Below, piece by piece: positions 1-64,000 of a stretch of DNA of 64,000 nt (the first letter of the stretch is position 1; each line of letters starts with the position of its first letter). The notes under the pieces were generated by a model, which was not told the origin of the DNA, searched no databases, and was given only the letters and a program-made list of their open reading frames with translations. The DNA comes from an uncultured bacterium (lineage in GTDB: Bacteria > Planctomycetota > UBA1135 > GCA-002686595). The position numbers were made by a program, and so were the translations under genes. Location: NCBI GenBank assembly GCA_943787795.1, contig CALSNU010000001.1, positions 672,001 through 736,000 on the forward strand. Reading direction: 5' to 3'.

Positions 1-290
1 GCCAGCCGGCCCATTTCAGGGGACAGAGAGTCCGCAGGGCTGGAATCGGGACGGTCCAGGCGAGCGTCGAGATACCGCTGGAGCCTGAGAGCGGTGGCCC
101 TCGGGAGCCGCGAAGTGCGCGTGAGGAGCCCGGCTGGGCGGGGGCATTTTCTCCGTTCGGAGACGGAACCCAACCCATCGCGGAAACCCGCCGAAGTGTG
201 GCGATGGAGTCCGTCGTTTCTGTTTCTATCGGCGTCCCGCTCGCCTCCAGATTTGCCTCTCCCAGAGGTGCCCCTTACCCGGATCCGTCC

Positions 291-803
291 ATGCTCCTGC
301 GCTTGACCGCCGTCCTTGCCGCCTGCCTCGCTCCGTGCGCCTCCACGGAGGATGGGATCGCGCCGATCAACGGCGCACCCCACTTCGACCAGATGGCCAC
401 CATGGTGGGTGAGTGGTATCGAACCGACGGGGAGGCCGGGGATGGACCGGTGATGACCTACGAGCTGGCGGCCAACGGGTCCGCCGTGGTCGAGCGCCTC
501 TTCCCCGGCATGGAGAAGGAGATGGTCACCATGTACTACATGGACGGGGACCGACTCATGCTCACGCACTACTGCGCCCTCGGGAACCAGCCCTCGATGG
601 TCGCCACCGGCGGCGACGAGGCGTTGATCGAGTTCGACTTTCATGGGGCCTCCAACCTGGGCTCGCCGGACGAGACGCACATGCACCAGCACACCGTGGC
701 CTTCCTCGGCCCGGACCGCGTGGACGCGACCTGGGTCCTTTGGGACGGCGGTTCGGAGGCTGAGCGCCGGCTCTTCCCGGTAGAGCGGCGGGCGGCCCGG
801 TGA
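291..803 (+). CDS. Secreted hypothetical protein (probable beta-barrel)
   Basis: ORF 198..803. The likely start is ATG 291, giving a signal/lipoprotein-like leader MLLRLTAVLAACLAPCA. Natural-looking sequence (GEWY...EMVTMYYMDGDRLMLTHYCALGNQP). Confidence 0.65.
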   Translation: MLLRLTAVLAACLAPCASTEDGIAPINGAPHFDQMATMVGEWYRTDGEAGDGPVMTYELAANGSAVVERLFPGMEKEMVTMYYMDGDRLMLTHYCALGNQPSMVATGGDEALIEFDFHGASNLGSPDETHMHQHTVAFLGPDRVDATWVLWDGGSEAERRLFPVERRAAR

Positions 804-1132
804 CCACGGAGGCGGCGAGTTCGGGCCGCTCATGGCGGTGGGTCGCGCTCCTGGGGGTGCTCCACTTCATCCTGTGGATGGTGCTGTTCCTCGTCAGCCT
901 CGACTTCGCGGCGGTGGATGGCGAGGAGCCCTGGCTCCTGAGCCAGCTGGCCCTCCCGTTCGTCTGGCTCCTCGGCGCGCCGGGTTGGCCGGCTCTCACC
1001 TGGCTCGCGGACTCGGTCTTCATCGGCGAGGGCGTTCCGGACGCGCTGGAGTGGGCGGTGCTCCTGGGGAACAGCCTGCTCTGGGGGATCGGTCTGGAGG
1101 CCATCCTCCGCCGCCTCCGTGCGCGGGGCTGA
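800..1132 (+). CDS. Small membrane protein, hypothetical
   Basis: Three hydrophobic segments; its GTG start overlaps the upstream TGA (GTGA). Confidence 0.6.
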   Translation: MTTEAASSGRSWRWVALLGVLHFILWMVLFLVSLDFAAVDGEEPWLLSQLALPFVWLLGAPGWPALTWLADSVFIGEGVPDALEWAVLLGNSLLWGIGLEAILRRLRARG

Positions 1133-1353
1133 CCCAGGGCGCGGACTGGCTGCTTCCCCAGCGATTCGGTTCCAAGGGCGCAGCGTTGGGGATGGACGTC
1201 GGATGGGCCCGCCCGGGGCGGGTCGCCGCCGGCTCGTCCGAGCGGAGAGAGTTGAGGATGACGAAGATCGAGGGGCGGGGCCCGTCGATGACCCGCCCGC
1301 GCAGTTCCCGCACCAACTCCACGGAGGGTGGCGATCTCGTTACGGTGGCGGCC

Positions 1354-2680
1354 ATGATCGCACTGAACTGTCTCGCGCCTGCCGCTCTCTCCCTGGCCCT
1401 CCAGGCGGGCACTTCCGCGGCGCCAGCCGGCGATCTCGACTCGATGCCTCCCGTGCGGCCGTGGGTGTCCCTCGCGGCGGATGCCAAGGGCGGGCTGTGT
1501 GATCCAGGTGAGACGGTCCGCTTCACCGCGACCGTGGAGAACCGCGCGGACGCTGTGGCGCGGGTCACCGTCGGGTGGAGCGCGGAGTCGCTCGCTTTCG
1601 AGCCAGAGCTGCCGGCGCCGGAGATCCTCGAGATCCCGCCCCGGGGGACCGCGACGGCGGTGCTCCCCCTCGTCCTCGCGGGTCCCGGCTTCATGGACGT
1701 GACGGTGAGCGTGCTGGAGGAGGGGAGCACGCGCCCGCGGGTGCGGCGGCGCCGGGTGGGCTGTGCTCCGGCCGGGATTCAGTACGAGCTGAGCCGAGCG
1801 TCCGACTTCGAGGCGTTCTGGGAGCGAACCCTCATGGAGCTCGCCGCGGTGGAGCCACAGGTCGAGCTCAGAGAGGTCCCGGGCAAGCCGGACGATGACT
1901 TCAAGCTGAGCGAGGTCACGCTCCGGAGCCTCGGCGGCGTCCGCGTGCGGGGGTGGCTCCAGGTCCCGAGGTCGGAGGGGCCCCACGCCGCGGTCCTGCG
2001 CGTCCCCGGCTACACGGAGAACATGCAGCCCATCGACGCCGTGGGGAACCGCATCGTCTTCTCGTTCAACATCCGCGGCCACGGTGGCAGCGTCCAGGAC
2101 GTCCCCGCGGAGCCCGTCGACTACTGGCTCCGCGGCCTCGAGGACAAGGACGACTACTTCTACCGCGGCGCCTACATGGACTGCGTGCGGGCCATGGACT
2201 ACCTCTGCTCACGGGATGACGTGGACCAGGATCGGTTGGCGGTCTGGGGCGCGAGCCAGGGGGGCGGCCTCGCCTTCGCCACCGCGGCGCTGGACCCGCG
2301 GGTGGACATCTGCCTCGCAGACATCCCGTGGCTCTGCCACTGGCGGGGGCTGATGACGCTCCTCATCGACCAGGACGTGAAGGACCTCGCGGCGTGGCTC
2401 GCGGCGGACCCGGGCCGCTCGCGAGCCAGCCGCCCTCGAGACCCTGAGCTACTTCGACACCATGAACCTCGCGGACCGGATCACGTGTCGGACCCTCATG
2501 GGCGTCGGGCTTCAGGACGCGATCTGTCCCCCGGAGACGAGCTTCGGCACCTTCAACCGGGTGAAGGGAGAGCGGGACTTCCGCATCTACGAGGAGCAGG
2601 GGCACGGGCTCGCCGCCGAGCACTACGGCTGGGCGCTGGCGGAGCTCGCTGAGGTCCTCGGTTCGGCCGACGGCGACTGA
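1354..2680 (+). pseudogene. Acetyl xylan esterase / cephalosporin-C deacetylase (CE7, AXE1 family) with one +1 frameshift near 2430 (pseudogene or assembly error)
   Basis: The first frame has DFEAFW, YFYRGAYMDCVRA and the nucleophile motif GASQGG. The second frame (ALETLSYFDT-MNLA...GLQDAICPP...GHG, ORF 2462..2680) carries the catalytic Asp/His. Removing one C at 2430-2431 joins them. Confidence 0.85.
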
Positions 2681-2819
2681 AGGCGCTCGGAGAGGGGTGT
2701 GTGGTGGGGCGCGGATACGCTCGTGGACTCAGCGGGTACTCTGGATCGCGGCCATCTCGCGCACGTACCCAGTGCGAGCGTGAGTGACCGAGCGGGGACT
2801 CCGCGAGAGGAACAGCACC

Positions 2820-4661
2820 ATGAGCAGCACCATCATTCGACTGGCGGCCACGCTGACCCTCGCTGGAGCCGCGATCTCCATCTGGGGGAGCCTCCCGTCC
2901 AGCACAGCCCAGGACGCGAGCGGGGTCCACGTGCTCAGTGAGTTCCGGGACAACGGGCGAGGCCGGCTGGACGAGGCGCTTCGGGTCCTTGGTCGTGAGA
3001 CGCGCGCCGTGATCCGAGTGGACATCGACGACGTGTTGCACGGGGCCCTGAAGGTCCCACCGAACATCGCGCTCGTGCACGAGGGGGCCTCCTTGATCGA
3101 TCTCGCGGGGCAACGTTTGGAGATTGCCGGTTCGTTCGATGCGACTCAGGCGCAGGTCTTCTTCGGAGTGGGCAAGGTGTCCCTGGCGCCGGGGAGCACC
3201 CGCCAGGTCCTCCCGCAGTGGTGGGGGAGCAACGACTCCGACAGCGTGCAGGCAGCCATGGACGTCGCCCTCGAGTGCGGCGCGGAGGTCTTCATGCCCG
3301 CCGGTTCGTACACGTTCGATTCGACGGTCGAGGCTTACTTCGAGGGCACGGGGTTCAACGCTCGGGCCCTCAAGGTGCGAGGAGATGGTCCGGGGCGCAC
3401 GGTCATCGAGAACCGGGTCGCGAGCGGCGCCGCGTTCTACTTCGGCACGCGGAATCCGATCGCTCAGCAGGCGTGGTTCCTGACGGTCGAGGGGCTCGAG
3501 GTGACGAGCCGCTCCGGAAGGGGCCAGCATGGCATCGAGATTGAGGACGTCTGGAACGGTCGGATCTCGGACTGCCTGATCAGCGATCAGGCCGTGGACG
3601 GCATCGTCATGCGGGCCGACCAGAATGACTTCGGGCTGCCCAAGACCTGGACGATCGAGCGGTCACTGATCGTGCGGAACGGTCGCTACGGCATCTACAT
3701 GGGAGCTGCCGGCGCGGGCTCGGTGGCCTACAACGTCACGCTCGATCAACTCGACATCGAGTTGAACGGACAGGGAGGCGTCTACGCGGCCGCCGAGCTG
3801 TCGCGGATCACGAATTCGATCATCGCCAACAATGGAACGGGGCCGACCTCCCATGGTGGCGTCTACATGACGGGCGACACGGACTACCGCGCCTATGCCA
3901 ACGCCATCTCCGGGTGCGGCTTCGAGGCGAACGTCCCGTACGACATCTATGCCGACCGCGTCGCCAACCTGACGCTGGCGCGCAACGACCACAGCCGTAT
4001 CCAGATCACCTCAGGCGCGAGCCAGGACGCCTTCGTTCGCCTCGACGGACCGGAGGGCGCGTTCAACGTGCTCCTCGCGCACAACCAGTTCTCCTCCGGG
4101 ATCCAGAGTCCGTTTACTGCCATCGTGGGCGGCCCCGGACTGGAGAGCATCGAGCTGGACAACAACCGCTTCAACCTCGCGCCAGGGAACGAGCCAACGG
4201 GCTTTGAGAGCACGACGAAGTCGACCCACCGGACGCTCGGCGACGCGGTCTTGAGCAACCAGTCGATCTCCTTTGCGGCAGCCCAGACCAGCGCAGGCGA
4301 CGTGAAGCTGGCGCGGGGCGGGCCGGGCATCCTCTCCGTGGACGGGATCGCGACGAAGATGCAGTCGGTCACGTCGAGCAACGGTGCGCTCGCGCTGGAC
4401 TGCAGCGTCGGCCTGACGGTCCTGCACTCCCTCACCGAGAGCACCATCGTTCAGGTCCCCGCGAACCCCGTCGCCGGGGCCATCTTGAACCTCTCGATCT
4501 TCCAGCCCCCCGGCGCGGCGCACAGCATCGGCTTCAAGCCCATCTTCAAGGTGGCGGACCCGCTCACGGCCAGCGGCGGGCACTTCTCCACGACCCGCTT
4601 CCTCTTCACGGGCCTCTACTGGGTCCAGCTCGGCGCCGCCGCGATTGACGCGCCGCTCTGA
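2820..4661 (+). CDS. Secreted right-handed parallel beta-helix protein (pectate-lyase/tailspike-like)
   Basis: N-terminal signal/TM. Has the PQWWG-SNDSDSVQAAMD...VFMPAGSY cap motif and repeated GI/GV-x-x beta-helix rungs with Asn ladders. Confidence 0.75.
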   Translation: MSSTIIRLAATLTLAGAAISIWGSLPSSTAQDASGVHVLSEFRDNGRGRLDEALRVLGRETRAVIRVDIDDVLHGALKVPPNIALVHEGASLIDLAGQRLEIAGSFDATQAQVFFGVGKVSLAPGSTRQVLPQWWGSNDSDSVQAAMDVALECGAEVFMPAGSYTFDSTVEAYFEGTGFNARALKVRGDGPGRTVIENRVASGAAFYFGTRNPIAQQAWFLTVEGLEVTSRSGRGQHGIEIEDVWNGRISDCLISDQAVDGIVMRADQNDFGLPKTWTIERSLIVRNGRYGIYMGAAGAGSVAYNVTLDQLDIELNGQGGVYAAAELSRITNSIIANNGTGPTSHGGVYMTGDTDYRAYANAISGCGFEANVPYDIYADRVANLTLARNDHSRIQITSGASQDAFVRLDGPEGAFNVLLAHNQFSSGIQSPFTAIVGGPGLESIELDNNRFNLAPGNEPTGFESTTKSTHRTLGDAVLSNQSISFAAAQTSAGDVKLARGGPGILSVDGIATKMQSVTSSNGALALDCSVGLTVLHSLTESTIVQVPANPVAGAILNLSIFQPPGAAHSIGFKPIFKVADPLTASGGHFSTTRFLFTGLYWVQLGAAAIDAPL

Positions 4662-4939
4662 GCGCCTGTTCGACGCGGGCTCTGCTCGCGTCGGGTCACG
4701 ACTCGGCGGCCATTCTGGCGGGCGAGACCTGGTACTGGCAGTGCTGGTACCGCGACCAGGCCGTGGGACTCGGAGCGAGCAACTTCTCCGAAGCGATCGC
4801 CATCCGCTTCTTCTGGACGCCAACCCCGCCGAGGGGCGCCGCGGGCCGACTTCCTGCGGGCCAACGGGGCCCCCTGCGGCTGCGGTGGGACGGTCTCCCG
4901 GACGCCCGGCGGAGTGCCCTGGCCGCAGATGAGCGCGGA

Positions 4940-5029
4940 TGGCGGAGGCGGAGGGATTCGAACCCCCGGTGGGTTGCCCCACGTCGGTTTTCAAAACCGG
5001 TGCATTCAGCCAGGCTCTGCCACGCCTCC
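4940..5029 (-). tRNA. tRNA-Ser (anticodon TGA)
   Basis: The reverse complement reads GGAGGCGTGGCAGAGCCTGGCTGAATGCACCGGT-TTTGAAA-ACCGACGTGGGGCAACCCACCGGGGGTTCGAATCCCTCCGCCTCCGCCA. It has an acceptor stem, a long variable arm, the GTTCGAATC T-loop and an encoded CCA. Confidence 0.96.
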
Positions 5030-5063
5030 GCACGGCGGGTGCCGCGGGCGCAGTGTAGCGCGG

Positions 5064-6938
5064 TCAGGGGCGTGGGAGGGCGAAGAGCTGGAGCTTCGGT
5101 CCAGGTCGGCGTACGGTCCAAAGGTCTCGCAGGGGGAAGGGCATGGCCGTTGGCAGGTGCGCGTCCACCGCCTCGCCGTCGACCGTGTCCGTGGGCCGGG
5201 TCCAGGAGGGGTGAACCTGCCATACCACGTCGCTGGGGAGCTCCAGCGGCGCGAGCTTGGGGACCGCCGGGCTCCCGGGCGGGGAGCCCTCGAGCGGGCG
5301 GGAGGGCGCGGGGTCCACCAGGGGCGGCGGGGCCCCATCCTCCGGGGTCCGGTCCACGAGCAGGAGGTGGGTGACGCCGAGGCTCGCCAGGACGTCCTGG
5401 GTCGTGGCGCCGTGCGCGGCGGCGAGGCCCTCTCGGATCCACGTGCCCCCGTGGCGCAGGTCGTACTCGAAGACGTCCTCGAGGCGGACCGCGTCGACGC
5501 CTGGAGCCTGGGGAAGCCCGGCCTCGAGCATCATCCGGCGGTGTTCCTCACGGCCGTACAGCGCGCTCCCGGTGGCCGCGCGGAGCGATGCGGTCAGCTC
5601 GAGGGCGGAGAGGGTCTGGGGGACCACCGGGCCGTACACGTCGATGGCGACGCGGCTCTCCGCCGGCAGCTCGGCGAGCCTCGCGGCAGCGAGGATCCGG
5701 GTGTCGTCCTGGCGGAGGAGCCAGTCGAAGCGGGCGGCCTGCACCAGGGGCAGGAGGAGCGCGAGCGCCGTCGCGATGGCGCCGACGGGGCGTTGGACGA
5801 GGCGCTCGAGCAGGAGCCCCGCCGGGAGCGACATCAGGACCGCCATGGGGAGCAGGTAGCGGATGTGCTCGTTCTGGTTGGTCATGAAGAAGGCACCCCA
5901 CCCGAGCACGAAGACCATGGCAGGCACGAGGGCGCGGCGGCGCAGCGCGAGCAGCATGCCGCCGAGGCCGGCGACCAGGAGCACCGGGTCGTAGCCGAGG
6001 AAGGAGCGGATGAGCCCGACGAAGGTGGCGCCGCGCAGCCCGAGGACCACCTGCTGCGCCCCGAAGGTGATCTGGGTCTGGTCGTCCCGGACGAGGTCCT
6101 GGGCGGCGACGTCGGCCTCGAGGCCATAGCGGAGGAGGTAGGGGTGGCCGACCAGGAGAGAGACGCCCCAGAAGAGGGCCACCGCGAGGGCGCCACGGAT
6201 CACCTTGCGCTTGATCTGGTCGCCACGCTCGGTCTCGTCGCTGCGATCGGGGTCCGGGGCGAGCAGCCAGGCGAGGCCGACGATGCCCAGCGCCAGGCCG
6301 CCGGCCTGGTGCATGGAGAACGCCGCGGCCGCTGCCACCGAGGTCCACAGGAGCGAGCGCTGGGAGCCTGTGCGTACGTGCACCGCCGCGCCCCATGCCG
6401 TCGCCGCGACGGCCGCCGCCATCGGGGCCCAGGGGCGCTCCTGGACCGAGAGTTGGAGGTGGAGCAGGGAGGTTGCGCACAGCGTAGCTGCGATCCACGC
6501 GCCCGCTCGCATGCCCGCCGCGCGCGCCGCCATCAGGATGAAGAGGGGGGCCGTGGCCGCGATCAGGGCCAGGAGGATCCGCGCGAGCAGGTGCGCGTGC
6601 CAGGGGACCTCCTTGAGGAAGCGACCGTACTCGTCGCCAGCGCTCCAATCACCCTGGAGCGATCCCCAGACGAAGTCGGCCGCGTAGACCGGCAGCAGCA
6701 GGTAGGGCAGCAGGTACGGATAGGAGGAGTAGGCGTTGGCCGGCGGGACGAGGTCGCGATCGCCGAGCATGTGCAGCGCGTTGCGCACCACGTGGGTGTC
6801 GGGCACGAACTCCGGGGTGGGTGCGCCGTGCCCGATGGGCCAGAGGCGCAGGGCGCAGGAGAGCGCGCCGATCAGGACGAGGCTGAGCAGCAGCGGCCTC
6901 CCCCAGCGTCTCCCTTGGCCTGCGGGCGAGTCGCTCAC
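5064..6938 (-). CDS. Multi-pass membrane glycosyltransferase (GT-C fold, ArnT/PMT/GT39-like)
   Basis: LRLWPI...PD early loop motif, about 10 TM segments, late RYLLP motif and a C-terminal soluble domain. Confidence 0.7.
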   Translation of the reverse strand: MSDSPAGQGRRWGRPLLLSLVLIGALSCALRLWPIGHGAPTPEFVPDTHVVRNALHMLGDRDLVPPANAYSSYPYLLPYLLLPVYAADFVWGSLQGDWSAGDEYGRFLKEVPWHAHLLARILLALIAATAPLFILMAARAAGMRAGAWIAATLCATSLLHLQLSVQERPWAPMAAAVAATAWGAAVHVRTGSQRSLLWTSVAAAAAFSMHQAGGLALGIVGLAWLLAPDPDRSDETERGDQIKRKVIRGALAVALFWGVSLLVGHPYLLRYGLEADVAAQDLVRDDQTQITFGAQQVVLGLRGATFVGLIRSFLGYDPVLLVAGLGGMLLALRRRALVPAMVFVLGWGAFFMTNQNEHIRYLLPMAVLMSLPAGLLLERLVQRPVGAIATALALLLPLVQAARFDWLLRQDDTRILAAARLAELPAESRVAIDVYGPVVPQTLSALELTASLRAATGSALYGREEHRRMMLEAGLPQAPGVDAVRLEDVFEYDLRHGGTWIREGLAAAHGATTQDVLASLGVTHLLLVDRTPEDGAPPPLVDPAPSRPLEGSPPGSPAVPKLAPLELPSDVVWQVHPSWTRPTDTVDGEAVDAHLPTAMPFPLRDLWTVRRPGPKLQLFALPRP

Positions 6939-7537
6939 AGCTCGTCCGGATCCTCGCCTGGCTCTTCGTCCGGCTCTTTGCCCAGATCTCCGCCGGCTGC
7001 CTCGCCGGGTCCTTCACCGGGTAGAGCAAAGCCGGCCGAGCTAGCGTCACCCTCGAGCGGAGCGTCGTCCGGGAGGACATCCTGGGCCTGGTCCGTTCGC
7101 ACCTGCTCCATGACCGACTCGGCGATGCGAATGCGGGCGCCGGCGCGCAGGGCGAGCGCGAGGGCGTCGCTCGGCCGGGCGTCCACGAGGATCTCGTCTG
7201 CACCGCCGGGGTCCGAACCGTTGGGCGGCGTGAGGCGTAGCTGGGCGTAGAACGTGTTGGCCCGCAGATCGACGATGTCCACGCCGAGTAGCCGGCTGCC
7301 CAGCGCGTGGATCGCGCTCAGGGTCAGCTGGTGGGTCATCGGTCGCTCCGAGGGGATGTCGTTGACCACCCGGTGGATCTCCGTCGCTTCACCGCTCCCG
7401 ATGACGATCGGAAAGCCCCTGGGCTCCTCGGAGCCGTTGTCCTCTTCCAGGAAGATCCACTGCTGGCTCGAAGTCTCACGCACCACCACCCGGACGAGTC
7501 GAAGTGGAACCAGGGAGTGTGTCTCGGAGGATGACAT
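6935..7537 (-). CDS. Bifunctional nuclease family protein (DUF151)
   Basis: FPIVIGSGEA, RPMTHQL, TFYAQL and DARPSDALALALRAGARI motifs, followed by an acidic tail. Confidence 0.9.
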   Translation of the reverse strand: MSSSETHSLVPLRLVRVVVRETSSQQWIFLEEDNGSEEPRGFPIVIGSGEATEIHRVVNDIPSERPMTHQLTLSAIHALGSRLLGVDIVDLRANTFYAQLRLTPPNGSDPGGADEILVDARPSDALALALRAGARIRIAESVMEQVRTDQAQDVLPDDAPLEGDASSAGFALPGEGPGEAAGGDLGKEPDEEPGEDPDEL

Positions 7538-7637
7538 TGGAGGTGCCCTGCAGGGAGGCAGTGAAGGAATCCGGGGCAGTGACCCGGAACGGAGGCTGCG
7601 ACGACGCGCCCCTACTCCTCTAAGATAGGTGTCGGTC

Positions 7638-8675
7638 ATGACGAGCCCAAACGTTGAACTCCGGTCCGTGTCTCGATATCCCGACGCCCCCGTTCTCGCG
7701 AGCGTCTGGCGCGGGGGGGAGGTGGAGTCGGTCCATCGGGGCAGCTGGTGCCTGATGGATGGCGCCGGGCGTGTGCTCGATGGTGTGGGCCCCTGGGATC
7801 AGTCGTTCTTCGCACGCAGCTCGACCAAGGCGCTGCAGGCCATCCCGATCTTTGAGAGCGGCGCAGCGAGCCGCTTCAAGCTCTCGGATATGGAGATTGC
7901 TCTCGCAGTCTCCTCGCACAACGCCGAACCGTGCCACGTCACCACAGCCCGGGGACTCCTGGATCGGATCGGAGTTGGGGAGGATGAGCTGGGGTGTGGC
8001 CCCCAGCCGCCGGGGGACCCGGAGGCGCGGGCGGTCCTCATCTCCAACAACGTCCCCCCCGGCCGGGTCCACAACAACTGCTCGGGCAAGCACGCCGGCT
8101 TCCTCGCGCTCACCAAGCACCTGGATGCCGAGGTCGCCTCTTACCTGGACTTTGAGTCGGCGTCCCAGGCGCTGATCCGTGACGCGGTCGCGGACTTCAC
8201 GGGGCTGGGACCGGAGGAGCTCGGGCGCGCCATCGATGGGTGCAGCGCGCCGACCTTCCGCATGCCGCTCTCGGCCCTCGGCACCGCCTTCGCGCGGTTC
8301 ACGAGCCCGGAGGGCCTGGCCGCCGAGCGTCGGGGCGCGTGCGAGCGGATCATGACCTCGGTGCAGCGCTACCCCGTCCTGCTCGCCGGTCGCTCGCGGC
8401 GGCTCGACACGGCCCTGGTGGAGGTCACCGGCGGGCGGCTCTTCCCGAAGATCGGCGCCGAGGCGGTCTACGTGGTCGGCGTGCATGGCAAGGACCGGGC
8501 CCTCGCCGTCAAGGTTGACGACGGCGGACTCCGCGGACTGCACGCCGTCGTGGTCGAGTTGTTGCGCCGCTTCGGGTTCCTCGACAGCGCCGAGGCGCGG
8601 GCGCTCGAGGCCTACCGCCAGAACACCCTCCGGAACTGGGACGGCGTGGAGATCGGCCGCCTCGAGGTTCACTGA
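7638..8675 (+). CDS. L-asparaginase II family protein
   Basis: ESVHRG, RSSTKALQA, SSHNAE, HNNCSGKHAG, IDGCSAP and KIGAEA motifs. Confidence 0.92.
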   Translation: MTSPNVELRSVSRYPDAPVLASVWRGGEVESVHRGSWCLMDGAGRVLDGVGPWDQSFFARSSTKALQAIPIFESGAASRFKLSDMEIALAVSSHNAEPCHVTTARGLLDRIGVGEDELGCGPQPPGDPEARAVLISNNVPPGRVHNNCSGKHAGFLALTKHLDAEVASYLDFESASQALIRDAVADFTGLGPEELGRAIDGCSAPTFRMPLSALGTAFARFTSPEGLAAERRGACERIMTSVQRYPVLLAGRSRRLDTALVEVTGGRLFPKIGAEAVYVVGVHGKDRALAVKVDDGGLRGLHAVVVELLRRFGFLDSAEARALEAYRQNTLRNWDGVEIGRLEVH

Positions 8676-8686
8676 GCTCTCCCGCG

Positions 8687-11600
8687 ATGTCCGCTTCGCT
8701 CGCGCTCGTCTCGGTCGCTGTGGGCGCCCTCGCCGCGGCGGCGTCGACGCCGCAGGAGGCCCCGTCCAGGGCCGTCGAGAGAGAGATGGCCATGCGCGCC
8801 GCCGCGCCGGAGTTGGCCCGTCTCGCAGCGACCCCGCAAGCGGAGGGGAGCGCCGTGACGGAGGCCCTGTTGCTGGAGCTTCTCGGGGAGGCGATTGATC
8901 CCGGGGCGCCCGCGTGGGTGAAGGAGATCACGGCGTTCGACGCGGCGGCCCGTGCGGGCGTGTTGCTGGCTGACGGCTGGCCCTTGGACCCTGCGAGCCA
9001 GCGGCCTGAAGTCTGGGCCGCTCGGCTACGCATCCTTGAGGCACGCGGCGACGGTGCAAGCGGCGCCGGTGCAAGCGGCGACGGTGCAGCCCTCGCCGAG
9101 GCGGTCTCGTCAGCTCTTGCTGCGCCCTTCTACGCGGTCCGGCTCGCTGCTCTGGAGCGTCTCGCGCGGGCGCTCATCTCCAACCCCGAGATCGTCCCGT
9201 ACCTCCCGGCGGTCGCTGACGCGAAGGGCCTCTCGAAGGAGACGTGTCGTACGCTCAGCGACGCGCTCGCGCGGGGTGGCGCCCGGTCCGCGGGACTCGC
9301 CGAGAGCGCGCTCGCGGCCCGGACAAGGGCGCTTGGTGGAGATCAGTCGCGGGCTCTTGAGGAGCTGTTCGATCTCTGGATCGACCGCCCGATCGGTGCC
9401 GACGCGATTCGAGTTCTCCGCGGGCGCTTTCCGCTCGGAGAGGTCGGTCGCGGGCTGGTCGAGGCTCTGGCGCTCGTGGCTGACGGACAAGGAGAGGCGC
9501 TCCTCGGGCCAGATCTGGACCTCGTCCTCACGGCGCTCGATGGACCCGTGCCGGGGTCCCAATCCGAATGGTCGCTGGACGAATGGGACCTGGACGAGCG
9601 CTCCGAAAGGGTGGTCCGCCGCTCGGGCTCGGCGGCCCTGGGTCGAGCCATGCGCGATCGATCTGCGAACGAGAGGCTCTCGCCCCGCAGTCGTCTCAGG
9701 TGCGTCCAAGGGGCGGCATGGGCCCTGCCGCTCGGGGAACTCCTGCGGTGGGCGAGGGAGCTCGATGAGCCGGCGGCGCTGGAGGTGTGGCGCGTGATCA
9801 CGGATCGACGTGAGCCACTGCCCGCCTATGAGGTGGGGCCCTGGCTCGCCGATCCGCGGGATGAGGTCCGCGAGGCCGCCGCGCGTGAGGTGGGGCGTCG
9901 GCTGACCCTAGGTGGGGAGCTGCAGCTGCTGGGCCTGGCCGAACAGCTGCTCGAGGATCCCCGGCCCGAGGTCCGCAGCCTCGCCTTCTCCTGGCTCTGC
10001 GAGGCCGCTACCCGTCCGGCAGTGTGGTCGGCGCTGCGCGCCGCGTTCGACCGCGAGGGCGAGCTTGCGGCGTCCAGGGGGCGCCTGACCGAGCGTCAAG
10101 CTCGCTGGCTTGCGCAGCTCCCACGCGGAGTGCGGATCCCGGCCTTTCGGGACCTGCTGATGGAGCTCGTGGGTCACGCGGGGCAGCGGAACTCCGCGGT
10201 GGTGGAGCTCCTCGCGCCCTTTGTGGGCGACGCGGACGTGGCCGTTCTGCTGCGGCGGGCTCTGAGCGAGGAGCTCGCCGGGGTGGAGGCCGCGCCGGTC
10301 TATCCTGATCGCCTCATGTCCGATGGGAGAGCCGCGGCGATCGCAACCTCCCTTGCGGCCGTGGAGGGGGAGGTCGCCACGGGACTGCTGGTGGATGGGC
10401 TCCGCCGGACCATGTGGCTGATGCACGGTCCAGACGCCAGGGAGGACGCGCGCCCCCAGCTCCCAAAGGTGACATGCGGACTGCTGCAGCGCAGCGTCGC
10501 GGGCCGCAGGGCCCTGGCCGAGTTTCTCGGCGAGGGTGTCCCGGTCCGCGTGGGCTACGAGGCAGCCCTACAGCTCGCCAAGGGTCGAGACCTTGCGCCC
10601 GAGATCGCCCTGGAGGCGGCCCAGAGGATCACCGCCGACTACGAGCGAGTGGACGGCACGCTCCGCGCCCGAGGACTCGAGGCGCTGGGTCGCCTTCGGT
10701 GTCCGGAGAGCCAAGGCGTGGAGCGGTTCCTGGGGCGCCTCGCTGCACCCGGTGGCGACCCGGCGGAGCGTGAGATGGCGATCGCGGTCATGGGGCGATG
10801 GTCCATGGGATCATCGCTCGCGGACCTCGCCAGGAAGCCACTCGGTCAACGCGTCCCCGACCTCATGGATGTCGAGGCCGCTGTTGCCGCCGCGAGAGCG
10901 CTCGCGGATCCCGCGCTCGAGCCGCGGGCTACCCTGGCAGGGCTTCTCGACCTCGTGGAATCGGTCGACGCACGCCGTGTGCTGCCTGGGGTCCCGGACC
11001 TCGAGCGCGAGGCGCTCGGGCAGCTCCGGGGGGCGGCGTTGATCAGCGCTGCGACCGTGGCGGCCCGTGATCGAGCGCTCGGGTCGGGCCGTCCCGTGCC
11101 CAGCTGGGAACGACTGGCCGCCGCCGTCACGCGTCGCCCGATCGAAGAGGGGCCGTCGGACATCGCGCGGAGATTCCGCGGGGACGAGCTCGGGGCGGTG
11201 CGCTTCCGCTGGAGCGCAGAGGTGGGGGCCGTTGAGGCCCTCCCCGCGCTCGCCAGGGAGTTCCTCGCCGAAGGACCCACGCCCACGGCGAGGGACGGAA
11301 TCGACGGGCGGCTGCTGGTCATGATGGGCGAGCTCTCGCGCAGGACGGGCAAGGGGGGCGTCGAGGCGCAGCGGCTCCTCGAGCGCGGCCTCTTCGCCAT
11401 GGCCGGGGAGCCCCGGACTCGCCCCGCCTCCAGGGACCTGACCTTCGGCCGGGCCGCGCTGGGGCGAGCGATCCTCGACGACTTTGGTTCAGGGCCTGGG
11501 CCGGCGGCCGGAGACAAGGTGGACGCGGTGCGCTGGGAGCGTGCCGCCCTGCAGGCGACTCTGCTGCTCCTGGACTGGCGGCGCGGCCGGATCGGGCGCG

Positions 11601-11833
11601 CGGTCCTTGAGGCGGAATTCGGGGTGGCGGATGCCGCCGAGCGATGCCATCCGGAGGCGCGGCTGGCCGTGCTCGGCAGCGTGTTCCGGGGCCGGGCGGC
11701 CCTGGCTCGCGGCGAAGGAGCGGACGTGGCTCGCCGATGGGCGGATCAGGCCCGGGACTGGGCGCCCATGGACCAGCTCGGGGCGGAAGCCTTGGCGGCG
11801 CTGGACAGGGCGATTCGGTTGCGGCAGCGTTGA
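8687..11833 (+). CDS. Large exported helical-repeat (HEAT/ARM-like) protein
   Basis: 1048-aa ORF with a signal-peptide-like start. HEAT-like segments LADPRDEVREAAAREVG and LLEDPRPEVRSLAF. Confidence 0.6.
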   Translation: MSASLALVSVAVGALAAAASTPQEAPSRAVEREMAMRAAAPELARLAATPQAEGSAVTEALLLELLGEAIDPGAPAWVKEITAFDAAARAGVLLADGWPLDPASQRPEVWAARLRILEARGDGASGAGASGDGAALAEAVSSALAAPFYAVRLAALERLARALISNPEIVPYLPAVADAKGLSKETCRTLSDALARGGARSAGLAESALAARTRALGGDQSRALEELFDLWIDRPIGADAIRVLRGRFPLGEVGRGLVEALALVADGQGEALLGPDLDLVLTALDGPVPGSQSEWSLDEWDLDERSERVVRRSGSAALGRAMRDRSANERLSPRSRLRCVQGAAWALPLGELLRWARELDEPAALEVWRVITDRREPLPAYEVGPWLADPRDEVREAAAREVGRRLTLGGELQLLGLAEQLLEDPRPEVRSLAFSWLCEAATRPAVWSALRAAFDREGELAASRGRLTERQARWLAQLPRGVRIPAFRDLLMELVGHAGQRNSAVVELLAPFVGDADVAVLLRRALSEELAGVEAAPVYPDRLMSDGRAAAIATSLAAVEGEVATGLLVDGLRRTMWLMHGPDAREDARPQLPKVTCGLLQRSVAGRRALAEFLGEGVPVRVGYEAALQLAKGRDLAPEIALEAAQRITADYERVDGTLRARGLEALGRLRCPESQGVERFLGRLAAPGGDPAEREMAIAVMGRWSMGSSLADLARKPLGQRVPDLMDVEAAVAAARALADPALEPRATLAGLLDLVESVDARRVLPGVPDLEREALGQLRGAALISAATVAARDRALGSGRPVPSWERLAAAVTRRPIEEGPSDIARRFRGDELGAVRFRWSAEVGAVEALPALAREFLAEGPTPTARDGIDGRLLVMMGELSRRTGKGGVEAQRLLERGLFAMAGEPRTRPASRDLTFGRAALGRAILDDFGSGPGPAAGDKVDAVRWERAALQATLLLLDWRRGRIGRAVLEAEFGVADAAERCHPEARLAVLGSVFRGRAALARGEGADVARRWADQARDWAPMDQLGAEALAALDRAIRLRQR

Positions 11834-11886
11834 GGCTGCGGTGGGACGCCCCCCCGCGCAAACCCTCGAAACCCAGGTCAATCGAC

Positions 11887-12345
11887 ATGGCCCACCTGCT
11901 CCGAACCACCCTCCTGCTCGCGATCTCCTCGCTCTCCTTCACGTCCCTTCCGGGCTGCGCCGGAACAGGGGACGGACCTCCGCCCATTGAGGCCTCCGAG
12001 GCGGCCTTGATTGGAGAGTGGCAGGTGGAGGAGCTCGACGGGCAGCCTCTGGTGGCCTCCTCGGAGGTCGCCCTGACGTTCGGCTTGGAGGGCGCTTTCA
12101 CCGGAGACTCCGGTGTGAACCGACTCCGCGCCAGCTACTCGTTCGAGGGAGGCACCCTTCAAGTCTCCGAGGTCATGGCCACGCGTATGGCTGGCCCGCC
12201 GGAGCTCATGGAGCAGGAGGCCCGTCTGATGTCGGCGCTCGCGCAGGCGCGGGGAGTCGAGGTCAGCGGCGACCACCGGCTCCGCCTCCTCGACGCCGAG
12301 GGCGAGGTGCTCGCCGTCGCCCGGGCGGGACCTGCGCCGCGATGA
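11887..12345 (+). CDS. META domain (HslJ-like) lipoprotein
   Basis: Lipobox-like LPGC; LIGEWQVEEL, GDSGVN, ATRMAGPPELMEQE. Confidence 0.88.
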   Translation: MAHLLRTTLLLAISSLSFTSLPGCAGTGDGPPPIEASEAALIGEWQVEELDGQPLVASSEVALTFGLEGAFTGDSGVNRLRASYSFEGGTLQVSEVMATRMAGPPELMEQEARLMSALAQARGVEVSGDHRLRLLDAEGEVLAVARAGPAPR

Positions 12346-13239
12346 TCAGGGCGCCGGCTGCTCGCCCTCGAGGACCTCGTTCAGGAACTCCTTCACCTGG
12401 GTCGTCGGCACCGCGAAGCTGATGCCGTTGGCCTCGATGTAGCCGGCGGTGTTCACGCCGACGCAGGCGCCGGTCAGGCTGATGAGGGGGCCGCCGGATG
12501 AACCGGGGTTGATGGCCGTGTCCATCTGGATGAAGGAGATCTCGCGGCCCTCCTCCGGTTTCACGCCGGAGAGGTGGCGTCCGGTCTGACTGATGATGCC
12601 CAAGGTGACTGTGTGGCCGAGGCCGAGGGGGTTGCCGACCGCCACCGCCCAGCTGCCCACCGGGGCCTTGCGGGAGTCGCCCAGCGGGATCACCGGGAAG
12701 GGGCCCGGCGTCCCGACAATCTTGAGCAGCGCGAGGTCAAAGACCGGGTCGACGGCGAGGACCTCCAGGTCCAGCTCCTGGCCCGTGGCGCTGAGGGCCC
12801 AGTGGTCCGACGCGCCGCGGATCACGTGGGCGTTGGTCAGGACGTAGCCGTCCTCATGGATGATGAAGCCCGATCCCAGTCCGGCCCCGGGCAGCGAGAC
12901 GGGGATCCCGAGGCCGGGGATGTTGAAGGGGAGCAGGCGGACGCGGGCCGCCTGCTTGGTCTTGAAGTAGATGCTCAGCACAGCGGGGCGGGCCTTCGCC
13001 GCGACCCTCTCCACCGCGCGGACGTCCATCCTCCCGCTCGCCCGGGTCCTGGCGGCCTCGGTGGCGATGGTGTTCATGGACGCCCCGCGGAGCTTGCGGG
13101 CCCCGCGGAAGAACTCCACGGGGGCGTCCGGAGCGATTGTCGGCTCCTTGTCCATGGTGACGCACCCTGGCCCGAGGGCCGTGGCCAGGAGGGTGACGAG
13201 GACGAGGAAGCGGCCGGGACGAGGGGGCTGAGTGGACAT
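12346..13239 (-). CDS. S1C trypsin-like serine protease (HtrA-like, no PDZ domain), probable lipoprotein
   Basis: GSGFII, TNAHV, DLALLK and AINPGSSGGP catalytic motifs; leader ends LGPGC. Confidence 0.9.
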   Translation of the reverse strand: MSTQPPRPGRFLVLVTLLATALGPGCVTMDKEPTIAPDAPVEFFRGARKLRGASMNTIATEAARTRASGRMDVRAVERVAAKARPAVLSIYFKTKQAARVRLLPFNIPGLGIPVSLPGAGLGSGFIIHEDGYVLTNAHVIRGASDHWALSATGQELDLEVLAVDPVFDLALLKIVGTPGPFPVIPLGDSRKAPVGSWAVAVGNPLGLGHTVTLGIISQTGRHLSGVKPEEGREISFIQMDTAINPGSSGGPLISLTGACVGVNTAGYIEANGISFAVPTTQVKEFLNEVLEGEQPAP

Positions 13240-13342
13240 GGAGCGGACTCTAGCTCGCGGCTCGGGGGATGCAACGTGGGGGCCGGCCGCTTCCGACCAG
13301 TTCCGCGAGGAGCCTCGGCGCTCAAGCCTTAGGATGGGGGAC

Positions 13343-14128
13343 ATGGCCATCACCGCACTCGACCGTCCTGAAGGCGCGATCGATGCGCTCGGGGACGGGA
13401 TCGGCTTCGTCGCACTGGTGGACCGGATGGAGCAGGACCCTGCTCTCAAGGTCGTCAACAGCGCGCGAATCTCGTACGACAAGCAGAAGGAAGGGTTCGA
13501 GGAGAAGGACCGCAAGCTTTGCTCCTTCCTCTGGGAACACGGCCACACGTCGCCGTTCCGACACTCCTTCTTCACCTTCCACTGGAAGGCGCCCCTGTTC
13601 GTCTTCCGCCAGGCCTTCAAGTACCAGGTCGGGAGCGGCTGGAGGACCTACGAGGTCGACGGCGCCGAGGTCTCCTTGGAGGTGTTCGACGTCATGTTCG
13701 ACACCGACAAAGGCTGCTCGTGGAACGAGGTCTCCGGCCGCTACGTGCGCTGGACCCCCGAGTTCTATGTGCCCACTGTGATGCGGGCGAACCCGCCCCA
13801 CGGCAACAAGCAGGCGTCCTTCGACCTGCCCGAGGACTTCGACCACGCCGGGGAGCGCAAGCTGATGCTCGATGAGTGTGAGGACGCGTTCAAGCGCTAC
13901 GAGGCCCGCATTGAGCGCGGCGTCGCGAAGGAGATCGCGCGGATGATCCTGCCCCAGAGCCTGTACACCCAGGCCTACTGGACGGTCTCGCTCCAGGGCG
14001 TCCTGCACTTTCTCCAGCAGCGCCTGAAGCCCGACGCGCAGTACGAGATTCGCGTCTTCGCAGAGGCGGTCCGCGATCTGGTAAAGGACGACCTCGCTCG
14101 GGTCGGCGTGACCTTCGAGGACGCATGA
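13343..14128 (+). CDS. thyX: FAD-dependent thymidylate synthase ThyX
   Basis: VVNSARISY, GHTSPF, NEVSGRY, GVAKEIARMILP and AQYEIR motifs. Confidence 0.9.
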   Translation: MAITALDRPEGAIDALGDGIGFVALVDRMEQDPALKVVNSARISYDKQKEGFEEKDRKLCSFLWEHGHTSPFRHSFFTFHWKAPLFVFRQAFKYQVGSGWRTYEVDGAEVSLEVFDVMFDTDKGCSWNEVSGRYVRWTPEFYVPTVMRANPPHGNKQASFDLPEDFDHAGERKLMLDECEDAFKRYEARIERGVAKEIARMILPQSLYTQAYWTVSLQGVLHFLQQRLKPDAQYEIRVFAEAVRDLVKDDLARVGVTFEDA

Positions 14129-14646
14129 TCGGTGACTATCGCATCCGCAGGCTCGTGCCAGCGGATGCTGCGGAGTACGTGGAGCTACGCCGGGACATGT
14201 TGGCGGATACCCCCGTCGCCTTCCTCGGGGACCTGGTGGACGACGAGTGTCTGGACCTTGAGGTCATGGAGGCCCGCCTACGGTCGGACGAGAGCCCGCT
14301 GTTCTGTGCGGAGAACGACGACGGGGAGCTCTGCGCCGTGGCGGGCTTCTATCGGGATCGCCGCGCGAAGATGCGTCACCGCGGGACCCTCTGGGGGGTC
14401 TACACACGTCCGTCGTGCCGGCGCCGCGGACTCTCCCGCAAGATCATCGAAGTCGCCATCGCCCACGCTGCGAGCGCAGAGGGGCTCGACGTGATCCAGC
14501 TCTCGGTCTCCGCAGAGGCGCCCGGTGCGCAGGCCCTCTACGAGTCCCTCGGCTTCACCGCCTGGGGCCGTGAGCCCCGGGCAGTGATGGTGGACGGCCG
14601 ACAGGTGGACGAGATCCACATGTGGCGCGCCGCAAGCGAGGCCTAG
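14125..14646 (+). CDS. GNAT family N-acetyltransferase
   Basis: LWGVYTRPSCRRRGLS acetyl-CoA motif and ALYESLGF; ATGA overlap with thyX. Confidence 0.9.
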   Translation: MIGDYRIRRLVPADAAEYVELRRDMLADTPVAFLGDLVDDECLDLEVMEARLRSDESPLFCAENDDGELCAVAGFYRDRRAKMRHRGTLWGVYTRPSCRRRGLSRKIIEVAIAHAASAEGLDVIQLSVSAEAPGAQALYESLGFTAWGREPRAVMVDGRQVDEIHMWRAASEA

Positions 14647-16472
14647 TCTCGGCCCAGCGCCTTCTTGAGGGCGGCCTCGCCGCCGACGACAGGGAGCCCG
14701 ATGCTCGTTCCCGCGAGATCGACGGAGAGCTTGGTCCCGGCCTTGGGCTGGAGCGTGAACTCCGGGTCGCTGGCGAAGATCATCAGGCCAAGCTGCTCGC
14801 CCGCAGGCACGATCTGGTCATCGGGCATGAGCCGAAAGGCGAGGTCCACGTACTCGCCGGGGACGAGCGGGGAGCTCTCGGTCATTGAGTTGCGGTTCTG
14901 GGGGTCCGCCCAGCCGCGTGAGATGATGTTGTCGTTGATCGTCGCGCCCTCCTCGAAGGGGAGGGAGACGAGCCAGACCGAGAGGTTCGTGGCGGGCTTG
15001 TTGCAGGCCACGCGCAGCTTCATCTCGTAGTGCCCGGAGAGGTGCAGGGGAGCGACCAGCTTCGGGGAGGCGAACAGGAGCCTCGCCTTGGAGGAACTCG
15101 CCTGTGCGTGCTCGGCTCCAGAGGTCGCGGGGGCGTCGGTCAGCGGCTGCTCACCAGTCGACGCCGTCATCGCGAGCGTACCGACGCGCGCGCCCTTGCC
15201 CGAGGGGAAGAGGTCCACGAGGGACGCCTCGGGGTTGGGGTAGTCGGCGTACGGCGTCGGCTCGCTGCGCTTGTCGGACTCGCGCACGATCCAGGCGCGG
15301 GGTTGAGCCTCGATCTCGTTGTCGATGTCGTAGAGGTAGCGGGTGAACCACTGGTTCACGAGCCAGAAGGGCGGGTCGCCCCCGTGCCCTCCCTGGTGGA
15401 AGTAGCACATGACCGGCACGCCCTTCTCCTTGAGGGCCTCATAGATGCGGACGCTGTGCTCCGGCATCACGTTCCAGTCGTTGAACGCGTGAGCCATCAG
15501 GACGGCGGAGCGCACGCCGTCGATGTCGTTCAGGTAGTCCCGCCCTGCCCAGAAGTCGTTGTAGTCGCCCGTGACTCGATCGAGGTACTTCTCGAGCTCG
15601 TCCTCTCGGATGTTCTCGTTACACCAGTCTCGCCGGGTCGGGTCGCCGCTGTGCACGAAGTCGTAGAGGACGTCGATGTCCTCGCCCATGTATCCGCCCG
15701 GGTGGCGGACCAGGCCATTGGAGCGGTAGTAGTGGTAGTACGAGGTGTTGGGCGCGACCGGGATGATGGCCTCGAGGCCCTCGACTCCCGTCGTGGCCGC
15801 GGCGAGGGGGAGGGTCCCGTTGAAGGACGTCCCGATCATCCCGACCTTGCCTGTGCACCAGGTCGCCTCCACAGGCTCGCCGCCGGTCGCAGCGGTGAAG
15901 CCGCGGGCGCGCCCGTTGAGCCAGTCGATGACCGCCTTCGGGGCGAGGGACTCGTTGTCCGCGCCAATGGTGGGGCAGCCCTGGCTGTAGCCGGTGCCAG
16001 GCGAGGCCGAGTGCACCACGGCGAAGCCGCGCGGCACGAACTGGCGGATGTAGCGGGTGGAGTTGAGCGCGCGGAAGTCCTTGCGCTCGATCTCCGGCGG
16101 GTGCGGTCGCTCCGGCGGCTTGGCGCCGACCTCGTGGTCGGGATTCCAGAAGAACTCCTCACTCGTACCGCTCGTGCCCCAGAAGTAGGGGCTTGTGTTG
16201 TAGATGACCGGGACCTTGAGGCCTTCGGACATGCACTGGCCCGGGACCGTGACGTCCACATGCATTCGGTCCTTCATCCCGTCGCCATCGGAGTCGAACT
16301 CGGTCTCCACCCAGAGGTGGAATTGCTCCCAGTTCTTGCGGTCCTTGAAGGCCTCAACCACCTGAGCTTCACCGTTCTCGAAGCGAGGCTTTGCGCCGTC
16401 CTGGCCAACAGCAAGGGAGCCGGTGAGGGCGAAGAGTGCGACGGGAGCGAGGGACCGGAGGGGAGTTTGCAT
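14643..16472 (-). CDS. pepX: Xaa-Pro dipeptidyl-peptidase (S15, PepX/CocE-NonD family), exported
   Basis: DSDGDG...D, KAVIDWLNGRA, GMIGTSFNG nucleophile motif, NDWNV, HQGGH; signal peptide. Confidence 0.88.
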   Translation of the reverse strand: MQTPLRSLAPVALFALTGSLAVGQDGAKPRFENGEAQVVEAFKDRKNWEQFHLWVETEFDSDGDGMKDRMHVDVTVPGQCMSEGLKVPVIYNTSPYFWGTSGTSEEFFWNPDHEVGAKPPERPHPPEIERKDFRALNSTRYIRQFVPRGFAVVHSASPGTGYSQGCPTIGADNESLAPKAVIDWLNGRARGFTAATGGEPVEATWCTGKVGMIGTSFNGTLPLAAATTGVEGLEAIIPVAPNTSYYHYYRSNGLVRHPGGYMGEDIDVLYDFVHSGDPTRRDWCNENIREDELEKYLDRVTGDYNDFWAGRDYLNDIDGVRSAVLMAHAFNDWNVMPEHSVRIYEALKEKGVPVMCYFHQGGHGGDPPFWLVNQWFTRYLYDIDNEIEAQPRAWIVRESDKRSEPTPYADYPNPEASLVDLFPSGKGARVGTLAMTASTGEQPLTDAPATSGAEHAQASSSKARLLFASPKLVAPLHLSGHYEMKLRVACNKPATNLSVWLVSLPFEEGATINDNIISRGWADPQNRNSMTESSPLVPGEYVDLAFRLMPDDQIVPAGEQLGLMIFASDPEFTLQPKAGTKLSVDLAGTSIGLPVVGGEAALKKALGRD

Positions 16473-16555
16473 GGGGGGCTAGCGGGCTGGGGGCGGGTCA
16501 GCGATTGGTCGATTGACCGAGCATACGTCGCGATCGGTGACCGAGTGAGCGGGGC

Positions 16556-17983
16556 TCAGAGGATCGGAGCGAACAGCCGGGCGAACCGGGCCACGAGTCT
16601 GAAGTGGAGGGGTTGGCGGCCGAAGTCACCGACCTGCACCTCCTCTGAGCGGGCGAGGTCATCGGTGAGCATGGCGTTGACCTCGGCGGCGAACTGCTCG
16701 CTCTCTACGAGGGCCCCGAGTTCGAAGTTGAGCCGCATGGAGCGGTTGTCAAGGTTGGCGCTCCCAACCAGGGAGAGGTCGGAGTCCACCAGGACGACCT
16801 TCTGGTGGCAGAAGCCCGCGGTGTACCGAAAGATCCGACAGCCGCTCTCCAGGACCTCGTCGAAGAAGCTCCACCCCGCGAAGTGGGTCGCCGCGTGGTC
16901 CCCGGTGGAAGGGAGCAGGATGCGGACATCGACGCCGCGCAGCGCAGCGAGCTGCAGAGCCGAGGTGATCTGCTGGTCGAAGACGAAGTAGGGGGTCGCG
17001 ATCCAGAGCCGTTCCTGCGCGCGGTGGATTAGGCCGACGAAGAGCAGGCTGCAGGACTCCATGGAATCTGCGGGCCCTGTGGGGACGACCAGTACGGACT
17101 GGTCATGGCCAGCGGGGTCCGCCTCGGGGGCCCACGACCAGTCCGGGAGATCGTCGGTGGCCCAGTGCCAATCCTCGAGGAAGGACAGCTGGATGCCCTG
17201 TGCCGCGGGTCCCGAGATTCGAATGAAGGTGTCGCGCCAGGGAGAGAGGTCGGGGTCGGCGCCCAGGTATTCATCGCCGACGTTCAGGCCTCCGGTGAAG
17301 GCCACCCGGCCGTCCACCACCACGGCCTTGCGGTGATTTCGGAAGTTGAGCTGGAGCCGGTGGCTCCTTCCCGCGGTGGCGAACGCATTGATCTCCGCGC
17401 CAGCACGCCGTAGCCGCATGATGAAGGCGGACTTGAGGGTCGCCGAGCCGATCCCGTCGAACAAGAAGTAGACCTTCACGCCCCGTTCGAGCGCGGCCTT
17501 CAACGCGGCCTCAAGCCGCTGTCCGACCCCGTCATCTCGGACGATGTAGAACTGGACCAGCACGTAGCGGCCGGCCTCCTCGATCTCCTCGATGATCGCC
17601 TCGAACGTCCGGGCGCCGTCCACCAGCAGCTCGACACGGTTGTGGCTCAGGAACGGGAGGCGGACCAGGCGCTCGAGCGCGACGAGGAGAGCCGGGCGTT
17701 CAGGCGCGTCGACGAAGTAGCGCTCTCCGGAGTCTCTCAGGACATCGACCACTGGATCGAAGACGACGTTCCCCTCGAGGCGCGCGCCTCGGTAGCCCTC
17801 GTACCGCCGAGGGCCGAAGATCCAGTAGAGCGGCACCGCGAGGGGCGGAACCGTGATCAGGAAGAACAGCCACGCCACCGCGCCCTGCGGGGTGCGGCCC
17901 TGCAGCAGGACGTGAACCGCCGAGGCGATTCCGATCAATTCCACCAGGAGGTAGAGCAGGCCAGCGAGGGTCCAGTCGAACAT
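16556..17983 (-). CDS. cls: Cardiolipin synthase
   Basis: Two N-terminal TM helices and two HKD motifs (RNHRKAVVVDG, HQKVVLVD...GSANLDNRS). Confidence 0.95.
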   Translation of the reverse strand: MFDWTLAGLLYLLVELIGIASAVHVLLQGRTPQGAVAWLFFLITVPPLAVPLYWIFGPRRYEGYRGARLEGNVVFDPVVDVLRDSGERYFVDAPERPALLVALERLVRLPFLSHNRVELLVDGARTFEAIIEEIEEAGRYVLVQFYIVRDDGVGQRLEAALKAALERGVKVYFLFDGIGSATLKSAFIMRLRRAGAEINAFATAGRSHRLQLNFRNHRKAVVVDGRVAFTGGLNVGDEYLGADPDLSPWRDTFIRISGPAAQGIQLSFLEDWHWATDDLPDWSWAPEADPAGHDQSVLVVPTGPADSMESCSLLFVGLIHRAQERLWIATPYFVFDQQITSALQLAALRGVDVRILLPSTGDHAATHFAGWSFFDEVLESGCRIFRYTAGFCHQKVVLVDSDLSLVGSANLDNRSMRLNFELGALVESEQFAAEVNAMLTDDLARSEEVQVGDFGRQPLHFRLVARFARLFAPIL

Positions 17984-18129
17984 GGATCGGGGCGATTCCT
18001 CCCCAGGCAGCGTAACTTCGACCGGCCCTCGGCCCAGAGGATTCGCTGAACCCGCCCCGATGGACTACGTTTCGCCTGAGCGGCGACCGCCGCCGACCTC
18101 GACGACCACACTGCCCGCCTGCGAAGCCC

Positions 18130-19104
18130 ATGATCCACGCAATGAAGACCCCGGCTCTCGCCCTCTCCGCGTTCGCCGCCGCGTTCCTGACCTTGAACGA
18201 AGCCTCCTCCGGCGAGGGCGGGATCTACGCTTCCGCTCCACTGGGTGCGGGGCGCCAGGAGACGGAGACGGGGCCCTCCGGTCCACCGCGGCCGACCCAA
18301 GGCCCGGCCGGTACGAACGCTCAGGACTCGACGGAGGAGCAGGCCCAGCTGGTCAGCGCCTTTCGAGCGATGGGCATCCAGCTCTCGACGGAGGTGAAGG
18401 CGCTCGGCTTCAGCGCCAGGGTCGAGATCTTGAACGAGCTGCTCGAGTACCTGCTCTCCACCACCCAGGGCGCGACGCACGAGACCCTGTTCCTGACGGA
18501 CGTCAGCCCCGATGGCCTCACCGCGGCGATGCTCGCGCTCGGGGTGCCCCAGGGGTCCAACGTCAAGTACGTGGCGAAGGACCCGCCTCCGACTCGAGAG
18601 GAGGTGCGTAGCGGCGTTCGCACCCACGACGTGGTGCCGCCTTCGGGCGGGGAGACATACCTCTACGCCGCGTGGCGCGAAGCGGCGGGAGCCCGGGATC
18701 CGCAGACCGGCGAGTTCCCCTCGGAGACGCTGCACTTCCATCGCATGGAGGACCTGCTGCTGGACCTTGTCCGTGGGCGCTCCATGCGCAGGCATGCGTG
18801 GAGCTGGATCGGGTCTCGCATGATTCAGGACCCGGGCAGCGGCGGGGGCCAGGTGCTGGCGGCTACGGCCATGGGCAACCTCATCAACGTGGCCTTCTTC
18901 TCCCAGGGCGACACCCTCGTCACCGCGGCGCTCCCCGAGTGTGTCGTGCAGACCGGCTGGCGCCCGAACGTCTGGCTCCTCCCGGACACCGGGTCCGAGG
19001 TCCTCTTCATCATGTCCACCGTGGAGCTCGACGGGCTGCCCGGGGACCTGCGGGCCTCGGTGCCCTTCGTCCCTGAACCGGTGGGGGAGACGAGTCCGCG
19101 CTGA
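18130..19104 (+). CDS. Exported YdjY-like domain protein
   Basis: Signal peptide; LEYLL...G..HETLF...L.AAMLALG and W.WIGSR pattern recalled from YdjY-like proteins. Confidence 0.6.
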   Translation: MIHAMKTPALALSAFAAAFLTLNEASSGEGGIYASAPLGAGRQETETGPSGPPRPTQGPAGTNAQDSTEEQAQLVSAFRAMGIQLSTEVKALGFSARVEILNELLEYLLSTTQGATHETLFLTDVSPDGLTAAMLALGVPQGSNVKYVAKDPPPTREEVRSGVRTHDVVPPSGGETYLYAAWREAAGARDPQTGEFPSETLHFHRMEDLLLDLVRGRSMRRHAWSWIGSRMIQDPGSGGGQVLAATAMGNLINVAFFSQGDTLVTAALPECVVQTGWRPNVWLLPDTGSEVLFIMSTVELDGLPGDLRASVPFVPEPVGETSPR

Positions 19105-20417
19105 TGGCGTCACCAAGGGAGCACTCCACCCGGCTGAAGGCGGCGCCCGCGCTGCGCGCTGTCGTCCAGCTGAACCGCGTTGTGGCCGGTCGGGCCCGGC
19201 AGGGTTACGCGGCGCAGGGCATCTGCATGGCCATCTCCACCGCCGCGGTGACCGCTGCCCTGGCCGTGCTGAGCGGGTCGGACCTCGAGCGGCCTGACCT
19301 GCTCGTGCTCGCCCTGATCCTGGGGTCGCTCACCTTCTTCATGTGGCGACGAGAAAACGCCGTCTCGGACGGCGCGGTCGCAGCGCGCGTCGACGGGGAG
19401 CTCGCGCTCCGCGGCGCCTACCTGGCGGCCCACGAGGCCGGGAGGGAGCCCGACCCGTCGTTGATGTCGGAGCTCGGCGCGGAGCGTGTCCTGGCGGGCA
19501 TCTCACGAGGGGAGGTGCTCGAGGTGGCGACGCCTCATACCCTGGCCTTCGTCGGGCTGCCGCTGACCGCGGTGGCGGTTCTTGTCGTTTGTGTGGGGGC
19601 CCGCGAGGAGTCCGGCGGTTCCGGTCAGGGTGATCGAGCCCGGTCCTTCGCGCTCTCATCGGACCTGGCGGCTTTGGCCCGCGACGGCGCCGGGGTGATG
19701 GACGACGCGACCCGCGAGGAACTTGAGCGCGCGGCGGCTTCGGCGGCCTCCGGGGCGACGTCAGGTCGCCGGCGTGACCAGATGCGGGAGGTCGCTGAGG
19801 AGCTGGAGGCTCTCGCGATGGAGGCGCCCCCGGGCTCGGAGCTCGCGGAGGCGCTGGCGAAGGCCGCGGCCACCGCGGAGTCCATGTCCCTCGAACCTGG
19901 GAATCAAGAACCTGGCGCTCCGCCTGAGCGGCAGTCCAGCTCCGCGGAGCGTGACTCCGGTGATCCGCGTGGGGCCAGGAGAGAGGGCGAGGCGGATCGC
20001 CGTCGATTGGAAGGGGCCGATGAGGCAGCGGCGACGTCTGGCGTCGGCCCAGGCGGCCTTGCGCCTTCAGGCGACGACCCCGACCGTCCGGAGAGACCGG
20101 GGCCAGAGTCCACAGGGACGGAGGCCGGCGAGGTGCCGGGCGCTCTGACCGGCGGGGTCAGCCTCGTCGCAGAGGCGTCGGTGACCGAAGAGCCCTCGAC
20201 TCGTACGATCCTCACGCCGCGATGGTGGGATCAGAGAGACGAAGGGCTTGTCTCGCGCTGGGTCGCGCAGCAGCGCGCCGCGGGCGCTCCTGGCGGCTCA
20301 GGGTCCCCAGGGGGCGCTGGGTCTTCAGGCGGCACAGGGGCTCGTGGTGGGGCAGAATCTCCAAACGAAGCCCAGCCCCAAGGCGGCGTAGGAGACCCGA
20401 GCGGCGGCGGGCAATGA
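19104..20417 (+). CDS. Membrane protein with coiled-coil and low-complexity C-terminus, hypothetical
   Basis: Three TM segments then an Ala/Glu helical region and a Gly/Pro tail; its start overlaps the upstream stop (TGATG). Confidence 0.6.
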   Translation: MASPREHSTRLKAAPALRAVVQLNRVVAGRARQGYAAQGICMAISTAAVTAALAVLSGSDLERPDLLVLALILGSLTFFMWRRENAVSDGAVAARVDGELALRGAYLAAHEAGREPDPSLMSELGAERVLAGISRGEVLEVATPHTLAFVGLPLTAVAVLVVCVGAREESGGSGQGDRARSFALSSDLAALARDGAGVMDDATREELERAAASAASGATSGRRRDQMREVAEELEALAMEAPPGSELAEALAKAAATAESMSLEPGNQEPGAPPERQSSSAERDSGDPRGARREGEADRRRLEGADEAAATSGVGPGGLAPSGDDPDRPERPGPESTGTEAGEVPGALTGGVSLVAEASVTEEPSTRTILTPRWWDQRDEGLVSRWVAQQRAAGAPGGSGSPGGAGSSGGTGARGGAESPNEAQPQGGVGDPSGGGQ

Positions 20418-20568
20418 TCCTGCAAATGCCCGTCCAGGGCGGGACGCCAGCCAGGACTTCGTTCACAATCTTCCGCCCAGATCTCCGCTCCGACCTCTGG
20501 CCTGCCTGCCTGCGCTGGATCGGAGCTCGCGCCCTCCTCCCCCTGCGATCTCCCTCGCCGACACGAAC

Positions 20569-21795
20569 GTGACCGACTCGACTGCTGCACCTGGACCCAC
20601 GGGCCTCTGGCTCGTCGGCGCACGCGGAGCGATCTCCACCTGCGTGGCCTACGGCGTCGCCGGCCTTCGTAACGGTCTGGTCTCCCCGGTCGGGCTGCCC
20701 TCGGAGTTCCCTCCGTTGAATGGGTTGCCTCTCGTGCCGCTGGAGGACCTGGTCCTCGGTGGACATGACGTCTGCACCCGGGATCTTTCCTCCTCGGCTG
20801 GCGAGCTCATCCGCGCGGGCATCCTCTCTCAGGAACTCGTGGCGTCCACGACCGCGGAGGCGACGGCCTTCGAGGCCGCCATTCGGCCCGGGGTGCTGGA
20901 CGCCGCTGATACAGGGTTCGCCGACCTGGATGCGCGCGCGGCAGACCTTGGCAGCAAGCCTCCCCGGGAGCAGATCGCCCAGCTCGTAGCTGACCTGGAC
21001 GGGTTCATGGCAGACCACGGGTTGGCGAGGACCGTCGTGGTGCACGTCGCCAGCACCGAGGCGGAGTTCGCGCCTCAGGCCGCCTGGGACTCGCTCGAGG
21101 CCCTCGAGGCCGCGCTCGATGCTGGCGTGGACCAGCCGGCTTCGGTGATCTACGCCTACGCCGCCATCTCCTCTGGCCGTCCCTTCGTCAACTTCACGCC
21201 GAGTATCGGCGCAGGGATTCCCGCCCTCCTCGAGCTCGCCGAGCAGGCTGGGGTCCCGGTGGCTGGGAACGACGGCAAGACCGGCGAGACGCTGCTCAAG
21301 ACGGCGCTCGCGCCGATGTTCAAGGCGCGGGCGCTCAACGTGCTCGCGTGGCAGGGCTACAACATGCTGGGCAACCGGGATGGCGAGGTCCTGAAGGACC
21401 CGGCGCACAAGGCCAAGAAGCTGAAGACCAAGGACGAGGCGCTCCGCTCGATCCTCGAGGGGAGCTCGCCGGACCTCTCGACCCAGGTGGGGATCGACTA
21501 TGTCCCCTCGCTGGGGGACTGGAAGACCGCCATGGACTTCGTCCACTTCGAGGGTTTCCTGGGTGCGAAGATGTCGCTGCAGTTCACCTGGTCTGGCTGC
21601 GACTCGGCCCTTGCTGCGCCCCTGATCATCGACCTGGCTCGCCTCGCAGACCTCGCGAGCCGCCGGGGTGAGGCCGGCGCCCTCGAGCACCTTGCGGGCT
21701 ACTTCAAGGCCCCTCTTGGGGACGCCGTCGATCACGATTTTCACCGCCAGATGGAACTCCTCCATCGCTACGCCAACGACATCGAGCAACGATGA
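20569..21795 (+). CDS. ino1: myo-inositol-1-phosphate synthase
   Basis: FVNFTPS, GNDGKTGETLLK, NMLGNRDG, GDWKTA and DSALAAPLIIDL motifs. Confidence 0.93.
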   Translation: MTDSTAAPGPTGLWLVGARGAISTCVAYGVAGLRNGLVSPVGLPSEFPPLNGLPLVPLEDLVLGGHDVCTRDLSSSAGELIRAGILSQELVASTTAEATAFEAAIRPGVLDAADTGFADLDARAADLGSKPPREQIAQLVADLDGFMADHGLARTVVVHVASTEAEFAPQAAWDSLEALEAALDAGVDQPASVIYAYAAISSGRPFVNFTPSIGAGIPALLELAEQAGVPVAGNDGKTGETLLKTALAPMFKARALNVLAWQGYNMLGNRDGEVLKDPAHKAKKLKTKDEALRSILEGSSPDLSTQVGIDYVPSLGDWKTAMDFVHFEGFLGAKMSLQFTWSGCDSALAAPLIIDLARLADLASRRGEAGALEHLAGYFKAPLGDAVDHDFHRQMELLHRYANDIEQR

Positions 21796-23711
21796 ACCAG
21801 CACGACGCCGCCTCCTTCTCTGCCCTCGTCGACCAGCAGCTTGAGGCCGCCAAGGGGGGGCTCGAGGACCTGCTCGCGCTGCCCTCGGGTGCCAGCGCCG
21901 AGGACGTCTCCAGGACCTTTGATGGCATCGGGCGGGAGGTCGGAGAGGTCTCCGGGCTCGCCGAGCTCTTCTCGTCGGTGCACCCCGACGAGGCGGTGCG
22001 CGAGGCAGCCGAGGTCGCGAGCCAGCGGATCTCAGCGTTCGTGACCGAGCTGAATCTCCACCGCGGCGCGTACGAGCGCTTCGCGGAGCTCGACGTGGAG
22101 GAGGACCTTGCGGCCGACGTGCGGCGCTACGTGCAGCACGCGCTGCGTGACTACCGCCGGAGCGGCGTGGACAAGGATGACGCGACCCGTGAGCGGGTGC
22201 GGGCGCTGCAGGAGGAACTCATCCATGTGGGGCAGGAGTTCGACCGGAACATCATGGCCGGCGGCCGGACGCTTCGCCTCGCCGAGGGGCACGCGGCCCT
22301 CGAAGGACTGCCCGCGGACTTCCTCGCGGCCCACCCCGAGGACGAGGACGGGTCAGTGACCCTGTCGACCGATCCCACGGACTTCCTCCCGGTCATGCTC
22401 TACGCCGACCGGGATGACGTGCGGCGCGACCTCCACAAGGAGTTCAACCTGCGCGCCTTCCCCGAGAACGTCGACGTGCTCAACCGCCTGCTGGCCAAGC
22501 GGCACGAGCTGGCGACCACCCTCGGGTATGACCACTGGGCTCACTGGGCATGTGACGACAAGATGGTGGGCACCGCGCAGGCGGCGCGAGACTTTGCGGA
22601 GCGAGTCTCTGCTCGAGCCAAGCCGGTGGGGGAGGCCGAGTTCGGCGACCTGCTTGAGGAGCTGAGGTCCATCGATCCCTCGGCTGAGCGGGTCGAGGCC
22701 TGGCAGTCGCGCTACCTCGCAGAGCGCGTCAAGCGGCGCAAGCACAGCTTCGACTCCCAGTCGGTCCGGCCCTACTTTGCCTACGACCGGGTGCGGGACG
22801 GCATCCTCTCGACCACGGAGATGCTCTTCGGGGTGCAGATCAAGCGGTCCGACGCGGGCTCTCCCTGGCACGGGTCCGTCGAGTGCTACGACGTCTTCGA
22901 GGGTGATCGACCGGTGGCTCGCTTCTACCTCGACATGTTCCCCAGGGACGGCAAGTTCAAGCACGCCGCGATGTTTCAGATGCGGAGCGGCGTCGAGGGC
23001 GGAGCTCTCCCGGAGGCGGCGCTGGTCTGTAACTTCCCGGCGCCCACGGACAGCGACCCCGCGCTGCTCCTGCATGACCAGGTCACGACCTTCTTCCATG
23101 AAGTCGGTCACTTGCTCCATCACCTGTTCTCCACCCACCGCTTCCATGGCTTCGCCGGGATCGCCTGCGAGTGGGACTTCGTCGAGGTTCCCTCGCAGCT
23201 CTACGAGGAGTGGGGGTGGAGTGCCGGGGTACTGCAGCGCTTCGCGACCCATCACGAGACCGGAGCGCCCATCCCCGAGGCGCTGGTGAACAAGCTCAGA
23301 GCTGCCGAGGAGTTTGGCAAGGGCATGAATGTCATGGGCCAGATGCTCTACGCTCTGTTCGCCCTCACGCTGTACGACCGTGATCCCGCGGGGGTGGACC
23401 CCGGGGAGCTGCTGGGTCAACTGCAGCGGGACCTGACGTTCTTCGAGAAGGTCCCGGGGACCGCGATGCAGTGCGCCTTCGGCCACCTCCACGGCTACTC
23501 GTCGAACTACTACACCTACATGTGGTCCCTGGTGATCTCGAAGGACTTCGCGAGCGAGTTCGGCGGAGACCTCATGAGCCCCGAGAAGGCTCAGCGCTAC
23601 CGGGACACGGTCCTCGGTCAGGGTGGTTCCGATGACGCCGGGGCCATGGCCGCGGCGTTTCTCGGGCGGGAGACCTCCTTCGATGCCTGGGAAGCCTGGT
23701 TGAAGGCCTGA
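21792..23711 (+). CDS. M3 family metallopeptidase (thimet-like oligopeptidase)
   Basis: FHEVGHLLH zinc motif, WDFVEVPSQ, FGHL.GYSSNYYTYMWS. Confidence 0.93.
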   Translation: MNQHDAASFSALVDQQLEAAKGGLEDLLALPSGASAEDVSRTFDGIGREVGEVSGLAELFSSVHPDEAVREAAEVASQRISAFVTELNLHRGAYERFAELDVEEDLAADVRRYVQHALRDYRRSGVDKDDATRERVRALQEELIHVGQEFDRNIMAGGRTLRLAEGHAALEGLPADFLAAHPEDEDGSVTLSTDPTDFLPVMLYADRDDVRRDLHKEFNLRAFPENVDVLNRLLAKRHELATTLGYDHWAHWACDDKMVGTAQAARDFAERVSARAKPVGEAEFGDLLEELRSIDPSAERVEAWQSRYLAERVKRRKHSFDSQSVRPYFAYDRVRDGILSTTEMLFGVQIKRSDAGSPWHGSVECYDVFEGDRPVARFYLDMFPRDGKFKHAAMFQMRSGVEGGALPEAALVCNFPAPTDSDPALLLHDQVTTFFHEVGHLLHHLFSTHRFHGFAGIACEWDFVEVPSQLYEEWGWSAGVLQRFATHHETGAPIPEALVNKLRAAEEFGKGMNVMGQMLYALFALTLYDRDPAGVDPGELLGQLQRDLTFFEKVPGTAMQCAFGHLHGYSSNYYTYMWSLVISKDFASEFGGDLMSPEKAQRYRDTVLGQGGSDDAGAMAAAFLGRETSFDAWEAWLKA

Positions 23712-23906
23712 TCCCTCAGGGGCCGTGCCGTGCGGGGCGGCATCAAGTCGGGCCACCGGGGCAGGTTTTGGGGTGCCGCTAAGTCCTTTTTCGGTGTGGC
23801 CTTGGGTCGCACTCGCCATGCTAGGGGCCGGAGGTGAGTCTGTCGTTCGCAAGAAAATGAGGCACCTGAGCGTCTCCAGACGCATACCTCCTGCGAACAC
23901 GTTGTC

Positions 23907-24257
23907 ATGAGCCCCCTCCACCCCTCCACGGTCCCCCTGTCCGCGCCCCCGTCGGCTCGGGACAGCAGCTTCCGCCTCCTGGCGGTGGTGGGGCTTGTGT
24001 TGATCGGGACGGCCCTGTCCGTGACGGCCTTCCTTGCGAGTGACTCGGTCGTGCGCGCCGCGGCGCCAGAAGAGGTCGAGCCCCCGGTGCTGCAGTACCT
24101 CCCTGAGCCGGAGTCGTTCCGCACGACCTCCCTTATCTGGAGCGGCGCCCGTCCTGGCGCATCCGGCGATGATCTCGGCGACGGGGCCAGCACCGCAAGC
24201 GGGCTCCGCCTTCGCCGGCTGCCGAGGTCCTGGAACCTGGGCGTGGCGCGAGGCTGA
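23907..24257 (+). CDS. Small single-TM hypothetical protein
   Basis: One hydrophobic helix (LLAVVGLVLIGTALSVTAFLA); otherwise unrecognised. Confidence 0.45.
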   Translation: MSPLHPSTVPLSAPPSARDSSFRLLAVVGLVLIGTALSVTAFLASDSVVRAAAPEEVEPPVLQYLPEPESFRTTSLIWSGARPGASGDDLGDGASTASGLRLRRLPRSWNLGVARG

Positions 24258-24330
24258 GTAGCGCGAGGCTGAGTAGCCCGAGGCTGAATAGCTCGAGGCT
24301 GAGCAGCGCGGGACTGAGCCGCGCGAGGCC
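24246..24330. repeat. 15-bp tandem repeat (GCGCGAGGCTGAGTA), about 5.5 degenerate copies
   Basis: Units start at 24246, 24261, 24276, 24291, 24306 and 24321. Confidence 0.85.
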
Positions 24331-24378
24331 CGCTGGTCATCCAACCTGGCCGCTTGCTGCTGTGGGTCCCGGGTGACG

Positions 24379-25053
24379 TCAGATCACCGTGTCGGTCCAG
24401 GCCGAGACCGCCTTGGCGATCTCTTCGAACACGCATTCCGGGTTCCGGCCGCTGCGTTTGAGGACCGCGAACGAGTGGTCTCCACCCTCGACCACGTGGA
24501 GGGTCTGCTGGCCTGCAAAGCGCTCGAGCGCGGGGCGCAACAGGTCGAGGTCCGCCAGCGCGTCGCGTGTGCCTTGCATGAACAGCGTGGGGACCTTGAC
24601 GGCCGGGAAGTGCTCCACCCGCTGCCGCTCCGGCTTGCCTGGCGGGTGGAGTGGATAACCCAAGAGGATCAGGCCATCGAGCGCGGCACCCTCCGCAGCC
24701 AGGAGGCTCGCGATCCTCCCGCCAAGAGACTTCCCGCCGCCGATCAGCGGGAGATCGGGGAAGCGAGCTCGCGCGGCGTCCAGGGCCGCCTGGTGAACGG
24801 CCTCCAGCGCGGGCCGTCGCTCCGGAGGCCGGCGCCCGCCCGTGCGCACCATCAGCTCGGCGTAGGCATAGTTGAACCGCATGACCGCCAGGCCCGCGGC
24901 CCGGGCGATGCTCGGCGCGATCTCCTCGAGGAAGGCGGAGGACATCGGCGCGCCTGAACCGTGGGCGAGGACAAAGGTGGCTCGCGGAGCCTCCTCGGGC
25001 AGATCCCAGATGACCGAGACCTGACGGACCCCTTGATGGGGGACCGTGAGCAT
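24379..25053 (-). CDS. Alpha/beta hydrolase (KANL3/Tex30-like)
   Basis: LAHGSGAPM, GGKSLGGR, LGYPLHPPGK, QGTRD and GGDHSF motifs. Confidence 0.9.
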   Translation of the reverse strand: MLTVPHQGVRQVSVIWDLPEEAPRATFVLAHGSGAPMSSAFLEEIAPSIARAAGLAVMRFNYAYAELMVRTGGRRPPERRPALEAVHQAALDAARARFPDLPLIGGGKSLGGRIASLLAAEGAALDGLILLGYPLHPPGKPERQRVEHFPAVKVPTLFMQGTRDALADLDLLRPALERFAGQQTLHVVEGGDHSFAVLKRSGRNPECVFEEIAKAVSAWTDTVI

Positions 25054-25067
25054 CGCTTCCTCTCTCC

Positions 25068-26174
25068 TCAACTCGCCCCCTCCTCGACGAGGGCCCCGTC
25101 CCGTGAGAGCAGGACCGCGATCCAGCGGGTCGAGCTCACGTTGGCGAGGATCAGGAGGGCGATGTTCGTCATCGGGACGCAGAGGAACGCTCCGGGCACC
25201 CCCCAGAGCATGCTCCACCCCACGAGGGCCGTGATCACGAGGAGCGGGCTCATGTTCAGGCGCCGGCCGAGCAGGTTGGGCTCCACCACGTTGGCGACGA
25301 TCAGCTGCACGCTGGTGATCCCGAGGGCGACGAGGGCGAAGGGACGAAGGGTGTCAAACTGGACCAGGGCGATGCTCGAGGGGAGCAACGTGGCGACGAG
25401 CGAGCCCACGTTGGGGATGAAGTTGAACGCGAAGATCAGCAGCGCCCAGAACTCAGCGAAGTCTAGGCCGACCCAGAGCATGATCCCGTAAGCGGGGAGC
25501 GCGGTGATCAGGCTGACCAGGGACTTCAGCCCCAGGTAGACGCTCACGTCGTGGTCGATCCTCTGCAGGATGCCCACCACCTCAGCGCGCCGTTCGCTGT
25601 CCTGGAAGATGAGCGCCATCTTGCGCTCGAAGAAGGGGCGCTCTAGCAGCAGGAAGAACAGGTAGACCAGAACAACGGAGAGGCTGCCGACCGCGCTCGC
25701 CACGCCCGAGGCGAGCTGAGTCGCGAGGCCTGCGACGTTGAGGTGCTTCAGGAAACGATCCGATAGGTCCGCCGCGCCGGGCTCGATGTCGAGACCCAGC
25801 ACGTTGGCCTCGAACTGGTTGATGAGTTCCGTGAGCCGCGTCTGGTATCCGGGCGCGGCCGCCGCGATGCCCCCGGCGTTGGCTGCGATCAGATTGATGA
25901 TGCTGGCGCCCACAATGGTGAGGAACGCGGCCGACAGAAAGGTCGTCATCACCGGGGGCAGCCTGTGCCCGCCGATGAGGACCCGCCCCCAGACTCGATC
26001 GAGGGCTTGGACGAGGATGAACGCGAAGGCAGCCAGGACCAGCGGCACGAGGAAGGATTTGGCGACCACGATGAGCCAGCCGCCGACGGCGACCGTCAGC
26101 AGCACGGCCGCGGTCTGTCGCGCTCCGCGAGGGCGCTCTCCGAGGATCTCGGCTGCGTCGTCATTCCGTGCCAT
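25068..26174 (-). CDS. AI-2E family transporter
   Basis: Multi-TM; FNFIPNVGS, EPNLLGRRLNMSP, WSMLWGVPGAFLCVP. Confidence 0.92.
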   Translation of the reverse strand: MARNDDAAEILGERPRGARQTAAVLLTVAVGGWLIVVAKSFLVPLVLAAFAFILVQALDRVWGRVLIGGHRLPPVMTTFLSAAFLTIVGASIINLIAANAGGIAAAAPGYQTRLTELINQFEANVLGLDIEPGAADLSDRFLKHLNVAGLATQLASGVASAVGSLSVVLVYLFFLLLERPFFERKMALIFQDSERRAEVVGILQRIDHDVSVYLGLKSLVSLITALPAYGIMLWVGLDFAEFWALLIFAFNFIPNVGSLVATLLPSSIALVQFDTLRPFALVALGITSVQLIVANVVEPNLLGRRLNMSPLLVITALVGWSMLWGVPGAFLCVPMTNIALLILANVSSTRWIAVLLSRDGALVEEGAS

Positions 26175-26302
26175 GGGCCGATACTATCCAACCCTGAGCC
26201 CGTTCCGATGGGGGGACCGGGTCAACGGTGGGGGCGAGCCGGCCGCTGTCCCTCCCGCTGCGAACCGCGTCCGCGGGGCGGTCCCACTCGAACCCTAGAG
26301 CA

Positions 26303-27172
26303 ATGAAGATCCTCTCTGACTTCGACGGCGTCTGGACGGATCAGGAGGGCGAGGCCCGTTTCATCAACGAGAGCTTCACCCTCGAGGTCGCGAGCGACCT
26401 CGGGCTGTCAGCGGAGGACGCCCGCAGTGAATTCGACGGGTTCCTACGGGCTGCCCATGCGGCGCCGGACCGGCACGGCTGGTGGCCGAGAGGCTTCCTC
26501 ACGGCCTTCGTGGACGAGGACGAGCTCCTGGCCACGGGGGCGGTGTGCCGCTACCTGGACGATGGAGGTGACGCGCCTGGTGCCGAGCGATGGCGGGTGG
26601 GGATCCGGCGAGCGGGGTACGGCTCGGCCCACGAGTACGGCTCCGAGAAGTTCGGGCCGGCCATGCGGACCTACCTTCGAGACCACGGCCACGGGCTCGT
26701 GGAAGGGGCGCGTGGGCTCTGCCGGCGCCTGCGGGACGCGCGTGTCGAGCTCGTGATTGTCTCCAACTCGCCGACCTCCAAGCTTCGCAAGCTCTTCAAC
26801 GACGCGGGCATCGAGGAGAGCGAGGGGCTACGCCTTGTCGGTGACGCGAGGAAGTGGTGGATCGAGAACGACGAACCTCGCGCCGAGTTTTCCGGCCGCA
26901 GCGTACACCTCGACCGACCCCACTACCGCCAGATCCTCACCCGGGAGCAGCCAGACCTCGTGATCGGTGACGTCGCCTCCCTGGACCTCGCGATGCCCGC
27001 GGCCATGCGCCGGGAGGGAGCGCTCCAACCCTCGACGCAGCTCGTTCTCCGGCAGAGCCCGAACTCCGCGGCCTGGGCGGTGGGGCAGATCGCCCTCGAT
27101 CCGTCCGAGCGGCTCGTCGACCGCTGCGTCTCGTCGGTCGTCGAGCTTGAGGACCTGGTGAAGGGCCCCTGA
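26303..27172 (+). CDS. HAD-superfamily hydrolase
   Basis: Motif I SDFDGVWT, motif II VSNS, motif IV IGDVASLD. Confidence 0.75.
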   Translation: MKILSDFDGVWTDQEGEARFINESFTLEVASDLGLSAEDARSEFDGFLRAAHAAPDRHGWWPRGFLTAFVDEDELLATGAVCRYLDDGGDAPGAERWRVGIRRAGYGSAHEYGSEKFGPAMRTYLRDHGHGLVEGARGLCRRLRDARVELVIVSNSPTSKLRKLFNDAGIEESEGLRLVGDARKWWIENDEPRAEFSGRSVHLDRPHYRQILTREQPDLVIGDVASLDLAMPAAMRREGALQPSTQLVLRQSPNSAAWAVGQIALDPSERLVDRCVSSVVELEDLVKGP

Positions 27173-27211
27173 GCCGAGGAGCGACGCGCCTGGATCCGGC
27201 GGTGCGCTCGC

Positions 27212-27709
27212 GTGTCGCCGGGACTAGGCTCCATGATGATGGCACGACGCGGCGCAGGAGAGGGCGGGCTCGGGGCGCGGGCGGGCTGCCTCGGAGACCA
27301 GCATGTTGGCGGGGCAGACCGAACCAGGGGGCCAGCACAGCGGCCATTCCAGCGGCCAGCCAAGCGGCTATCCGAGCGGCCGTCCGAGCGGCCAGCCCAG
27401 CGGCGGGTCCAGCGCCAGCAGTTGGAAGCGGTCTGGTGCCGCCCAAGCCCGCCGTCCTGCGAAGCTCCCGTTGGAGCGCCAAGGGGCGCGGAGCGAACGG
27501 GGGCCTGGGTGATCCTGAACGACCTTGCGCGCCACGCGCGTGCTGATCGCTCCGTGTTGGCCCCCCCCGGCGGCTGCGTCCCCCTCCGTGCCTTGATGCA
27601 CGTGGGGCAGGGGGTGCTCGACCACGGTCTGCGGCGACCGGGCGAGGGCGCCTCCGGTGCCGCCGCTGGCGTGCGACGTCTCGTGACCCTCAGAGAGGAG
27701 CGCGGATGA
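27212..27709 (+). CDS. Possible hypothetical protein
   Basis: Fills the gap and its stop overlaps the mpg start (ATGA), but the sequence is low-complexity and unrecognised. Confidence 0.25.
   Translation: MSPGLGSMMMARRGAGEGGLGARAGCLGDQHVGGADRTRGPAQRPFQRPAKRLSERPSERPAQRRVQRQQLEAVWCRPSPPSCEAPVGAPRGAERTGAWVILNDLARHARADRSVLAPPGGCVPLRALMHVGQGVLDHGLRRPGEGASGAAAGVRRLVTLREERG
27338..27419. repeat. 12-bp degenerate tandem repeat (nAGCGGCnnnnC), about 7 copies
   Basis: cagcggccattc cagcggccagcc aagcggctatcc gagcggccgtcc gagcggccagcc cagcggcgggtc cagcgccagc. Confidence 0.7.
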
Positions 27710-28284
27710 CCTTCCCCCTGGACGTGCTCGCCTCAGGCGCTGAGGTCGCGGCGCCGCGACTCATCGGAGCGACCCTGGAGTCACGGCTGGGTGGGGTGAT
27801 CACGAGGGGAAGGATCGTCGAGACCGAGGCCTACCTGCCGGAGGGAGACGGAGCGTCCCACTCCGCCGTGGGCGAGACGGCTCGCAACGGGGCGATGTTC
27901 ATGGAGGCTGGCCGGGCCTACGTGTACCTGATCTACGGGATCCACCTGTGCTTCAACGTCGTGACGGGGGCGCAGGGCGCGGGTGAAGCGGTGCTCATTC
28001 GGGCCTTGGAGCCGCTTGAAGGCGAGGATCAGATGAGGGCTCGACGCGGCTCGAAGGCCCGCGCCCGGGATCTGGCCCGTGGCCCGGGGCGGTTGACCCG
28101 CGCCATGGGGATCACGAGAGAGCACGACCGGGTCGAGCTGCTCGGGGGTGGATCGCTGCGTCTGCTGGACCGGTCGATCGACTGGAGCGCGGAACCGCTG
28201 GAGGTGGGTCCAAGGGTCGGGATCACGAAGAGCCCCGACCTGCCGCTGCGCTTCCGGCTCCGCGGGTCGCGCTGGACCTCTTGA
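27706..28284 (+). CDS. mpg: DNA-3-methyladenine glycosylase (MPG/AAG family)
   Basis: IVETEAY, YVYLIYGIHLCFNVV, AVLIRALEP, GPGRL and RVGI motifs. Confidence 0.95.
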   Translation: MTFPLDVLASGAEVAAPRLIGATLESRLGGVITRGRIVETEAYLPEGDGASHSAVGETARNGAMFMEAGRAYVYLIYGIHLCFNVVTGAQGAGEAVLIRALEPLEGEDQMRARRGSKARARDLARGPGRLTRAMGITREHDRVELLGGGSLRLLDRSIDWSAEPLEVGPRVGITKSPDLPLRFRLRGSRWTS

Positions 28285-28293
28285 CCGGCGGGC

Positions 28294-29337
28294 TCAGGGC
28301 TTCACGCCAAGGACGACGCTCCAGTAACCCGCGGTGCGCAGGCGCTCGACGCCGGTGAAGCCGCTGCGGTCGAGGAGCTCGGTGAGCTCGCTGACTCGAT
28401 ACTGCTGCCCCTCCGTCCATACGAGCATGTCGAGGTGGACGAGCTGGTTCGCGAGGGGGCCGCTGTCGTCGTCCTCCACGAGCTTCTCATGAATCAGGAT
28501 CCGGCCTCCCGGGGGCAGCGCAGCGAAGGCCTTCGCCACGAGCGCGGCGCCGGTCTCGAAGTTCCAGTCATGGAGGATCTGCGAGAGCAGGACCGTATCG
28601 AACCCCGCGGGGTAGCTCTCCGCGAACATGTCGCCTGGCCGGCTGGTGACGCGATCCTCGCAGCCCGCGGCCTGCACGTATTCCTCCGCGATGGGGCAGA
28701 CGGCCGGGATGTCCCAGATGACGCACTCGAGCTCGGGGTTGGCCCTCGCGAGGGCGATGGACAGCGCGCCGCTCCCGCCGCCCACGTCGAGGAGGCGCCT
28801 CGCGGACGCGAGGTCCACGCGCTCGGCGACTCCTGCGGCGGGCCGTTCGCTGACGCTGTGCATGGCGGCGGTGAACGCGCGGGCCTTGGCGGGGTCGGCC
28901 TCATGGGCCGCCCAGGGGTCCTCGCCGCCATAGACCGTCGCCTTGTCCTCGGCGAGGGCCTCGAGGAGGGCGGCAGGTGATAGGAAGCTGTCGACCTCCA
29001 TGTCCACGAGGCCCCAGAGCGAACCCTCGGCGCCCCGGGTCAGGTAGGCGGCCGCGTCCGCGGAGGCCGTGAAGCCGTCGGCGAGGACCTCGATGAAGCC
29101 CAGGGCGATCAGGGCGTCGAGCATCGAGCGCGTCCCGCGGAGGCTCCACCCCATCTCCGCCTGGACCTTGTCGAAGGAGCTCGCGCCGCTGGCGAGCAGG
29201 TCGAAGAGACCTGCCCGCACAGCAGCGGCCACCGCCGCGCTCTTGCGGCCGGCGATGTACGCGTCGTAGACGCGCTTGTCATCGATCGGAAAGCGCCCCG
29301 GGTTCAGGCGCTCCGTGCGATCGTCGGAACCCGTCAC
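28294..29337 (-). CDS. SAM-dependent O-methyltransferase (Methyltransf_2 with dimerisation domain)
   Basis: LLDVGGGSG, GDMF, SQILHDW; its GTG start overlaps the FKBP stop. Confidence 0.9.
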   Translation of the reverse strand: MTGSDDRTERLNPGRFPIDDKRVYDAYIAGRKSAAVAAAVRAGLFDLLASGASSFDKVQAEMGWSLRGTRSMLDALIALGFIEVLADGFTASADAAAYLTRGAEGSLWGLVDMEVDSFLSPAALLEALAEDKATVYGGEDPWAAHEADPAKARAFTAAMHSVSERPAAGVAERVDLASARRLLDVGGGSGALSIALARANPELECVIWDIPAVCPIAEEYVQAAGCEDRVTSRPGDMFAESYPAGFDTVLLSQILHDWNFETGAALVAKAFAALPPGGRILIHEKLVEDDDSGPLANQLVHLDMLVWTEGQQYRVSELTELLDRSGFTGVERLRTAGYWSVVLGVKP

Positions 29338-30569
29338 TTGACGGAGACGAGCTCGACGTAGAAGACCAGCGTGGCGTTCGGGGGGATGGCCCCGCCTGCG
29401 CCGCGGGCGCCGTACCCGATCGAGGGGGGGATCACAAACAGGGTCGCGCCGCCCTCCTTCATCAGCTGGAGGCCCTCGGTCCAACCGGCGATGACCCCGC
29501 CCAGGCTGAAGTCCAGGGGAGCGCCGCGGTCATAGGAGTTGTCGAAGCCGGTACCGTCCGTGAGCCAGCCGGCATAGTGAGCGGAGACTCCGTTGCTGGC
29601 CGTGGGGGTCTTACCGGTCCCCTCGCGGATGGTCTTGTACTTGAGGCCGGAGGGCGTCGTGGTGAGCTCGGACTCGTCGGGCATCTGGAACTCGGGCTTG
29701 TTGAAGCTCATGGTCCCCACACACTCGAGGACCCAGATCTCGTCGGAGCCCGGCTTCAGCACAGGGTTCCCGCTCCGCTGGCCGATTCCGATCTTGGCCG
29801 GGACGCTCATCACGAGCTGCGCTCCGGGCTTCAGCTGCTCGAGTGCCTCTTCCATGAACTTCAAAGGCACCGCCTTGGTGGACAGCGTCAGCGGGCCGCC
29901 CCGGCTGGTGTGACCGACAACGAAGGCGCCCTCCGGCGTGAAGCAGGAGAACTTGATGAGGCCCAGGTCGGACTCGGCGATGGTCGCCCCCTCACCCTCC
30001 TTGATCACCTGGATCTTGGAGCCCAGGGGCCTCTCGATGATCCCCTCAGCTTCAGCGCTGAACGGGATGAACGGGAGGGCACGGTCGACGATCGAGAGGA
30101 GCTCGACCTCGAAGATGAGGTCGGCGTTGCCCGCGATCTTGGGGGGGGAGCCGCGCTCGCCGTAGCCGAGAGCAGAGGGCACGTAGAGCTTCCACTGGGC
30201 GCCCGGCGACATCATCTGAAGGGCCTCGTTCCAACCCTCGATCAGGCCGCCAACGGGGAACTCGGCCGGCTGCGGGTCGAGCCCGGGGCGGCGAGGGGTA
30301 CGGGAGCTGTCGAAGACGGTCCCGTCGAGATTCCAACCCGTGTAGTTCACCCGCACCAGGTCGCCCATCGCCGGGGTCGCCGTGCCGTCACCTTCCTTCA
30401 TGACGCAGTAACGAAGGCCCGAGGGGAGCATCTTCATCTCGCCGCAATCCGGGATCGGCGGGTCCTCGGCTCTCGTGGTGAAGGGGGTGGTCTCCAGGGG
30501 CGCGGGGGCAACGGCCGGCGCCGAGACAAGGAGGTGCGTGGCGAGGAGGGGCGTGGCGAGGATCAACAT
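29334..30569 (-). CDS. Multi-domain FKBP-type peptidyl-prolyl isomerase, exported
   Basis: Two canonical FKBP domains (VNYTG..DGTVFDSS...GWNEAL; HYAG.LTDGTGFDNS...GWTEGL) flank a degenerate middle domain. Confidence 0.93.
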   Translation of the reverse strand: MLILATPLLATHLLVSAPAVAPAPLETTPFTTRAEDPPIPDCGEMKMLPSGLRYCVMKEGDGTATPAMGDLVRVNYTGWNLDGTVFDSSRTPRRPGLDPQPAEFPVGGLIEGWNEALQMMSPGAQWKLYVPSALGYGERGSPPKIAGNADLIFEVELLSIVDRALPFIPFSAEAEGIIERPLGSKIQVIKEGEGATIAESDLGLIKFSCFTPEGAFVVGHTSRGGPLTLSTKAVPLKFMEEALEQLKPGAQLVMSVPAKIGIGQRSGNPVLKPGSDEIWVLECVGTMSFNKPEFQMPDESELTTTPSGLKYKTIREGTGKTPTASNGVSAHYAGWLTDGTGFDNSYDRGAPLDFSLGGVIAGWTEGLQLMKEGGATLFVIPPSIGYGARGAGGAIPPNATLVFYVELVSVK

Positions 30570-30675
30570 CGTCAGGGGAGGAGGTGGTGCTTTGGGCCCT
30601 TGCAGGCACGTTAGGCCCTTACAGAAGCTGGGGCTGGATGAAGAGTGAGCGGGTTGGGGTCAGGCGGCGTCTACG

Positions 30676-31470
30676 TCACAGACCCATGACGTGATAGCCC
30701 GCGTCGACGAAGATCGTCGTGCCGGTGATGCCCCGGGAGTGGGGGCCGACCAGGAAGAGGCAGGTGTCGCCCACCTCCTCAGCGGTCACGTTGCGACGCA
30801 GTGGCGCCTTCTCGGCGATCCGGTCGAGCATGGTCCCGAAGTCCTTCACGCCGGAGGCCGAGAGGGTACGGATCGGGCCCGCGCTGACGGCGTTCACGCG
30901 GATGCCTCGAGGCCCGACGTCAGCGGCGAGGTAGCGGACGGACGCCTCGAGGGCAGCCTTCGCGATCCCCATCACGTTGTAGTTGGGGACCACTCGATCC
31001 GCGCCGAGGTAGCTCAGGGTCACGATCGATCCCTCGCGCCCTTCCATGAGGGGGAGGGCAGCGCGGGTCACCGCGGTGAGGGAGTACGCGGACACCTCGT
31101 GGGCGAGCATGTAGCCCTCCTTCGACGTGTCGAAGAAGCTCCCCTGGAGCTCCTCGCGTCTGGCGAAGGCGATGGCATGCACCATGGCGTCAAGCCCTCC
31201 GAATTCACTCCCGATCGTCTCGAAGGCCGCCTTGACCTCCTCGGGCTGGGTGACGTCACAGGGGAGCGTGATCGATCCCGGGCACTCTTCGGCCAGCTTG
31301 TCCACGGCCGCCTTCAGCCGCTCGTTCGCGTAGGTGAACGCTAGCTTCATGCCAGCGTCCGCGAGGGAGCGCGCGCAGCCCCACGCGAGGGAGCGCTTGT
31401 TGGCGACGCCAAGGATGACGCCGGTCTTGCCTTCGAGGATCCTCGGAACGGAGGGGGCGGTGTCGGACAT
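30676..31470 (-). CDS. fabI: Enoyl-ACP reductase FabI
   Basis: GVANKRSLAWG, HAIAFA, YNVMGIAKAALE and SAGPIRTL motifs. Confidence 0.96.
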   Translation of the reverse strand: MSDTAPSVPRILEGKTGVILGVANKRSLAWGCARSLADAGMKLAFTYANERLKAAVDKLAEECPGSITLPCDVTQPEEVKAAFETIGSEFGGLDAMVHAIAFARREELQGSFFDTSKEGYMLAHEVSAYSLTAVTRAALPLMEGREGSIVTLSYLGADRVVPNYNVMGIAKAALEASVRYLAADVGPRGIRVNAVSAGPIRTLSASGVKDFGTMLDRIAEKAPLRRNVTAEEVGDTCLFLVGPHSRGITGTTIFVDAGYHVMGL

Positions 31471-31698
31471 GCCGGATTTGAATGGTGGGCGATCATGCCG
31501 GCCCCCAATCCCGGGTGCCGGTCTGGCGGATTCGAGCGGGGAGGATAGTGGTTCCGCCGTTCCGTGGGCGCATCCCAGGGGGGGGAAGCAGTTATCCACA
31601 TCTGCCAAGGGCCCCACAGCGGGTCCGCTCACGATTCCGGGGATTGGTGGATCCGACACGGCTCCTGGGTGCCTTCCGTGAGGGTCGAGCGGACCCCC

Positions 31699-31728
31699 TT
31701 GACGATTTTTGGCCCCGACGCCTAGGGT
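31699..31728 (+). promoter_or_regulatory. Candidate sigma70 promoter for the 31778 operon
   Basis: TTGACG-18 bp-TAGGGT about 50 bp upstream of the ORF, in the divergent intergenic region. Confidence 0.3.
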
Positions 31729-31777
31729 GAATTCCTAGCCGGACGCTCTCCCGGCGGTCCCAATCCCCTCGCTTACG

Positions 31778-32365
31778 ATGCCTCAACCACGACCTGCCCT
31801 TGAGCCGCGCTGGCCCATGCGTGACCGATGGTCGCCCGTGCCGTCGTGGCGCCGCTACCTGCGGGTGGGGCAGGCCGAGGAGATCCTGAGGCAGATCATT
31901 CCCGGCGACCCCCTCCGCCTCCGGTTTCTGGCGGCTGCGCGGATCACGGCGGCAGCCCGCTTGCTGGACGTCGACCGGGTCGTCGTGCGAGCCATGGCGA
32001 GGATCTCCCACGGGGCCGCGCTCCTCGGCCCGCCCTCCTCGGAGCAATGGCTGGTCGAGGAGATGGACCAGGCCATTGAGGACGTCGTGGAGGACGGCCT
32101 CGTCGGGGCCGATGTCTCCTGCTCATTCCTCGACGCGCTCGCCCAGGGCGCTGAGGTGAAGCACGAGGCGCTCGCTCGATCTTGCGTGGCCTTCAATCGA
32201 CGGAGTCGTGATGAGCGGGTCGCCTTCTGGTCTCTCATGCTGGCGGCCGAACCCCTGGACGAGGCCTCGCGGCGACATGGGGTCAGCCCGACGGAGCTCG
32301 CCCAGCGGTCGAAGAGGGTCCTCTCTGCGATGCTGCGGGCGGTTGCAGAGAGCGGTGCCGCATGA
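31778..32365 (+). CDS. Highly divergent ECF sigma factor-like protein
   Basis: The C-terminus resembles sigma region 4 (RSRDERVAFWSLMLAAEPLDEASRRHGVSPTELAQRSKRVL). Region-2-like segments are DVDRVVVRAMARI and WLVEEMDQAIED. Confidence 0.5.
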   Translation: MPQPRPALEPRWPMRDRWSPVPSWRRYLRVGQAEEILRQIIPGDPLRLRFLAAARITAAARLLDVDRVVVRAMARISHGAALLGPPSSEQWLVEEMDQAIEDVVEDGLVGADVSCSFLDALAQGAEVKHEALARSCVAFNRRSRDERVAFWSLMLAAEPLDEASRRHGVSPTELAQRSKRVLSAMLRAVAESGAA

Positions 32366-35166
32366 CCAGCGCCTCAGAGCCACAGCCCCTCGAAGACGCT
32401 GTCGACCTGCTGCTACCCGACGCTTCAAGTGGTGAACGGGAGGTCGCGAGGGGCCTCGCCGCGACCTTTCGGCTGGCGGCGATCGAGACCGCAGATACGC
32501 GATCGCCGTCCACGGGGATCGAGCCTGGCTTGGCCTTGGCGGCGCTGCGCGAGCATGACCTGGTGGAGGCGCTGCTTGGGCTGCAGGACCTCATGATTCA
32601 CCACGCGGCGCCCTGCCGTGGCAGCTCGTCCTTCGCGGTCCTGCCGCGACCCCGCGCGCCCTATACCGAGTCACTGCAGTCGCTCCTGAAGCTCCTCGGG
32701 CGCCGCTCCGCCGACCTGCAGTTCCGCCTGCCGGCGCCAGAGACGCCGCAGCGGACCGCGCTTCAGGAGTTGCTCGAGGTGATGAACGCCTGGGTCCAGC
32801 ACCCGGAGGCTCGCCAGGGACAGGTGGATCAGGCGAGACTGTGGGAGGCCCGCTGCCTTCACAACGACGGCGAGTTATCAGGTTCCCGTGAACTGCTCGA
32901 GGAGATCTTGAGAGGCCTCGCGGGCGCCAACGATCGGGGGACCCGCAGGTTGCGGGCTGACGTGCTGGCGGAGCTGGTGTCGCTGCACATGGATGAAGGC
33001 GACCTCGAGCAGGCGAAGGCCACGGTCGCCCGCGGCGGCCCATCGCCGAGGCAGCCGGCCGACGTGCGCTGGAACCTGGACGCGCTGGCTCTGGCCATCG
33101 AGTGGCTCATGGGGGGCGCGACCTTCCCGGCGCTCGATGACGCCTTCGTCCGCTCGGGGTTCGACGTGCCCGGAGGTTGGCGGGAGGTCCTGCAGCGCGC
33201 TGAGCCTCAGCGGACGGCGGCACAGCGGGCTCCGCTGCAAGCGGAGGTGAACGCGACGGGCGGTCACCGTCTCTCTCTCCCGAGTCGTTCGGAGCTCGGC
33301 GCTCAGGCGGTGATCTTTCTGGTCATCGATGATCAGGGGCGACTGCGCAGGGGCGCTGCAGATGTGGCGCCGGCGCTCGAGGGGGAGGTGGACCGGTGGC
33401 TCCGCCGGTGTTGTCATGCCGACGGGGAGTCTCGCTCGATCCCGCAGGCGGCGCTGCGCGAGTCCGCTCCGGTGATCGTCATGTCTGGAGCGCCAGGGGC
33501 TGGCTCCGACGAGAGCCTGCAGCGCTCATGTATCGACGCCGAGCGTGGTTGCCCCAAGGGGGTCATTGCGCTGCCTCTCGAGCAGGGGCATGAGGTCGTG
33601 GGGCTGCTCTGGATGGAGTTTGCGAGCCGCATGCTCCCGGGGGCTGCTCGCCTTCAATCCGTCGCTGACCAGGCGGTCGGCCATCCGCTGCTTCGCCATC
33701 GGGTGGGAGCCGCGGTTCGCTTGGCCGAGGAGAATGTCGGGCCGCTGGCGCTTGAGGAGCAGTGGGTACGAACGGACCTTCGTCGCCTCTGGGCCGAGCT
33801 TGTTGAGGAGCTGGCGCTCAAGACCGCCGAGCGACGCTGGGTTGCGTTTCAGCGCGTCGGGTCTTCCGGTGACCTGATCCCTGTCGCGGGCGGTGGCGAG
33901 GGCGGAGGCCGCCTCGGGGAGCCCAGCAACGGGGGGCTTTGGGCCATCCGGCGGGTGCTTGCGGGAGGGGGATACCTCCGTTACGAGGGCGATCAGGACG
34001 GTGAACGCTCCTCCATGCTGCACCCTGGCGCCGCCGCAGGCGTGGCGGTCGCGGTCCCGGGCTTCTCGGGTGTTGAGGCCGTGCTCATCATCGAATCAGC
34101 GCGCCACGGCGACAGTCGCGAGCGAGACGCCGCGCGCTGGGCCAAGGCGCTGGAGGGCCGATCAGACGTGCTCCAGTGCGGGGCCCTGGACCATCGCGAT
34201 CGAGTCCGCAAGGGGGGCGGCCTCGTCCTTGACTCCAGGGCACCCGACGAGCTGAAGCGGCTGACCCAGATCCAGGTGCTCGCCAGTAATCGCACGGATC
34301 TCATCATCCGTGGCGAGGCGGGGAGCGGACGACGGACGATCGCCCGAGCCGTCCATCATGCTCGGCATGCGCGGAGTGGCCGCGACGATCTCGTCCAGTT
34401 GTCGAGCTTCGGGCTGCAGCCGGGCGACCTGGAGCGGGCGTTCTCCGACGACGCGGTCGAGACCGTGGTGTTGACCGATGTCGGGCGTTTGAGCGTCGAT
34501 GGCCAGGTGACCCTCGCGCAGCTTCTGGGCCGAGGTATCCAGGATCGCCCGCGGCTCGTTGCAACGGGGTCGAGCCCGATCGCGAGGGAAGGCGCGTCCT
34601 TTGAAGACTCGGACCGGGCGGGCGCCGCGGAGCCGCCTGGGCTGGCCCGTCACCCGGACCTGTATCGGAACCTCGAGCGGGTCGCGGTCCTGGTTCCGCC
34701 GCTGCGCCACGTTCGGCACCGGATCCCGGGGCTGGCGCGGTCCCTCGCCGCGCGCTGGGAGCGGAGCGCCAGACCCGGAGTCCCGATGCTCTGGTCCGAG
34801 GAGTCCGATGAGGTCGAAGCGGTCCTTTGGCGTCAGCCCTGGGAGGGGAACGCCGTCGAGTTGGAGGCGGTGGTCCGTCAGGCGCTCCTCCGCGCCGAGG
34901 GCGCCGCGGTGGGGGTCGCAGGCCTCATGGCGGCATTCAGAGATGTGGGGCTGACCCCTGTCTCGCGGCTCTCCTCGCGCAGCCCTGAGGTACGAGACGT
35001 CGCCTCCGCGCTGTGGACCACCCGGACGGCCACGGGGCGCGTGAACAAGACCAAGGCGGCGACCTACTGTGGCTGGGACCCGAACACATTGACGGCACGC
35101 CTGCGCGACATGGGGATCTCAGACCTCGGGGACGTCGAGCGCTTGCTGGCGGATTCGCCGACCTGA
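32362..35166 (+). CDS. Degenerate sigma54-activator-like (bEBP) protein: helical N-terminus, GAF-like domains, pseudo-AAA+, Fis-type HTH
   Basis: IIRGEAGSGRRTIARAVH, DLYRNL...VPPLR, QPWEGNAVEL, and C-terminal NKTKAATYCGWDPNTLTARL. Confidence 0.72.
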   Translation: MTSASEPQPLEDAVDLLLPDASSGEREVARGLAATFRLAAIETADTRSPSTGIEPGLALAALREHDLVEALLGLQDLMIHHAAPCRGSSSFAVLPRPRAPYTESLQSLLKLLGRRSADLQFRLPAPETPQRTALQELLEVMNAWVQHPEARQGQVDQARLWEARCLHNDGELSGSRELLEEILRGLAGANDRGTRRLRADVLAELVSLHMDEGDLEQAKATVARGGPSPRQPADVRWNLDALALAIEWLMGGATFPALDDAFVRSGFDVPGGWREVLQRAEPQRTAAQRAPLQAEVNATGGHRLSLPSRSELGAQAVIFLVIDDQGRLRRGAADVAPALEGEVDRWLRRCCHADGESRSIPQAALRESAPVIVMSGAPGAGSDESLQRSCIDAERGCPKGVIALPLEQGHEVVGLLWMEFASRMLPGAARLQSVADQAVGHPLLRHRVGAAVRLAEENVGPLALEEQWVRTDLRRLWAELVEELALKTAERRWVAFQRVGSSGDLIPVAGGGEGGGRLGEPSNGGLWAIRRVLAGGGYLRYEGDQDGERSSMLHPGAAAGVAVAVPGFSGVEAVLIIESARHGDSRERDAARWAKALEGRSDVLQCGALDHRDRVRKGGGLVLDSRAPDELKRLTQIQVLASNRTDLIIRGEAGSGRRTIARAVHHARHARSGRDDLVQLSSFGLQPGDLERAFSDDAVETVVLTDVGRLSVDGQVTLAQLLGRGIQDRPRLVATGSSPIAREGASFEDSDRAGAAEPPGLARHPDLYRNLERVAVLVPPLRHVRHRIPGLARSLAARWERSARPGVPMLWSEESDEVEAVLWRQPWEGNAVELEAVVRQALLRAEGAAVGVAGLMAAFRDVGLTPVSRLSSRSPEVRDVASALWTTRTATGRVNKTKAATYCGWDPNTLTARLRDMGISDLGDVERLLADSPT

Positions 35167-35298
35167 GGCGGCCCCCCTTCGGCGAGCTTGCCCGCTAGGA
35201 TCTCGGCCCCACCCAGCCCTGGTCCGGCGCCGATCACGGTCCCGCCCCTGGCTCTGATCCAGGCCTCGATCTCGGCTCTGAGCGCCGAGTTGTCCACG

Positions 35299-36372
35299 TT
35301 GCGCACCACAGACTTCGACTTCCAGCTTCCGGTCGAGCGTATTGCCCAGGAGCCCGTGGAGCCCCGCGATGCCGCGCGACTCCTCGTTCGCGACTCCGCC
35401 AATGGGGGAGAGCTTCGCCACGGGCAGGTGAAGGACCTGCCGGACTTCCTGCGGGCCGGTGATCTGTTGGTCGTCAACGACACGCGTGTTCTTCCTGCGC
35501 GGGTGATCGGGAGGCGCGCCACCGGGGGGCAGGTCGAGCTGCTGTTCCTCCAACCGGACGCGGCCTTCGCGCATGAGCAGGGCTGGCGGGCGATGGTTCG
35601 TCCTGCGAAGAAGCTCAAGCCCGGCGAACGGGTGGAGTGCCAGGCTGGGGTGGTCGCCCGGATGCTGGAGCGATCCAGCGAAGACGGCACGTGGGCGGTG
35701 ACCCTTGAAGGCGAGGACGGAGAGGTCCGGCCGGTCGAGGAGTGGCTCGCCCGATGCGGGGTGATGCCGCTGCCGCCATACATCCAGCGCGCCGCGAGGG
35801 CAGAGGACTCAGCGCGCTACCAGACCGTCTACGCCTCGGAGCCGGGAGCTGTGGCAGCGCCTACCGCGGGGCTGCACTTCACGGACAGGCTCCTCGCGAG
35901 GCTCAAGGAGCGCGGCGTGGACGTCGCCCGCGTCACTCTCCACGTCGGGGCTGGGACGTTCTTGCCCGTGACCGCCGACCGGCTGGAGGATCACGCCATG
36001 CACTCCGAGCGCTACGAACTCTCCGCGGACTGCGAGCGGGCTGTGCGCCGGGCCCGGGTGGCCGGGGGCCGGGTCATCGCGGTCGGGACGACCAGCGCGC
36101 GGGTGCTGGAGTCGTGCCGGGCGGGCGACGGAGAGGAGTCCCCCGCTGGCGTCGAGGCAGGACGCGGGGAAACCCGGATCTTCCTCCATCCCGGCCACGG
36201 GCCGGCCGTCTGTGACGGCATCTTCACCAACTTCCATCTCCCCAAGAGCACGCTCGTGATGCTCGTCGCGTCGTTCATCGGGACAGCTGAGACGCTGGCC
36301 ATGTACCGCGCCGCGATAGAGGCCGAGTACCGGTTCTATAGCTACGGAGACGCGACCCTGGTGTTGCGCTGA
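35299..36372 (+). CDS. queA: S-adenosylmethionine:tRNA ribosyltransferase-isomerase
   Basis: IAQEP, NDTRV, PLPPYI, YQTVYA, AAPTAGLHF, TNFHLP, YSYGDA. Confidence 0.97.
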   Translation: MRTTDFDFQLPVERIAQEPVEPRDAARLLVRDSANGGELRHGQVKDLPDFLRAGDLLVVNDTRVLPARVIGRRATGGQVELLFLQPDAAFAHEQGWRAMVRPAKKLKPGERVECQAGVVARMLERSSEDGTWAVTLEGEDGEVRPVEEWLARCGVMPLPPYIQRAARAEDSARYQTVYASEPGAVAAPTAGLHFTDRLLARLKERGVDVARVTLHVGAGTFLPVTADRLEDHAMHSERYELSADCERAVRRARVAGGRVIAVGTTSARVLESCRAGDGEESPAGVEAGRGETRIFLHPGHGPAVCDGIFTNFHLPKSTLVMLVASFIGTAETLAMYRAAIEAEYRFYSYGDATLVLR

Positions 36373-36379
36373 GCGGCGC

Positions 36380-37117
36380 TCACTCGTCGCCGCTGCTGAG
36401 CAAGGTCCGCAGACCTCTCGCGGCGAGACCGGGGTCCTCGGCGCTCAGGATCGCCGAGCCGACAGCGGCCCTGCCGACCCGGTCGAGCTGATCTGCGTTG
36501 GAGAGATTGATCCCGCCGATGGGGAAGACGGGCGCAGTAGATGACGCTGCAGCTAGCCAGGCACGCTCGGGGCCCACGATGGCGGGCTGCCCGATCGCAG
36601 CCGTGCTCTGGAGGTACCCCTTGGTGGAGGTGGGAAACACGGGGCCGAAGCCGAGCATGTCGACGGGTTCGTCGAGGGCCGCCGCGAGCTCCGCGGCGTG
36701 GTGGGTGGACAAGCCGATCACTTGGTCCGCGGCCAGCACTCCCCGGGCGACGGCCGGAGGCGTATCCGATGCGCCCACGTGGACGCCGTCCAATCCTTCC
36801 GGGGCGAGGGCCGCGGCGACATCGACGCGGTCGTTCACCATGACCAGGGGGGGCATTGCCAGGTCGCTCGCTGCACGCATGGCGAGGACCTTGCGGCACC
36901 AGTGGGCCGCGTCTCGGGCGCCCGTGATCGTCGCTCCCTTGGGGGCGCCAGGGGCTCGATCTCCAAGCACCTTGGGGCGCACCTGGATCACGTCCACGAA
37001 GGGAAGCGCGCGCTCCAGAGACTCCAGCGCAGCCTCACCGGCGAGGTCCGGCGTGAAGATGAGCAGCAGCGTCGCGTCCCGTAGACGAGCCCGCCGCTGA
37101 TCATGGCTCAGCAGCAT
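36380..37117 (-). CDS. thiE: Thiamine-phosphate synthase
   Basis: IQVRPK, VNDRVD, GVHVG, GLSTH, GPVFPTSTK, IGGI. Confidence 0.9.
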   Translation of the reverse strand: MLLSHDQRRARLRDATLLLIFTPDLAGEAALESLERALPFVDVIQVRPKVLGDRAPGAPKGATITGARDAAHWCRKVLAMRAASDLAMPPLVMVNDRVDVAAALAPEGLDGVHVGASDTPPAVARGVLAADQVIGLSTHHAAELAAALDEPVDMLGFGPVFPTSTKGYLQSTAAIGQPAIVGPERAWLAAASSTAPVFPIGGINLSNADQLDRVGRAAVGSAILSAEDPGLAARGLRTLLSSGDE

Positions 37118-38316
37118 GACGACCCGCCGCCCGGAGAGGGTTCGCAGCAGGCACTCGTGCCCGGCGCGACCTCGGCCTGGGCGACCCCTTGCTTGGTCTC
37201 CGCGGCGCCTCGGGGAGAGTTGGTCCGGCAGTTGAACGGCGTCGCCTCGGAGGGCTGGACCTCGAGGAGAGGGGGGACCGGGATGAACTGATCGGCGTAG
37301 GGCTCGCTCGTGTAGATCTCGAAGGTCTTGCGGCACACAGCACTCCGGACGCCACGGGTCAGCGTGTGCCCATCATCGTCAATGACCTTCTTCCACGGGC
37401 CCTTGTAGATGACGGCCTCGCGGTAGTCGTCGCATGGGCCCTCCTTCCCCTTGCGTGCAAGCACGGTCATCGACCGGAACTCGATCCCGTTGACGACGGC
37501 CCAGGGCTCCGACTGATAGCTGACGATCTCGACTCCATACAGGCCGGCGTCAGCGAAGGCCTGCAGGAAGCGATCCTCGCGCATGGCACCGGAAATGCAC
37601 CCAGACCACAGCTCGGGGTCGCGCTGCATCTCCTCGGGGACATCCTCGTCCGAGACGATGTCGCTGATGGCGGCGCGCCCGCCGCGCTTCAGCACCCGGT
37701 GGATCTCGGCGAACATCCTGGGCTTGTCGGCGGGATCGACGAGGTTGAGGACGCAGTTGGAGAGCACCACGTCGACGGACTCATCCGCGACCATCGGGGT
37801 GGACTCGCGGAGGACACGGCGCTGCTGCTCGAGGGCGGCCAGGCTCTGAACATCCTGAACCGGATGCTCCACGAGCCACGCTTCCAGCGCATCATGGTCC
37901 AGGCGAAGATCCTGGATGTGGCCGCGCCGGAAGTCGACGTTGTGCCACCCGATGCGCTCGCCAACGGACTGCTGGTGGGCCCGAGCGAGGGCGAGCATCT
38001 CGTCCGTGGTATCGACACCGATCACCTGGCCCGTCGGACCGACGATCTGGCTGGCCATGTAGCAGATCTTTCCAGCTCCCGAGCCCAGGTCGAGCACCAC
38101 CTCACCCTCTCGGACGAATCGGCTGGGGTCACCGCAGCCGTAGTCGCGATCCACGATCTCTGGTGGGAGGACCGCGAGGAGCGACGCGTCGTAGTCGACC
38201 GGACAGCAAAGCTCGGGGACCTGCTGGTGTGCGCCTTCTGCATACCGAGCGCGGACCGTTTCGAGGGTGGAGTCGGGGTGCCTGGACGTCGTCGGGGGGG
38301 GGCTGGTGTGGCTCAT
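37108..38316 (-). CDS. Arsenite methyltransferase-like (ArsM/AS3MT-like) SAM-dependent methyltransferase
   Basis: LCCPVDY, YGCGDP, LDLGSGAG, SNCVLN, WSGCISGA, and a C-terminal CC...CC tail. Confidence 0.75.
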   Translation of the reverse strand: MSHTSPPPTTSRHPDSTLETVRARYAEGAHQQVPELCCPVDYDASLLAVLPPEIVDRDYGCGDPSRFVREGEVVLDLGSGAGKICYMASQIVGPTGQVIGVDTTDEMLALARAHQQSVGERIGWHNVDFRRGHIQDLRLDHDALEAWLVEHPVQDVQSLAALEQQRRVLRESTPMVADESVDVVLSNCVLNLVDPADKPRMFAEIHRVLKRGGRAAISDIVSDEDVPEEMQRDPELWSGCISGAMREDRFLQAFADAGLYGVEIVSYQSEPWAVVNGIEFRSMTVLARKGKEGPCDDYREAVIYKGPWKKVIDDDGHTLTRGVRSAVCRKTFEIYTSEPYADQFIPVPPLLEVQPSEATPFNCRTNSPRGAAETKQGVAQAEVAPGTSACCEPSPGGGSSCC

Positions 38317-38487
38317 CTCTCCCGTCTTGTAACGCCTGCTGGCCCTCCGTAGCAGGTCCAACTCGCATGTCCCGCACGCACGCCCTCATGGACAAGGTGA
38401 ACGGCCCGCGAGTCAGGAGACTCGCGGGCCGATCGGGGGGGGGGTCCTGGTCGCTCCTCGGGGGAGCGGTCTCGTGGCGGCGTTGGG

Positions 38488-38718
38488 TCAGGCCGAATCG
38501 CGACGGCCTTTCTGGGGACTGGCCTTCTTCCGGCGTCGGCCGGGCTTGCGCGCCTCCATCTTCTCGGAGAACGCAATCCAGTCCTCTTCACTGAACAGGC
38601 GCACCTCTGCGCCGCATTGGGCGCAGAAGGACTTGTCGATGCTCATCAGGTAGGAGACGTAGCCATCACAGGCCGAGCACCACTTGCGGTCGTTCTGAAA
38701 GTCGGAGAGGAAGTCCAT
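38488..38718 (-). CDS. Small zinc-ribbon protein with basic tail
   Basis: CSAC...CAQC and the tail RKPGRRRKK. Confidence 0.75.
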   Translation of the reverse strand: MDFLSDFQNDRKWCSACDGYVSYLMSIDKSFCAQCGAEVRLFSEEDWIAFSEKMEARKPGRRRKKASPQKGRRDSA

Positions 38719-38732
38719 CGCCCCAGACAGAA

Positions 38733-38748
38733 AGCACGCGCCATGCCA
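38733..38748 (-). promoter_or_regulatory. Sigma54-type -24/-12 promoter
   Basis: The minus strand reads TGGCATGGCGCGTGCT: GG-N10-GC with TGGCA and TGCT context, about 15 bp upstream of ATG 38718. Confidence 0.55.
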
Positions 38749-39027
38749 CCTTGACTTGGAGTGGGTGGTATGCGCTCAAGTGTATGACCTGTAGTGCTTT
38801 AGGGTGAATCGTGGTCGACCTTCGCGGCGGGGGGCATGTCCACGGAACTCGACGTGCCTCAGCGCTGCGGCGGCCGATCGGGGCCCACCAGGTGTCTTGT
38901 CCCAGGACACGTGGTCGCTCGCAGCAGCCGTCCCGGGCGCATACGGGGCGCCGCGTTGCGTCTGGTGGACACGCCTGCGCCGTGTCCAATCTCGGCAACA
39001 TGGGCTCGGGCTCCCCGCGGGAGTGGC

Positions 39028-40206
39028 TCAGCCCTCGAGGTCGAGGGACGCGCGCATGTCCCGCGCGGCTCCCCCGTCGATCTCGCGACCGAGGGCCCGC
39101 GAGATCGCGGCCCTCACCCCGGCGTCTTCCAGGTGCCCAGCTGCGAGGGCCCAGGCCGAGGCGGCCCGCACGGTGGGGGAGGGATCGGCCTCAACGGACG
39201 CGAGGAGCGCGTCGAGGCCCGACTCGGACGGGTGGTTCCCGAGAACAATGGCGGCGTTGCGTGCGAGCCCCTCTCGCTTCGGTCGACGGAGGGGAGAGCC
39301 ACGCCAGCGATCCTTGTGTCCTGCGTCATCCGGCTCCTCCCGGCCGATGGTGAGGAGGTCCACCAGGGTGCCCCCCTGGCCGGCTCCTTCTTCGAATGCC
39401 GTCCGGGTCCCGAAGCGCTCCGAGAGGTCCGGCGCCTTCGACCCCCAAGGGCAGACCTCGGAGCAAACATCGCAGCCGAATGCCCACTCCCCCGCCTGGC
39501 TTCGCAGGCCATGGGCCACCAGGCCGCGATGCTCGATCGTGTGGTAGCTGATGCAACGGGTAGCGTCGACCCGGCCGGGCTCGATGATGGCGGCGGTGGG
39601 GCAAGCGTCGATGCAGGCGGTGCAGGTCCCGCAGGAGGGCACCCTGGCGGGAGCGGTCGTCGGGCTCAGGTCCAGATCGAGGATGAGCTCGCCGAGGAAG
39701 AACCAGGGGCCAAGGCGGACGTCGAGCAGGTTGGCCGCCTTGCTGGGCGCTCCGAGACCGCCAGCGGCTGCGTGGCTCCGCTCGAGGAGGGGAGTCGCGT
39801 CGACGAACGCCGAGCCCGGCGATGCCAGCCCTTCGCGGAGCAAGGCTCGGCGCAGGCGCCCCAGCATCTTGGAGATGACATTGTGGTAGTCGCGACCCGC
39901 GGCGTACCTCGCGACTCGGCCACCTCCGGGGAGGTGGAGAGCCGGTCGCGAGTGGCCGAGGCCGACGACGAGGAGTGACTTCCCTGCCGGCCACTGGGTG
40001 CGGGGGTCCACGGTCGCCGCCCGACCTCGCTCGAGGTACTCCATGGTCCCGTGGTGGTTCTCATCGATCCACGCGTCGAATCGCGCGGCGTCCGGGGGCG
40101 GGCCAAAGGGCGCGATCCCCACGAGATCGAAGCCCATCTCTCGGGCCTGTTCGAGGACCAGCGAGCGGCGGCTCTCCGGTGAGTACTGGTGTGGGGGAGG
40201 GGTCAT
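39028..40206 (-). CDS. queG: Epoxyqueuosine reductase
   Basis: HGTMEYL, ARYAAGRDYH, CGTCTACIDACPT, CISYHTIE, FGCDVCSEVCPW, C-terminal HEAT repeats. Confidence 0.96.
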   Translation of the reverse strand: MTPPPHQYSPESRRSLVLEQAREMGFDLVGIAPFGPPPDAARFDAWIDENHHGTMEYLERGRAATVDPRTQWPAGKSLLVVGLGHSRPALHLPGGGRVARYAAGRDYHNVISKMLGRLRRALLREGLASPGSAFVDATPLLERSHAAAGGLGAPSKAANLLDVRLGPWFFLGELILDLDLSPTTAPARVPSCGTCTACIDACPTAAIIEPGRVDATRCISYHTIEHRGLVAHGLRSQAGEWAFGCDVCSEVCPWGSKAPDLSERFGTRTAFEEGAGQGGTLVDLLTIGREEPDDAGHKDRWRGSPLRRPKREGLARNAAIVLGNHPSESGLDALLASVEADPSPTVRAASAWALAAGHLEDAGVRAAISRALGREIDGGAARDMRASLDLEG

Positions 40207-40671
40207 TCTCGAGGCCTTTGGCACGGGCACTCTCGCGCGATTGGAGCGAATGGGCGTTCGGATACCGCCCACGATGCGCTCAAAAGTGCCTCGGCGCGAG
40301 ACTCTACCCCCCCTCCTAACCCCCTTGGAGGTATCTGCTTGCAGTTCCGCGTCGAGCCGAGCTGTGCGGAAATGCCCGCCCAGGTGCCCCCCCCTCGAAA
40401 CCGCGGCCCTCGCCGCCGCTACTTCACGTAGCTCTTTCACTTCCCGTCGAACGGCGCCCGCTCCAGGCGCTCGTCGCGGGAAGGCTGGTCCGAACGTGCC
40501 CCGCCCGTGAGATCTCGCTCGCTCCCCTGAGCGGCGTTTTGAGAAGCACGGCGGTTCTCTACCTTCGGACCCGCCAATTTTAAAACCCACGCTAGCCTCG
40601 AACTTCCCCGAGTCACCGCGGCGCTCCCCCAGCGCGCCACGGATCACTGACACGTCGAGCCCTCCCCAAAG

Positions 40672-41556
40672 ATGCAGTCCCAGAACGTCCTTCACGCCAG
40701 CCCCCTTGCCGAGGAGAACGGCAAGGCCCGGTTGCGGTCGAGGATTGGTGAGCTGGGACGGGGTGAGCTGGACGCCGAGGATCGCGCGCGGCTCGAGGCG
40801 GTCTTTTCGGATGACGGACTCGTCCATGATGAGCTCCGCGACAGCCTGAGCACCGCGCTCATGGATGGGTTTCGGAAGTCCAGCGGGCGGGCTGTGTTCG
40901 GCCTGCTCTACGAGCTGAACGCGGGTCACATCATCGTTCAGGTCGCGGGCCGGCTCCGCCGCTATGGCAGCAAGGCGGACCCGGGCGACGTCTTGCAGGA
41001 GGTCTTCTTCAACGTCTTCCGCTATCCCCACCGCTTCGACGCATCGAGGCCAGATGCGTTCCGCGTCTGGACGGCGATGATCGTCAGGAACACCGTGCTC
41101 AAGCACATGCGCTCCCGAAGCACCGGCGGGAATCGCATGGAAATCGCGCTGGAGGATCTCTCCGATCAGCCGGTGGACGGTGCCCACACGCCCCTCACGG
41201 GAGCGTTGGACACCGAGGCCTCCGAGGAATGCTCGCGGGCCTTCATCGTCTACCTCCAGCTCTACATGCAGTTCTACACCATGCTCTCGGAGCGGGAGCG
41301 GCGAGCACTGCACCTCGTTGAAGTGGACGGTGTCAGCTATCGCGAGGCGGCCGAGGATCTGGAGATCAAGCTCGAGAACCTGAAGATGGTGATCTTCAGG
41401 GCGCGAAGGAAGATCCATCGAGCTATGCGGCGTGTCTTCGAGGGGCTCACCCCGGACTGCCGGCCCGCTCGCGTCGGGCGGTGCAAGGACGCTTCTGAGG
41501 CGCCAGGCCATCGTTCCTCATCCTGCGACACCCTCGATGCACCGGGCGCAACCTGA
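40672..41556 (+). CDS. ECF RNA polymerase sigma factor with N-terminal extension
   Basis: Region 2 DVLQEVFFNVFR...FRVWTAMIVRN; region 4 LSERERRALHLVEVDGVSYREAAEDLEIKLENLKMVIFRARRKI. Confidence 0.92.
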   Translation: MQSQNVLHASPLAEENGKARLRSRIGELGRGELDAEDRARLEAVFSDDGLVHDELRDSLSTALMDGFRKSSGRAVFGLLYELNAGHIIVQVAGRLRRYGSKADPGDVLQEVFFNVFRYPHRFDASRPDAFRVWTAMIVRNTVLKHMRSRSTGGNRMEIALEDLSDQPVDGAHTPLTGALDTEASEECSRAFIVYLQLYMQFYTMLSERERRALHLVEVDGVSYREAAEDLEIKLENLKMVIFRARRKIHRAMRRVFEGLTPDCRPARVGRCKDASEAPGHRSSSCDTLDAPGAT

Positions 41557-41676
41557 TTCCTGACAGGCGGCTCGGGCCACGAGGTCCGACACCGCGCCGA
41601 CCCTCAGCCACGACCACCGACCAAATCCTGTAGCCGCCAGTCACTGGCTAGCTACCCCAAGAGACCGACAAGCCCG

Positions 41677-42846
41677 ATGACCTTCCACGACCACCCTGAC
41701 CACAAGCCCTCCGGGGCAGACTCCACCTCCTGGAGTACCGGCGACGCCTCGGCGTGGTTCAAGGGGATGGGGTGGAGCGAGGGGCTCAGCGATCAACAGG
41801 CGGCTCTGCAGCAGGACCTCTCATGCCTCGTGGACGGCGAGCTCGACGAGACCTCAGCGGCCCATGCGATGGTGCTGCTCGAGGAGTCAGAGGACGCTCA
41901 AGCGTTCTTCGAGGACGTGAGGAAGTTCGCCCGCTTCCACCGTGATCTCTCGGATCCCGAGCGGCTCGAGGCGCGGGTCGCCATGCTCGGCGCCGCCGAG
42001 ATGGCGCGCGCAGCAGAGGACATCGATCTGGCGCACCGCCTCGCGACGATCTTCTACCAGCTCGGCAAGGCCTACTCCCTGGCAGCATTCGAGCCGGGCC
42101 AGTTCCGCGAGCGGGTCTTCGAGGCGGCAGTGCCGGTGGAAGAGACCCGGAATCGCGGCCGAGGATTCGTCGACGGCGTGGTCTCGGCGGGCCGAGCAGG
42201 CGCAGACAGCCACACCGCGCCGGCGGGCCGCGGCATCGACTGGCGAAACGCGCGCCACATGCTCAACGGGCGCCTCGAGCGAATCGCTGACCCTGCTGAG
42301 AAGGGCCGCAAGCTCCTGGCCCAGGCGATTGAGATTGACCCGAGTCATGAGGAGGCCCGGATCTACCTCGCCTACGTCTTCGGCCGCGAGGGGCACACTC
42401 TCCGCGCCGCAAACCTCTTCCGCGAGGTCTTCGACACCGCGATCTCAGAGGTCAGTCGCGGCCACGCCGCGATCCAACTCGGCCGCCTCTACTACGGCGA
42501 AGAGGACTACCGCACCGCGTCGATCTTCTTCCGCTGGCTCTCGATCTCCGGGCTGACCCGGAGTGACTCGCGCTTCGCCCTCGCCCACTTCAATCTTGGC
42601 TGCGCCGAGGTGGCCCGCGGTCGCGATGATGCTGCGCTCGCCGCGTTCCGGCGTCTGCTTGACGATCACCTCGCCTCCGGGGGCCAAGCGGCGGACATCG
42701 CCAGCCTCTTCCTCGAGAACGACGACTTCAGGACCCTGCTCGAATCGAGAGCTGGTCTGACTCGGAGGCTCATGGAGAGCCTCCCTGAACTATTTGAGCC
42801 CCAGGTGGGAACTGGAGACGCCGAGGGCTCATCCCCCAGTTACTGA
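41677..42846 (+). CDS. Putative soluble anti-sigma factor with TPR repeats
   Basis: N-terminal LSCLVDGELD anti-sigma-like helix; TPR-like AIEIDPSHEEARIYLA and AHFNLG; no TM segment. Confidence 0.6.
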   Translation: MTFHDHPDHKPSGADSTSWSTGDASAWFKGMGWSEGLSDQQAALQQDLSCLVDGELDETSAAHAMVLLEESEDAQAFFEDVRKFARFHRDLSDPERLEARVAMLGAAEMARAAEDIDLAHRLATIFYQLGKAYSLAAFEPGQFRERVFEAAVPVEETRNRGRGFVDGVVSAGRAGADSHTAPAGRGIDWRNARHMLNGRLERIADPAEKGRKLLAQAIEIDPSHEEARIYLAYVFGREGHTLRAANLFREVFDTAISEVSRGHAAIQLGRLYYGEEDYRTASIFFRWLSISGLTRSDSRFALAHFNLGCAEVARGRDDAALAAFRRLLDDHLASGGQAADIASLFLENDDFRTLLESRAGLTRRLMESLPELFEPQVGTGDAEGSSPSY

Positions 42847-42895
42847 TTCACCGCAGAGGCCGCCAAGACGCGGCCCAGGTGTTCCTCTTCGAACC

Positions 42896-43507
42896 ATGAC
42901 GTCCCTGAACAACATTCAAGACAAGGCCTCCTCCCGACGGCGTTGGTTGCCAGCCCTCCTCTTCGGTGCTCTGACCATGACGTCGGCCGCCGTGGTGGTC
43001 GCCGACGAGGGCTTCGGAGGCGACTCTTCCGGTGGTGATCCGACGGTCGGGACGCTGCCGATGACCGGCGGCGAAGGGGTGGATCTCGATCAGACGGTCA
43101 CGCTCCGTGGCGCCACAGAGCTGATCCGGTCTGCCATCGTCAAGGCGGACGGAGACGGCGGTGTCGAGGTGATTGACCTGGGCACGGGGGAGTCGTGGGT
43201 GAGGTTCTACGGAGATGTCGAGCTGGAGCTCGACCTCTCCATACTGGTGGGCCTCGAGCTCGGGATCTTCGGCGGGTTCGAGGGCGGGGGTTCGGCGTTC
43301 GCGGTGGAGACCGTGGACGGATTGGGATCACCCTTCGGGCTTGAGAGCGGCTTCAGTCTTGAGATTGAGGTGGGTCGCCTGGTGAGCGAGGGACTCGTGG
43401 ACAGCCTGATGGAGATCCATGGCTTCCACCGCTCTGGTCGGCGCACCTCCACGGGCATCGAACTCAACGCCGCGGGCGACAGGCTTCAGATCTTGCAGCA
43501 GATCTGA
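42896..43507 (+). CDS. Exported acidic hypothetical protein
   Basis: RRRW plus hydrophobic leader; Gly/Asp/Glu-rich beta-type mature region. Confidence 0.65.
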   Translation: MTSLNNIQDKASSRRRWLPALLFGALTMTSAAVVVADEGFGGDSSGGDPTVGTLPMTGGEGVDLDQTVTLRGATELIRSAIVKADGDGGVEVIDLGTGESWVRFYGDVELELDLSILVGLELGIFGGFEGGGSAFAVETVDGLGSPFGLESGFSLEIEVGRLVSEGLVDSLMEIHGFHRSGRRTSTGIELNAAGDRLQILQQI

Positions 43508-43557
43508 CGGCGGCCGCGTTCGCCGCAGGCGGAGCCTGGCGCGGGCAAGGACAGCAT

Positions 43558-43593
43558 GAAGCGAAGCCGCGAAAGCGGCTTCGCTTCTTTCAT
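43558..43593 (+). terminator. Intrinsic terminator-like hairpin
   Basis: Perfect 13-bp stem GAAGCGAAGCCGC-GAAA-GCGGCTTCGCTTC followed by TTTCAT. Confidence 0.7.
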
Positions 43594-43619
43594 TCGGGTC
43601 TGGGCTGTAGCTTGTCCGC

Positions 43620-45098
43620 ATGACGGCAACCTCCGCGACCATCCTCGCCATCGACGCCGGGACCACTGGCATTCACGCGCTGGCCTTCGACGAGCAGCTG
43701 TGCCCCGTGGCCGAGGCTTACGAGGAATTCCCGCAGCACTTCCCATTCCCAGGGGGCGTCGAGCACGATGCCAGTGAGATCCTCGCTGCGGTGGATCGGG
43801 TGGTGGAGCAGGTGATCGCGGCGGTCGGGACACCAGCGACCATCGGTATCACCAACCAGCGAGAGACGGTCTTCCCGATCGACGTGGAGACCGGAGCGGC
43901 TCTCTCCCGGGGGATCGTCTGGCAAGACCGCCGGACGGCCGGGCGTTGCGAGGAGCTGCGAGAGGCGGGGCATGAGGAGCTGGTGCGTCAGCGCACTGGG
44001 CTGGTTCTCGACCCGTATTTCTCCGCCACCAAGATGGAGTGGATGCTGCGCGAGGACGTCGCGGTCCAGGCCGCTGCCAGGAAGCGGTCGCTGCGCTTTG
44101 TGACGGTGGACGCGCTCATCGTCTCGCATCTCACGGGGGGCGCGAGGGTCGCGACCGACCCGACCAACGCCTCCAGGACGATGCTCTTCGATATCGAGCG
44201 CCGAGACTACTGTGACGAGATGCTCGATCTGTTCGGCCTCGACCGCTCGATGCTCGCGGAGGTTGAGAGCAGCGCGGGGGACTTCGGGTACGCGCAGATC
44301 CACGGCGTCGAGGTGCCCATTCGGGGAGTGCTAGGTGACCAGCAGGCGGCGCTCTTCGGGCAGGGGTGCTGGGACGCAGGGGCGGCGAAGGTGACCTACG
44401 GCACGGGGTGCTTTCTGCTCCTCAACACCGGTCAGCGCCGCGCCCACTCCTCCGCAGGTCTGCTCACGACGCTCTGCGCTGACGGGACGGGAGCGCCCTG
44501 CTTCGCCCTGGAGGGCAGCGCCTTCGCTGGCGGCTCGGTCGTGCAGTGGCTGCGAGATGGGCTCGGGGTCATCAAGGAGGCCTCGGAGTCCTCCTCGGTG
44601 GCGACATCAGTGGACGACACCGGGGGCGTCTTCCTCGTGCCGGCGTTCGCCGGGCTCGGCGCGCCCCACTGGGACCCGGGGGCCCGGGCGGCGATCCTCG
44701 GAATGACGCGCGGGACGACCAGCGCCCACATCGTTCGGGCGGGGCTCGACGCCATCGCGTTCCAGTGCGCTGACCTCGTGAACGCCCTCCGGTCCGACTC
44801 AGAGCTTCCGCTCGAGCGGCTCCTCGTCGACGGAGGGGCGGCTGCAAACGACTTCCTCATGCAGCGCCAGGCGGACCTCGCGGGGGCTCTGATCGAGCGC
44901 TCCTCCGAGCTGCAGACCACGGCGCGGGGGGCCGCAGCGATCGCTGGGATCGGAGCCGGACGGTTCACTGACCTCACAGAGGCTGAGGGGCTGCGCCGTG
45001 GCCAGGAGATCTTCACGGCTAGCCTGGATGCGGAGCAGAGGGGGTCGGAGATGAGGGCCTGGTCCGCTGCCGTGGGGCGAGTCCTGAGCCGCCCTTGA
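43620..45098 (+). CDS. glpK: Glycerol kinase
   Basis: AIDAGTT, GITNQRET, IVWQDRRT, PYFSATK, GDQQAALFGQ, TYGTG, VDGG. Confidence 0.96.
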   Translation: MTATSATILAIDAGTTGIHALAFDEQLCPVAEAYEEFPQHFPFPGGVEHDASEILAAVDRVVEQVIAAVGTPATIGITNQRETVFPIDVETGAALSRGIVWQDRRTAGRCEELREAGHEELVRQRTGLVLDPYFSATKMEWMLREDVAVQAAARKRSLRFVTVDALIVSHLTGGARVATDPTNASRTMLFDIERRDYCDEMLDLFGLDRSMLAEVESSAGDFGYAQIHGVEVPIRGVLGDQQAALFGQGCWDAGAAKVTYGTGCFLLLNTGQRRAHSSAGLLTTLCADGTGAPCFALEGSAFAGGSVVQWLRDGLGVIKEASESSSVATSVDDTGGVFLVPAFAGLGAPHWDPGARAAILGMTRGTTSAHIVRAGLDAIAFQCADLVNALRSDSELPLERLLVDGGAAANDFLMQRQADLAGALIERSSELQTTARGAAAIAGIGAGRFTDLTEAEGLRRGQEIFTASLDAEQRGSEMRAWSAAVGRVLSRP

Positions 45099-45206
45099 GC
45101 CGCTTGGCGCGGAGCTGACGGGGCGCGCGGCTGGCCTGCAGGGTCCAGGAATCCAGTTCCGAGACGATTCGGCTCCAGCGGGGCCCGGACCGACCGAGAA
45201 CCCGGT

Positions 45207-46564
45207 GTGGACCGTGTTCCTGAGATTCGACGCACCGCCGACGTGGCGGCGACGAGACCCATGGATCGCCGCCCGGGAGCTCCCGAGCCGCGAACTGGCG
45301 AGGCCTCCAAGCAGGGCGTCGCGGGGCAATCGGGGGCCGAGCGACCCGCGGAGTCGCGCCCAGATGTGGCCCTGGAGCGCGCCTCTCGAGCCCTCAGCGC
45401 GCTGGATCCGGAGGCGGATGGTGAGGTCGGAGCGCGTCTCCAGGAACTCCGTGATGCGCTCGCCCGTGGCGCGGCAGACGGCGATCCCCGCGCGCAGCGG
45501 CTGCTCTCTCGGTTGGACGCGTTGGCCTTCCAGCCGGGGCGCGACGGCGGGCCGGAGCTCGCCGCGTTGAACCGCATGGCCCACGTCGCGCGACAGCTCG
45601 CCCTCCTCGCCAGCGCCGCTGTTGCAGGCGTGGACTCTGCCGGCGCCGCGAGGCAGGCCCTGCTCGACGCGATCCTGTCAGTCGCGGGCGTGAACCCCGG
45701 GGGGCCAGGGGCTCGAGCTTTGACGTCCGCGCTTGACGTGGTCCTGCCGGAGATCATCGGGCGCTCCGCAGGCATTCAGCTGCGGGGCCCATGACGCAGC
45801 GGACGTGCTCCGTATGGCGGGCGAGAAGCTGCTCGAGAGGCTCGCGGGGAGAATGGAGGCGGCCGGGGAGCCCGTGGCCGCCAGGGGATTGCGCGAGGCG
45901 CTCGCTGGCGCCTCGAGTCGAGGATCCATCGACGGTAGCCTCGCCCGGGTCCTACTCCACCAGCAAGCGTCACGGTCGGCGGGGCGCCGGGCAGGCTGCG
46001 GCGTACCTCGACTCCCTCCTCAGCGGCGCGCTGCGCTCGCCGCAGGAGGTCGCGGCGGCGCTGATCGCCGAGTCTGGCTCCGCGGGCAGCGGCCTGCGGG
46101 AGGTGATCGGTCGACACCTTGCCGCGAGGGAGTTCGAACACGCGTGGAATGTGGCCCGGCGGGAGTTCGGCGATCCGCCGGCCTTCGGGTTCGCTGTCCC
46201 CGAGGGCCCCGATCGATTCGCGACGGTCCAGGTCGTCGGCGACAACCCGTCTGGCCGAGGCCGCGGCTCCGAGCGTGGGCGGGAGTCATGCCACGTTACG
46301 GTCGGCGTCGAGTTCAGCGGGCTCGGACCCGTTCGGGCGGACCTGGCTGTCCGCGGTGATCAGATCGCGCTGCGCCTCGTGGTCGCGCGACCTGACGTCG
46401 CCCAGGAGATTCGCTTTCGGGCCAGTGAACTGGAGTCGGCCCTCGCCCTGGAGGGTCGCCGGGTACTCCTGGCGGTCGCGGATGGGTCCGAGGATGAGGC
46501 TCGCGTGGATGCCCGCCAGGTCGGCGTGAAGCCCGAGGACCACGTTATGGACCTGGAAGGATGA
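45207..46564 (+). pseudogene. FliK-like hook-length-control family protein split by two +1 frameshifts (likely assembly errors)
   Basis: The C-terminus has the FliK_C-like LGPVRADLAVRGDQIALRLVV...ELESALALEG. The reading frame steps +1 at GGGG 45784-45787 and again at GGGG 45981-45984. Confidence 0.6.
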
Positions 46565-46878
46565 CGGAGCCTCGCAAGAACCTGCCCGAGGCCGTTGCGC
46601 TCCACTACGACCGCGATGCGGCCGAGGGAGCTCCCTCCGTCGTGGCCCGCGGTCGCGGGGAGATCGCGAACCGGATCCTCGAGACCGCCGTCGAAGCGGG
46701 GGTGCCAATTCGCGAGGACAAGGACCTTCTGGAGCTCCTCTCCATGGTCGAGCTCGGTGAGGAAATCCCCGTCGAGGTCTTCGGCGCGGTGGCGCAGCTG
46801 ATCTCGTTCCTGTGGGAAATGAACGAGGAGCGGAGAGAGGCCGAGCCTGAGGTGCCCCCAGGCCCTGCTCCGCGGTGA
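46561..46878 (+). CDS. Stand-alone FlhB C-terminal domain protein (EscU/YscU/HrcU family, FlhX/YlqH-like)
   Basis: AVALHY...APSVVARGRGEIA.RI...GVPIRED..L...L...ELGEEIP.E.F.AVA. Confidence 0.92.
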   Translation: MTEPRKNLPEAVALHYDRDAAEGAPSVVARGRGEIANRILETAVEAGVPIREDKDLLELLSMVELGEEIPVEVFGAVAQLISFLWEMNEERREAEPEVPPGPAPR

Positions 46879-46940
46879 GGCTGGACGGGTAGGGGCGCTC
46901 AGCGCTTCACCCAACCCGGCCTCGGCCTAAGATCCCTGAC

Positions 46941-47909
46941 GTGAAGCCGCTCCTCGCTCTCTCCGTCGGTGATCCCTCCGGGATTGGCCCCGAAATCGCG
47001 CCCCTCGCTGTGCGTGCGGTACGCGCTGAGGCGCGGGTCGTGATCCTCGGTCACGGAGCTGTGCGGCCTGACGGGATCCCGCTGGTCGAGTCGCCGGCGG
47101 ACATGGGGGCGGAAGCTGCGGCATGGATCGACACGGGGGGGCCCGCCAGGTGGACCCTGGGGGAGGTGCAGGAGAGCTGCGGGGCCGCGGCTCTGAGCGC
47201 GCTTCGGAAGGGGCATGAGCTCGCCCTCGAGGGGGAGGTCGACGCGCTCGTCACCGGGCCCGTCAACAAGGCCGCGATGCACGCCGCAGGTGAGAGGGTC
47301 GAGGGGCAGACCGAGCTCCTGAGCCGCTGGTCGGGGGTCGAGCGGTACGAGATGATGGGGTTCGTCGGCCAGCTTCGGGTGATGCTCGCGACGCGCCATG
47401 TCTCCCTCCGCGAGGCGCTGGACCGGATCACGACGGAGCACGTCCTCGACCGGCTCCTCTTCCTGGGCGAGGCGCTGCGATCGATCGGGCTGAAGGACCC
47501 GCTCGTGGGAGTCGCGGGGCTCAACCCACACGCCGGGGAGGGGGGGCTGTTCGGACGGGAGGAGATCGAGATCCTCATGCCGGCGATTGAGCTCGCCCGG
47601 GCGCAGGGGATGCGTATCCAGGGACCCGTCGCCCCCGATTCGGTCTTCGTCAGGGGGCTGAGGGGGGATTTCGACGCTGTCCTCGCGCTCTATCACGACC
47701 AGGCCTTCATCCCGCTGAAGCTGGCTGGGGCCGATTCAGGGGTGACCTTCATTCCGGGACTCCCGTACCGCCGTTTCAGTCCGATGCACGGCACGGCGTT
47801 CGATATCGTCGGAAAGAGGGGGCCTGACGGGCAACCTGTCGCAGATCCAGGGAATCTCGCCGAAGCTCTCCGTGTGGCGTCGAGGATCACCCGTCGAATA
47901 GCCGAGTAG
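46941..47909 (+). CDS. pdxA: 4-hydroxythreonine-4-phosphate dehydrogenase
   Basis: GDPSGIGPE, TGPVNK, GLNPHAGE, YHDQ, HGTAFDI. Confidence 0.94.
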   Translation: MKPLLALSVGDPSGIGPEIAPLAVRAVRAEARVVILGHGAVRPDGIPLVESPADMGAEAAAWIDTGGPARWTLGEVQESCGAAALSALRKGHELALEGEVDALVTGPVNKAAMHAAGERVEGQTELLSRWSGVERYEMMGFVGQLRVMLATRHVSLREALDRITTEHVLDRLLFLGEALRSIGLKDPLVGVAGLNPHAGEGGLFGREEIEILMPAIELARAQGMRIQGPVAPDSVFVRGLRGDFDAVLALYHDQAFIPLKLAGADSGVTFIPGLPYRRFSPMHGTAFDIVGKRGPDGQPVADPGNLAEALRVASRITRRIAE

Positions 47910-47963
47910 ACTGGAGGAGGCACCGCTCGCCGTTGCGAGCCCGGCCGTCTCCCCCCGGTAATC

Positions 47964-49607
47964 ATGATTCAGCGCCAGAAGAAGAAGATCGTCCTCTACC
48001 AGCCCAAGCAGGTGGACGACAGCCTCGGAGTCGAGTCGAGCAAGGACATGCTCCCGCTCGAGCTGATGACCATCGCAGCCTTCCCGCTCGAGGATGGCTT
48101 TGACGTCAAGATCGTCGACGGGAGCCTTTACAGCGGGACGGAGGGGCATGAGCGCTTCATCCACGAGGCCGACGGCGCGCTGATGGTCGGGACCACGGCC
48201 ATCCTTGGCTACATGGTGACCGACGGTTGGCTCGCCATGAGGGCCTTGAAGGAGCGGCTCCCCGACATGCCGGCAGTCATAGGTGGTTGGTTTGCCAGCG
48301 TGAAGCCGGACCTCATGCTTGAGACGGGGCTCTACGAGTGCGTTGTGATCGGGCAGGGCGAGCTCATCTTCAGGGACGTGGTCAACGCCATCGATAGCGG
48401 AGAGTCGCTCGAGTCCATCGAGGGCATCGCGTACATGAAGGACGGTGAGGTCATCAAGACCCCGCGTCGCTCCGTGGCGGGCTGGGACCAGGTCCCCAAT
48501 GTCCCCTGGCATCTGATCGACCCCGAGCCTTACCGGGAGCATCAAATGCGCGCCCAGTCTGCGCGTGACGTGCTCCGCCTGCCGACGCCGCCTTGGATCG
48601 GCCACGGCAAGCCGTACTTCGGGATCACGTACTTCTCGAGCTACGGCTGCCCTGAGCCGTGCGGCTTTTGCTGCAGCCCAGAGATCAGCATGCGCCGCTG
48701 GAAGTGCATGCCCGCGGAACGGATGCTCGACGACATCGAGGAGCTCCACGATCGCTGGGGGTTCGATTCAATCCGGTTCCATGACGCGAACTTCGGCGTC
48801 ATGCAGAAGCGGACGCGCGCCTTCGCGGAGGGCCTCCTGAAGCGGGACCTGCGCATCGGGTGGAACTCGTTCATCGAGACGCACTCCATCCTCAACTACA
48901 AGCAGGACACGCTCGACATGATGGCCGAGTCCGGCATGTACGTGGCGGAGATCGGCGCCGAGGCAGGTCTGGACGAGATGATGCAGCGCATCGGCAAGCC
49001 CATCAAAGGCGATGACAACATCGCTGCAGCCGTGGAGATGGACCGCCGCGGCGTCCAGGGGTCGATCACTTACATCATCGGCTATCCCGGCGAGAGCGAG
49101 GAGTCGATGATGGCGACCATCGACCAGTGCCGCCGGCTTCACAACGCCGCGCCGCTCGCCCGACCCAACGTCTGGCCCTATCGGCCGATCCCGGGGACGG
49201 TCATGTGGGATGAGGCCGAGGCGCTCGGCTATCAGGGACCGAGCACTATTCCGGAGTGGGGGTCCATCGGGGAGTATCACCTCGAGGAGACCTGGCCAGG
49301 CAATATCCCGCCCAGGGTTGCCAAGGCGCGGATGATGTATCAGCACCACGCGACCCTCAGCTATGGCCTCGCCCGGGGCAAGGTCGGTTGGTGGGAGCGG
49401 CGCGCCCAGCGTCGCCTCGAGGACGGCAGCTACGCGAACGCGCGACTCGAGGCCAAGGCCTTCGGCGCCTACAGCAAGCTCTCCCGCCGCCTCTTCGGGG
49501 GCGTCGATACGGTCCGCAGCTGGGTCGATCCCGGACACAAGACCGGGACGAGCGGCAACAAGGCCTCGCGCGCCTCCGTGTCCATGACGGACGCGACCAA
49601 GGGCTGA
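47964..49607 (+). CDS. Cobalamin-binding radical SAM enzyme
   Basis: N-terminal B12-binding-like domain (PLELMTIAA, VIGGW, VIGQGE), GCPEPCGFC motif, FHDANF, IGYPGE. Confidence 0.9.
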   Translation: MIQRQKKKIVLYQPKQVDDSLGVESSKDMLPLELMTIAAFPLEDGFDVKIVDGSLYSGTEGHERFIHEADGALMVGTTAILGYMVTDGWLAMRALKERLPDMPAVIGGWFASVKPDLMLETGLYECVVIGQGELIFRDVVNAIDSGESLESIEGIAYMKDGEVIKTPRRSVAGWDQVPNVPWHLIDPEPYREHQMRAQSARDVLRLPTPPWIGHGKPYFGITYFSSYGCPEPCGFCCSPEISMRRWKCMPAERMLDDIEELHDRWGFDSIRFHDANFGVMQKRTRAFAEGLLKRDLRIGWNSFIETHSILNYKQDTLDMMAESGMYVAEIGAEAGLDEMMQRIGKPIKGDDNIAAAVEMDRRGVQGSITYIIGYPGESEESMMATIDQCRRLHNAAPLARPNVWPYRPIPGTVMWDEAEALGYQGPSTIPEWGSIGEYHLEETWPGNIPPRVAKARMMYQHHATLSYGLARGKVGWWERRAQRRLEDGSYANARLEAKAFGAYSKLSRRLFGGVDTVRSWVDPGHKTGTSGNKASRASVSMTDATKG

Positions 49608-49624
49608 GCTCTCGGAGGCGGCCT

Positions 49625-49679
49625 CAGCGGGGTCGGCACAGCGGGGTCGGCACAGCGGGGTCGGCACAGCGGGGTCGGC
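49625..49679. repeat. 14-bp tandem repeat CAGCGGGGTCGGCA x4 between convergent genes
   Basis: Units at 49625, 49639, 49653 and 49667 (the last is 13 bp), abutting the kinase stop codon. Confidence 0.9.
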
Positions 49680-51296
49680 TCAGGGAGATGGGCGCAGGAA
49701 CTGCAGCATGAGTTCCTGCAGAAGGAGGAGCCGCACCGGCTTCTCCAGGAACCCGTCCATCCCCGAGGCGAGCGCGTCCTCGCGATCGTGCTCGAAGGCC
49801 CCGGCGGTGAACGCGACGACCGGCAGGTCCCGCCAAGCGACGTCCAACTGACGGATCTCCCGGGTCGCCTCGGTCCCTGCCATGACTGGCATCATGAGGT
49901 CCATGAGCACGAGGTCGAAGGGCGCCGCCGCGATCGCGTTCACCGCGGCTCGGCCGTTGGAGACCACCTCGGCATCGGCGCCGAGCTTCCTCACGAGCCT
50001 GCGTGCGATCACCTGGTTCATCTGATTGTCCTCCACGATGAGGACGCGCGCTCCGGGGAAGAGCACCAGGTCGCTGGAGGCTGGAGCTGCCTCCTCTGCT
50101 ATGGCGGCTGGCTTGGCGCTCCCCTTCACAGGCTCAGCCTCGAAGGTGAACGCGAAGGTGCTGCCATCAGAGTCGCTGTGGAGCAGCTCAAGCGCTCCGC
50201 CCATGGCTCGGGCCAGCTCGCTCGAGATGGCGAGGCCGAGCCCTGTGCCGCCGAACTCTCTCGTCACCGAGTCGTCCGCCTGAGTGAATGGGTCGAAGAG
50301 GAAGGGCTGGGCTGCCTTGGCGATACCGATCCCGGTGTCCGAGACGGTGATCCGAACGCTTCCACCGGACAGCGGCTCGAGGCGGAGTCGGATGCTCCCC
50401 GCCGTTGTGAACTTCACCGCGTTGCCGAGCAGGTTGGCGATCACCTGTCCAATTCGACGCTCGTCTCCGAGCCGTGGTGCTCTCAGCTCCTCGTCGCAGT
50501 CGACGTCGAACCGGAGGCTCTTCGCCAGGGCCTCGGCCTCGAACTGAGCGGCCGCGCGCTGAACGACCTCCGGTAGTGACACCGGGCGCCGCTCGAGGTC
50601 AGCGCCGCTCGCCTCCAGCTTGGACAGGTCGAGGATGTCGTTCACGAGGGCGAGGAGCGACTGCGCGCAGGAGTCCATCGTGGAGATCTGCTCTCGCTGC
50701 TCGCGGGTGAGCTCGGTCGTCCGCAGCAGGTCGATCATCGCGCCGAACCCGTTGAGGGGGGTTCGGATCTCGTGGCTCATCACCGCGAGGAAGCGCTCCT
50801 TGGCCCGGACCGCGGCGTGCGCGTCATTCAGGGCTGCGCTGAGCTCCTTGCCCAGCTCACGAGCATCGTTCAGGGCCGTCCGGCTCGTCTGCATGACGAG
50901 GAGGAGGTCCGGGGTTGAATCACTGGGCGGGAAGTCCGTCAGGGTCAATTCCTGCTCGGCGACCTCGCTTACGCTGCGGAGGACGGGGGATCCGATGAAG
51001 GCGACCTGCCCGCCAGCTTCGAGAGGGATCATGCTCCCCTTGATGCTGAGGTTGGAGACGCGGTGGCGTAGGACGACCGTGAGCCCCGTGGAGGGCTCGA
51101 TCGCAGCGATGGAGTTGAGGTCGCGTGGGCGGAGGACCTCGAAGGCCGCGTCCGCTGCCGTTCCCTCCAGTACGTCTCGCCGTCGCCCAAGAACCTCGCC
51201 GACGACAGAGATTCGGTGCTCGTGATCGAGGATGAAGCCGAAGGGAAATGACTCGGCGAACCGCTCACGGGAGATCGAGATCTCAGCGTCGCTCAT
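49680..51296 (-). CDS. Hybrid histidine kinase with N-terminal HNOBA (H-NOX-associated PAS) domain and receiver domain
   Basis: FAESFPFGFILD...FIGSP...LTLTDFPPSD HNOBA-like region; SHEIRTPLN, NLLGNAVKFT, GGTGLGL; receiver EDN...MDLMMP...KP. Confidence 0.92.
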   Translation of the reverse strand: MSDAEISISRERFAESFPFGFILDHEHRISVVGEVLGRRRDVLEGTAADAAFEVLRPRDLNSIAAIEPSTGLTVVLRHRVSNLSIKGSMIPLEAGGQVAFIGSPVLRSVSEVAEQELTLTDFPPSDSTPDLLLVMQTSRTALNDARELGKELSAALNDAHAAVRAKERFLAVMSHEIRTPLNGFGAMIDLLRTTELTREQREQISTMDSCAQSLLALVNDILDLSKLEASGADLERRPVSLPEVVQRAAAQFEAEALAKSLRFDVDCDEELRAPRLGDERRIGQVIANLLGNAVKFTTAGSIRLRLEPLSGGSVRITVSDTGIGIAKAAQPFLFDPFTQADDSVTREFGGTGLGLAISSELARAMGGALELLHSDSDGSTFAFTFEAEPVKGSAKPAAIAEEAAPASSDLVLFPGARVLIVEDNQMNQVIARRLVRKLGADAEVVSNGRAAVNAIAAAPFDLVLMDLMMPVMAGTEATREIRQLDVAWRDLPVVAFTAGAFEHDREDALASGMDGFLEKPVRLLLLQELMLQFLRPSP

Positions 51297-51844
51297 GACC
51301 CCGCTGCGCTCTCCCTCAGGCGGAACTGCTTGTGTCCGGGGGCTTGGTCTTCGAGGAGCTCAATCTCAATGGTCTCGTCAAAGCGCCTGGCCAGCCCCTT
51401 GATCAGGCCGATCACCATCGGCGCGAGGCCCTCTCGCTTGGAGTAGTAGTGGAGGATGCTGGACCCATCGCCGAGGGCCTCGCGCCTGAAACTCGGTGGG
51501 ACCAGCTCAGGCATGGCGTCCCCGATGCGCTCGTGCATCTTGTCGAGGTTGTCGAGGAATTCGTTGAGGGTGCTGCCCATCATCGAGACGAGGTCGCCGT
51601 AGCCCTCCTCGATGGTGTAAATGGTCCAGTACTCGCCGAAGGCCTCGAGCACCGCTTCAGGGGGCAAGTCGAGTGTCTTCGAGGCGGCGTCAACCAGCCG
51701 ATAGGTGACCGCGTCGTCATAGACGTCCATGGCGACGAAGCCGCCGGGATCGATCCCAGCTCGCTCGCAGATGGTTGTCCAGGCCGCATCTCCGAAGCGG
51801 CTCCTGACGAGGCCTTCGACGGCGCGATTGACGAGTCCGTACAT
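51293..51844 (-). CDS. H-NOX (HNOB) heme NO-binding protein
   Basis: MYGLVN start, YDD, LDKMH proximal His, PPSF, and the YSKR (Y-x-S-x-R) motif. Confidence 0.95.
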   Translation of the reverse strand: MYGLVNRAVEGLVRSRFGDAAWTTICERAGIDPGGFVAMDVYDDAVTYRLVDAASKTLDLPPEAVLEAFGEYWTIYTIEEGYGDLVSMMGSTLNEFLDNLDKMHERIGDAMPELVPPSFRREALGDGSSILHYYSKREGLAPMVIGLIKGLARRFDETIEIELLEDQAPGHKQFRLRESAAGS

Positions 51845-51974
51845 GATGAGCAGTGGGTCCAGGGTAGCGGTGAGGCAGGGTCTACATGAGAACCCGGATC
51901 TGGCGTCTCGTCCACACCAACAGTCGCTCTCGTGGTGAGCCGCCCGGTTGCGTCAGCTGGTCACCCCTCGTCTC

Positions 51975-53897
51975 TCAGAGGTCGACTTCGGTCGCCTCTT
52001 CTGCGCGATCCATGATGAAGCGGAACCGCGCGGAGGGATCCTTGCCCATCAGGTCGTTCATGACCCGATCGGTGACCAGCCCGTCCGCGATCTCGACGCG
52101 GAGCAGTCGGCGCTGAGCCGGGTCGAGGGTCGTCTCCCAGAGCGTGCGGGGCATCATCTCACCGAGGCCCTTGAAGCGGGTGATCGACGGCGTCGAACGC
52201 GCGCTGCCGTGCTCGGAGATGATCCGGTCTCGGTCCGCCTCGTCCGCGGCCCACCAGGTCTCCTTGGCGATGTCCACGCGATAGAGGGGGGGGACCGCGA
52301 TGTACAGGCGGCCGGCCGAGATGAGGCCGGGCAGGTGGCGGTAGAAGAAGGTCAGCAGAAGCGTCGTGATGTGGTGGCCGTCCGAGTCCGCGTCCGCCAG
52401 CAGGATGACCCGCTGGTAGCGGAGCTTGGAGAGGTCGAAGTCCGTCCCGATGCCGCAGCCCAGCGCCGTCAGGAGGTCGGCCAGCTCCTTGTTATCCAGG
52501 ACCTTCTTCAGGCCGGCATCTTCGGTGTTCAGGACCTTCCCGCGCAGCGGGAGAATGGCCTGGAGCGTCCGGTCTCGGCCCTGCTTGGCCGACCCGCCCG
52601 CCGAATCACCCTCGACGATGAAGAGCTCGGAGTTGTCGCGGTTCTTCGTCGAACAGTCAGAGAGCTTGCCGGGGAGCGTCAGGCGGCTGGTAGCGGACTT
52701 TCGAGAGACAGAGGCTGAAGCCGCCCGACTGGCGGCGCGTGCCCGGCTGGCGGCAATGACCCGGGTGATGATCTGCTCGGCGGTGGAGCTGTTCGAGTTC
52801 AGCCACTTCTCGAGGGCCGGCCGCAGGGCGCCATCCACGAGGGCCTGGACCTCAGGATTGTTGAGCCGGTCCTTGGTTTGGCCCTGGAACTGCGGGTCTG
52901 CGATGAAGACGGAGAGGATGCCCAGGATCCCCTCGCGGATGTCTTCGTGCGTGATCTTGACGCCCCGCGGGGTGAGCTTGTGGGTCTCGATGTAGTTCCG
53001 GACCGCCTTGTTGAGCCCGGCACGGAAGCCGTTCTCATGGCTGCCGCCAGAGCTGGTCGTGATCCCGTTGACGTAGCTCCTGACGTGCTCGTCGGTGGAG
53101 TCGGTCCACTGGAAGACCATCTCGACGCGCGCGTCCGCGGTCTCCTTTGCAAGGAAGAACGGCTCCTCATGGATAGGAGAGGCCGAGCGGGACTTGCTGA
53201 CGTCGGCAAGGTAGTCCCGGATCCCGTTCTCGTGTCGGAAGACGGTGCGCTTGCCGGCGACCTCATCCACGAAGACCATCTTCACATTGGAGTGAAGGAA
53301 CGCCGCGGTCTCCAAGCGCTGCTGCAGAGTCTCCGAGTTGAACGTCGTCTTTGGGAAGATCTTCGGGTCAGGCGTGAAGGTGATCGTCGTGCCTGAGCCG
53401 CGGACCTCCTTGTCCTTGGCCTTGAGGAGCTTGGTCGCGGGGACCCCGCGGGCGAAGTCCATCTTGTACTGACCCCCGTCGCGGCGGATCACGGCGGTGA
53501 GCTTCTTGGAGAGGGCGTTGACCACGGACGCGCCGACGCCGTGCAGCCCGCCGGAGGTCTTGTAGTTCCCGTCGCCGTCGTTCTGGAACTTTCCGCCCGC
53601 GTGCAGCTCCGTCAGGACGAGCTCGAGGCCCGACTTCCCGGTCTTCTTGTTCCGGTCGACGGGGATCCCTCGCCCGTTATCGGCGACCGTCACCGTCTCG
53701 CCGGTCTTGTGCAGCGTGAGGGTGATCTCGGTCGCGTGGCCGTTCATGGCCTCGTCCACGGAGTTGTCCAGGACCTCCCACACGAGGTGGTGGAGCCCGG
53801 CGCTGTTGACGCCGCCGATGTACATCCCGGGGCGCTTGCGTACCGCCTCGAGACCCTGGAGGACGGTGAGCTGGTCTGCGGTGTAAGCCTTGGCCAT
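51975..53897 (-). CDS. parE: Type IIA topoisomerase B subunit (topoisomerase IV ParE-like)
   Basis: VRKRPGMYIG, EVLDNSVDE, LHAGGKF, GLHGVG, EGDSAGGS, PLRGK, DADSDG, RFKGLGEM; about 640 aa. Confidence 0.85.
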   Translation of the reverse strand: MAKAYTADQLTVLQGLEAVRKRPGMYIGGVNSAGLHHLVWEVLDNSVDEAMNGHATEITLTLHKTGETVTVADNGRGIPVDRNKKTGKSGLELVLTELHAGGKFQNDGDGNYKTSGGLHGVGASVVNALSKKLTAVIRRDGGQYKMDFARGVPATKLLKAKDKEVRGSGTTITFTPDPKIFPKTTFNSETLQQRLETAAFLHSNVKMVFVDEVAGKRTVFRHENGIRDYLADVSKSRSASPIHEEPFFLAKETADARVEMVFQWTDSTDEHVRSYVNGITTSSGGSHENGFRAGLNKAVRNYIETHKLTPRGVKITHEDIREGILGILSVFIADPQFQGQTKDRLNNPEVQALVDGALRPALEKWLNSNSSTAEQIITRVIAASRARAASRAASASVSRKSATSRLTLPGKLSDCSTKNRDNSELFIVEGDSAGGSAKQGRDRTLQAILPLRGKVLNTEDAGLKKVLDNKELADLLTALGCGIGTDFDLSKLRYQRVILLADADSDGHHITTLLLTFFYRHLPGLISAGRLYIAVPPLYRVDIAKETWWAADEADRDRIISEHGSARSTPSITRFKGLGEMMPRTLWETTLDPAQRRLLRVEIADGLVTDRVMNDLMGKDPSARFRFIMDRAEEATEVDL

Positions 53898-53901
53898 CGT
53901 G

Positions 53902-56382
53902 CTAGAGAGTCGGCGCGCTGACCGGGTCGTGGACGATCTGCTTGATGCGTCCGTTCTTCTGGATCTCAGTCCCGACGCCGCCGCGCGAGGTCGTGCGGTA
54001 CTTGACCGTGGAGATGTTCTTCTGGGCCCCGCGGTTGGTCTCCACCGTGAGCAGGTCTCGGTCCCCGCGGCTCGCCTTGAAGCCCAGCAAGGCGTCGTCC
54101 TTGGCGACCTTGATGAGCTGGACCCCCTTGCCCGGCCCGCCGAGGTAGTTGATCTCCTCCGCGGCGCACACGATCGCTCGGCAGCGCTGGGTGACGGCGA
54201 GGATGGTCTCGCTGCCGTGCAGCTTGAGCGCCCCGATGACGGCCTTGCCGGCGCTCGGCCTTGCGAAGCGCCGGCCAGACCGGGTGGAGGGCTCCTGGAA
54301 CTTGTCGAGGCCGAAGCGGAGGGCATAGCCATCGCTCGTGGCCGCGAAGCCGTGGATCATGGGGCAGGAGTCGGGGCGCTTGGGGTCCTCGGCGATACTG
54401 CCCTTGAGCGTGCGGGGGTCGAATGAGATGACCGCGACGATGCGCTCCCCGTCCTTCAGCTTGAAGAGCTTCTGGATCGGCTCGCCGAATCCCGTTGATG
54501 AGGGGAGGTCCGCGAAGCGGGCGGTGTAGCAGGTGCCTGCGGAGGAGAAGAAACCCACCGTCGCGCGGGTCGATCCGGCCACGCATGCGAGGACGCTATC
54601 TCCGTCGCGGATCCGTGACTTGGACGGCTCCTTGATCTCCTTCTGTCGCTTGACCCAGCCGTCCCGGGTGACGAGCAGGTGGGTGTCCTCGGCGACGATG
54701 AAGTCCTCCTCCGAGTATTCGACCTCCTCGGTCGGGGCCTCGATCACGGTACGGCGCTTGGCCTCCTTGGACTTTCCGAGCTCCTTGAGCACGTCCCGGA
54801 GCTCCTCGCGGACGATGCCCCAGCGTCCGGATGAAGCCGGGTCGCTGTCGTCGTCCCCGAGCAGGCCGCGGATCTCGTCGGCGCGCGTGCGCTTGGCCTC
54901 GAGCTCGTCGAGCACGAGGTTGATCTCGAGCTTGGCGAGCCGGTACAGCTTGAGCTCGAGGATCGCGTCGGTTTGCTCCTCGTCGAGCTGCTTGTACTTC
55001 TTGAGGATCTTCTTGGCCGCATCGGCCTTTCCGCTCGACGCCCGGATGATCCGGATGATGTCGTCGAGGGCGTCGAAGACGAGGGCGAACCCCTCAAGGA
55101 TGTGGATCCGCTTCTCCAGTCCCTGAAGCTCGTTCCGAAGGCGCCGGGTCACGACGTCGAGCCGGAAGTGGAGGAAGTGCCACAGGACCTCCTTCAGGCC
55201 GAGCCGGGACGGGGCGCCCACCTCGGGGTTTTCGGTGGGGACGAGGCAGGTGAGGTTGTAGCTGTAGTTGACCTGCAGGTTGGTGTGCTTGTGGAGGTAC
55301 GCCAGCACCTTCTGCTCGTCCGCGTCCTTCTTGAGGTCCAGCTCGACCCGGATGTCCTCCGCGGACAGGTCGCGGACGTCGAGGATCAGCGCCATCTTGC
55401 GCTGGACGACGATCTGGCCGATCTGCTCCACGAGGGTCGCCTTGTTGACGCCGTAGGGCACGCTCGAGATGACCATCGTCTTCGTGCTGCGCGACTTCAG
55501 CTTGCGGTCGATCACACACGTGCCGCGAATCTTGATGCCACCTGAGCCACTCTTGTAGATCTCGCGCAGCTGCTCCCGCGAGGCGATGACATGCCCGCCG
55601 GTGGGGAAGTCCGGGCCCTGCACGGCATCGTTGGCCACGAGCTGGTAGTCCTTGACCTCCGGGTCCGCCAGCACCTTGAGGCAAGCGGAGATCGTCTCTG
55701 CCATGTTGTGCGGCGGAATGTTGGTGGCCATGCCGACCGCGATCCCCGCGCCGCCGTTGACCAGCAGGTTGGGGTAGCGAGCGGGTAGCACCACCGGCTC
55801 CTCGTTTGTGCCGTCGTAGTTGGGCCGGAAGGGGACCGTGCCGTTTCGGATGTCGTCGAGCAGCGGCAGAGCGGGGGGCGCGAGCCGGCACTCGGTGTAC
55901 CGGTAGGCGGCCGCGGAGTCGCCGTCGATGGAGCCGAAGTTGCCGTGACCGTCCACCAGGTTGTGGCGCATCTGCCACGGCTGCGCCATGCGGACCAGGG
56001 CGTCGTAGAGGGCCGTATCCCCGTGGGGGTGGAAGTCCTTGAGGGCAGCCCCTACGACCCCCGCACACTTGCGGGGTTTCGCGTCCGGGAGCATGCGCTC
56101 GCGGAGCATCGTGTACAGGATCCGGCGCTGTACGGGTTTGAGCCCGTCACGCACGTCCGGGAGGGCTCGGCTCGTGATGACCGATAGCGAGTAGTTGAGG
56201 TAGCGAGCCTGGGCCGCCTCGTGAAGCGCGACCGCCTCCTCACCGTTTCCGGATACGCCGTCGCTGGACCCGCCGTCGCCGCCGGCTCCACCTGAGTCCT
56301 CGAAGAGCCCGGGGGCTGACTCCTTGGATCGTTCGCTGGTCCTTGTTTTCTTCGTCGATCTCGACGTCTTGGTGCGCGCCAC
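53902..56382 (-). CDS. parC: Type IIA topoisomerase A subunit (topoisomerase IV ParC-like)
   Basis: [31 protein letters not shown] active-site Tyr, [14 protein letters not shown]; no canonical GyrA-box seen. Confidence 0.85.
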
Positions 56383-56490
56383 TGGAGGGTCCTCGATGCT
56401 CGCCCGCGCACGCCCGGGGCGGCTCACGCTGGGGAACCCGCGCACGATAGAGGCGCGGGGAGGGCCGTACAACCCCGCGGCGGTCTCGGG

Positions 56491-56844
56491 CTACGCTTCC
56501 TGCCAGAGAGCCGCGTCGATCACCGATGCGGCATGCAGCACGAACCCGATGATGCCGGGGAGGATCAGGAACCAGAGGCCGTAACCAATGGTCGTCCCCA
56601 GGAAGAGGAAGGCGGCCGAGAAGACCCGGCCCTGCACGAGCTGACCCAGTCCCGGGACGAAGAAGGAGGCCAAGGCAGCCAGGACGTTGCCCGAGGAGCC
56701 CCGCCGGGACCGCTTGGGGTGTCCGATCCGGACAAGGTCCTCTTCGGGGAGGCCTTCGGCCTGGTCGCGGTAGATGCGTAGGGAAACCATGGGGCCTCTT
56801 GTTGGGAGGTCATCGGCACCAATTTCATCGGGCCCCGAGTTCAT
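56491..56844 (-). CDS. Small membrane protein
   Basis: AALASFFVPGLGQLVQGR motif followed by two TM helices. Confidence 0.65.
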   Translation of the reverse strand: MNSGPDEIGADDLPTRGPMVSLRIYRDQAEGLPEEDLVRIGHPKRSRRGSSGNVLAALASFFVPGLGQLVQGRVFSAAFLFLGTTIGYGLWFLILPGIIGFVLHAASVIDAALWQEA

Positions 56845-57026
56845 GCTCCGAGGCTCCGCAGGATGAGCCAGCCCAGCATGAAGATCGCCGGCCCCGACGA
56901 GATGCACCCCGCCTTGAGGTGCCGCTGCTGGAGCGAGCCGGCGCAGCCGGGGCAAACCCTCGGCGCCGGCCTGGGGAGGACCTGCCCGCAGTGCGGGCAT
57001 TGTTTGGAGTCGATCAGGCGCGGCAT
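56841..57026 (-). CDS. Small zinc-ribbon protein
   Basis: CPHC...CPGC and a hydrophobic C-terminus; ATGA overlap with the next gene. Confidence 0.6.
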   Translation of the reverse strand: MPRLIDSKQCPHCGQVLPRPAPRVCPGCAGSLQQRHLKAGCISSGPAIFMLGWLILRSLGA

Positions 57027-57041
57027 GGGGCTCTTCTGAGG

Positions 57042-57866
57042 CTAATGCTCTGTGCCGCTCAGATCGATCGGGTCCGGGAGGATGTTGCGGGGGCAGACGC
57101 CCGCCAGCGCTGCGCGGCGCTGAAACTCGGCCAGGCTGGGCGCCATGGACGCCCCGGGGTCGTAGCTGCACTCCTCGGACAGGTACTCAAAGCACTTGCC
57201 TTCGGGGAGGCCCCACTCGGTCGCCGCCTGTGCCGAGAGCTGTCGGATGGAGGCCCGCCCCGCCTCCCGGGCCCGGGCGAAGGCTCCGAGGTGGGGCTCG
57301 ATGTCCACGTCGCCGCGGACGATCCAGGCGGCGAAGATGAAGGGCAAGCCCGTGCGCCGCCGCCACTCCTCGCTGGGATTCCAGGCGGGAGCGTCAATGG
57401 TCAGGGTCTCACGCAGCGCCGGGTCTCCAATGCGGAGCCACGCGTCTGCGTCCTCTTCCTCGCGCGGATCTGCGCCCAGGGGCACCTCCTCGTACCTCGG
57501 GGGCCCGCCCTCTCGCTCGTGGAGAAGCGTCCGTGTGAGGGCCGCCGCCGCGCGGCTGGAGGGGTCCATGGCGATGGATTGCACTTCCTGGATTGGCTTG
57601 CGGAGGAAGACCTGCACGCTCCCCACGTAGCTCTCGCCCGCCACACCGATGCCGTCGATGAAACGATAGCCCGGCGTGCGAAAGAGCTCGATGGAGGAGA
57701 CCAGGGCGACGTCGATCTCGCCGCCGCGGAGCTGATCAATGAGGACCGCCGGCACGGCATGGTGGAGGTCGATCCCCGGCTCATCACCGAGGCCCAGGTC
57801 GAGGGGGCGGCCGACGAGGTAGGGGACGGAGCCCACGCGGAGGGCGCTTGTCTTGGGGGGGGGCAT
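57042..57866 (-). CDS. mqnA: Chorismate dehydratase MqnA (futalosine menaquinone pathway)
   Basis: RVGSVPYL...PL, DVALVSSIE, VGSV, LRIGDPAL, W...TGLPFIFAAW. Confidence 0.88.
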   Translation of the reverse strand: MPPPKTSALRVGSVPYLVGRPLDLGLGDEPGIDLHHAVPAVLIDQLRGGEIDVALVSSIELFRTPGYRFIDGIGVAGESYVGSVQVFLRKPIQEVQSIAMDPSSRAAAALTRTLLHEREGGPPRYEEVPLGADPREEEDADAWLRIGDPALRETLTIDAPAWNPSEEWRRRTGLPFIFAAWIVRGDVDIEPHLGAFARAREAGRASIRQLSAQAATEWGLPEGKCFEYLSEECSYDPGASMAPSLAEFQRRAALAGVCPRNILPDPIDLSGTEH

Positions 57867-58047
57867 GGCAGCCAGGAGTCTAGCGGTCGAGCCCGCGCAC
57901 GAATCTGTTGAAGGCTGCAACGCCCGGCGGATTGATCCGTCTCGCCCGTGAGGGCCTGAAGGGTCAGCTCGACGGTCCTGGCCTCTCTCGCCCCCAGGGG
58001 GGGCGCCTGGGCCGTGAACTCCGGAGAGCCGTCCCCCGGAGCGCGAC

Positions 58048-58223
58048 GGCTCCGGAATGCGGCGGCTCCGGAATGCGGCGGCTCCGGAATGCGGCGGCCC
58101 CGAAACGCGATGGCCCCGAAACGCGATGGCCTCGAAACGCGATGGCCTCGAAACGCGATGGCCTCGAAACGCGATGGCCTCGAAACGCAATGGCTGAGGA
58201 GCGGGATGGCTCCGAAGCGTGAT
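58048..58223. repeat. 16-bp-period tandem array, 11 units with progressive sequence drift
   Basis: GGCTCCGGAATGCGGC x3, GGCCCCGAAACGCGAT x2, GGCCTCGAAACGCGAT x3, then three degenerate units. Confidence 0.92.
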
Positions 58224-58371
58224 GACCATGGAATACCCGGACCAAGAGAAGTCAGCGATCATGAACTGTCCGCCCCGAGACCAAGTGACGATGAGGCACT
58301 CAGGGTCCGCAAGCGCCCTCCTTGAGCGCCCATGTGGTAAGCCCCACGCCTATGGAGGTTCCGGCCATCGG

Positions 58372-58461
58372 GAGTTCCGGCGTAGAGGACTCCGGGGCAG
58401 TGGCCTCCGGGGCAGTGGCCTCCGGGGCAGTGGCCTCCGGCGCAGGGGCCTCCGGCGCCGG
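58372..58461. repeat. 15-bp tandem repeat (GGCCTCCGGGGCAGT), about 6 copies
   Basis: Units at 58372, 58387, 58402, 58417, 58432 and 58447, immediately upstream of ATG 58465. Confidence 0.85.
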
Positions 58462-58464
58462 GGC

Positions 58465-59925
58465 ATGGTCCGCTGGCGGTGGGCTCTGGCGCTGTGGATC
58501 GCAGCCGTGGCGGGGGCCGGGCTTCAAGCGAGTCCTGGGCCGGGATGGGGGCCTGTACTGGGAGCACTCCTCGGGAGGCACTTCGCCGGCCTCCTGCCAG
58601 CGAGCATCGCCGGGCCGGAGGAGCAGGGACCCCTGGCCCGCCTCGATGGGTGGGCGGACGCCCCGGTCGAACTTGTTCGATCTGCGGCCCGCGGGCGCCC
58701 GCCCGGTCTCGGCGCGGCGGTCTCATTTGCTGCTGCCTCCCCGGGTGGGCCGGTGCTGCTCGGCGCGGCTCCGGCCGGCCTGTCGGCGGGGGTAGGAGGG
58801 CTCGTCCTTGGCGCGGCTCGGGGCGGGCCACAGCAGGGCTGGAGGGTCGGCGGCGCCGGCTCATGGTGGCAAGGGCCTTCCGGCCCCTCTGGCGCGCCGG
58901 GGCTGGAGGGCCCTTCCAGGGGAGATGATGAGCAAGGGCGGGCCATGGCGTCTGCGGTCGGGTGGACAGCCATCGGGGCGCCAAGCGCGCGGCTGGGCGA
59001 GTCACAGGTCGGCGCAGTCACGCTCGTTCACTTCAGCCCCGGAGCAGGCCGTGGAGTGACCACCCAGGTTCTGCGCCCTCCGGCTGGCATGGCCGGGGGA
59101 GGCTTCGGCGCGGCTCTTGCCTTCCTTGAAGCGAGGGGTGAACCCCGAGTGCTGGCGGTCGGCGCTCCGTTTGAGACGGACCCTGTGACAGGGCTGCCGC
59201 TGGTGGGGGCAGTGCACCTGTTCGAGCCGATCGGAGGTGCTGGCGATGCCCGGCTCTCCCGCTGGGGGCTGGTCCAGACCATGCGACCGGAGTCGCCTGG
59301 GATCGGGATGGCGTTCGGAGCCTCCCTCGCCTGGGTCGATGGGGACCTCGCGATCGGTGCCCCGGGTCATGGCAGCCTTGCGCCTGGGGCGGGGAGCGTC
59401 TTCGGGGTCTCGAGGTCCGGGGATCGACTCTGGTCCCTCGGGTCGCCGCAGGCGGGCGCGAGGTTTGGAGCCGCCGTCTGCTCACTGCCCGTGGCGTGGG
59501 GTCCAGGACGGCCCGGCCTCGCGGTGACCGCAGCCGGACGCGGGGTGGTTCATGTGCACGACCTCCTGGCGGGTGCCCCGCAGGTGGTCGCGACGCTTCG
59601 CGGCCGGCCTGGCGGAGGCTTTGGGCTCGCGCTGGCTGCGGTCGGGGAGCAGCTCCTGGTCGGGGCGCCGTTCGAAGGCGTGGGGGGGGTCCCGCTTGCC
59701 GGGCATGTCCAGCGCTTCCTCGCGGGTCGAGGTGAGGAGGCTGTCGAGACGCTCTCCGCGCCGTCGCCGACGATCGGTGGGGAGTTCGGGGTGTCCCTTG
59801 CGGCCTCTCGAGGGCGCGATGGCGTCCACTGGCTCGCTGTAGGCGAGCCGGGGAGTCATCACGGCTGCGATTCGATCCGCTCGAGCTGCCGCCCGGGTCG
59901 GGTCGCTGTCTTCGTGCTGCCGTGA
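58465..59925 (+). CDS. FG-GAP / integrin-alpha-like beta-propeller protein, exported
   Basis: Repeated FG..LA...LAVGAP....G.V motifs and a signal-like leader. Confidence 0.8.
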   Translation: MVRWRWALALWIAAVAGAGLQASPGPGWGPVLGALLGRHFAGLLPASIAGPEEQGPLARLDGWADAPVELVRSAARGRPPGLGAAVSFAAASPGGPVLLGAAPAGLSAGVGGLVLGAARGGPQQGWRVGGAGSWWQGPSGPSGAPGLEGPSRGDDEQGRAMASAVGWTAIGAPSARLGESQVGAVTLVHFSPGAGRGVTTQVLRPPAGMAGGGFGAALAFLEARGEPRVLAVGAPFETDPVTGLPLVGAVHLFEPIGGAGDARLSRWGLVQTMRPESPGIGMAFGASLAWVDGDLAIGAPGHGSLAPGAGSVFGVSRSGDRLWSLGSPQAGARFGAAVCSLPVAWGPGRPGLAVTAAGRGVVHVHDLLAGAPQVVATLRGRPGGGFGLALAAVGEQLLVGAPFEGVGGVPLAGHVQRFLAGRGEEAVETLSAPSPTIGGEFGVSLAASRGRDGVHWLAVGEPGSHHGCDSIRSSCRPGRVAVFVLP

Positions 59926-60071
59926 TCGAGTCGGAGGATCGCGATGAGGCTGGCCCGGCCCGGCGGCTTCGCCTTGACCGGGGCCCGATCGTAGGAACTC
60001 GACCACCTGACCTTGATCAGAGGGGCATGCGCTGGGGATGAGCCGCCGGCAAAGGGCATGGGCCAGCTCGA

Positions 60072-60899
60072 TCAGCGCCCGGTTCGCCGGATGGCCAAGA
60101 GGGTCATGTCGTCCGCCTTTCCCAGCTGATGAGAGCGGGAGCGCGAGGTCATTGACCGCCGCATCCTCTCGGAGCACAGATCTGTCAGGCGAGCCGTCGC
60201 CGCGGGGAGGGGGCCGGACCGGAGGCAGTCGACGACCTCGGACTGCCGCACATTGTCGGTCACTCCGTCGGTGGCGATGAGCGCCGTGTCCCCGCGCCTC
60301 AGGTCCATGCGAGGTCCGAGGTGGACGGACATGGACGCGACACCTAGCCCGTTGGAGACGAGGTGTCGTTCGGGGTGGGCCAGGGCTTGCTCCTCTTCAA
60401 TCAGGCCCCGTTGGAGCGCGCGACCCACCGGGGAGTGCGCTGGCGTGCGATACCGGCACGTCCCGTCGCTGGCGAGAATCATCACCTCCGCGTCTCCGGA
60501 GTGGAGCGTCTGGACCCGGTCGCCGCAAATGACCGCGCCTGCGATCGTGGCGCCGCCACCGGGATAGCGCTCCAGCACCTGGGCGTGGGCCTGCCGGACG
60601 GCCCGAATTGCCCTCTGGATCGGAGACCCCAGGTCCGTCGGCCGAGCGAGCTCCTCGGCAATGGTTGTGGCCGAGAGTCGTGCGACCTTGGCTCCGGACG
60701 CCATGCCTCCCATCCCGTCGATCGCGAATCCGATGAGCCCCTGTTCGCCCTCGGCGCCGAGGAAGGCCGAGTCCTCTCCATCGGCGCGGGCGGGGGAGGA
60801 GAGGCAGACCCAGCAGACCTCGAAGGGTCCGAGGGTGGCTTGCTTCACCGGAGCAGCGACCGCGCAGGGCTCGGGGAAGATGATCTCTGTCCAGCTCAT
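60072..60899 (-). CDS. PP2C-family Ser/Thr protein phosphatase
   Basis: GEDS, IDGMGG, HSGDA, HPERH, ATDGV, DDMT. Confidence 0.88.
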   Translation of the reverse strand: MSWTEIIFPEPCAVAAPVKQATLGPFEVCWVCLSSPARADGEDSAFLGAEGEQGLIGFAIDGMGGMASGAKVARLSATTIAEELARPTDLGSPIQRAIRAVRQAHAQVLERYPGGGATIAGAVICGDRVQTLHSGDAEVMILASDGTCRYRTPAHSPVGRALQRGLIEEEQALAHPERHLVSNGLGVASMSVHLGPRMDLRRGDTALIATDGVTDNVRQSEVVDCLRSGPLPAATARLTDLCSERMRRSMTSRSRSHQLGKADDMTLLAIRRTGR

Positions 60900-61005
60900 C
60901 GTGGGGTCGGCTCGGGGCCTCTGCGCCTCGCGCCAGACGGCGAAGTCGGCTGCGGTCTCCACGGCCGAAGGGGGCGCTCCGGTGCGGCCCGTTTGGATCT
61001 GAAGG

Positions 61006-62067
61006 TCAGCGCTCGGTGAGGACGGTGGACACGTTGAAGACCCGCCCGTCACGCCACAGGCGAACGGTCGTCGGCTCCTCTGGGGAGGCCTCGATGAGGG
61101 AGTTCGTGAAGCTCTGGGAGTCGGTGAGCTCGCGGGAGCCCACGGCCAACAGGATGTCGCCTTCCTTGATCTTGGCGGAGTCCGCGGGTGTGTCTGGATA
61201 GACCGACCGGACCTTGACCACGCTTCGCCCGGTGTACCCCGCCTCGCGATCGGCACGAAGCGACCGGCCAACCTCCCAGCGGGAGAAGGTGCCCACGCCG
61301 AGGTAGGCGCGCCTCACGCGCCCATGGGCAGCGATCTCGTCAACGACCTTGCGGACGATGGACGCAGGGATCGCGAACGCGAGCCCCTCGTCTCCATTGG
61401 AGGCGAGGCCCACGGCGACGGTGATCCCCACCGCTCGGCCCTCCACATCAACGAGCGGGCCGCCGCTGTTCCCTGGGTTGATCGCGGCGTCCGTCTGGAT
61501 GTAGTTCTCGTACTCGGCGATGTCGAGGTTGTTGCGGCCGTGCCCGTTCACGACGCCGAGCGTCACGGTGTGGCCGAGGCTCAGGGGGTTCCCGACCGCG
61601 AGCACAAGCTCCCCGACGGGCGGGAGCTCGGTGCGCAGGGCCATCGGTGAGAATTCCCGCTCGCCAGCGATCTTGAGGACCGCGAGATCGGTGGACTCGT
61701 CCGAACCCAGGAGCTCGGCATCGCAGCGCTCGCCGCTGGTGAAGACCACCCGGAAGGCGGTCGCACCGGTGATCACATGGTGGTTGGTGACCACGAGCCC
61801 TGACGAGTCGATGACCACGCCCGAACCGTCGAGAATCTTCCTCAGGCGACCGCGGCTCCTTCGGAAGGATTCCACCTGAACCACGGACCGGGCAGCGTCA
61901 GCGCTCGCGGTCTGGAGGGCCTGCGAGACCTGTGCGGCGGCCTGGCGCGGGTCCAGGTCGGTCTGTGGATACCGCTGCCCGAGACCAAACGCCGCGGCAA
62001 TGAGGCCTGCGGCGGCGGAGGCGAGGCCGAGGGTGCCGATCTGGGGGCGCCGTTGGGAGTGACTCAT
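61006..62067 (-). CDS. HtrA/DegS-like serine protease with one PDZ domain
   Basis: GSGVVI, TNHHV, TDLAVLK, AINPGNSGGP, RAYLGV...PDZ; N-terminal anchor. Confidence 0.93.
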   Translation of the reverse strand: MSHSQRRPQIGTLGLASAAAGLIAAAFGLGQRYPQTDLDPRQAAAQVSQALQTASADAARSVVQVESFRRSRGRLRKILDGSGVVIDSSGLVVTNHHVITGATAFRVVFTSGERCDAELLGSDESTDLAVLKIAGEREFSPMALRTELPPVGELVLAVGNPLSLGHTVTLGVVNGHGRNNLDIAEYENYIQTDAAINPGNSGGPLVDVEGRAVGITVAVGLASNGDEGLAFAIPASIVRKVVDEIAAHGRVRRAYLGVGTFSRWEVGRSLRADREAGYTGRSVVKVRSVYPDTPADSAKIKEGDILLAVGSRELTDSQSFTNSLIEASPEEPTTVRLWRDGRVFNVSTVLTER

Positions 62068-62393
62068 GGGAGCTTGGGACGAAATGGAGCGCGTTGTCTC
62101 GCCCGCTTACATTCCTCTTATAGCGTGCCATCGGGTCTTGGATGCGTTCCTGCATTCTTGGTCCAGATCGCTTACTCTCAACGTACGCCAACAATCGATG
62201 GCGCGGCCGTACCGACTAAGGGTGTTCCCCACGTCCTGGCGCAGATCCGATCCCGATCGGAGATGTGCTCCGACTGGAGACCGTTGCCTCCATCGGCCCC
62301 TTCCCTCAACAGTCTGCCCCTCAGCCACCTCGATAGAGCCCTCACCGCGGCAACTCTCGCCCCGGCGTCCTATCGATGAACCACCGACCTCCC

Positions 62394-63971
62394 ATGAAGT
62401 TCTTCATCAACAGCCTCTCCGCGCTCGCGCTGCTGATCGCTTTCAGCGCCGCACCCGCCCAAGCTCAAGAATGTCCGGCCGCAGCTGCCAAGGCCGCGGT
62501 GCAGAGCTCGACCTGCTGCGCCGCCACCTCTCGCGCCGCGGTCGTCGCCGCCAAGCCGGCGAAGAGTGAGTGCTGCCAGGAAGCGAAGGCCCAGACGGCC
62601 GCCGCGAAGAGCGAGTGCTGCTCGGAGACCAAGGCGAAGGCTGCGACCGTGGCGGTGAAGAAGAGCGACTGTGGCTCGACCTGCCCGACGACCAAGGCCG
62701 CCGTCGTGACCGCCAAGCCCGCAAAGAGCGAGTGCTGCCAGGAAGCGAAGGCCCAGACGGCCGCCGCAAAGAGCGAGTGCTGCTCGGAGACCAAGGCTGC
62801 TGTCGTGGCTGCGAAGCCCGCAAAGAGCGAGTGCTGCTCCGCGAACAAGGCGAAGGCCGCGACCGTGGCGGTGAAGAAGAGCGACTGCGGCTCGACCTGC
62901 CCGACGACCAAGGCCGCCGTCGTGGCCGCGAAGCCCGCGAAGAGCGAGTGCTGCCAGGAAGCAAAGGCCCAAACGGCCGCCGCGAAGAGCGAGTGCTGCT
63001 CGGAGACCAAGGCTGCCGTCGTGGCTGCGAAGCCCGCGAAGAGCGAGTGCTGCCAGGAAGCGAAGGCCCAGACGGCCGCCGCGAAGAGCGAGTGCTGCTC
63101 GGAGACCAAGGCCGCCGTCGTGGCCGCGAAGCCTGCGAAGAGCGAGTGCTGCCAGGAAGCGAAGGCCCAGACGGCCGCCGCGAAGAGCGAGTGCTGCTCG
63201 GAGACCAAGGCTGCTGTCGTGGCTGCGAAGCCCGCGAAGAGCGAGTGCTGCCAGGAAGCGAAGGCCCAGACGGCCGCCGCGAAGAGCGAGTGCTGCTCGG
63301 AGACCAAGGCTGCCGTCGTGGCTGCGAAGCCCGCGAAGAGCGAGTGCTGCCAGGAAGCGAAGGCCCAGACGGCCGCCGCGAAGAGCGAGTGCTGCTCGGA
63401 GACCAAGGCCGCCGTCGTGGCCGCGAAGCCCGCGAAGAGCGAGTGCTGCCTCGAGTCCAAGGCCGCCAAGGCCGGGCAGGTCGTCGAGTGTGACTCGGCC
63501 TGCGCCAGCGAGAAGGCTTCGACCGTGGCCGCCAAGCCGGTGAAGAGCGAGTGCTGCTCGGAGACCAAGGCCGCGACCGTGGCTGCCAAGCCGGCCAAGA
63601 GCGAGTGCTGCTCCGAGACCCAGCCGAAGGCTGCGACCGTCGCCGTCACGAAGAGCGATTGCGGCTCGACGTGCCCGACGGCGAAGGCCGCCGTCGTGGC
63701 TGCGAAGCCCGCGAAGGTCGAGTGCTGCTCGACCGAGAAGGCCGCCACCGTGGCTGCCAAGCCGGCCAAGAGCGAGTGCTGCCAGGCCGCCAAGGCTCAG
63801 ACCGTGGCTGCGAAGAGCGAGTGCTGCGCCGCATCCAAGGAGAAGGCCGCGACCGTGGCCGCCAAGCCGGTGAAGAGCCAGTGCTGCTCGGAGACCAAGG
63901 GCAAGGCGACGACCGTGGCGAGCAAGGTGGTCGAGACCTGCTGCGAGTCGAAGTCCGCCGACAAGAACTGA
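62394..63971 (+). CDS. Secreted cysteine-rich tandem-repeat protein ('KSECC' repeats), function unknown
   Basis: Sec signal MKFFINSLSALALLIAFSAAPAQA; 24 CC pairs, 4 CxxxC motifs and 1 lone Cys. The 99-bp repeat copies differ at synonymous positions. Confidence 0.85.
   Translation: MKFFINSLSALALLIAFSAAPAQAQECPAAAAKAAVQSSTCCAATSRAAVVAAKPAKSECCQEAKAQTAAAKSECCSETKAKAATVAVKKSDCGSTCPTTKAAVVTAKPAKSECCQEAKAQTAAAKSECCSETKAAVVAAKPAKSECCSANKAKAATVAVKKSDCGSTCPTTKAAVVAAKPAKSECCQEAKAQTAAAKSECCSETKAAVVAAKPAKSECCQEAKAQTAAAKSECCSETKAAVVAAKPAKSECCQEAKAQTAAAKSECCSETKAAVVAAKPAKSECCQEAKAQTAAAKSECCSETKAAVVAAKPAKSECCQEAKAQTAAAKSECCSETKAAVVAAKPAKSECCLESKAAKAGQVVECDSACASEKASTVAAKPVKSECCSETKAATVAAKPAKSECCSETQPKAATVAVTKSDCGSTCPTAKAAVVAAKPAKVECCSTEKAATVAAKPAKSECCQAAKAQTVAAKSECCAASKEKAATVAAKPVKSQCCSETKGKATTVASKVVETCCESKSADKN
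62912..63449 (+). repeat. 99-bp (33-aa) coding tandem repeat, five full copies plus a partial one
   Basis: CCAGGAAG recurs at 62954, 63053, 63152, 63251 and 63350; unit AAVVAAKPAKSECCQEAKAQTAAAKSECCSETK. Confidence 0.93.
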
Positions 63972-64000
63972 GCTTGACTCCCGAAGGGCCTCTGGCCTGA

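Follow-up and report, generated by a model that had tools for sequence, protein, structure and literature searches.

The window analyzed here, a stretch of 64,000 nucleotides, codes for a cysteine-rich repeat protein, P0001, that belongs by sequence comparison to a lineage-wide, uncurated protein family centered on the Saltatorellus family of planctomycetes. These comparisons establish a real gene for a predicted-exported protein, with a signal-like N-terminus, repeats made of two cysteines and a linker, a variable number of such repeats, and a place opposite an htrA gene. We tentatively favor, at slightly less than an even chance, the reading that these proteins are disulfide-linked, disordered structural polymers of the periplasm, envelope, or matrix. 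Among the functions raised in a preliminary description of the sequence, cross-linking of the envelope as in the PVC superphylum is the one that fits best, and the family would best be filed with the cysteine-rich structural envelope proteins of that superphylum.

The P0001 gene and its repeats

P0001 (positions 62394 to 63971, forward strand) codes, as seen from the translated open reading frame and its homologs, for a predicted-exported low-complexity protein of 525 residues rich in Cys, Ala, and Lys. The Sec-type signal proposed earlier holds up, as the start Met and the signal are conserved across the aligned N-termini (M1 and Q25 are invariant in all 18). The predicted Sec/SPI signal peptide has 24 residues (62394 to 62465, forward strand), with cleavage between AQA and Q, a call made by eye and by alignment, together with a helix at residues 2 to 18 of the AlphaFold2 model. 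It contains no twin-Arg motif, no lipobox, and no Arg at all, and the mature N-terminus is Gln. A lipoprotein is ruled out, as the lipobox is missing and Cys27 is preceded by A-Q-E.

The mature chain (62466 to 63968, forward strand) is predicted to be disordered and consists of a single Cys followed by 28 two-cysteine knots, mostly 15 to 21 residues apart and joined by linkers of the KA-x-x-V-A type. A recount gave exactly the 57 cysteines that had been counted by hand (approximately 10% of the protein), which comprise 24 CC pairs, 4 CxxxC motifs (CGSTC at residues 93, 165, and 423 and CDSAC at residue 366), and the single Cys27. The lack of aromatic residues, His, and Met noted after the signal also stands, with F, W, Y, H, and M absent from the 501 residues starting at QEC. 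In the assembled sequence, TRF detected a recent 99-bp tandem array of 5.5 copies with 96% matches (62906 to 63450, forward strand), whose five full copies share, as had been described, the same encoded 33-mer; the six sites that vary among them are all synonymous third positions (P of ~1e-4, with 65 of 297 single-base changes being synonymous and assuming independent sites). No other open frame of the 4.7-Mb genome, in which 27 frames have at least three CC pairs, reaches a comparable CC count in a Lys- and Ala-rich context.

It is hardly credible that P0001 is not a protein gene but an antisense shadow or an artifact of repeat assembly: a home-made codon-based gene caller did score the antisense shadow frame above the sense frame, and the codon-aligned antisense frame is open along the whole gene in the genome of the window, but only the sense frame, with its conserved signal peptide start, is open in all 21 homologous spans (a figure partly built in, as the spans had been chosen as open sense frames); the aligned antisense frame is open in 12 of them and each remaining frame in 3 or fewer. 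The copies of the repeat differ synonymously, and the gene is no assembly artifact, because two independent metagenome contigs approximately 98% identical to the window carry its 5' and 3' parts (2 of 11 loci). Its codon bias resembles that of ribosomal genes to a moderate degree only, at the 89th percentile among 2768 genes. Contigs from four RNA runs of two studies span the leader and the start of the gene and, patchily, also the neighbors and intergenic DNA; this check covered positions 59600 to 62680, and such contigs show neither level nor strand and may include DNA carry-over.

Range, conserved features, and locus of the family

Scanning of named genomes gave 12 loci, one of which lies on the complete Saltatorellus ferox Poly30 chromosome. 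As the S. ferox locus belongs to a genome of the same genus, the host of the window is a planctomycete of the genus Saltatorellus, with approximately 70% G+C, and this cultured strain has, by sequence comparison, an ortholog of P0001. Matches were found in all 17 other genomes of the genus, in 20 of the 24 genomes of the family, and in 2 of 16 from the other families of the order. Genes of this family break short-read assemblies, and the gene reaches a contig end in 11 of the 17 same-genus genomes. Profile searches, carried out within Planctomycetota genomes, matched 25 of 108 and later 35 of 112 genomes of the family, both genomes of family f5, and none of the 107 genomes from eight other families of the class, while a broad profile across the phylum matched 13 of 401, among them G588 and G284 as well as G644, whose match proved spurious. 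These searches under-count, as reading the DNA opposite htrA recovered members that they had missed. Similar repeats appear in other genomic contexts in G259, G275, and G625. Rows that were spurious or could not be resolved were dropped, namely, G022 (no Cys-rich frame), G003 (no frame past the filter), and L093, L213, L214, and G644 (wrong-frame or unrelated).

Family statistics were taken from 19 complete proteins, which have mature lengths of 156 to 512 residues and 6.4 to 11.5% Cys, with His, Met, and aromatic residues rare. Their net charges span -29 to +31, which rules out a polycation (AlgP- or histone-like) role as a property of the family. The repeat unit is formed by two cysteines and a KA-x-x-V-[AS] segment, a pattern picked after inspection that was found in 175 of the 319 linkers, where shuffled sequences gave 5.4, and that is weak or absent in G028, G036, G050, and G058. 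Neighboring cysteines are spaced by 1 (144 cases), 4 (62), 5 (11), 6 (43), or 7 (27) residues, and CxC and CxxC together were counted only once (a CxC, with no CxxC) versus 104 times in shuffles (minimum, 77), the distant G625 protein, with four CxxC, being the exception. Cys counts are even in 14 of the 19, and the five odd counts include those of P0001 and two of its close relatives. The vicinal CC of the "KSECC" repeat had been presented as the hallmark of the protein, which did not survive the comparison; the knots of complete relatives are CxxxC (G008), Cx5C (G055 and G179), or Cx6C without any CC (G497), and since the Cys spacing differs in this way, "KSECC" is the local version of one lineage.

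Cys-free amphipathic stretches are added in G055, G136, G141, G152, G497, G588, and G284. AlphaFold2 predicted P0001 to be disordered past the signal helix (mean pLDDT of 39), and in the G055 protein, long helices at residues 70 to 116 and 453 to 517 (pLDDT mostly 81 to 96 in these blocks) flank repeats with a pLDDT under 50. A beta-solenoid or antifreeze-like fold was not predicted in either model. On these comparisons, the family conserves its Cys density, the two cysteines per repeat, and the linker, while the number of repeats, the charge, and the type of knot vary.

Mapping homologs and gene neighbors had been suggested in the preliminary description, and it yielded a family whose repeat number varies freely and whose locus lies opposite htrA. 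P0001 stands alone, with the divergent gene of an HtrA-type protease (trypsin and PDZ domains by Pfam; 61006 to 62067, reverse strand) on one side and an ABC ATPase gene on the other. By synteny, the protease gene is the conserved neighbor of the family: htrA is divergent at 15 of the 18 loci that contain the 5' end of the repeat gene, and a search with HtrA, in which the opposite DNA was read, found a similar gene at 24 of the 30 best HtrA loci in the family. All 24 carry a signal peptide and a Cys/Ala-rich repeat gene, some in genomes missed by the first searches. This arrangement recurs in G588 and G284, which represent a family outside the order, while G028, G036, and the low-G+C genomes G278 and G217 have a repeat gene without an adjoining htrA match.

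Alignment of 18 upstream regions revealed a genus-conserved block between both genes (62117 to 62186), CTTATAGC ... TGGATGC ... GCTTAC-N6-CGTAC, in which the GCTTAC-N6/7-GTAC pattern has its single occurrence in the genome. A 9/12 sigma70-like match on the reverse strand overlaps this block, which is probably, as judged from sequence, a shared promoter or operator region. A terminator scan detected none, and a G+C hairpin folds just beyond the end of the window.

Among 46 neighboring open reading frames at 11 loci, Pfam identified HtrA, menaquinone synthesis, RluA, FMN reductase, peptidases, two sigma-70-family factors, and one YHS/cytochrome protein, with eight left without a family; none was a metal efflux pump, an HMA protein, or a MerR or ArsR regulator, and no peroxiredoxin or thioredoxin gene was found among them. 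Besides HtrA, the recurring neighbor is a dynamin-like GTPase, which lies directly downstream of the repeat gene in G055 and G136; a distant homolog of it (30% over 297 residues) follows the repeat gene in G028.

Known cysteine-rich families and thiol oxidation in the host

No named family had been recognized for the protein at the outset, and searches of Pfam, NCBIfam, and PDB sequences likewise found no characterized family that it matches. The only Pfam hit of P0001 was Galaxin_repeat, at 17.8 bits against a cutoff of 28, NCBIfam gave nothing at an E value of ≤10, PDB sequences gave 0 matches, and Foldseek with the G055 model gave 0 at an E value of ≤0.001. The 25 members run against NCBIfam hit eight scattered, unrelated families, with one or two members each, which we take as compositional. 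A single-sequence search of a set of 5.8 billion proteins scored 0 of 7996 candidates, and as close homologs exist, low complexity appears to defeat this kind of search. A profile search for longer, fused forms matched 1 of 7998, a plain member, and a search of 1.84 billion representatives gave nine matches, all to the same kind of protein. In the ESM Atlas, the best feature scores (0.77 to 0.81, below the reliability bar of 0.9) fell in unnamed clusters, some of them mostly Bacteroidota or Acidobacteriota. The family is easily missed, given silent single-sequence searches, broken short-read assemblies, and a gene caller that prefers the antisense frame. The literature search found no description of it, within a searchable text outside of which most subscription papers lie; the word "cysteine" is absent from the main texts of 10.1101/817700 and 10.64898/2026.10.26.761892, the supplements of which could list the gene.

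The closest parallel within the phylum is with the YTV proteins (PF07639), cysteine-rich repeat proteins that score highest in planctomycete wall preparations, have been reported only from Planctomycetales/Planctomycetia, and have been proposed to tune wall rigidity (PMC8567305, PMC12673574, PMC10632474). P0001 differs from them in having no Tyr, no YTV motif, and no match to PF07639, and its family is centered on the Saltatorellus family. A search for YTV genes in the genome of the window gave 0 matches, with the controls equally silent. OmcA and OmcB of Chlamydia, also in the PVC superphylum, are exported, cysteine-rich envelope proteins cross-linked by disulfides; OmcA is a short lipoprotein, and OmcB does not consist of low-complexity repeats rich in Ala and Lys. 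P0001 has no Pfam or NCBIfam match to either of them and lacks a lipobox of the OmcA type. We best read the P0001 family as analogous, and not homologous, to both the YTV and the OmcA/B proteins. Galaxin (PF24748) is described as having, like its galaxin-like relatives, a signal peptide, tandem dicysteine repeats, approximately 12 to 13% Cys, and a proposed structural role in the matrix (PMC2726143), but it is a coral, and thus eukaryotic, protein with 30-residue repeats. The match to it looks compositional, as its score is below the cutoff and the CC-rich S. ferox ortholog has no galaxin match at an E value of ≤0.5.

For thiol oxidation outside the cytoplasm, the picture is mixed. Chlamydia has its DsbA/DsbB pair, and no such pair was found in the host of P0001. 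DSBA and Thioredoxin_4 had no match in the genome of the window (85% complete), DSBA matched three of five other genomes, and neither DSBA nor DsbB was found in the single-contig G012. A stand-alone DsbB-family gene is present in the genome of the window and in none of the five others, and VKOR had no match in any of 31 genomes. DsbD is present, and MauE-family genes occur in 26 of the 31 genomes of the order. The MauE protein of the window's genome and of S. ferox combines a CGCFG motif with a C-terminal domain containing CxxC, whose assignment to the thioredoxin fold is a presumption. MauE can replace DsbB, according to a paper that does not mention planctomycetes (10.64898/2026.03.05.709764), and this MauE(CGC)-CxxC fusion is, by sequence, a possible candidate oxidase for the thiols of P0001. 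In a crude signal-peptide set from the genome of the window, the proportion of proteins with an even number of cysteines was 143/351 (0.41) versus a null of 0.46 ± 0.025, and after removal of lipoproteins and heme motifs it was 104/256 versus 0.45 in cytoplasmic proteins.

Structural polymer and competing readings

The fixed locus, the constant Cys density, the linker motif, the helical inserts, and the lack of metal genes nearby support the reading of a structural polymer, as do the MauE-family genes, DsbD, and the precedent of the YTV proteins. Like the cysteine-rich structural envelope proteins, members have a signal peptide (so that export is predicted), 6 to 11.5% Cys, and a fixed locus. 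The reading is weakened by the lack of a DSBA match in the genome of the window and in G012 and of VKOR in the 31 genomes, by an exported set without an excess of even Cys counts, by the lack of a predicted ordered repeat fold, by a moderate codon bias, and by the patchiness of the gene in profile searches. The protein would cross the inner membrane unfolded via Sec, and its thiols could plausibly be oxidized by the MauE(CGC)-CxxC fusion or by O2 or metal, with the disulfides being reshuffled through DsbD. The Cys pairs would then close small loops or bridge chains, and the linkers, plus the long amphipathic helices of some relatives, may gather the chains into an extensible mesh that HtrA would turn over. 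The outcome would be a soft mesh in the envelope or matrix. Dicysteines may close intramolecular loops, as proposed in work on galaxin (PMC2726143), and such loops could limit cross-linking. A role in a stiff wall is unlikely, as Saltatorellus cells are described as fragile and with peptidoglycan (10.1101/817700).

Another option of the preliminary description, a metallothionein-like sponge, would have reduced thiols around which the exported chain folds on clusters of Cu(I), Zn, or Cd outside the cytoplasm, and we regard it as unlikely. What stood of it is the likeness in composition, approximately 10% Cys with almost no aromatic residues, and the disorder without ligand, while the fixed locus, the absence of adjoining metal pump or regulator genes, and the conserved linker and coiled-coil-like inserts, which a sponge would not need, did not fit. 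The cysteines of metallothioneins are clustered as CxC and CxxC, spacings that, apart from G625, are nearly absent from the family, and P0001 has no His or Met. Absence of a canonical DsbA/DsbB pair and of an even-Cys bias, with DsbD present, means that exported thiols might remain reduced. In the G275 protein, a similar repeat is followed by an unclassified domain whose recurring Y-x-V-G...CC units presumably recall YHS/TRASH metal sites (Pfam did not confirm this), and the one YHS protein among the 46 neighbors points in the same direction. SmtA/BmtA, MymT, PmtA, and Csp1 are Cys-rich like P0001, metallothioneins are disordered without metal and fold only upon binding it, and Csp1 is exported (PMC7558416); in addition, detection on the cell surface has been reported for one bacterial metallothionein (PMC11237414). 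However, P0001 is approximately ten times longer than the bacterial metallothioneins, carries a Sec signal, lacks CxC, CxxC, and His, has no metal-regulator context, and matches no metallothionein Pfam model at an E value of ≤1. Compared with Csp1, it has neither the Tat motif found in periplasmic Cu storage proteins nor the four-helix bundle, as the model has no helix beyond residue 18. If it did bind metal, P0001 would be metallothionein-like, of unusually large size for such a protein and exported via Sec.

The pairing with htrA also suggests a disordered periplasmic stress protein, either a holdase-type chaperone or a sacrificial substrate or sensor, that is coregulated with HtrA and cleaved by it, which we consider rather improbable. 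No other feature is as conserved as this pairing, which reaches into another order; conservation is also seen in the intergenic block, and the chain is disordered and rich in Lys and Ala. Asr of Escherichia coli, a periplasmic disordered chaperone, offers an analogy. Nonetheless, this explanation leaves the strict rule of two cysteines per repeat unaccounted for, the net charge flips sign among orthologs, and four genomes (G028, G036, and the two with low G+C) have the repeat gene with no htrA match adjoining.

A still weaker candidate is a thiol redox buffer of the periplasm or surface, in which the Cys pairs would cycle between dithiols and small-loop disulfides and, recharged by DsbD, would absorb oxidants or reactive sulfur. 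A thiol density that stays constant whatever the spacing is consistent with it, as are the presence of DsbD and the ability of dicysteines to form loops, but the CxxC spacing typical of redox proteins is avoided, none of the 46 neighbors is a peroxiredoxin or thioredoxin gene, and the helical inserts and the linker motif find no explanation.

Returning to the structural polymer, its boldest version is a redox-switchable, disordered disulfide gel in the envelope of the shape-shifting planctomycetes. In the Saltatorellus clade, this gel would take the place that the YTV wall has in Planctomycetia, oxidized by a MauE-type pathway rather than by DsbA/DsbB and trimmed by HtrA, with a counterpart in G278 and G217; we hold it to be doubtful. 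Shape change in cells of the Saltatorellus clade, with the diderm envelope kept, is unexplained, and the cysteine-rich wall proteins of other planctomycetes have been reported from Planctomycetia only. If the gel were real, it would be the first concrete candidate for combining envelope integrity with amoeba-like deformation. G278 and G217, single-contig genomes with low G+C that belong to one genus, code for a protein, either exported or anchored in the membrane, that has CC knots as well as linkers of the KATTVA type, while the other 29 genomes of that search gave no match. These genomes may belong to "Ca. Uabimicrobium," described as a prey-engulfing genus (PMC11481906), whose class has been placed, with "Ca. 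Nanovoracia," as sister to the Saltatorellus clade. The proteins of G278/G217, G259, and G275 beat 150 shuffles each, and reversed sequences scored 20 to 28 bits versus 2 to 30 for the real ones, a control that cannot separate homology from similar periodic composition, so that homology is not established for them. A count of a directional motif, with a pattern set after inspecting the G278 and G217 sequences, gave 7 forward versus 0 reverse in G278, 6 versus 0 in G217, and 18 versus 15 in P0001. Were such a polymer common to both lineages, it would be a candidate for what makes their envelope deformable, and as S. ferox Poly30 has an ortholog, the question of the envelope can be tested in culture.

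Candidate enzymes of thiol oxidation

The window's own genome (G000) codes on the minus strand (C1:1188861-1189934; also L164) for a protein in which a MauE-family membrane domain carrying CGCFG is joined to a C-terminal domain that contains the motif CEVC, and this fusion is kept in the cultured Saltatorellus ferox. MauE had matches in 26 of the 31 genomes of the order, and VKOR was found in none of them. In this lineage, the fusion is a candidate for a non-canonical enzyme that forms disulfides. G000 also contains a stand-alone DsbB-family gene (C6:514230-514921, plus strand), and ahead of it lie a cation-efflux-like gene and a gene for a membrane peptide of 50 aa; unlike G000, the five other genomes tested gave no DsbB match.

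Surroundings of the repeat gene

The intergenic region between the HtrA-type protease gene htrA and the gene for the repeat protein P0001 (window 62117-62186) carries motifs that are kept genus-wide, among them a TAC-N7-GTA dyad, and the motif pattern tested occurs only once in the genome. Upstream of htrA, a block conserved in the genus includes paired A and B genes that resemble topoisomerase II/gyrase (window 51975-56472, minus strand), recognized by eye from the translation. Tandem repeats of 16 bp and 15 bp (window 58034-58224 and 58376-58458) lie in a poorly coding stretch upstream of a menaquinone-synthesis gene. In genomes G055 and G136, the repeat gene is directly followed by a dynamin-like GTPase gene, of which G028 codes for a distant homolog (L140:4972-6903, L136:4263-6080, and L046:3967-6012), while in G000 the dynamin-like GTPase gene is located away from the repeat gene (C3:279879-281099).

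Other Cys-rich exported proteins and repeat variation

An unclassified exported family (L192:913-2409 in genome G275; proteins P0014 to P0018) combines a Cys-rich, low-complexity N terminus with a conserved domain of Y-x-V-G...C units, and had no Pfam match at the cut-off. Within G000, one exported protein (C1:177062-178012, plus strand), with a start that seems to resemble fasciclin, has a single copy of the P0001-type repeat unit immediately after the signal peptide. Another (C1:1329508-1330428, plus strand) contains several CCxxC motifs in repeated, presumably YHS-like, units. A small acidic exported protein (C2:688265-688588, minus strand), nearer to metallothionein size than P0001, has 11 Cys in ~77 mature residues, with an AQVA linker followed by a terminal CxxxCC knot.

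Loci L206 and L022 share an identical N terminus but differ in the number and order of repeat units, which suggests either within-species repeat variation or an assembly difference. The planctomycete repeat gene was also found at locus L091, on a record titled as a Paracoccaceae bacterium, a label that may be wrong.
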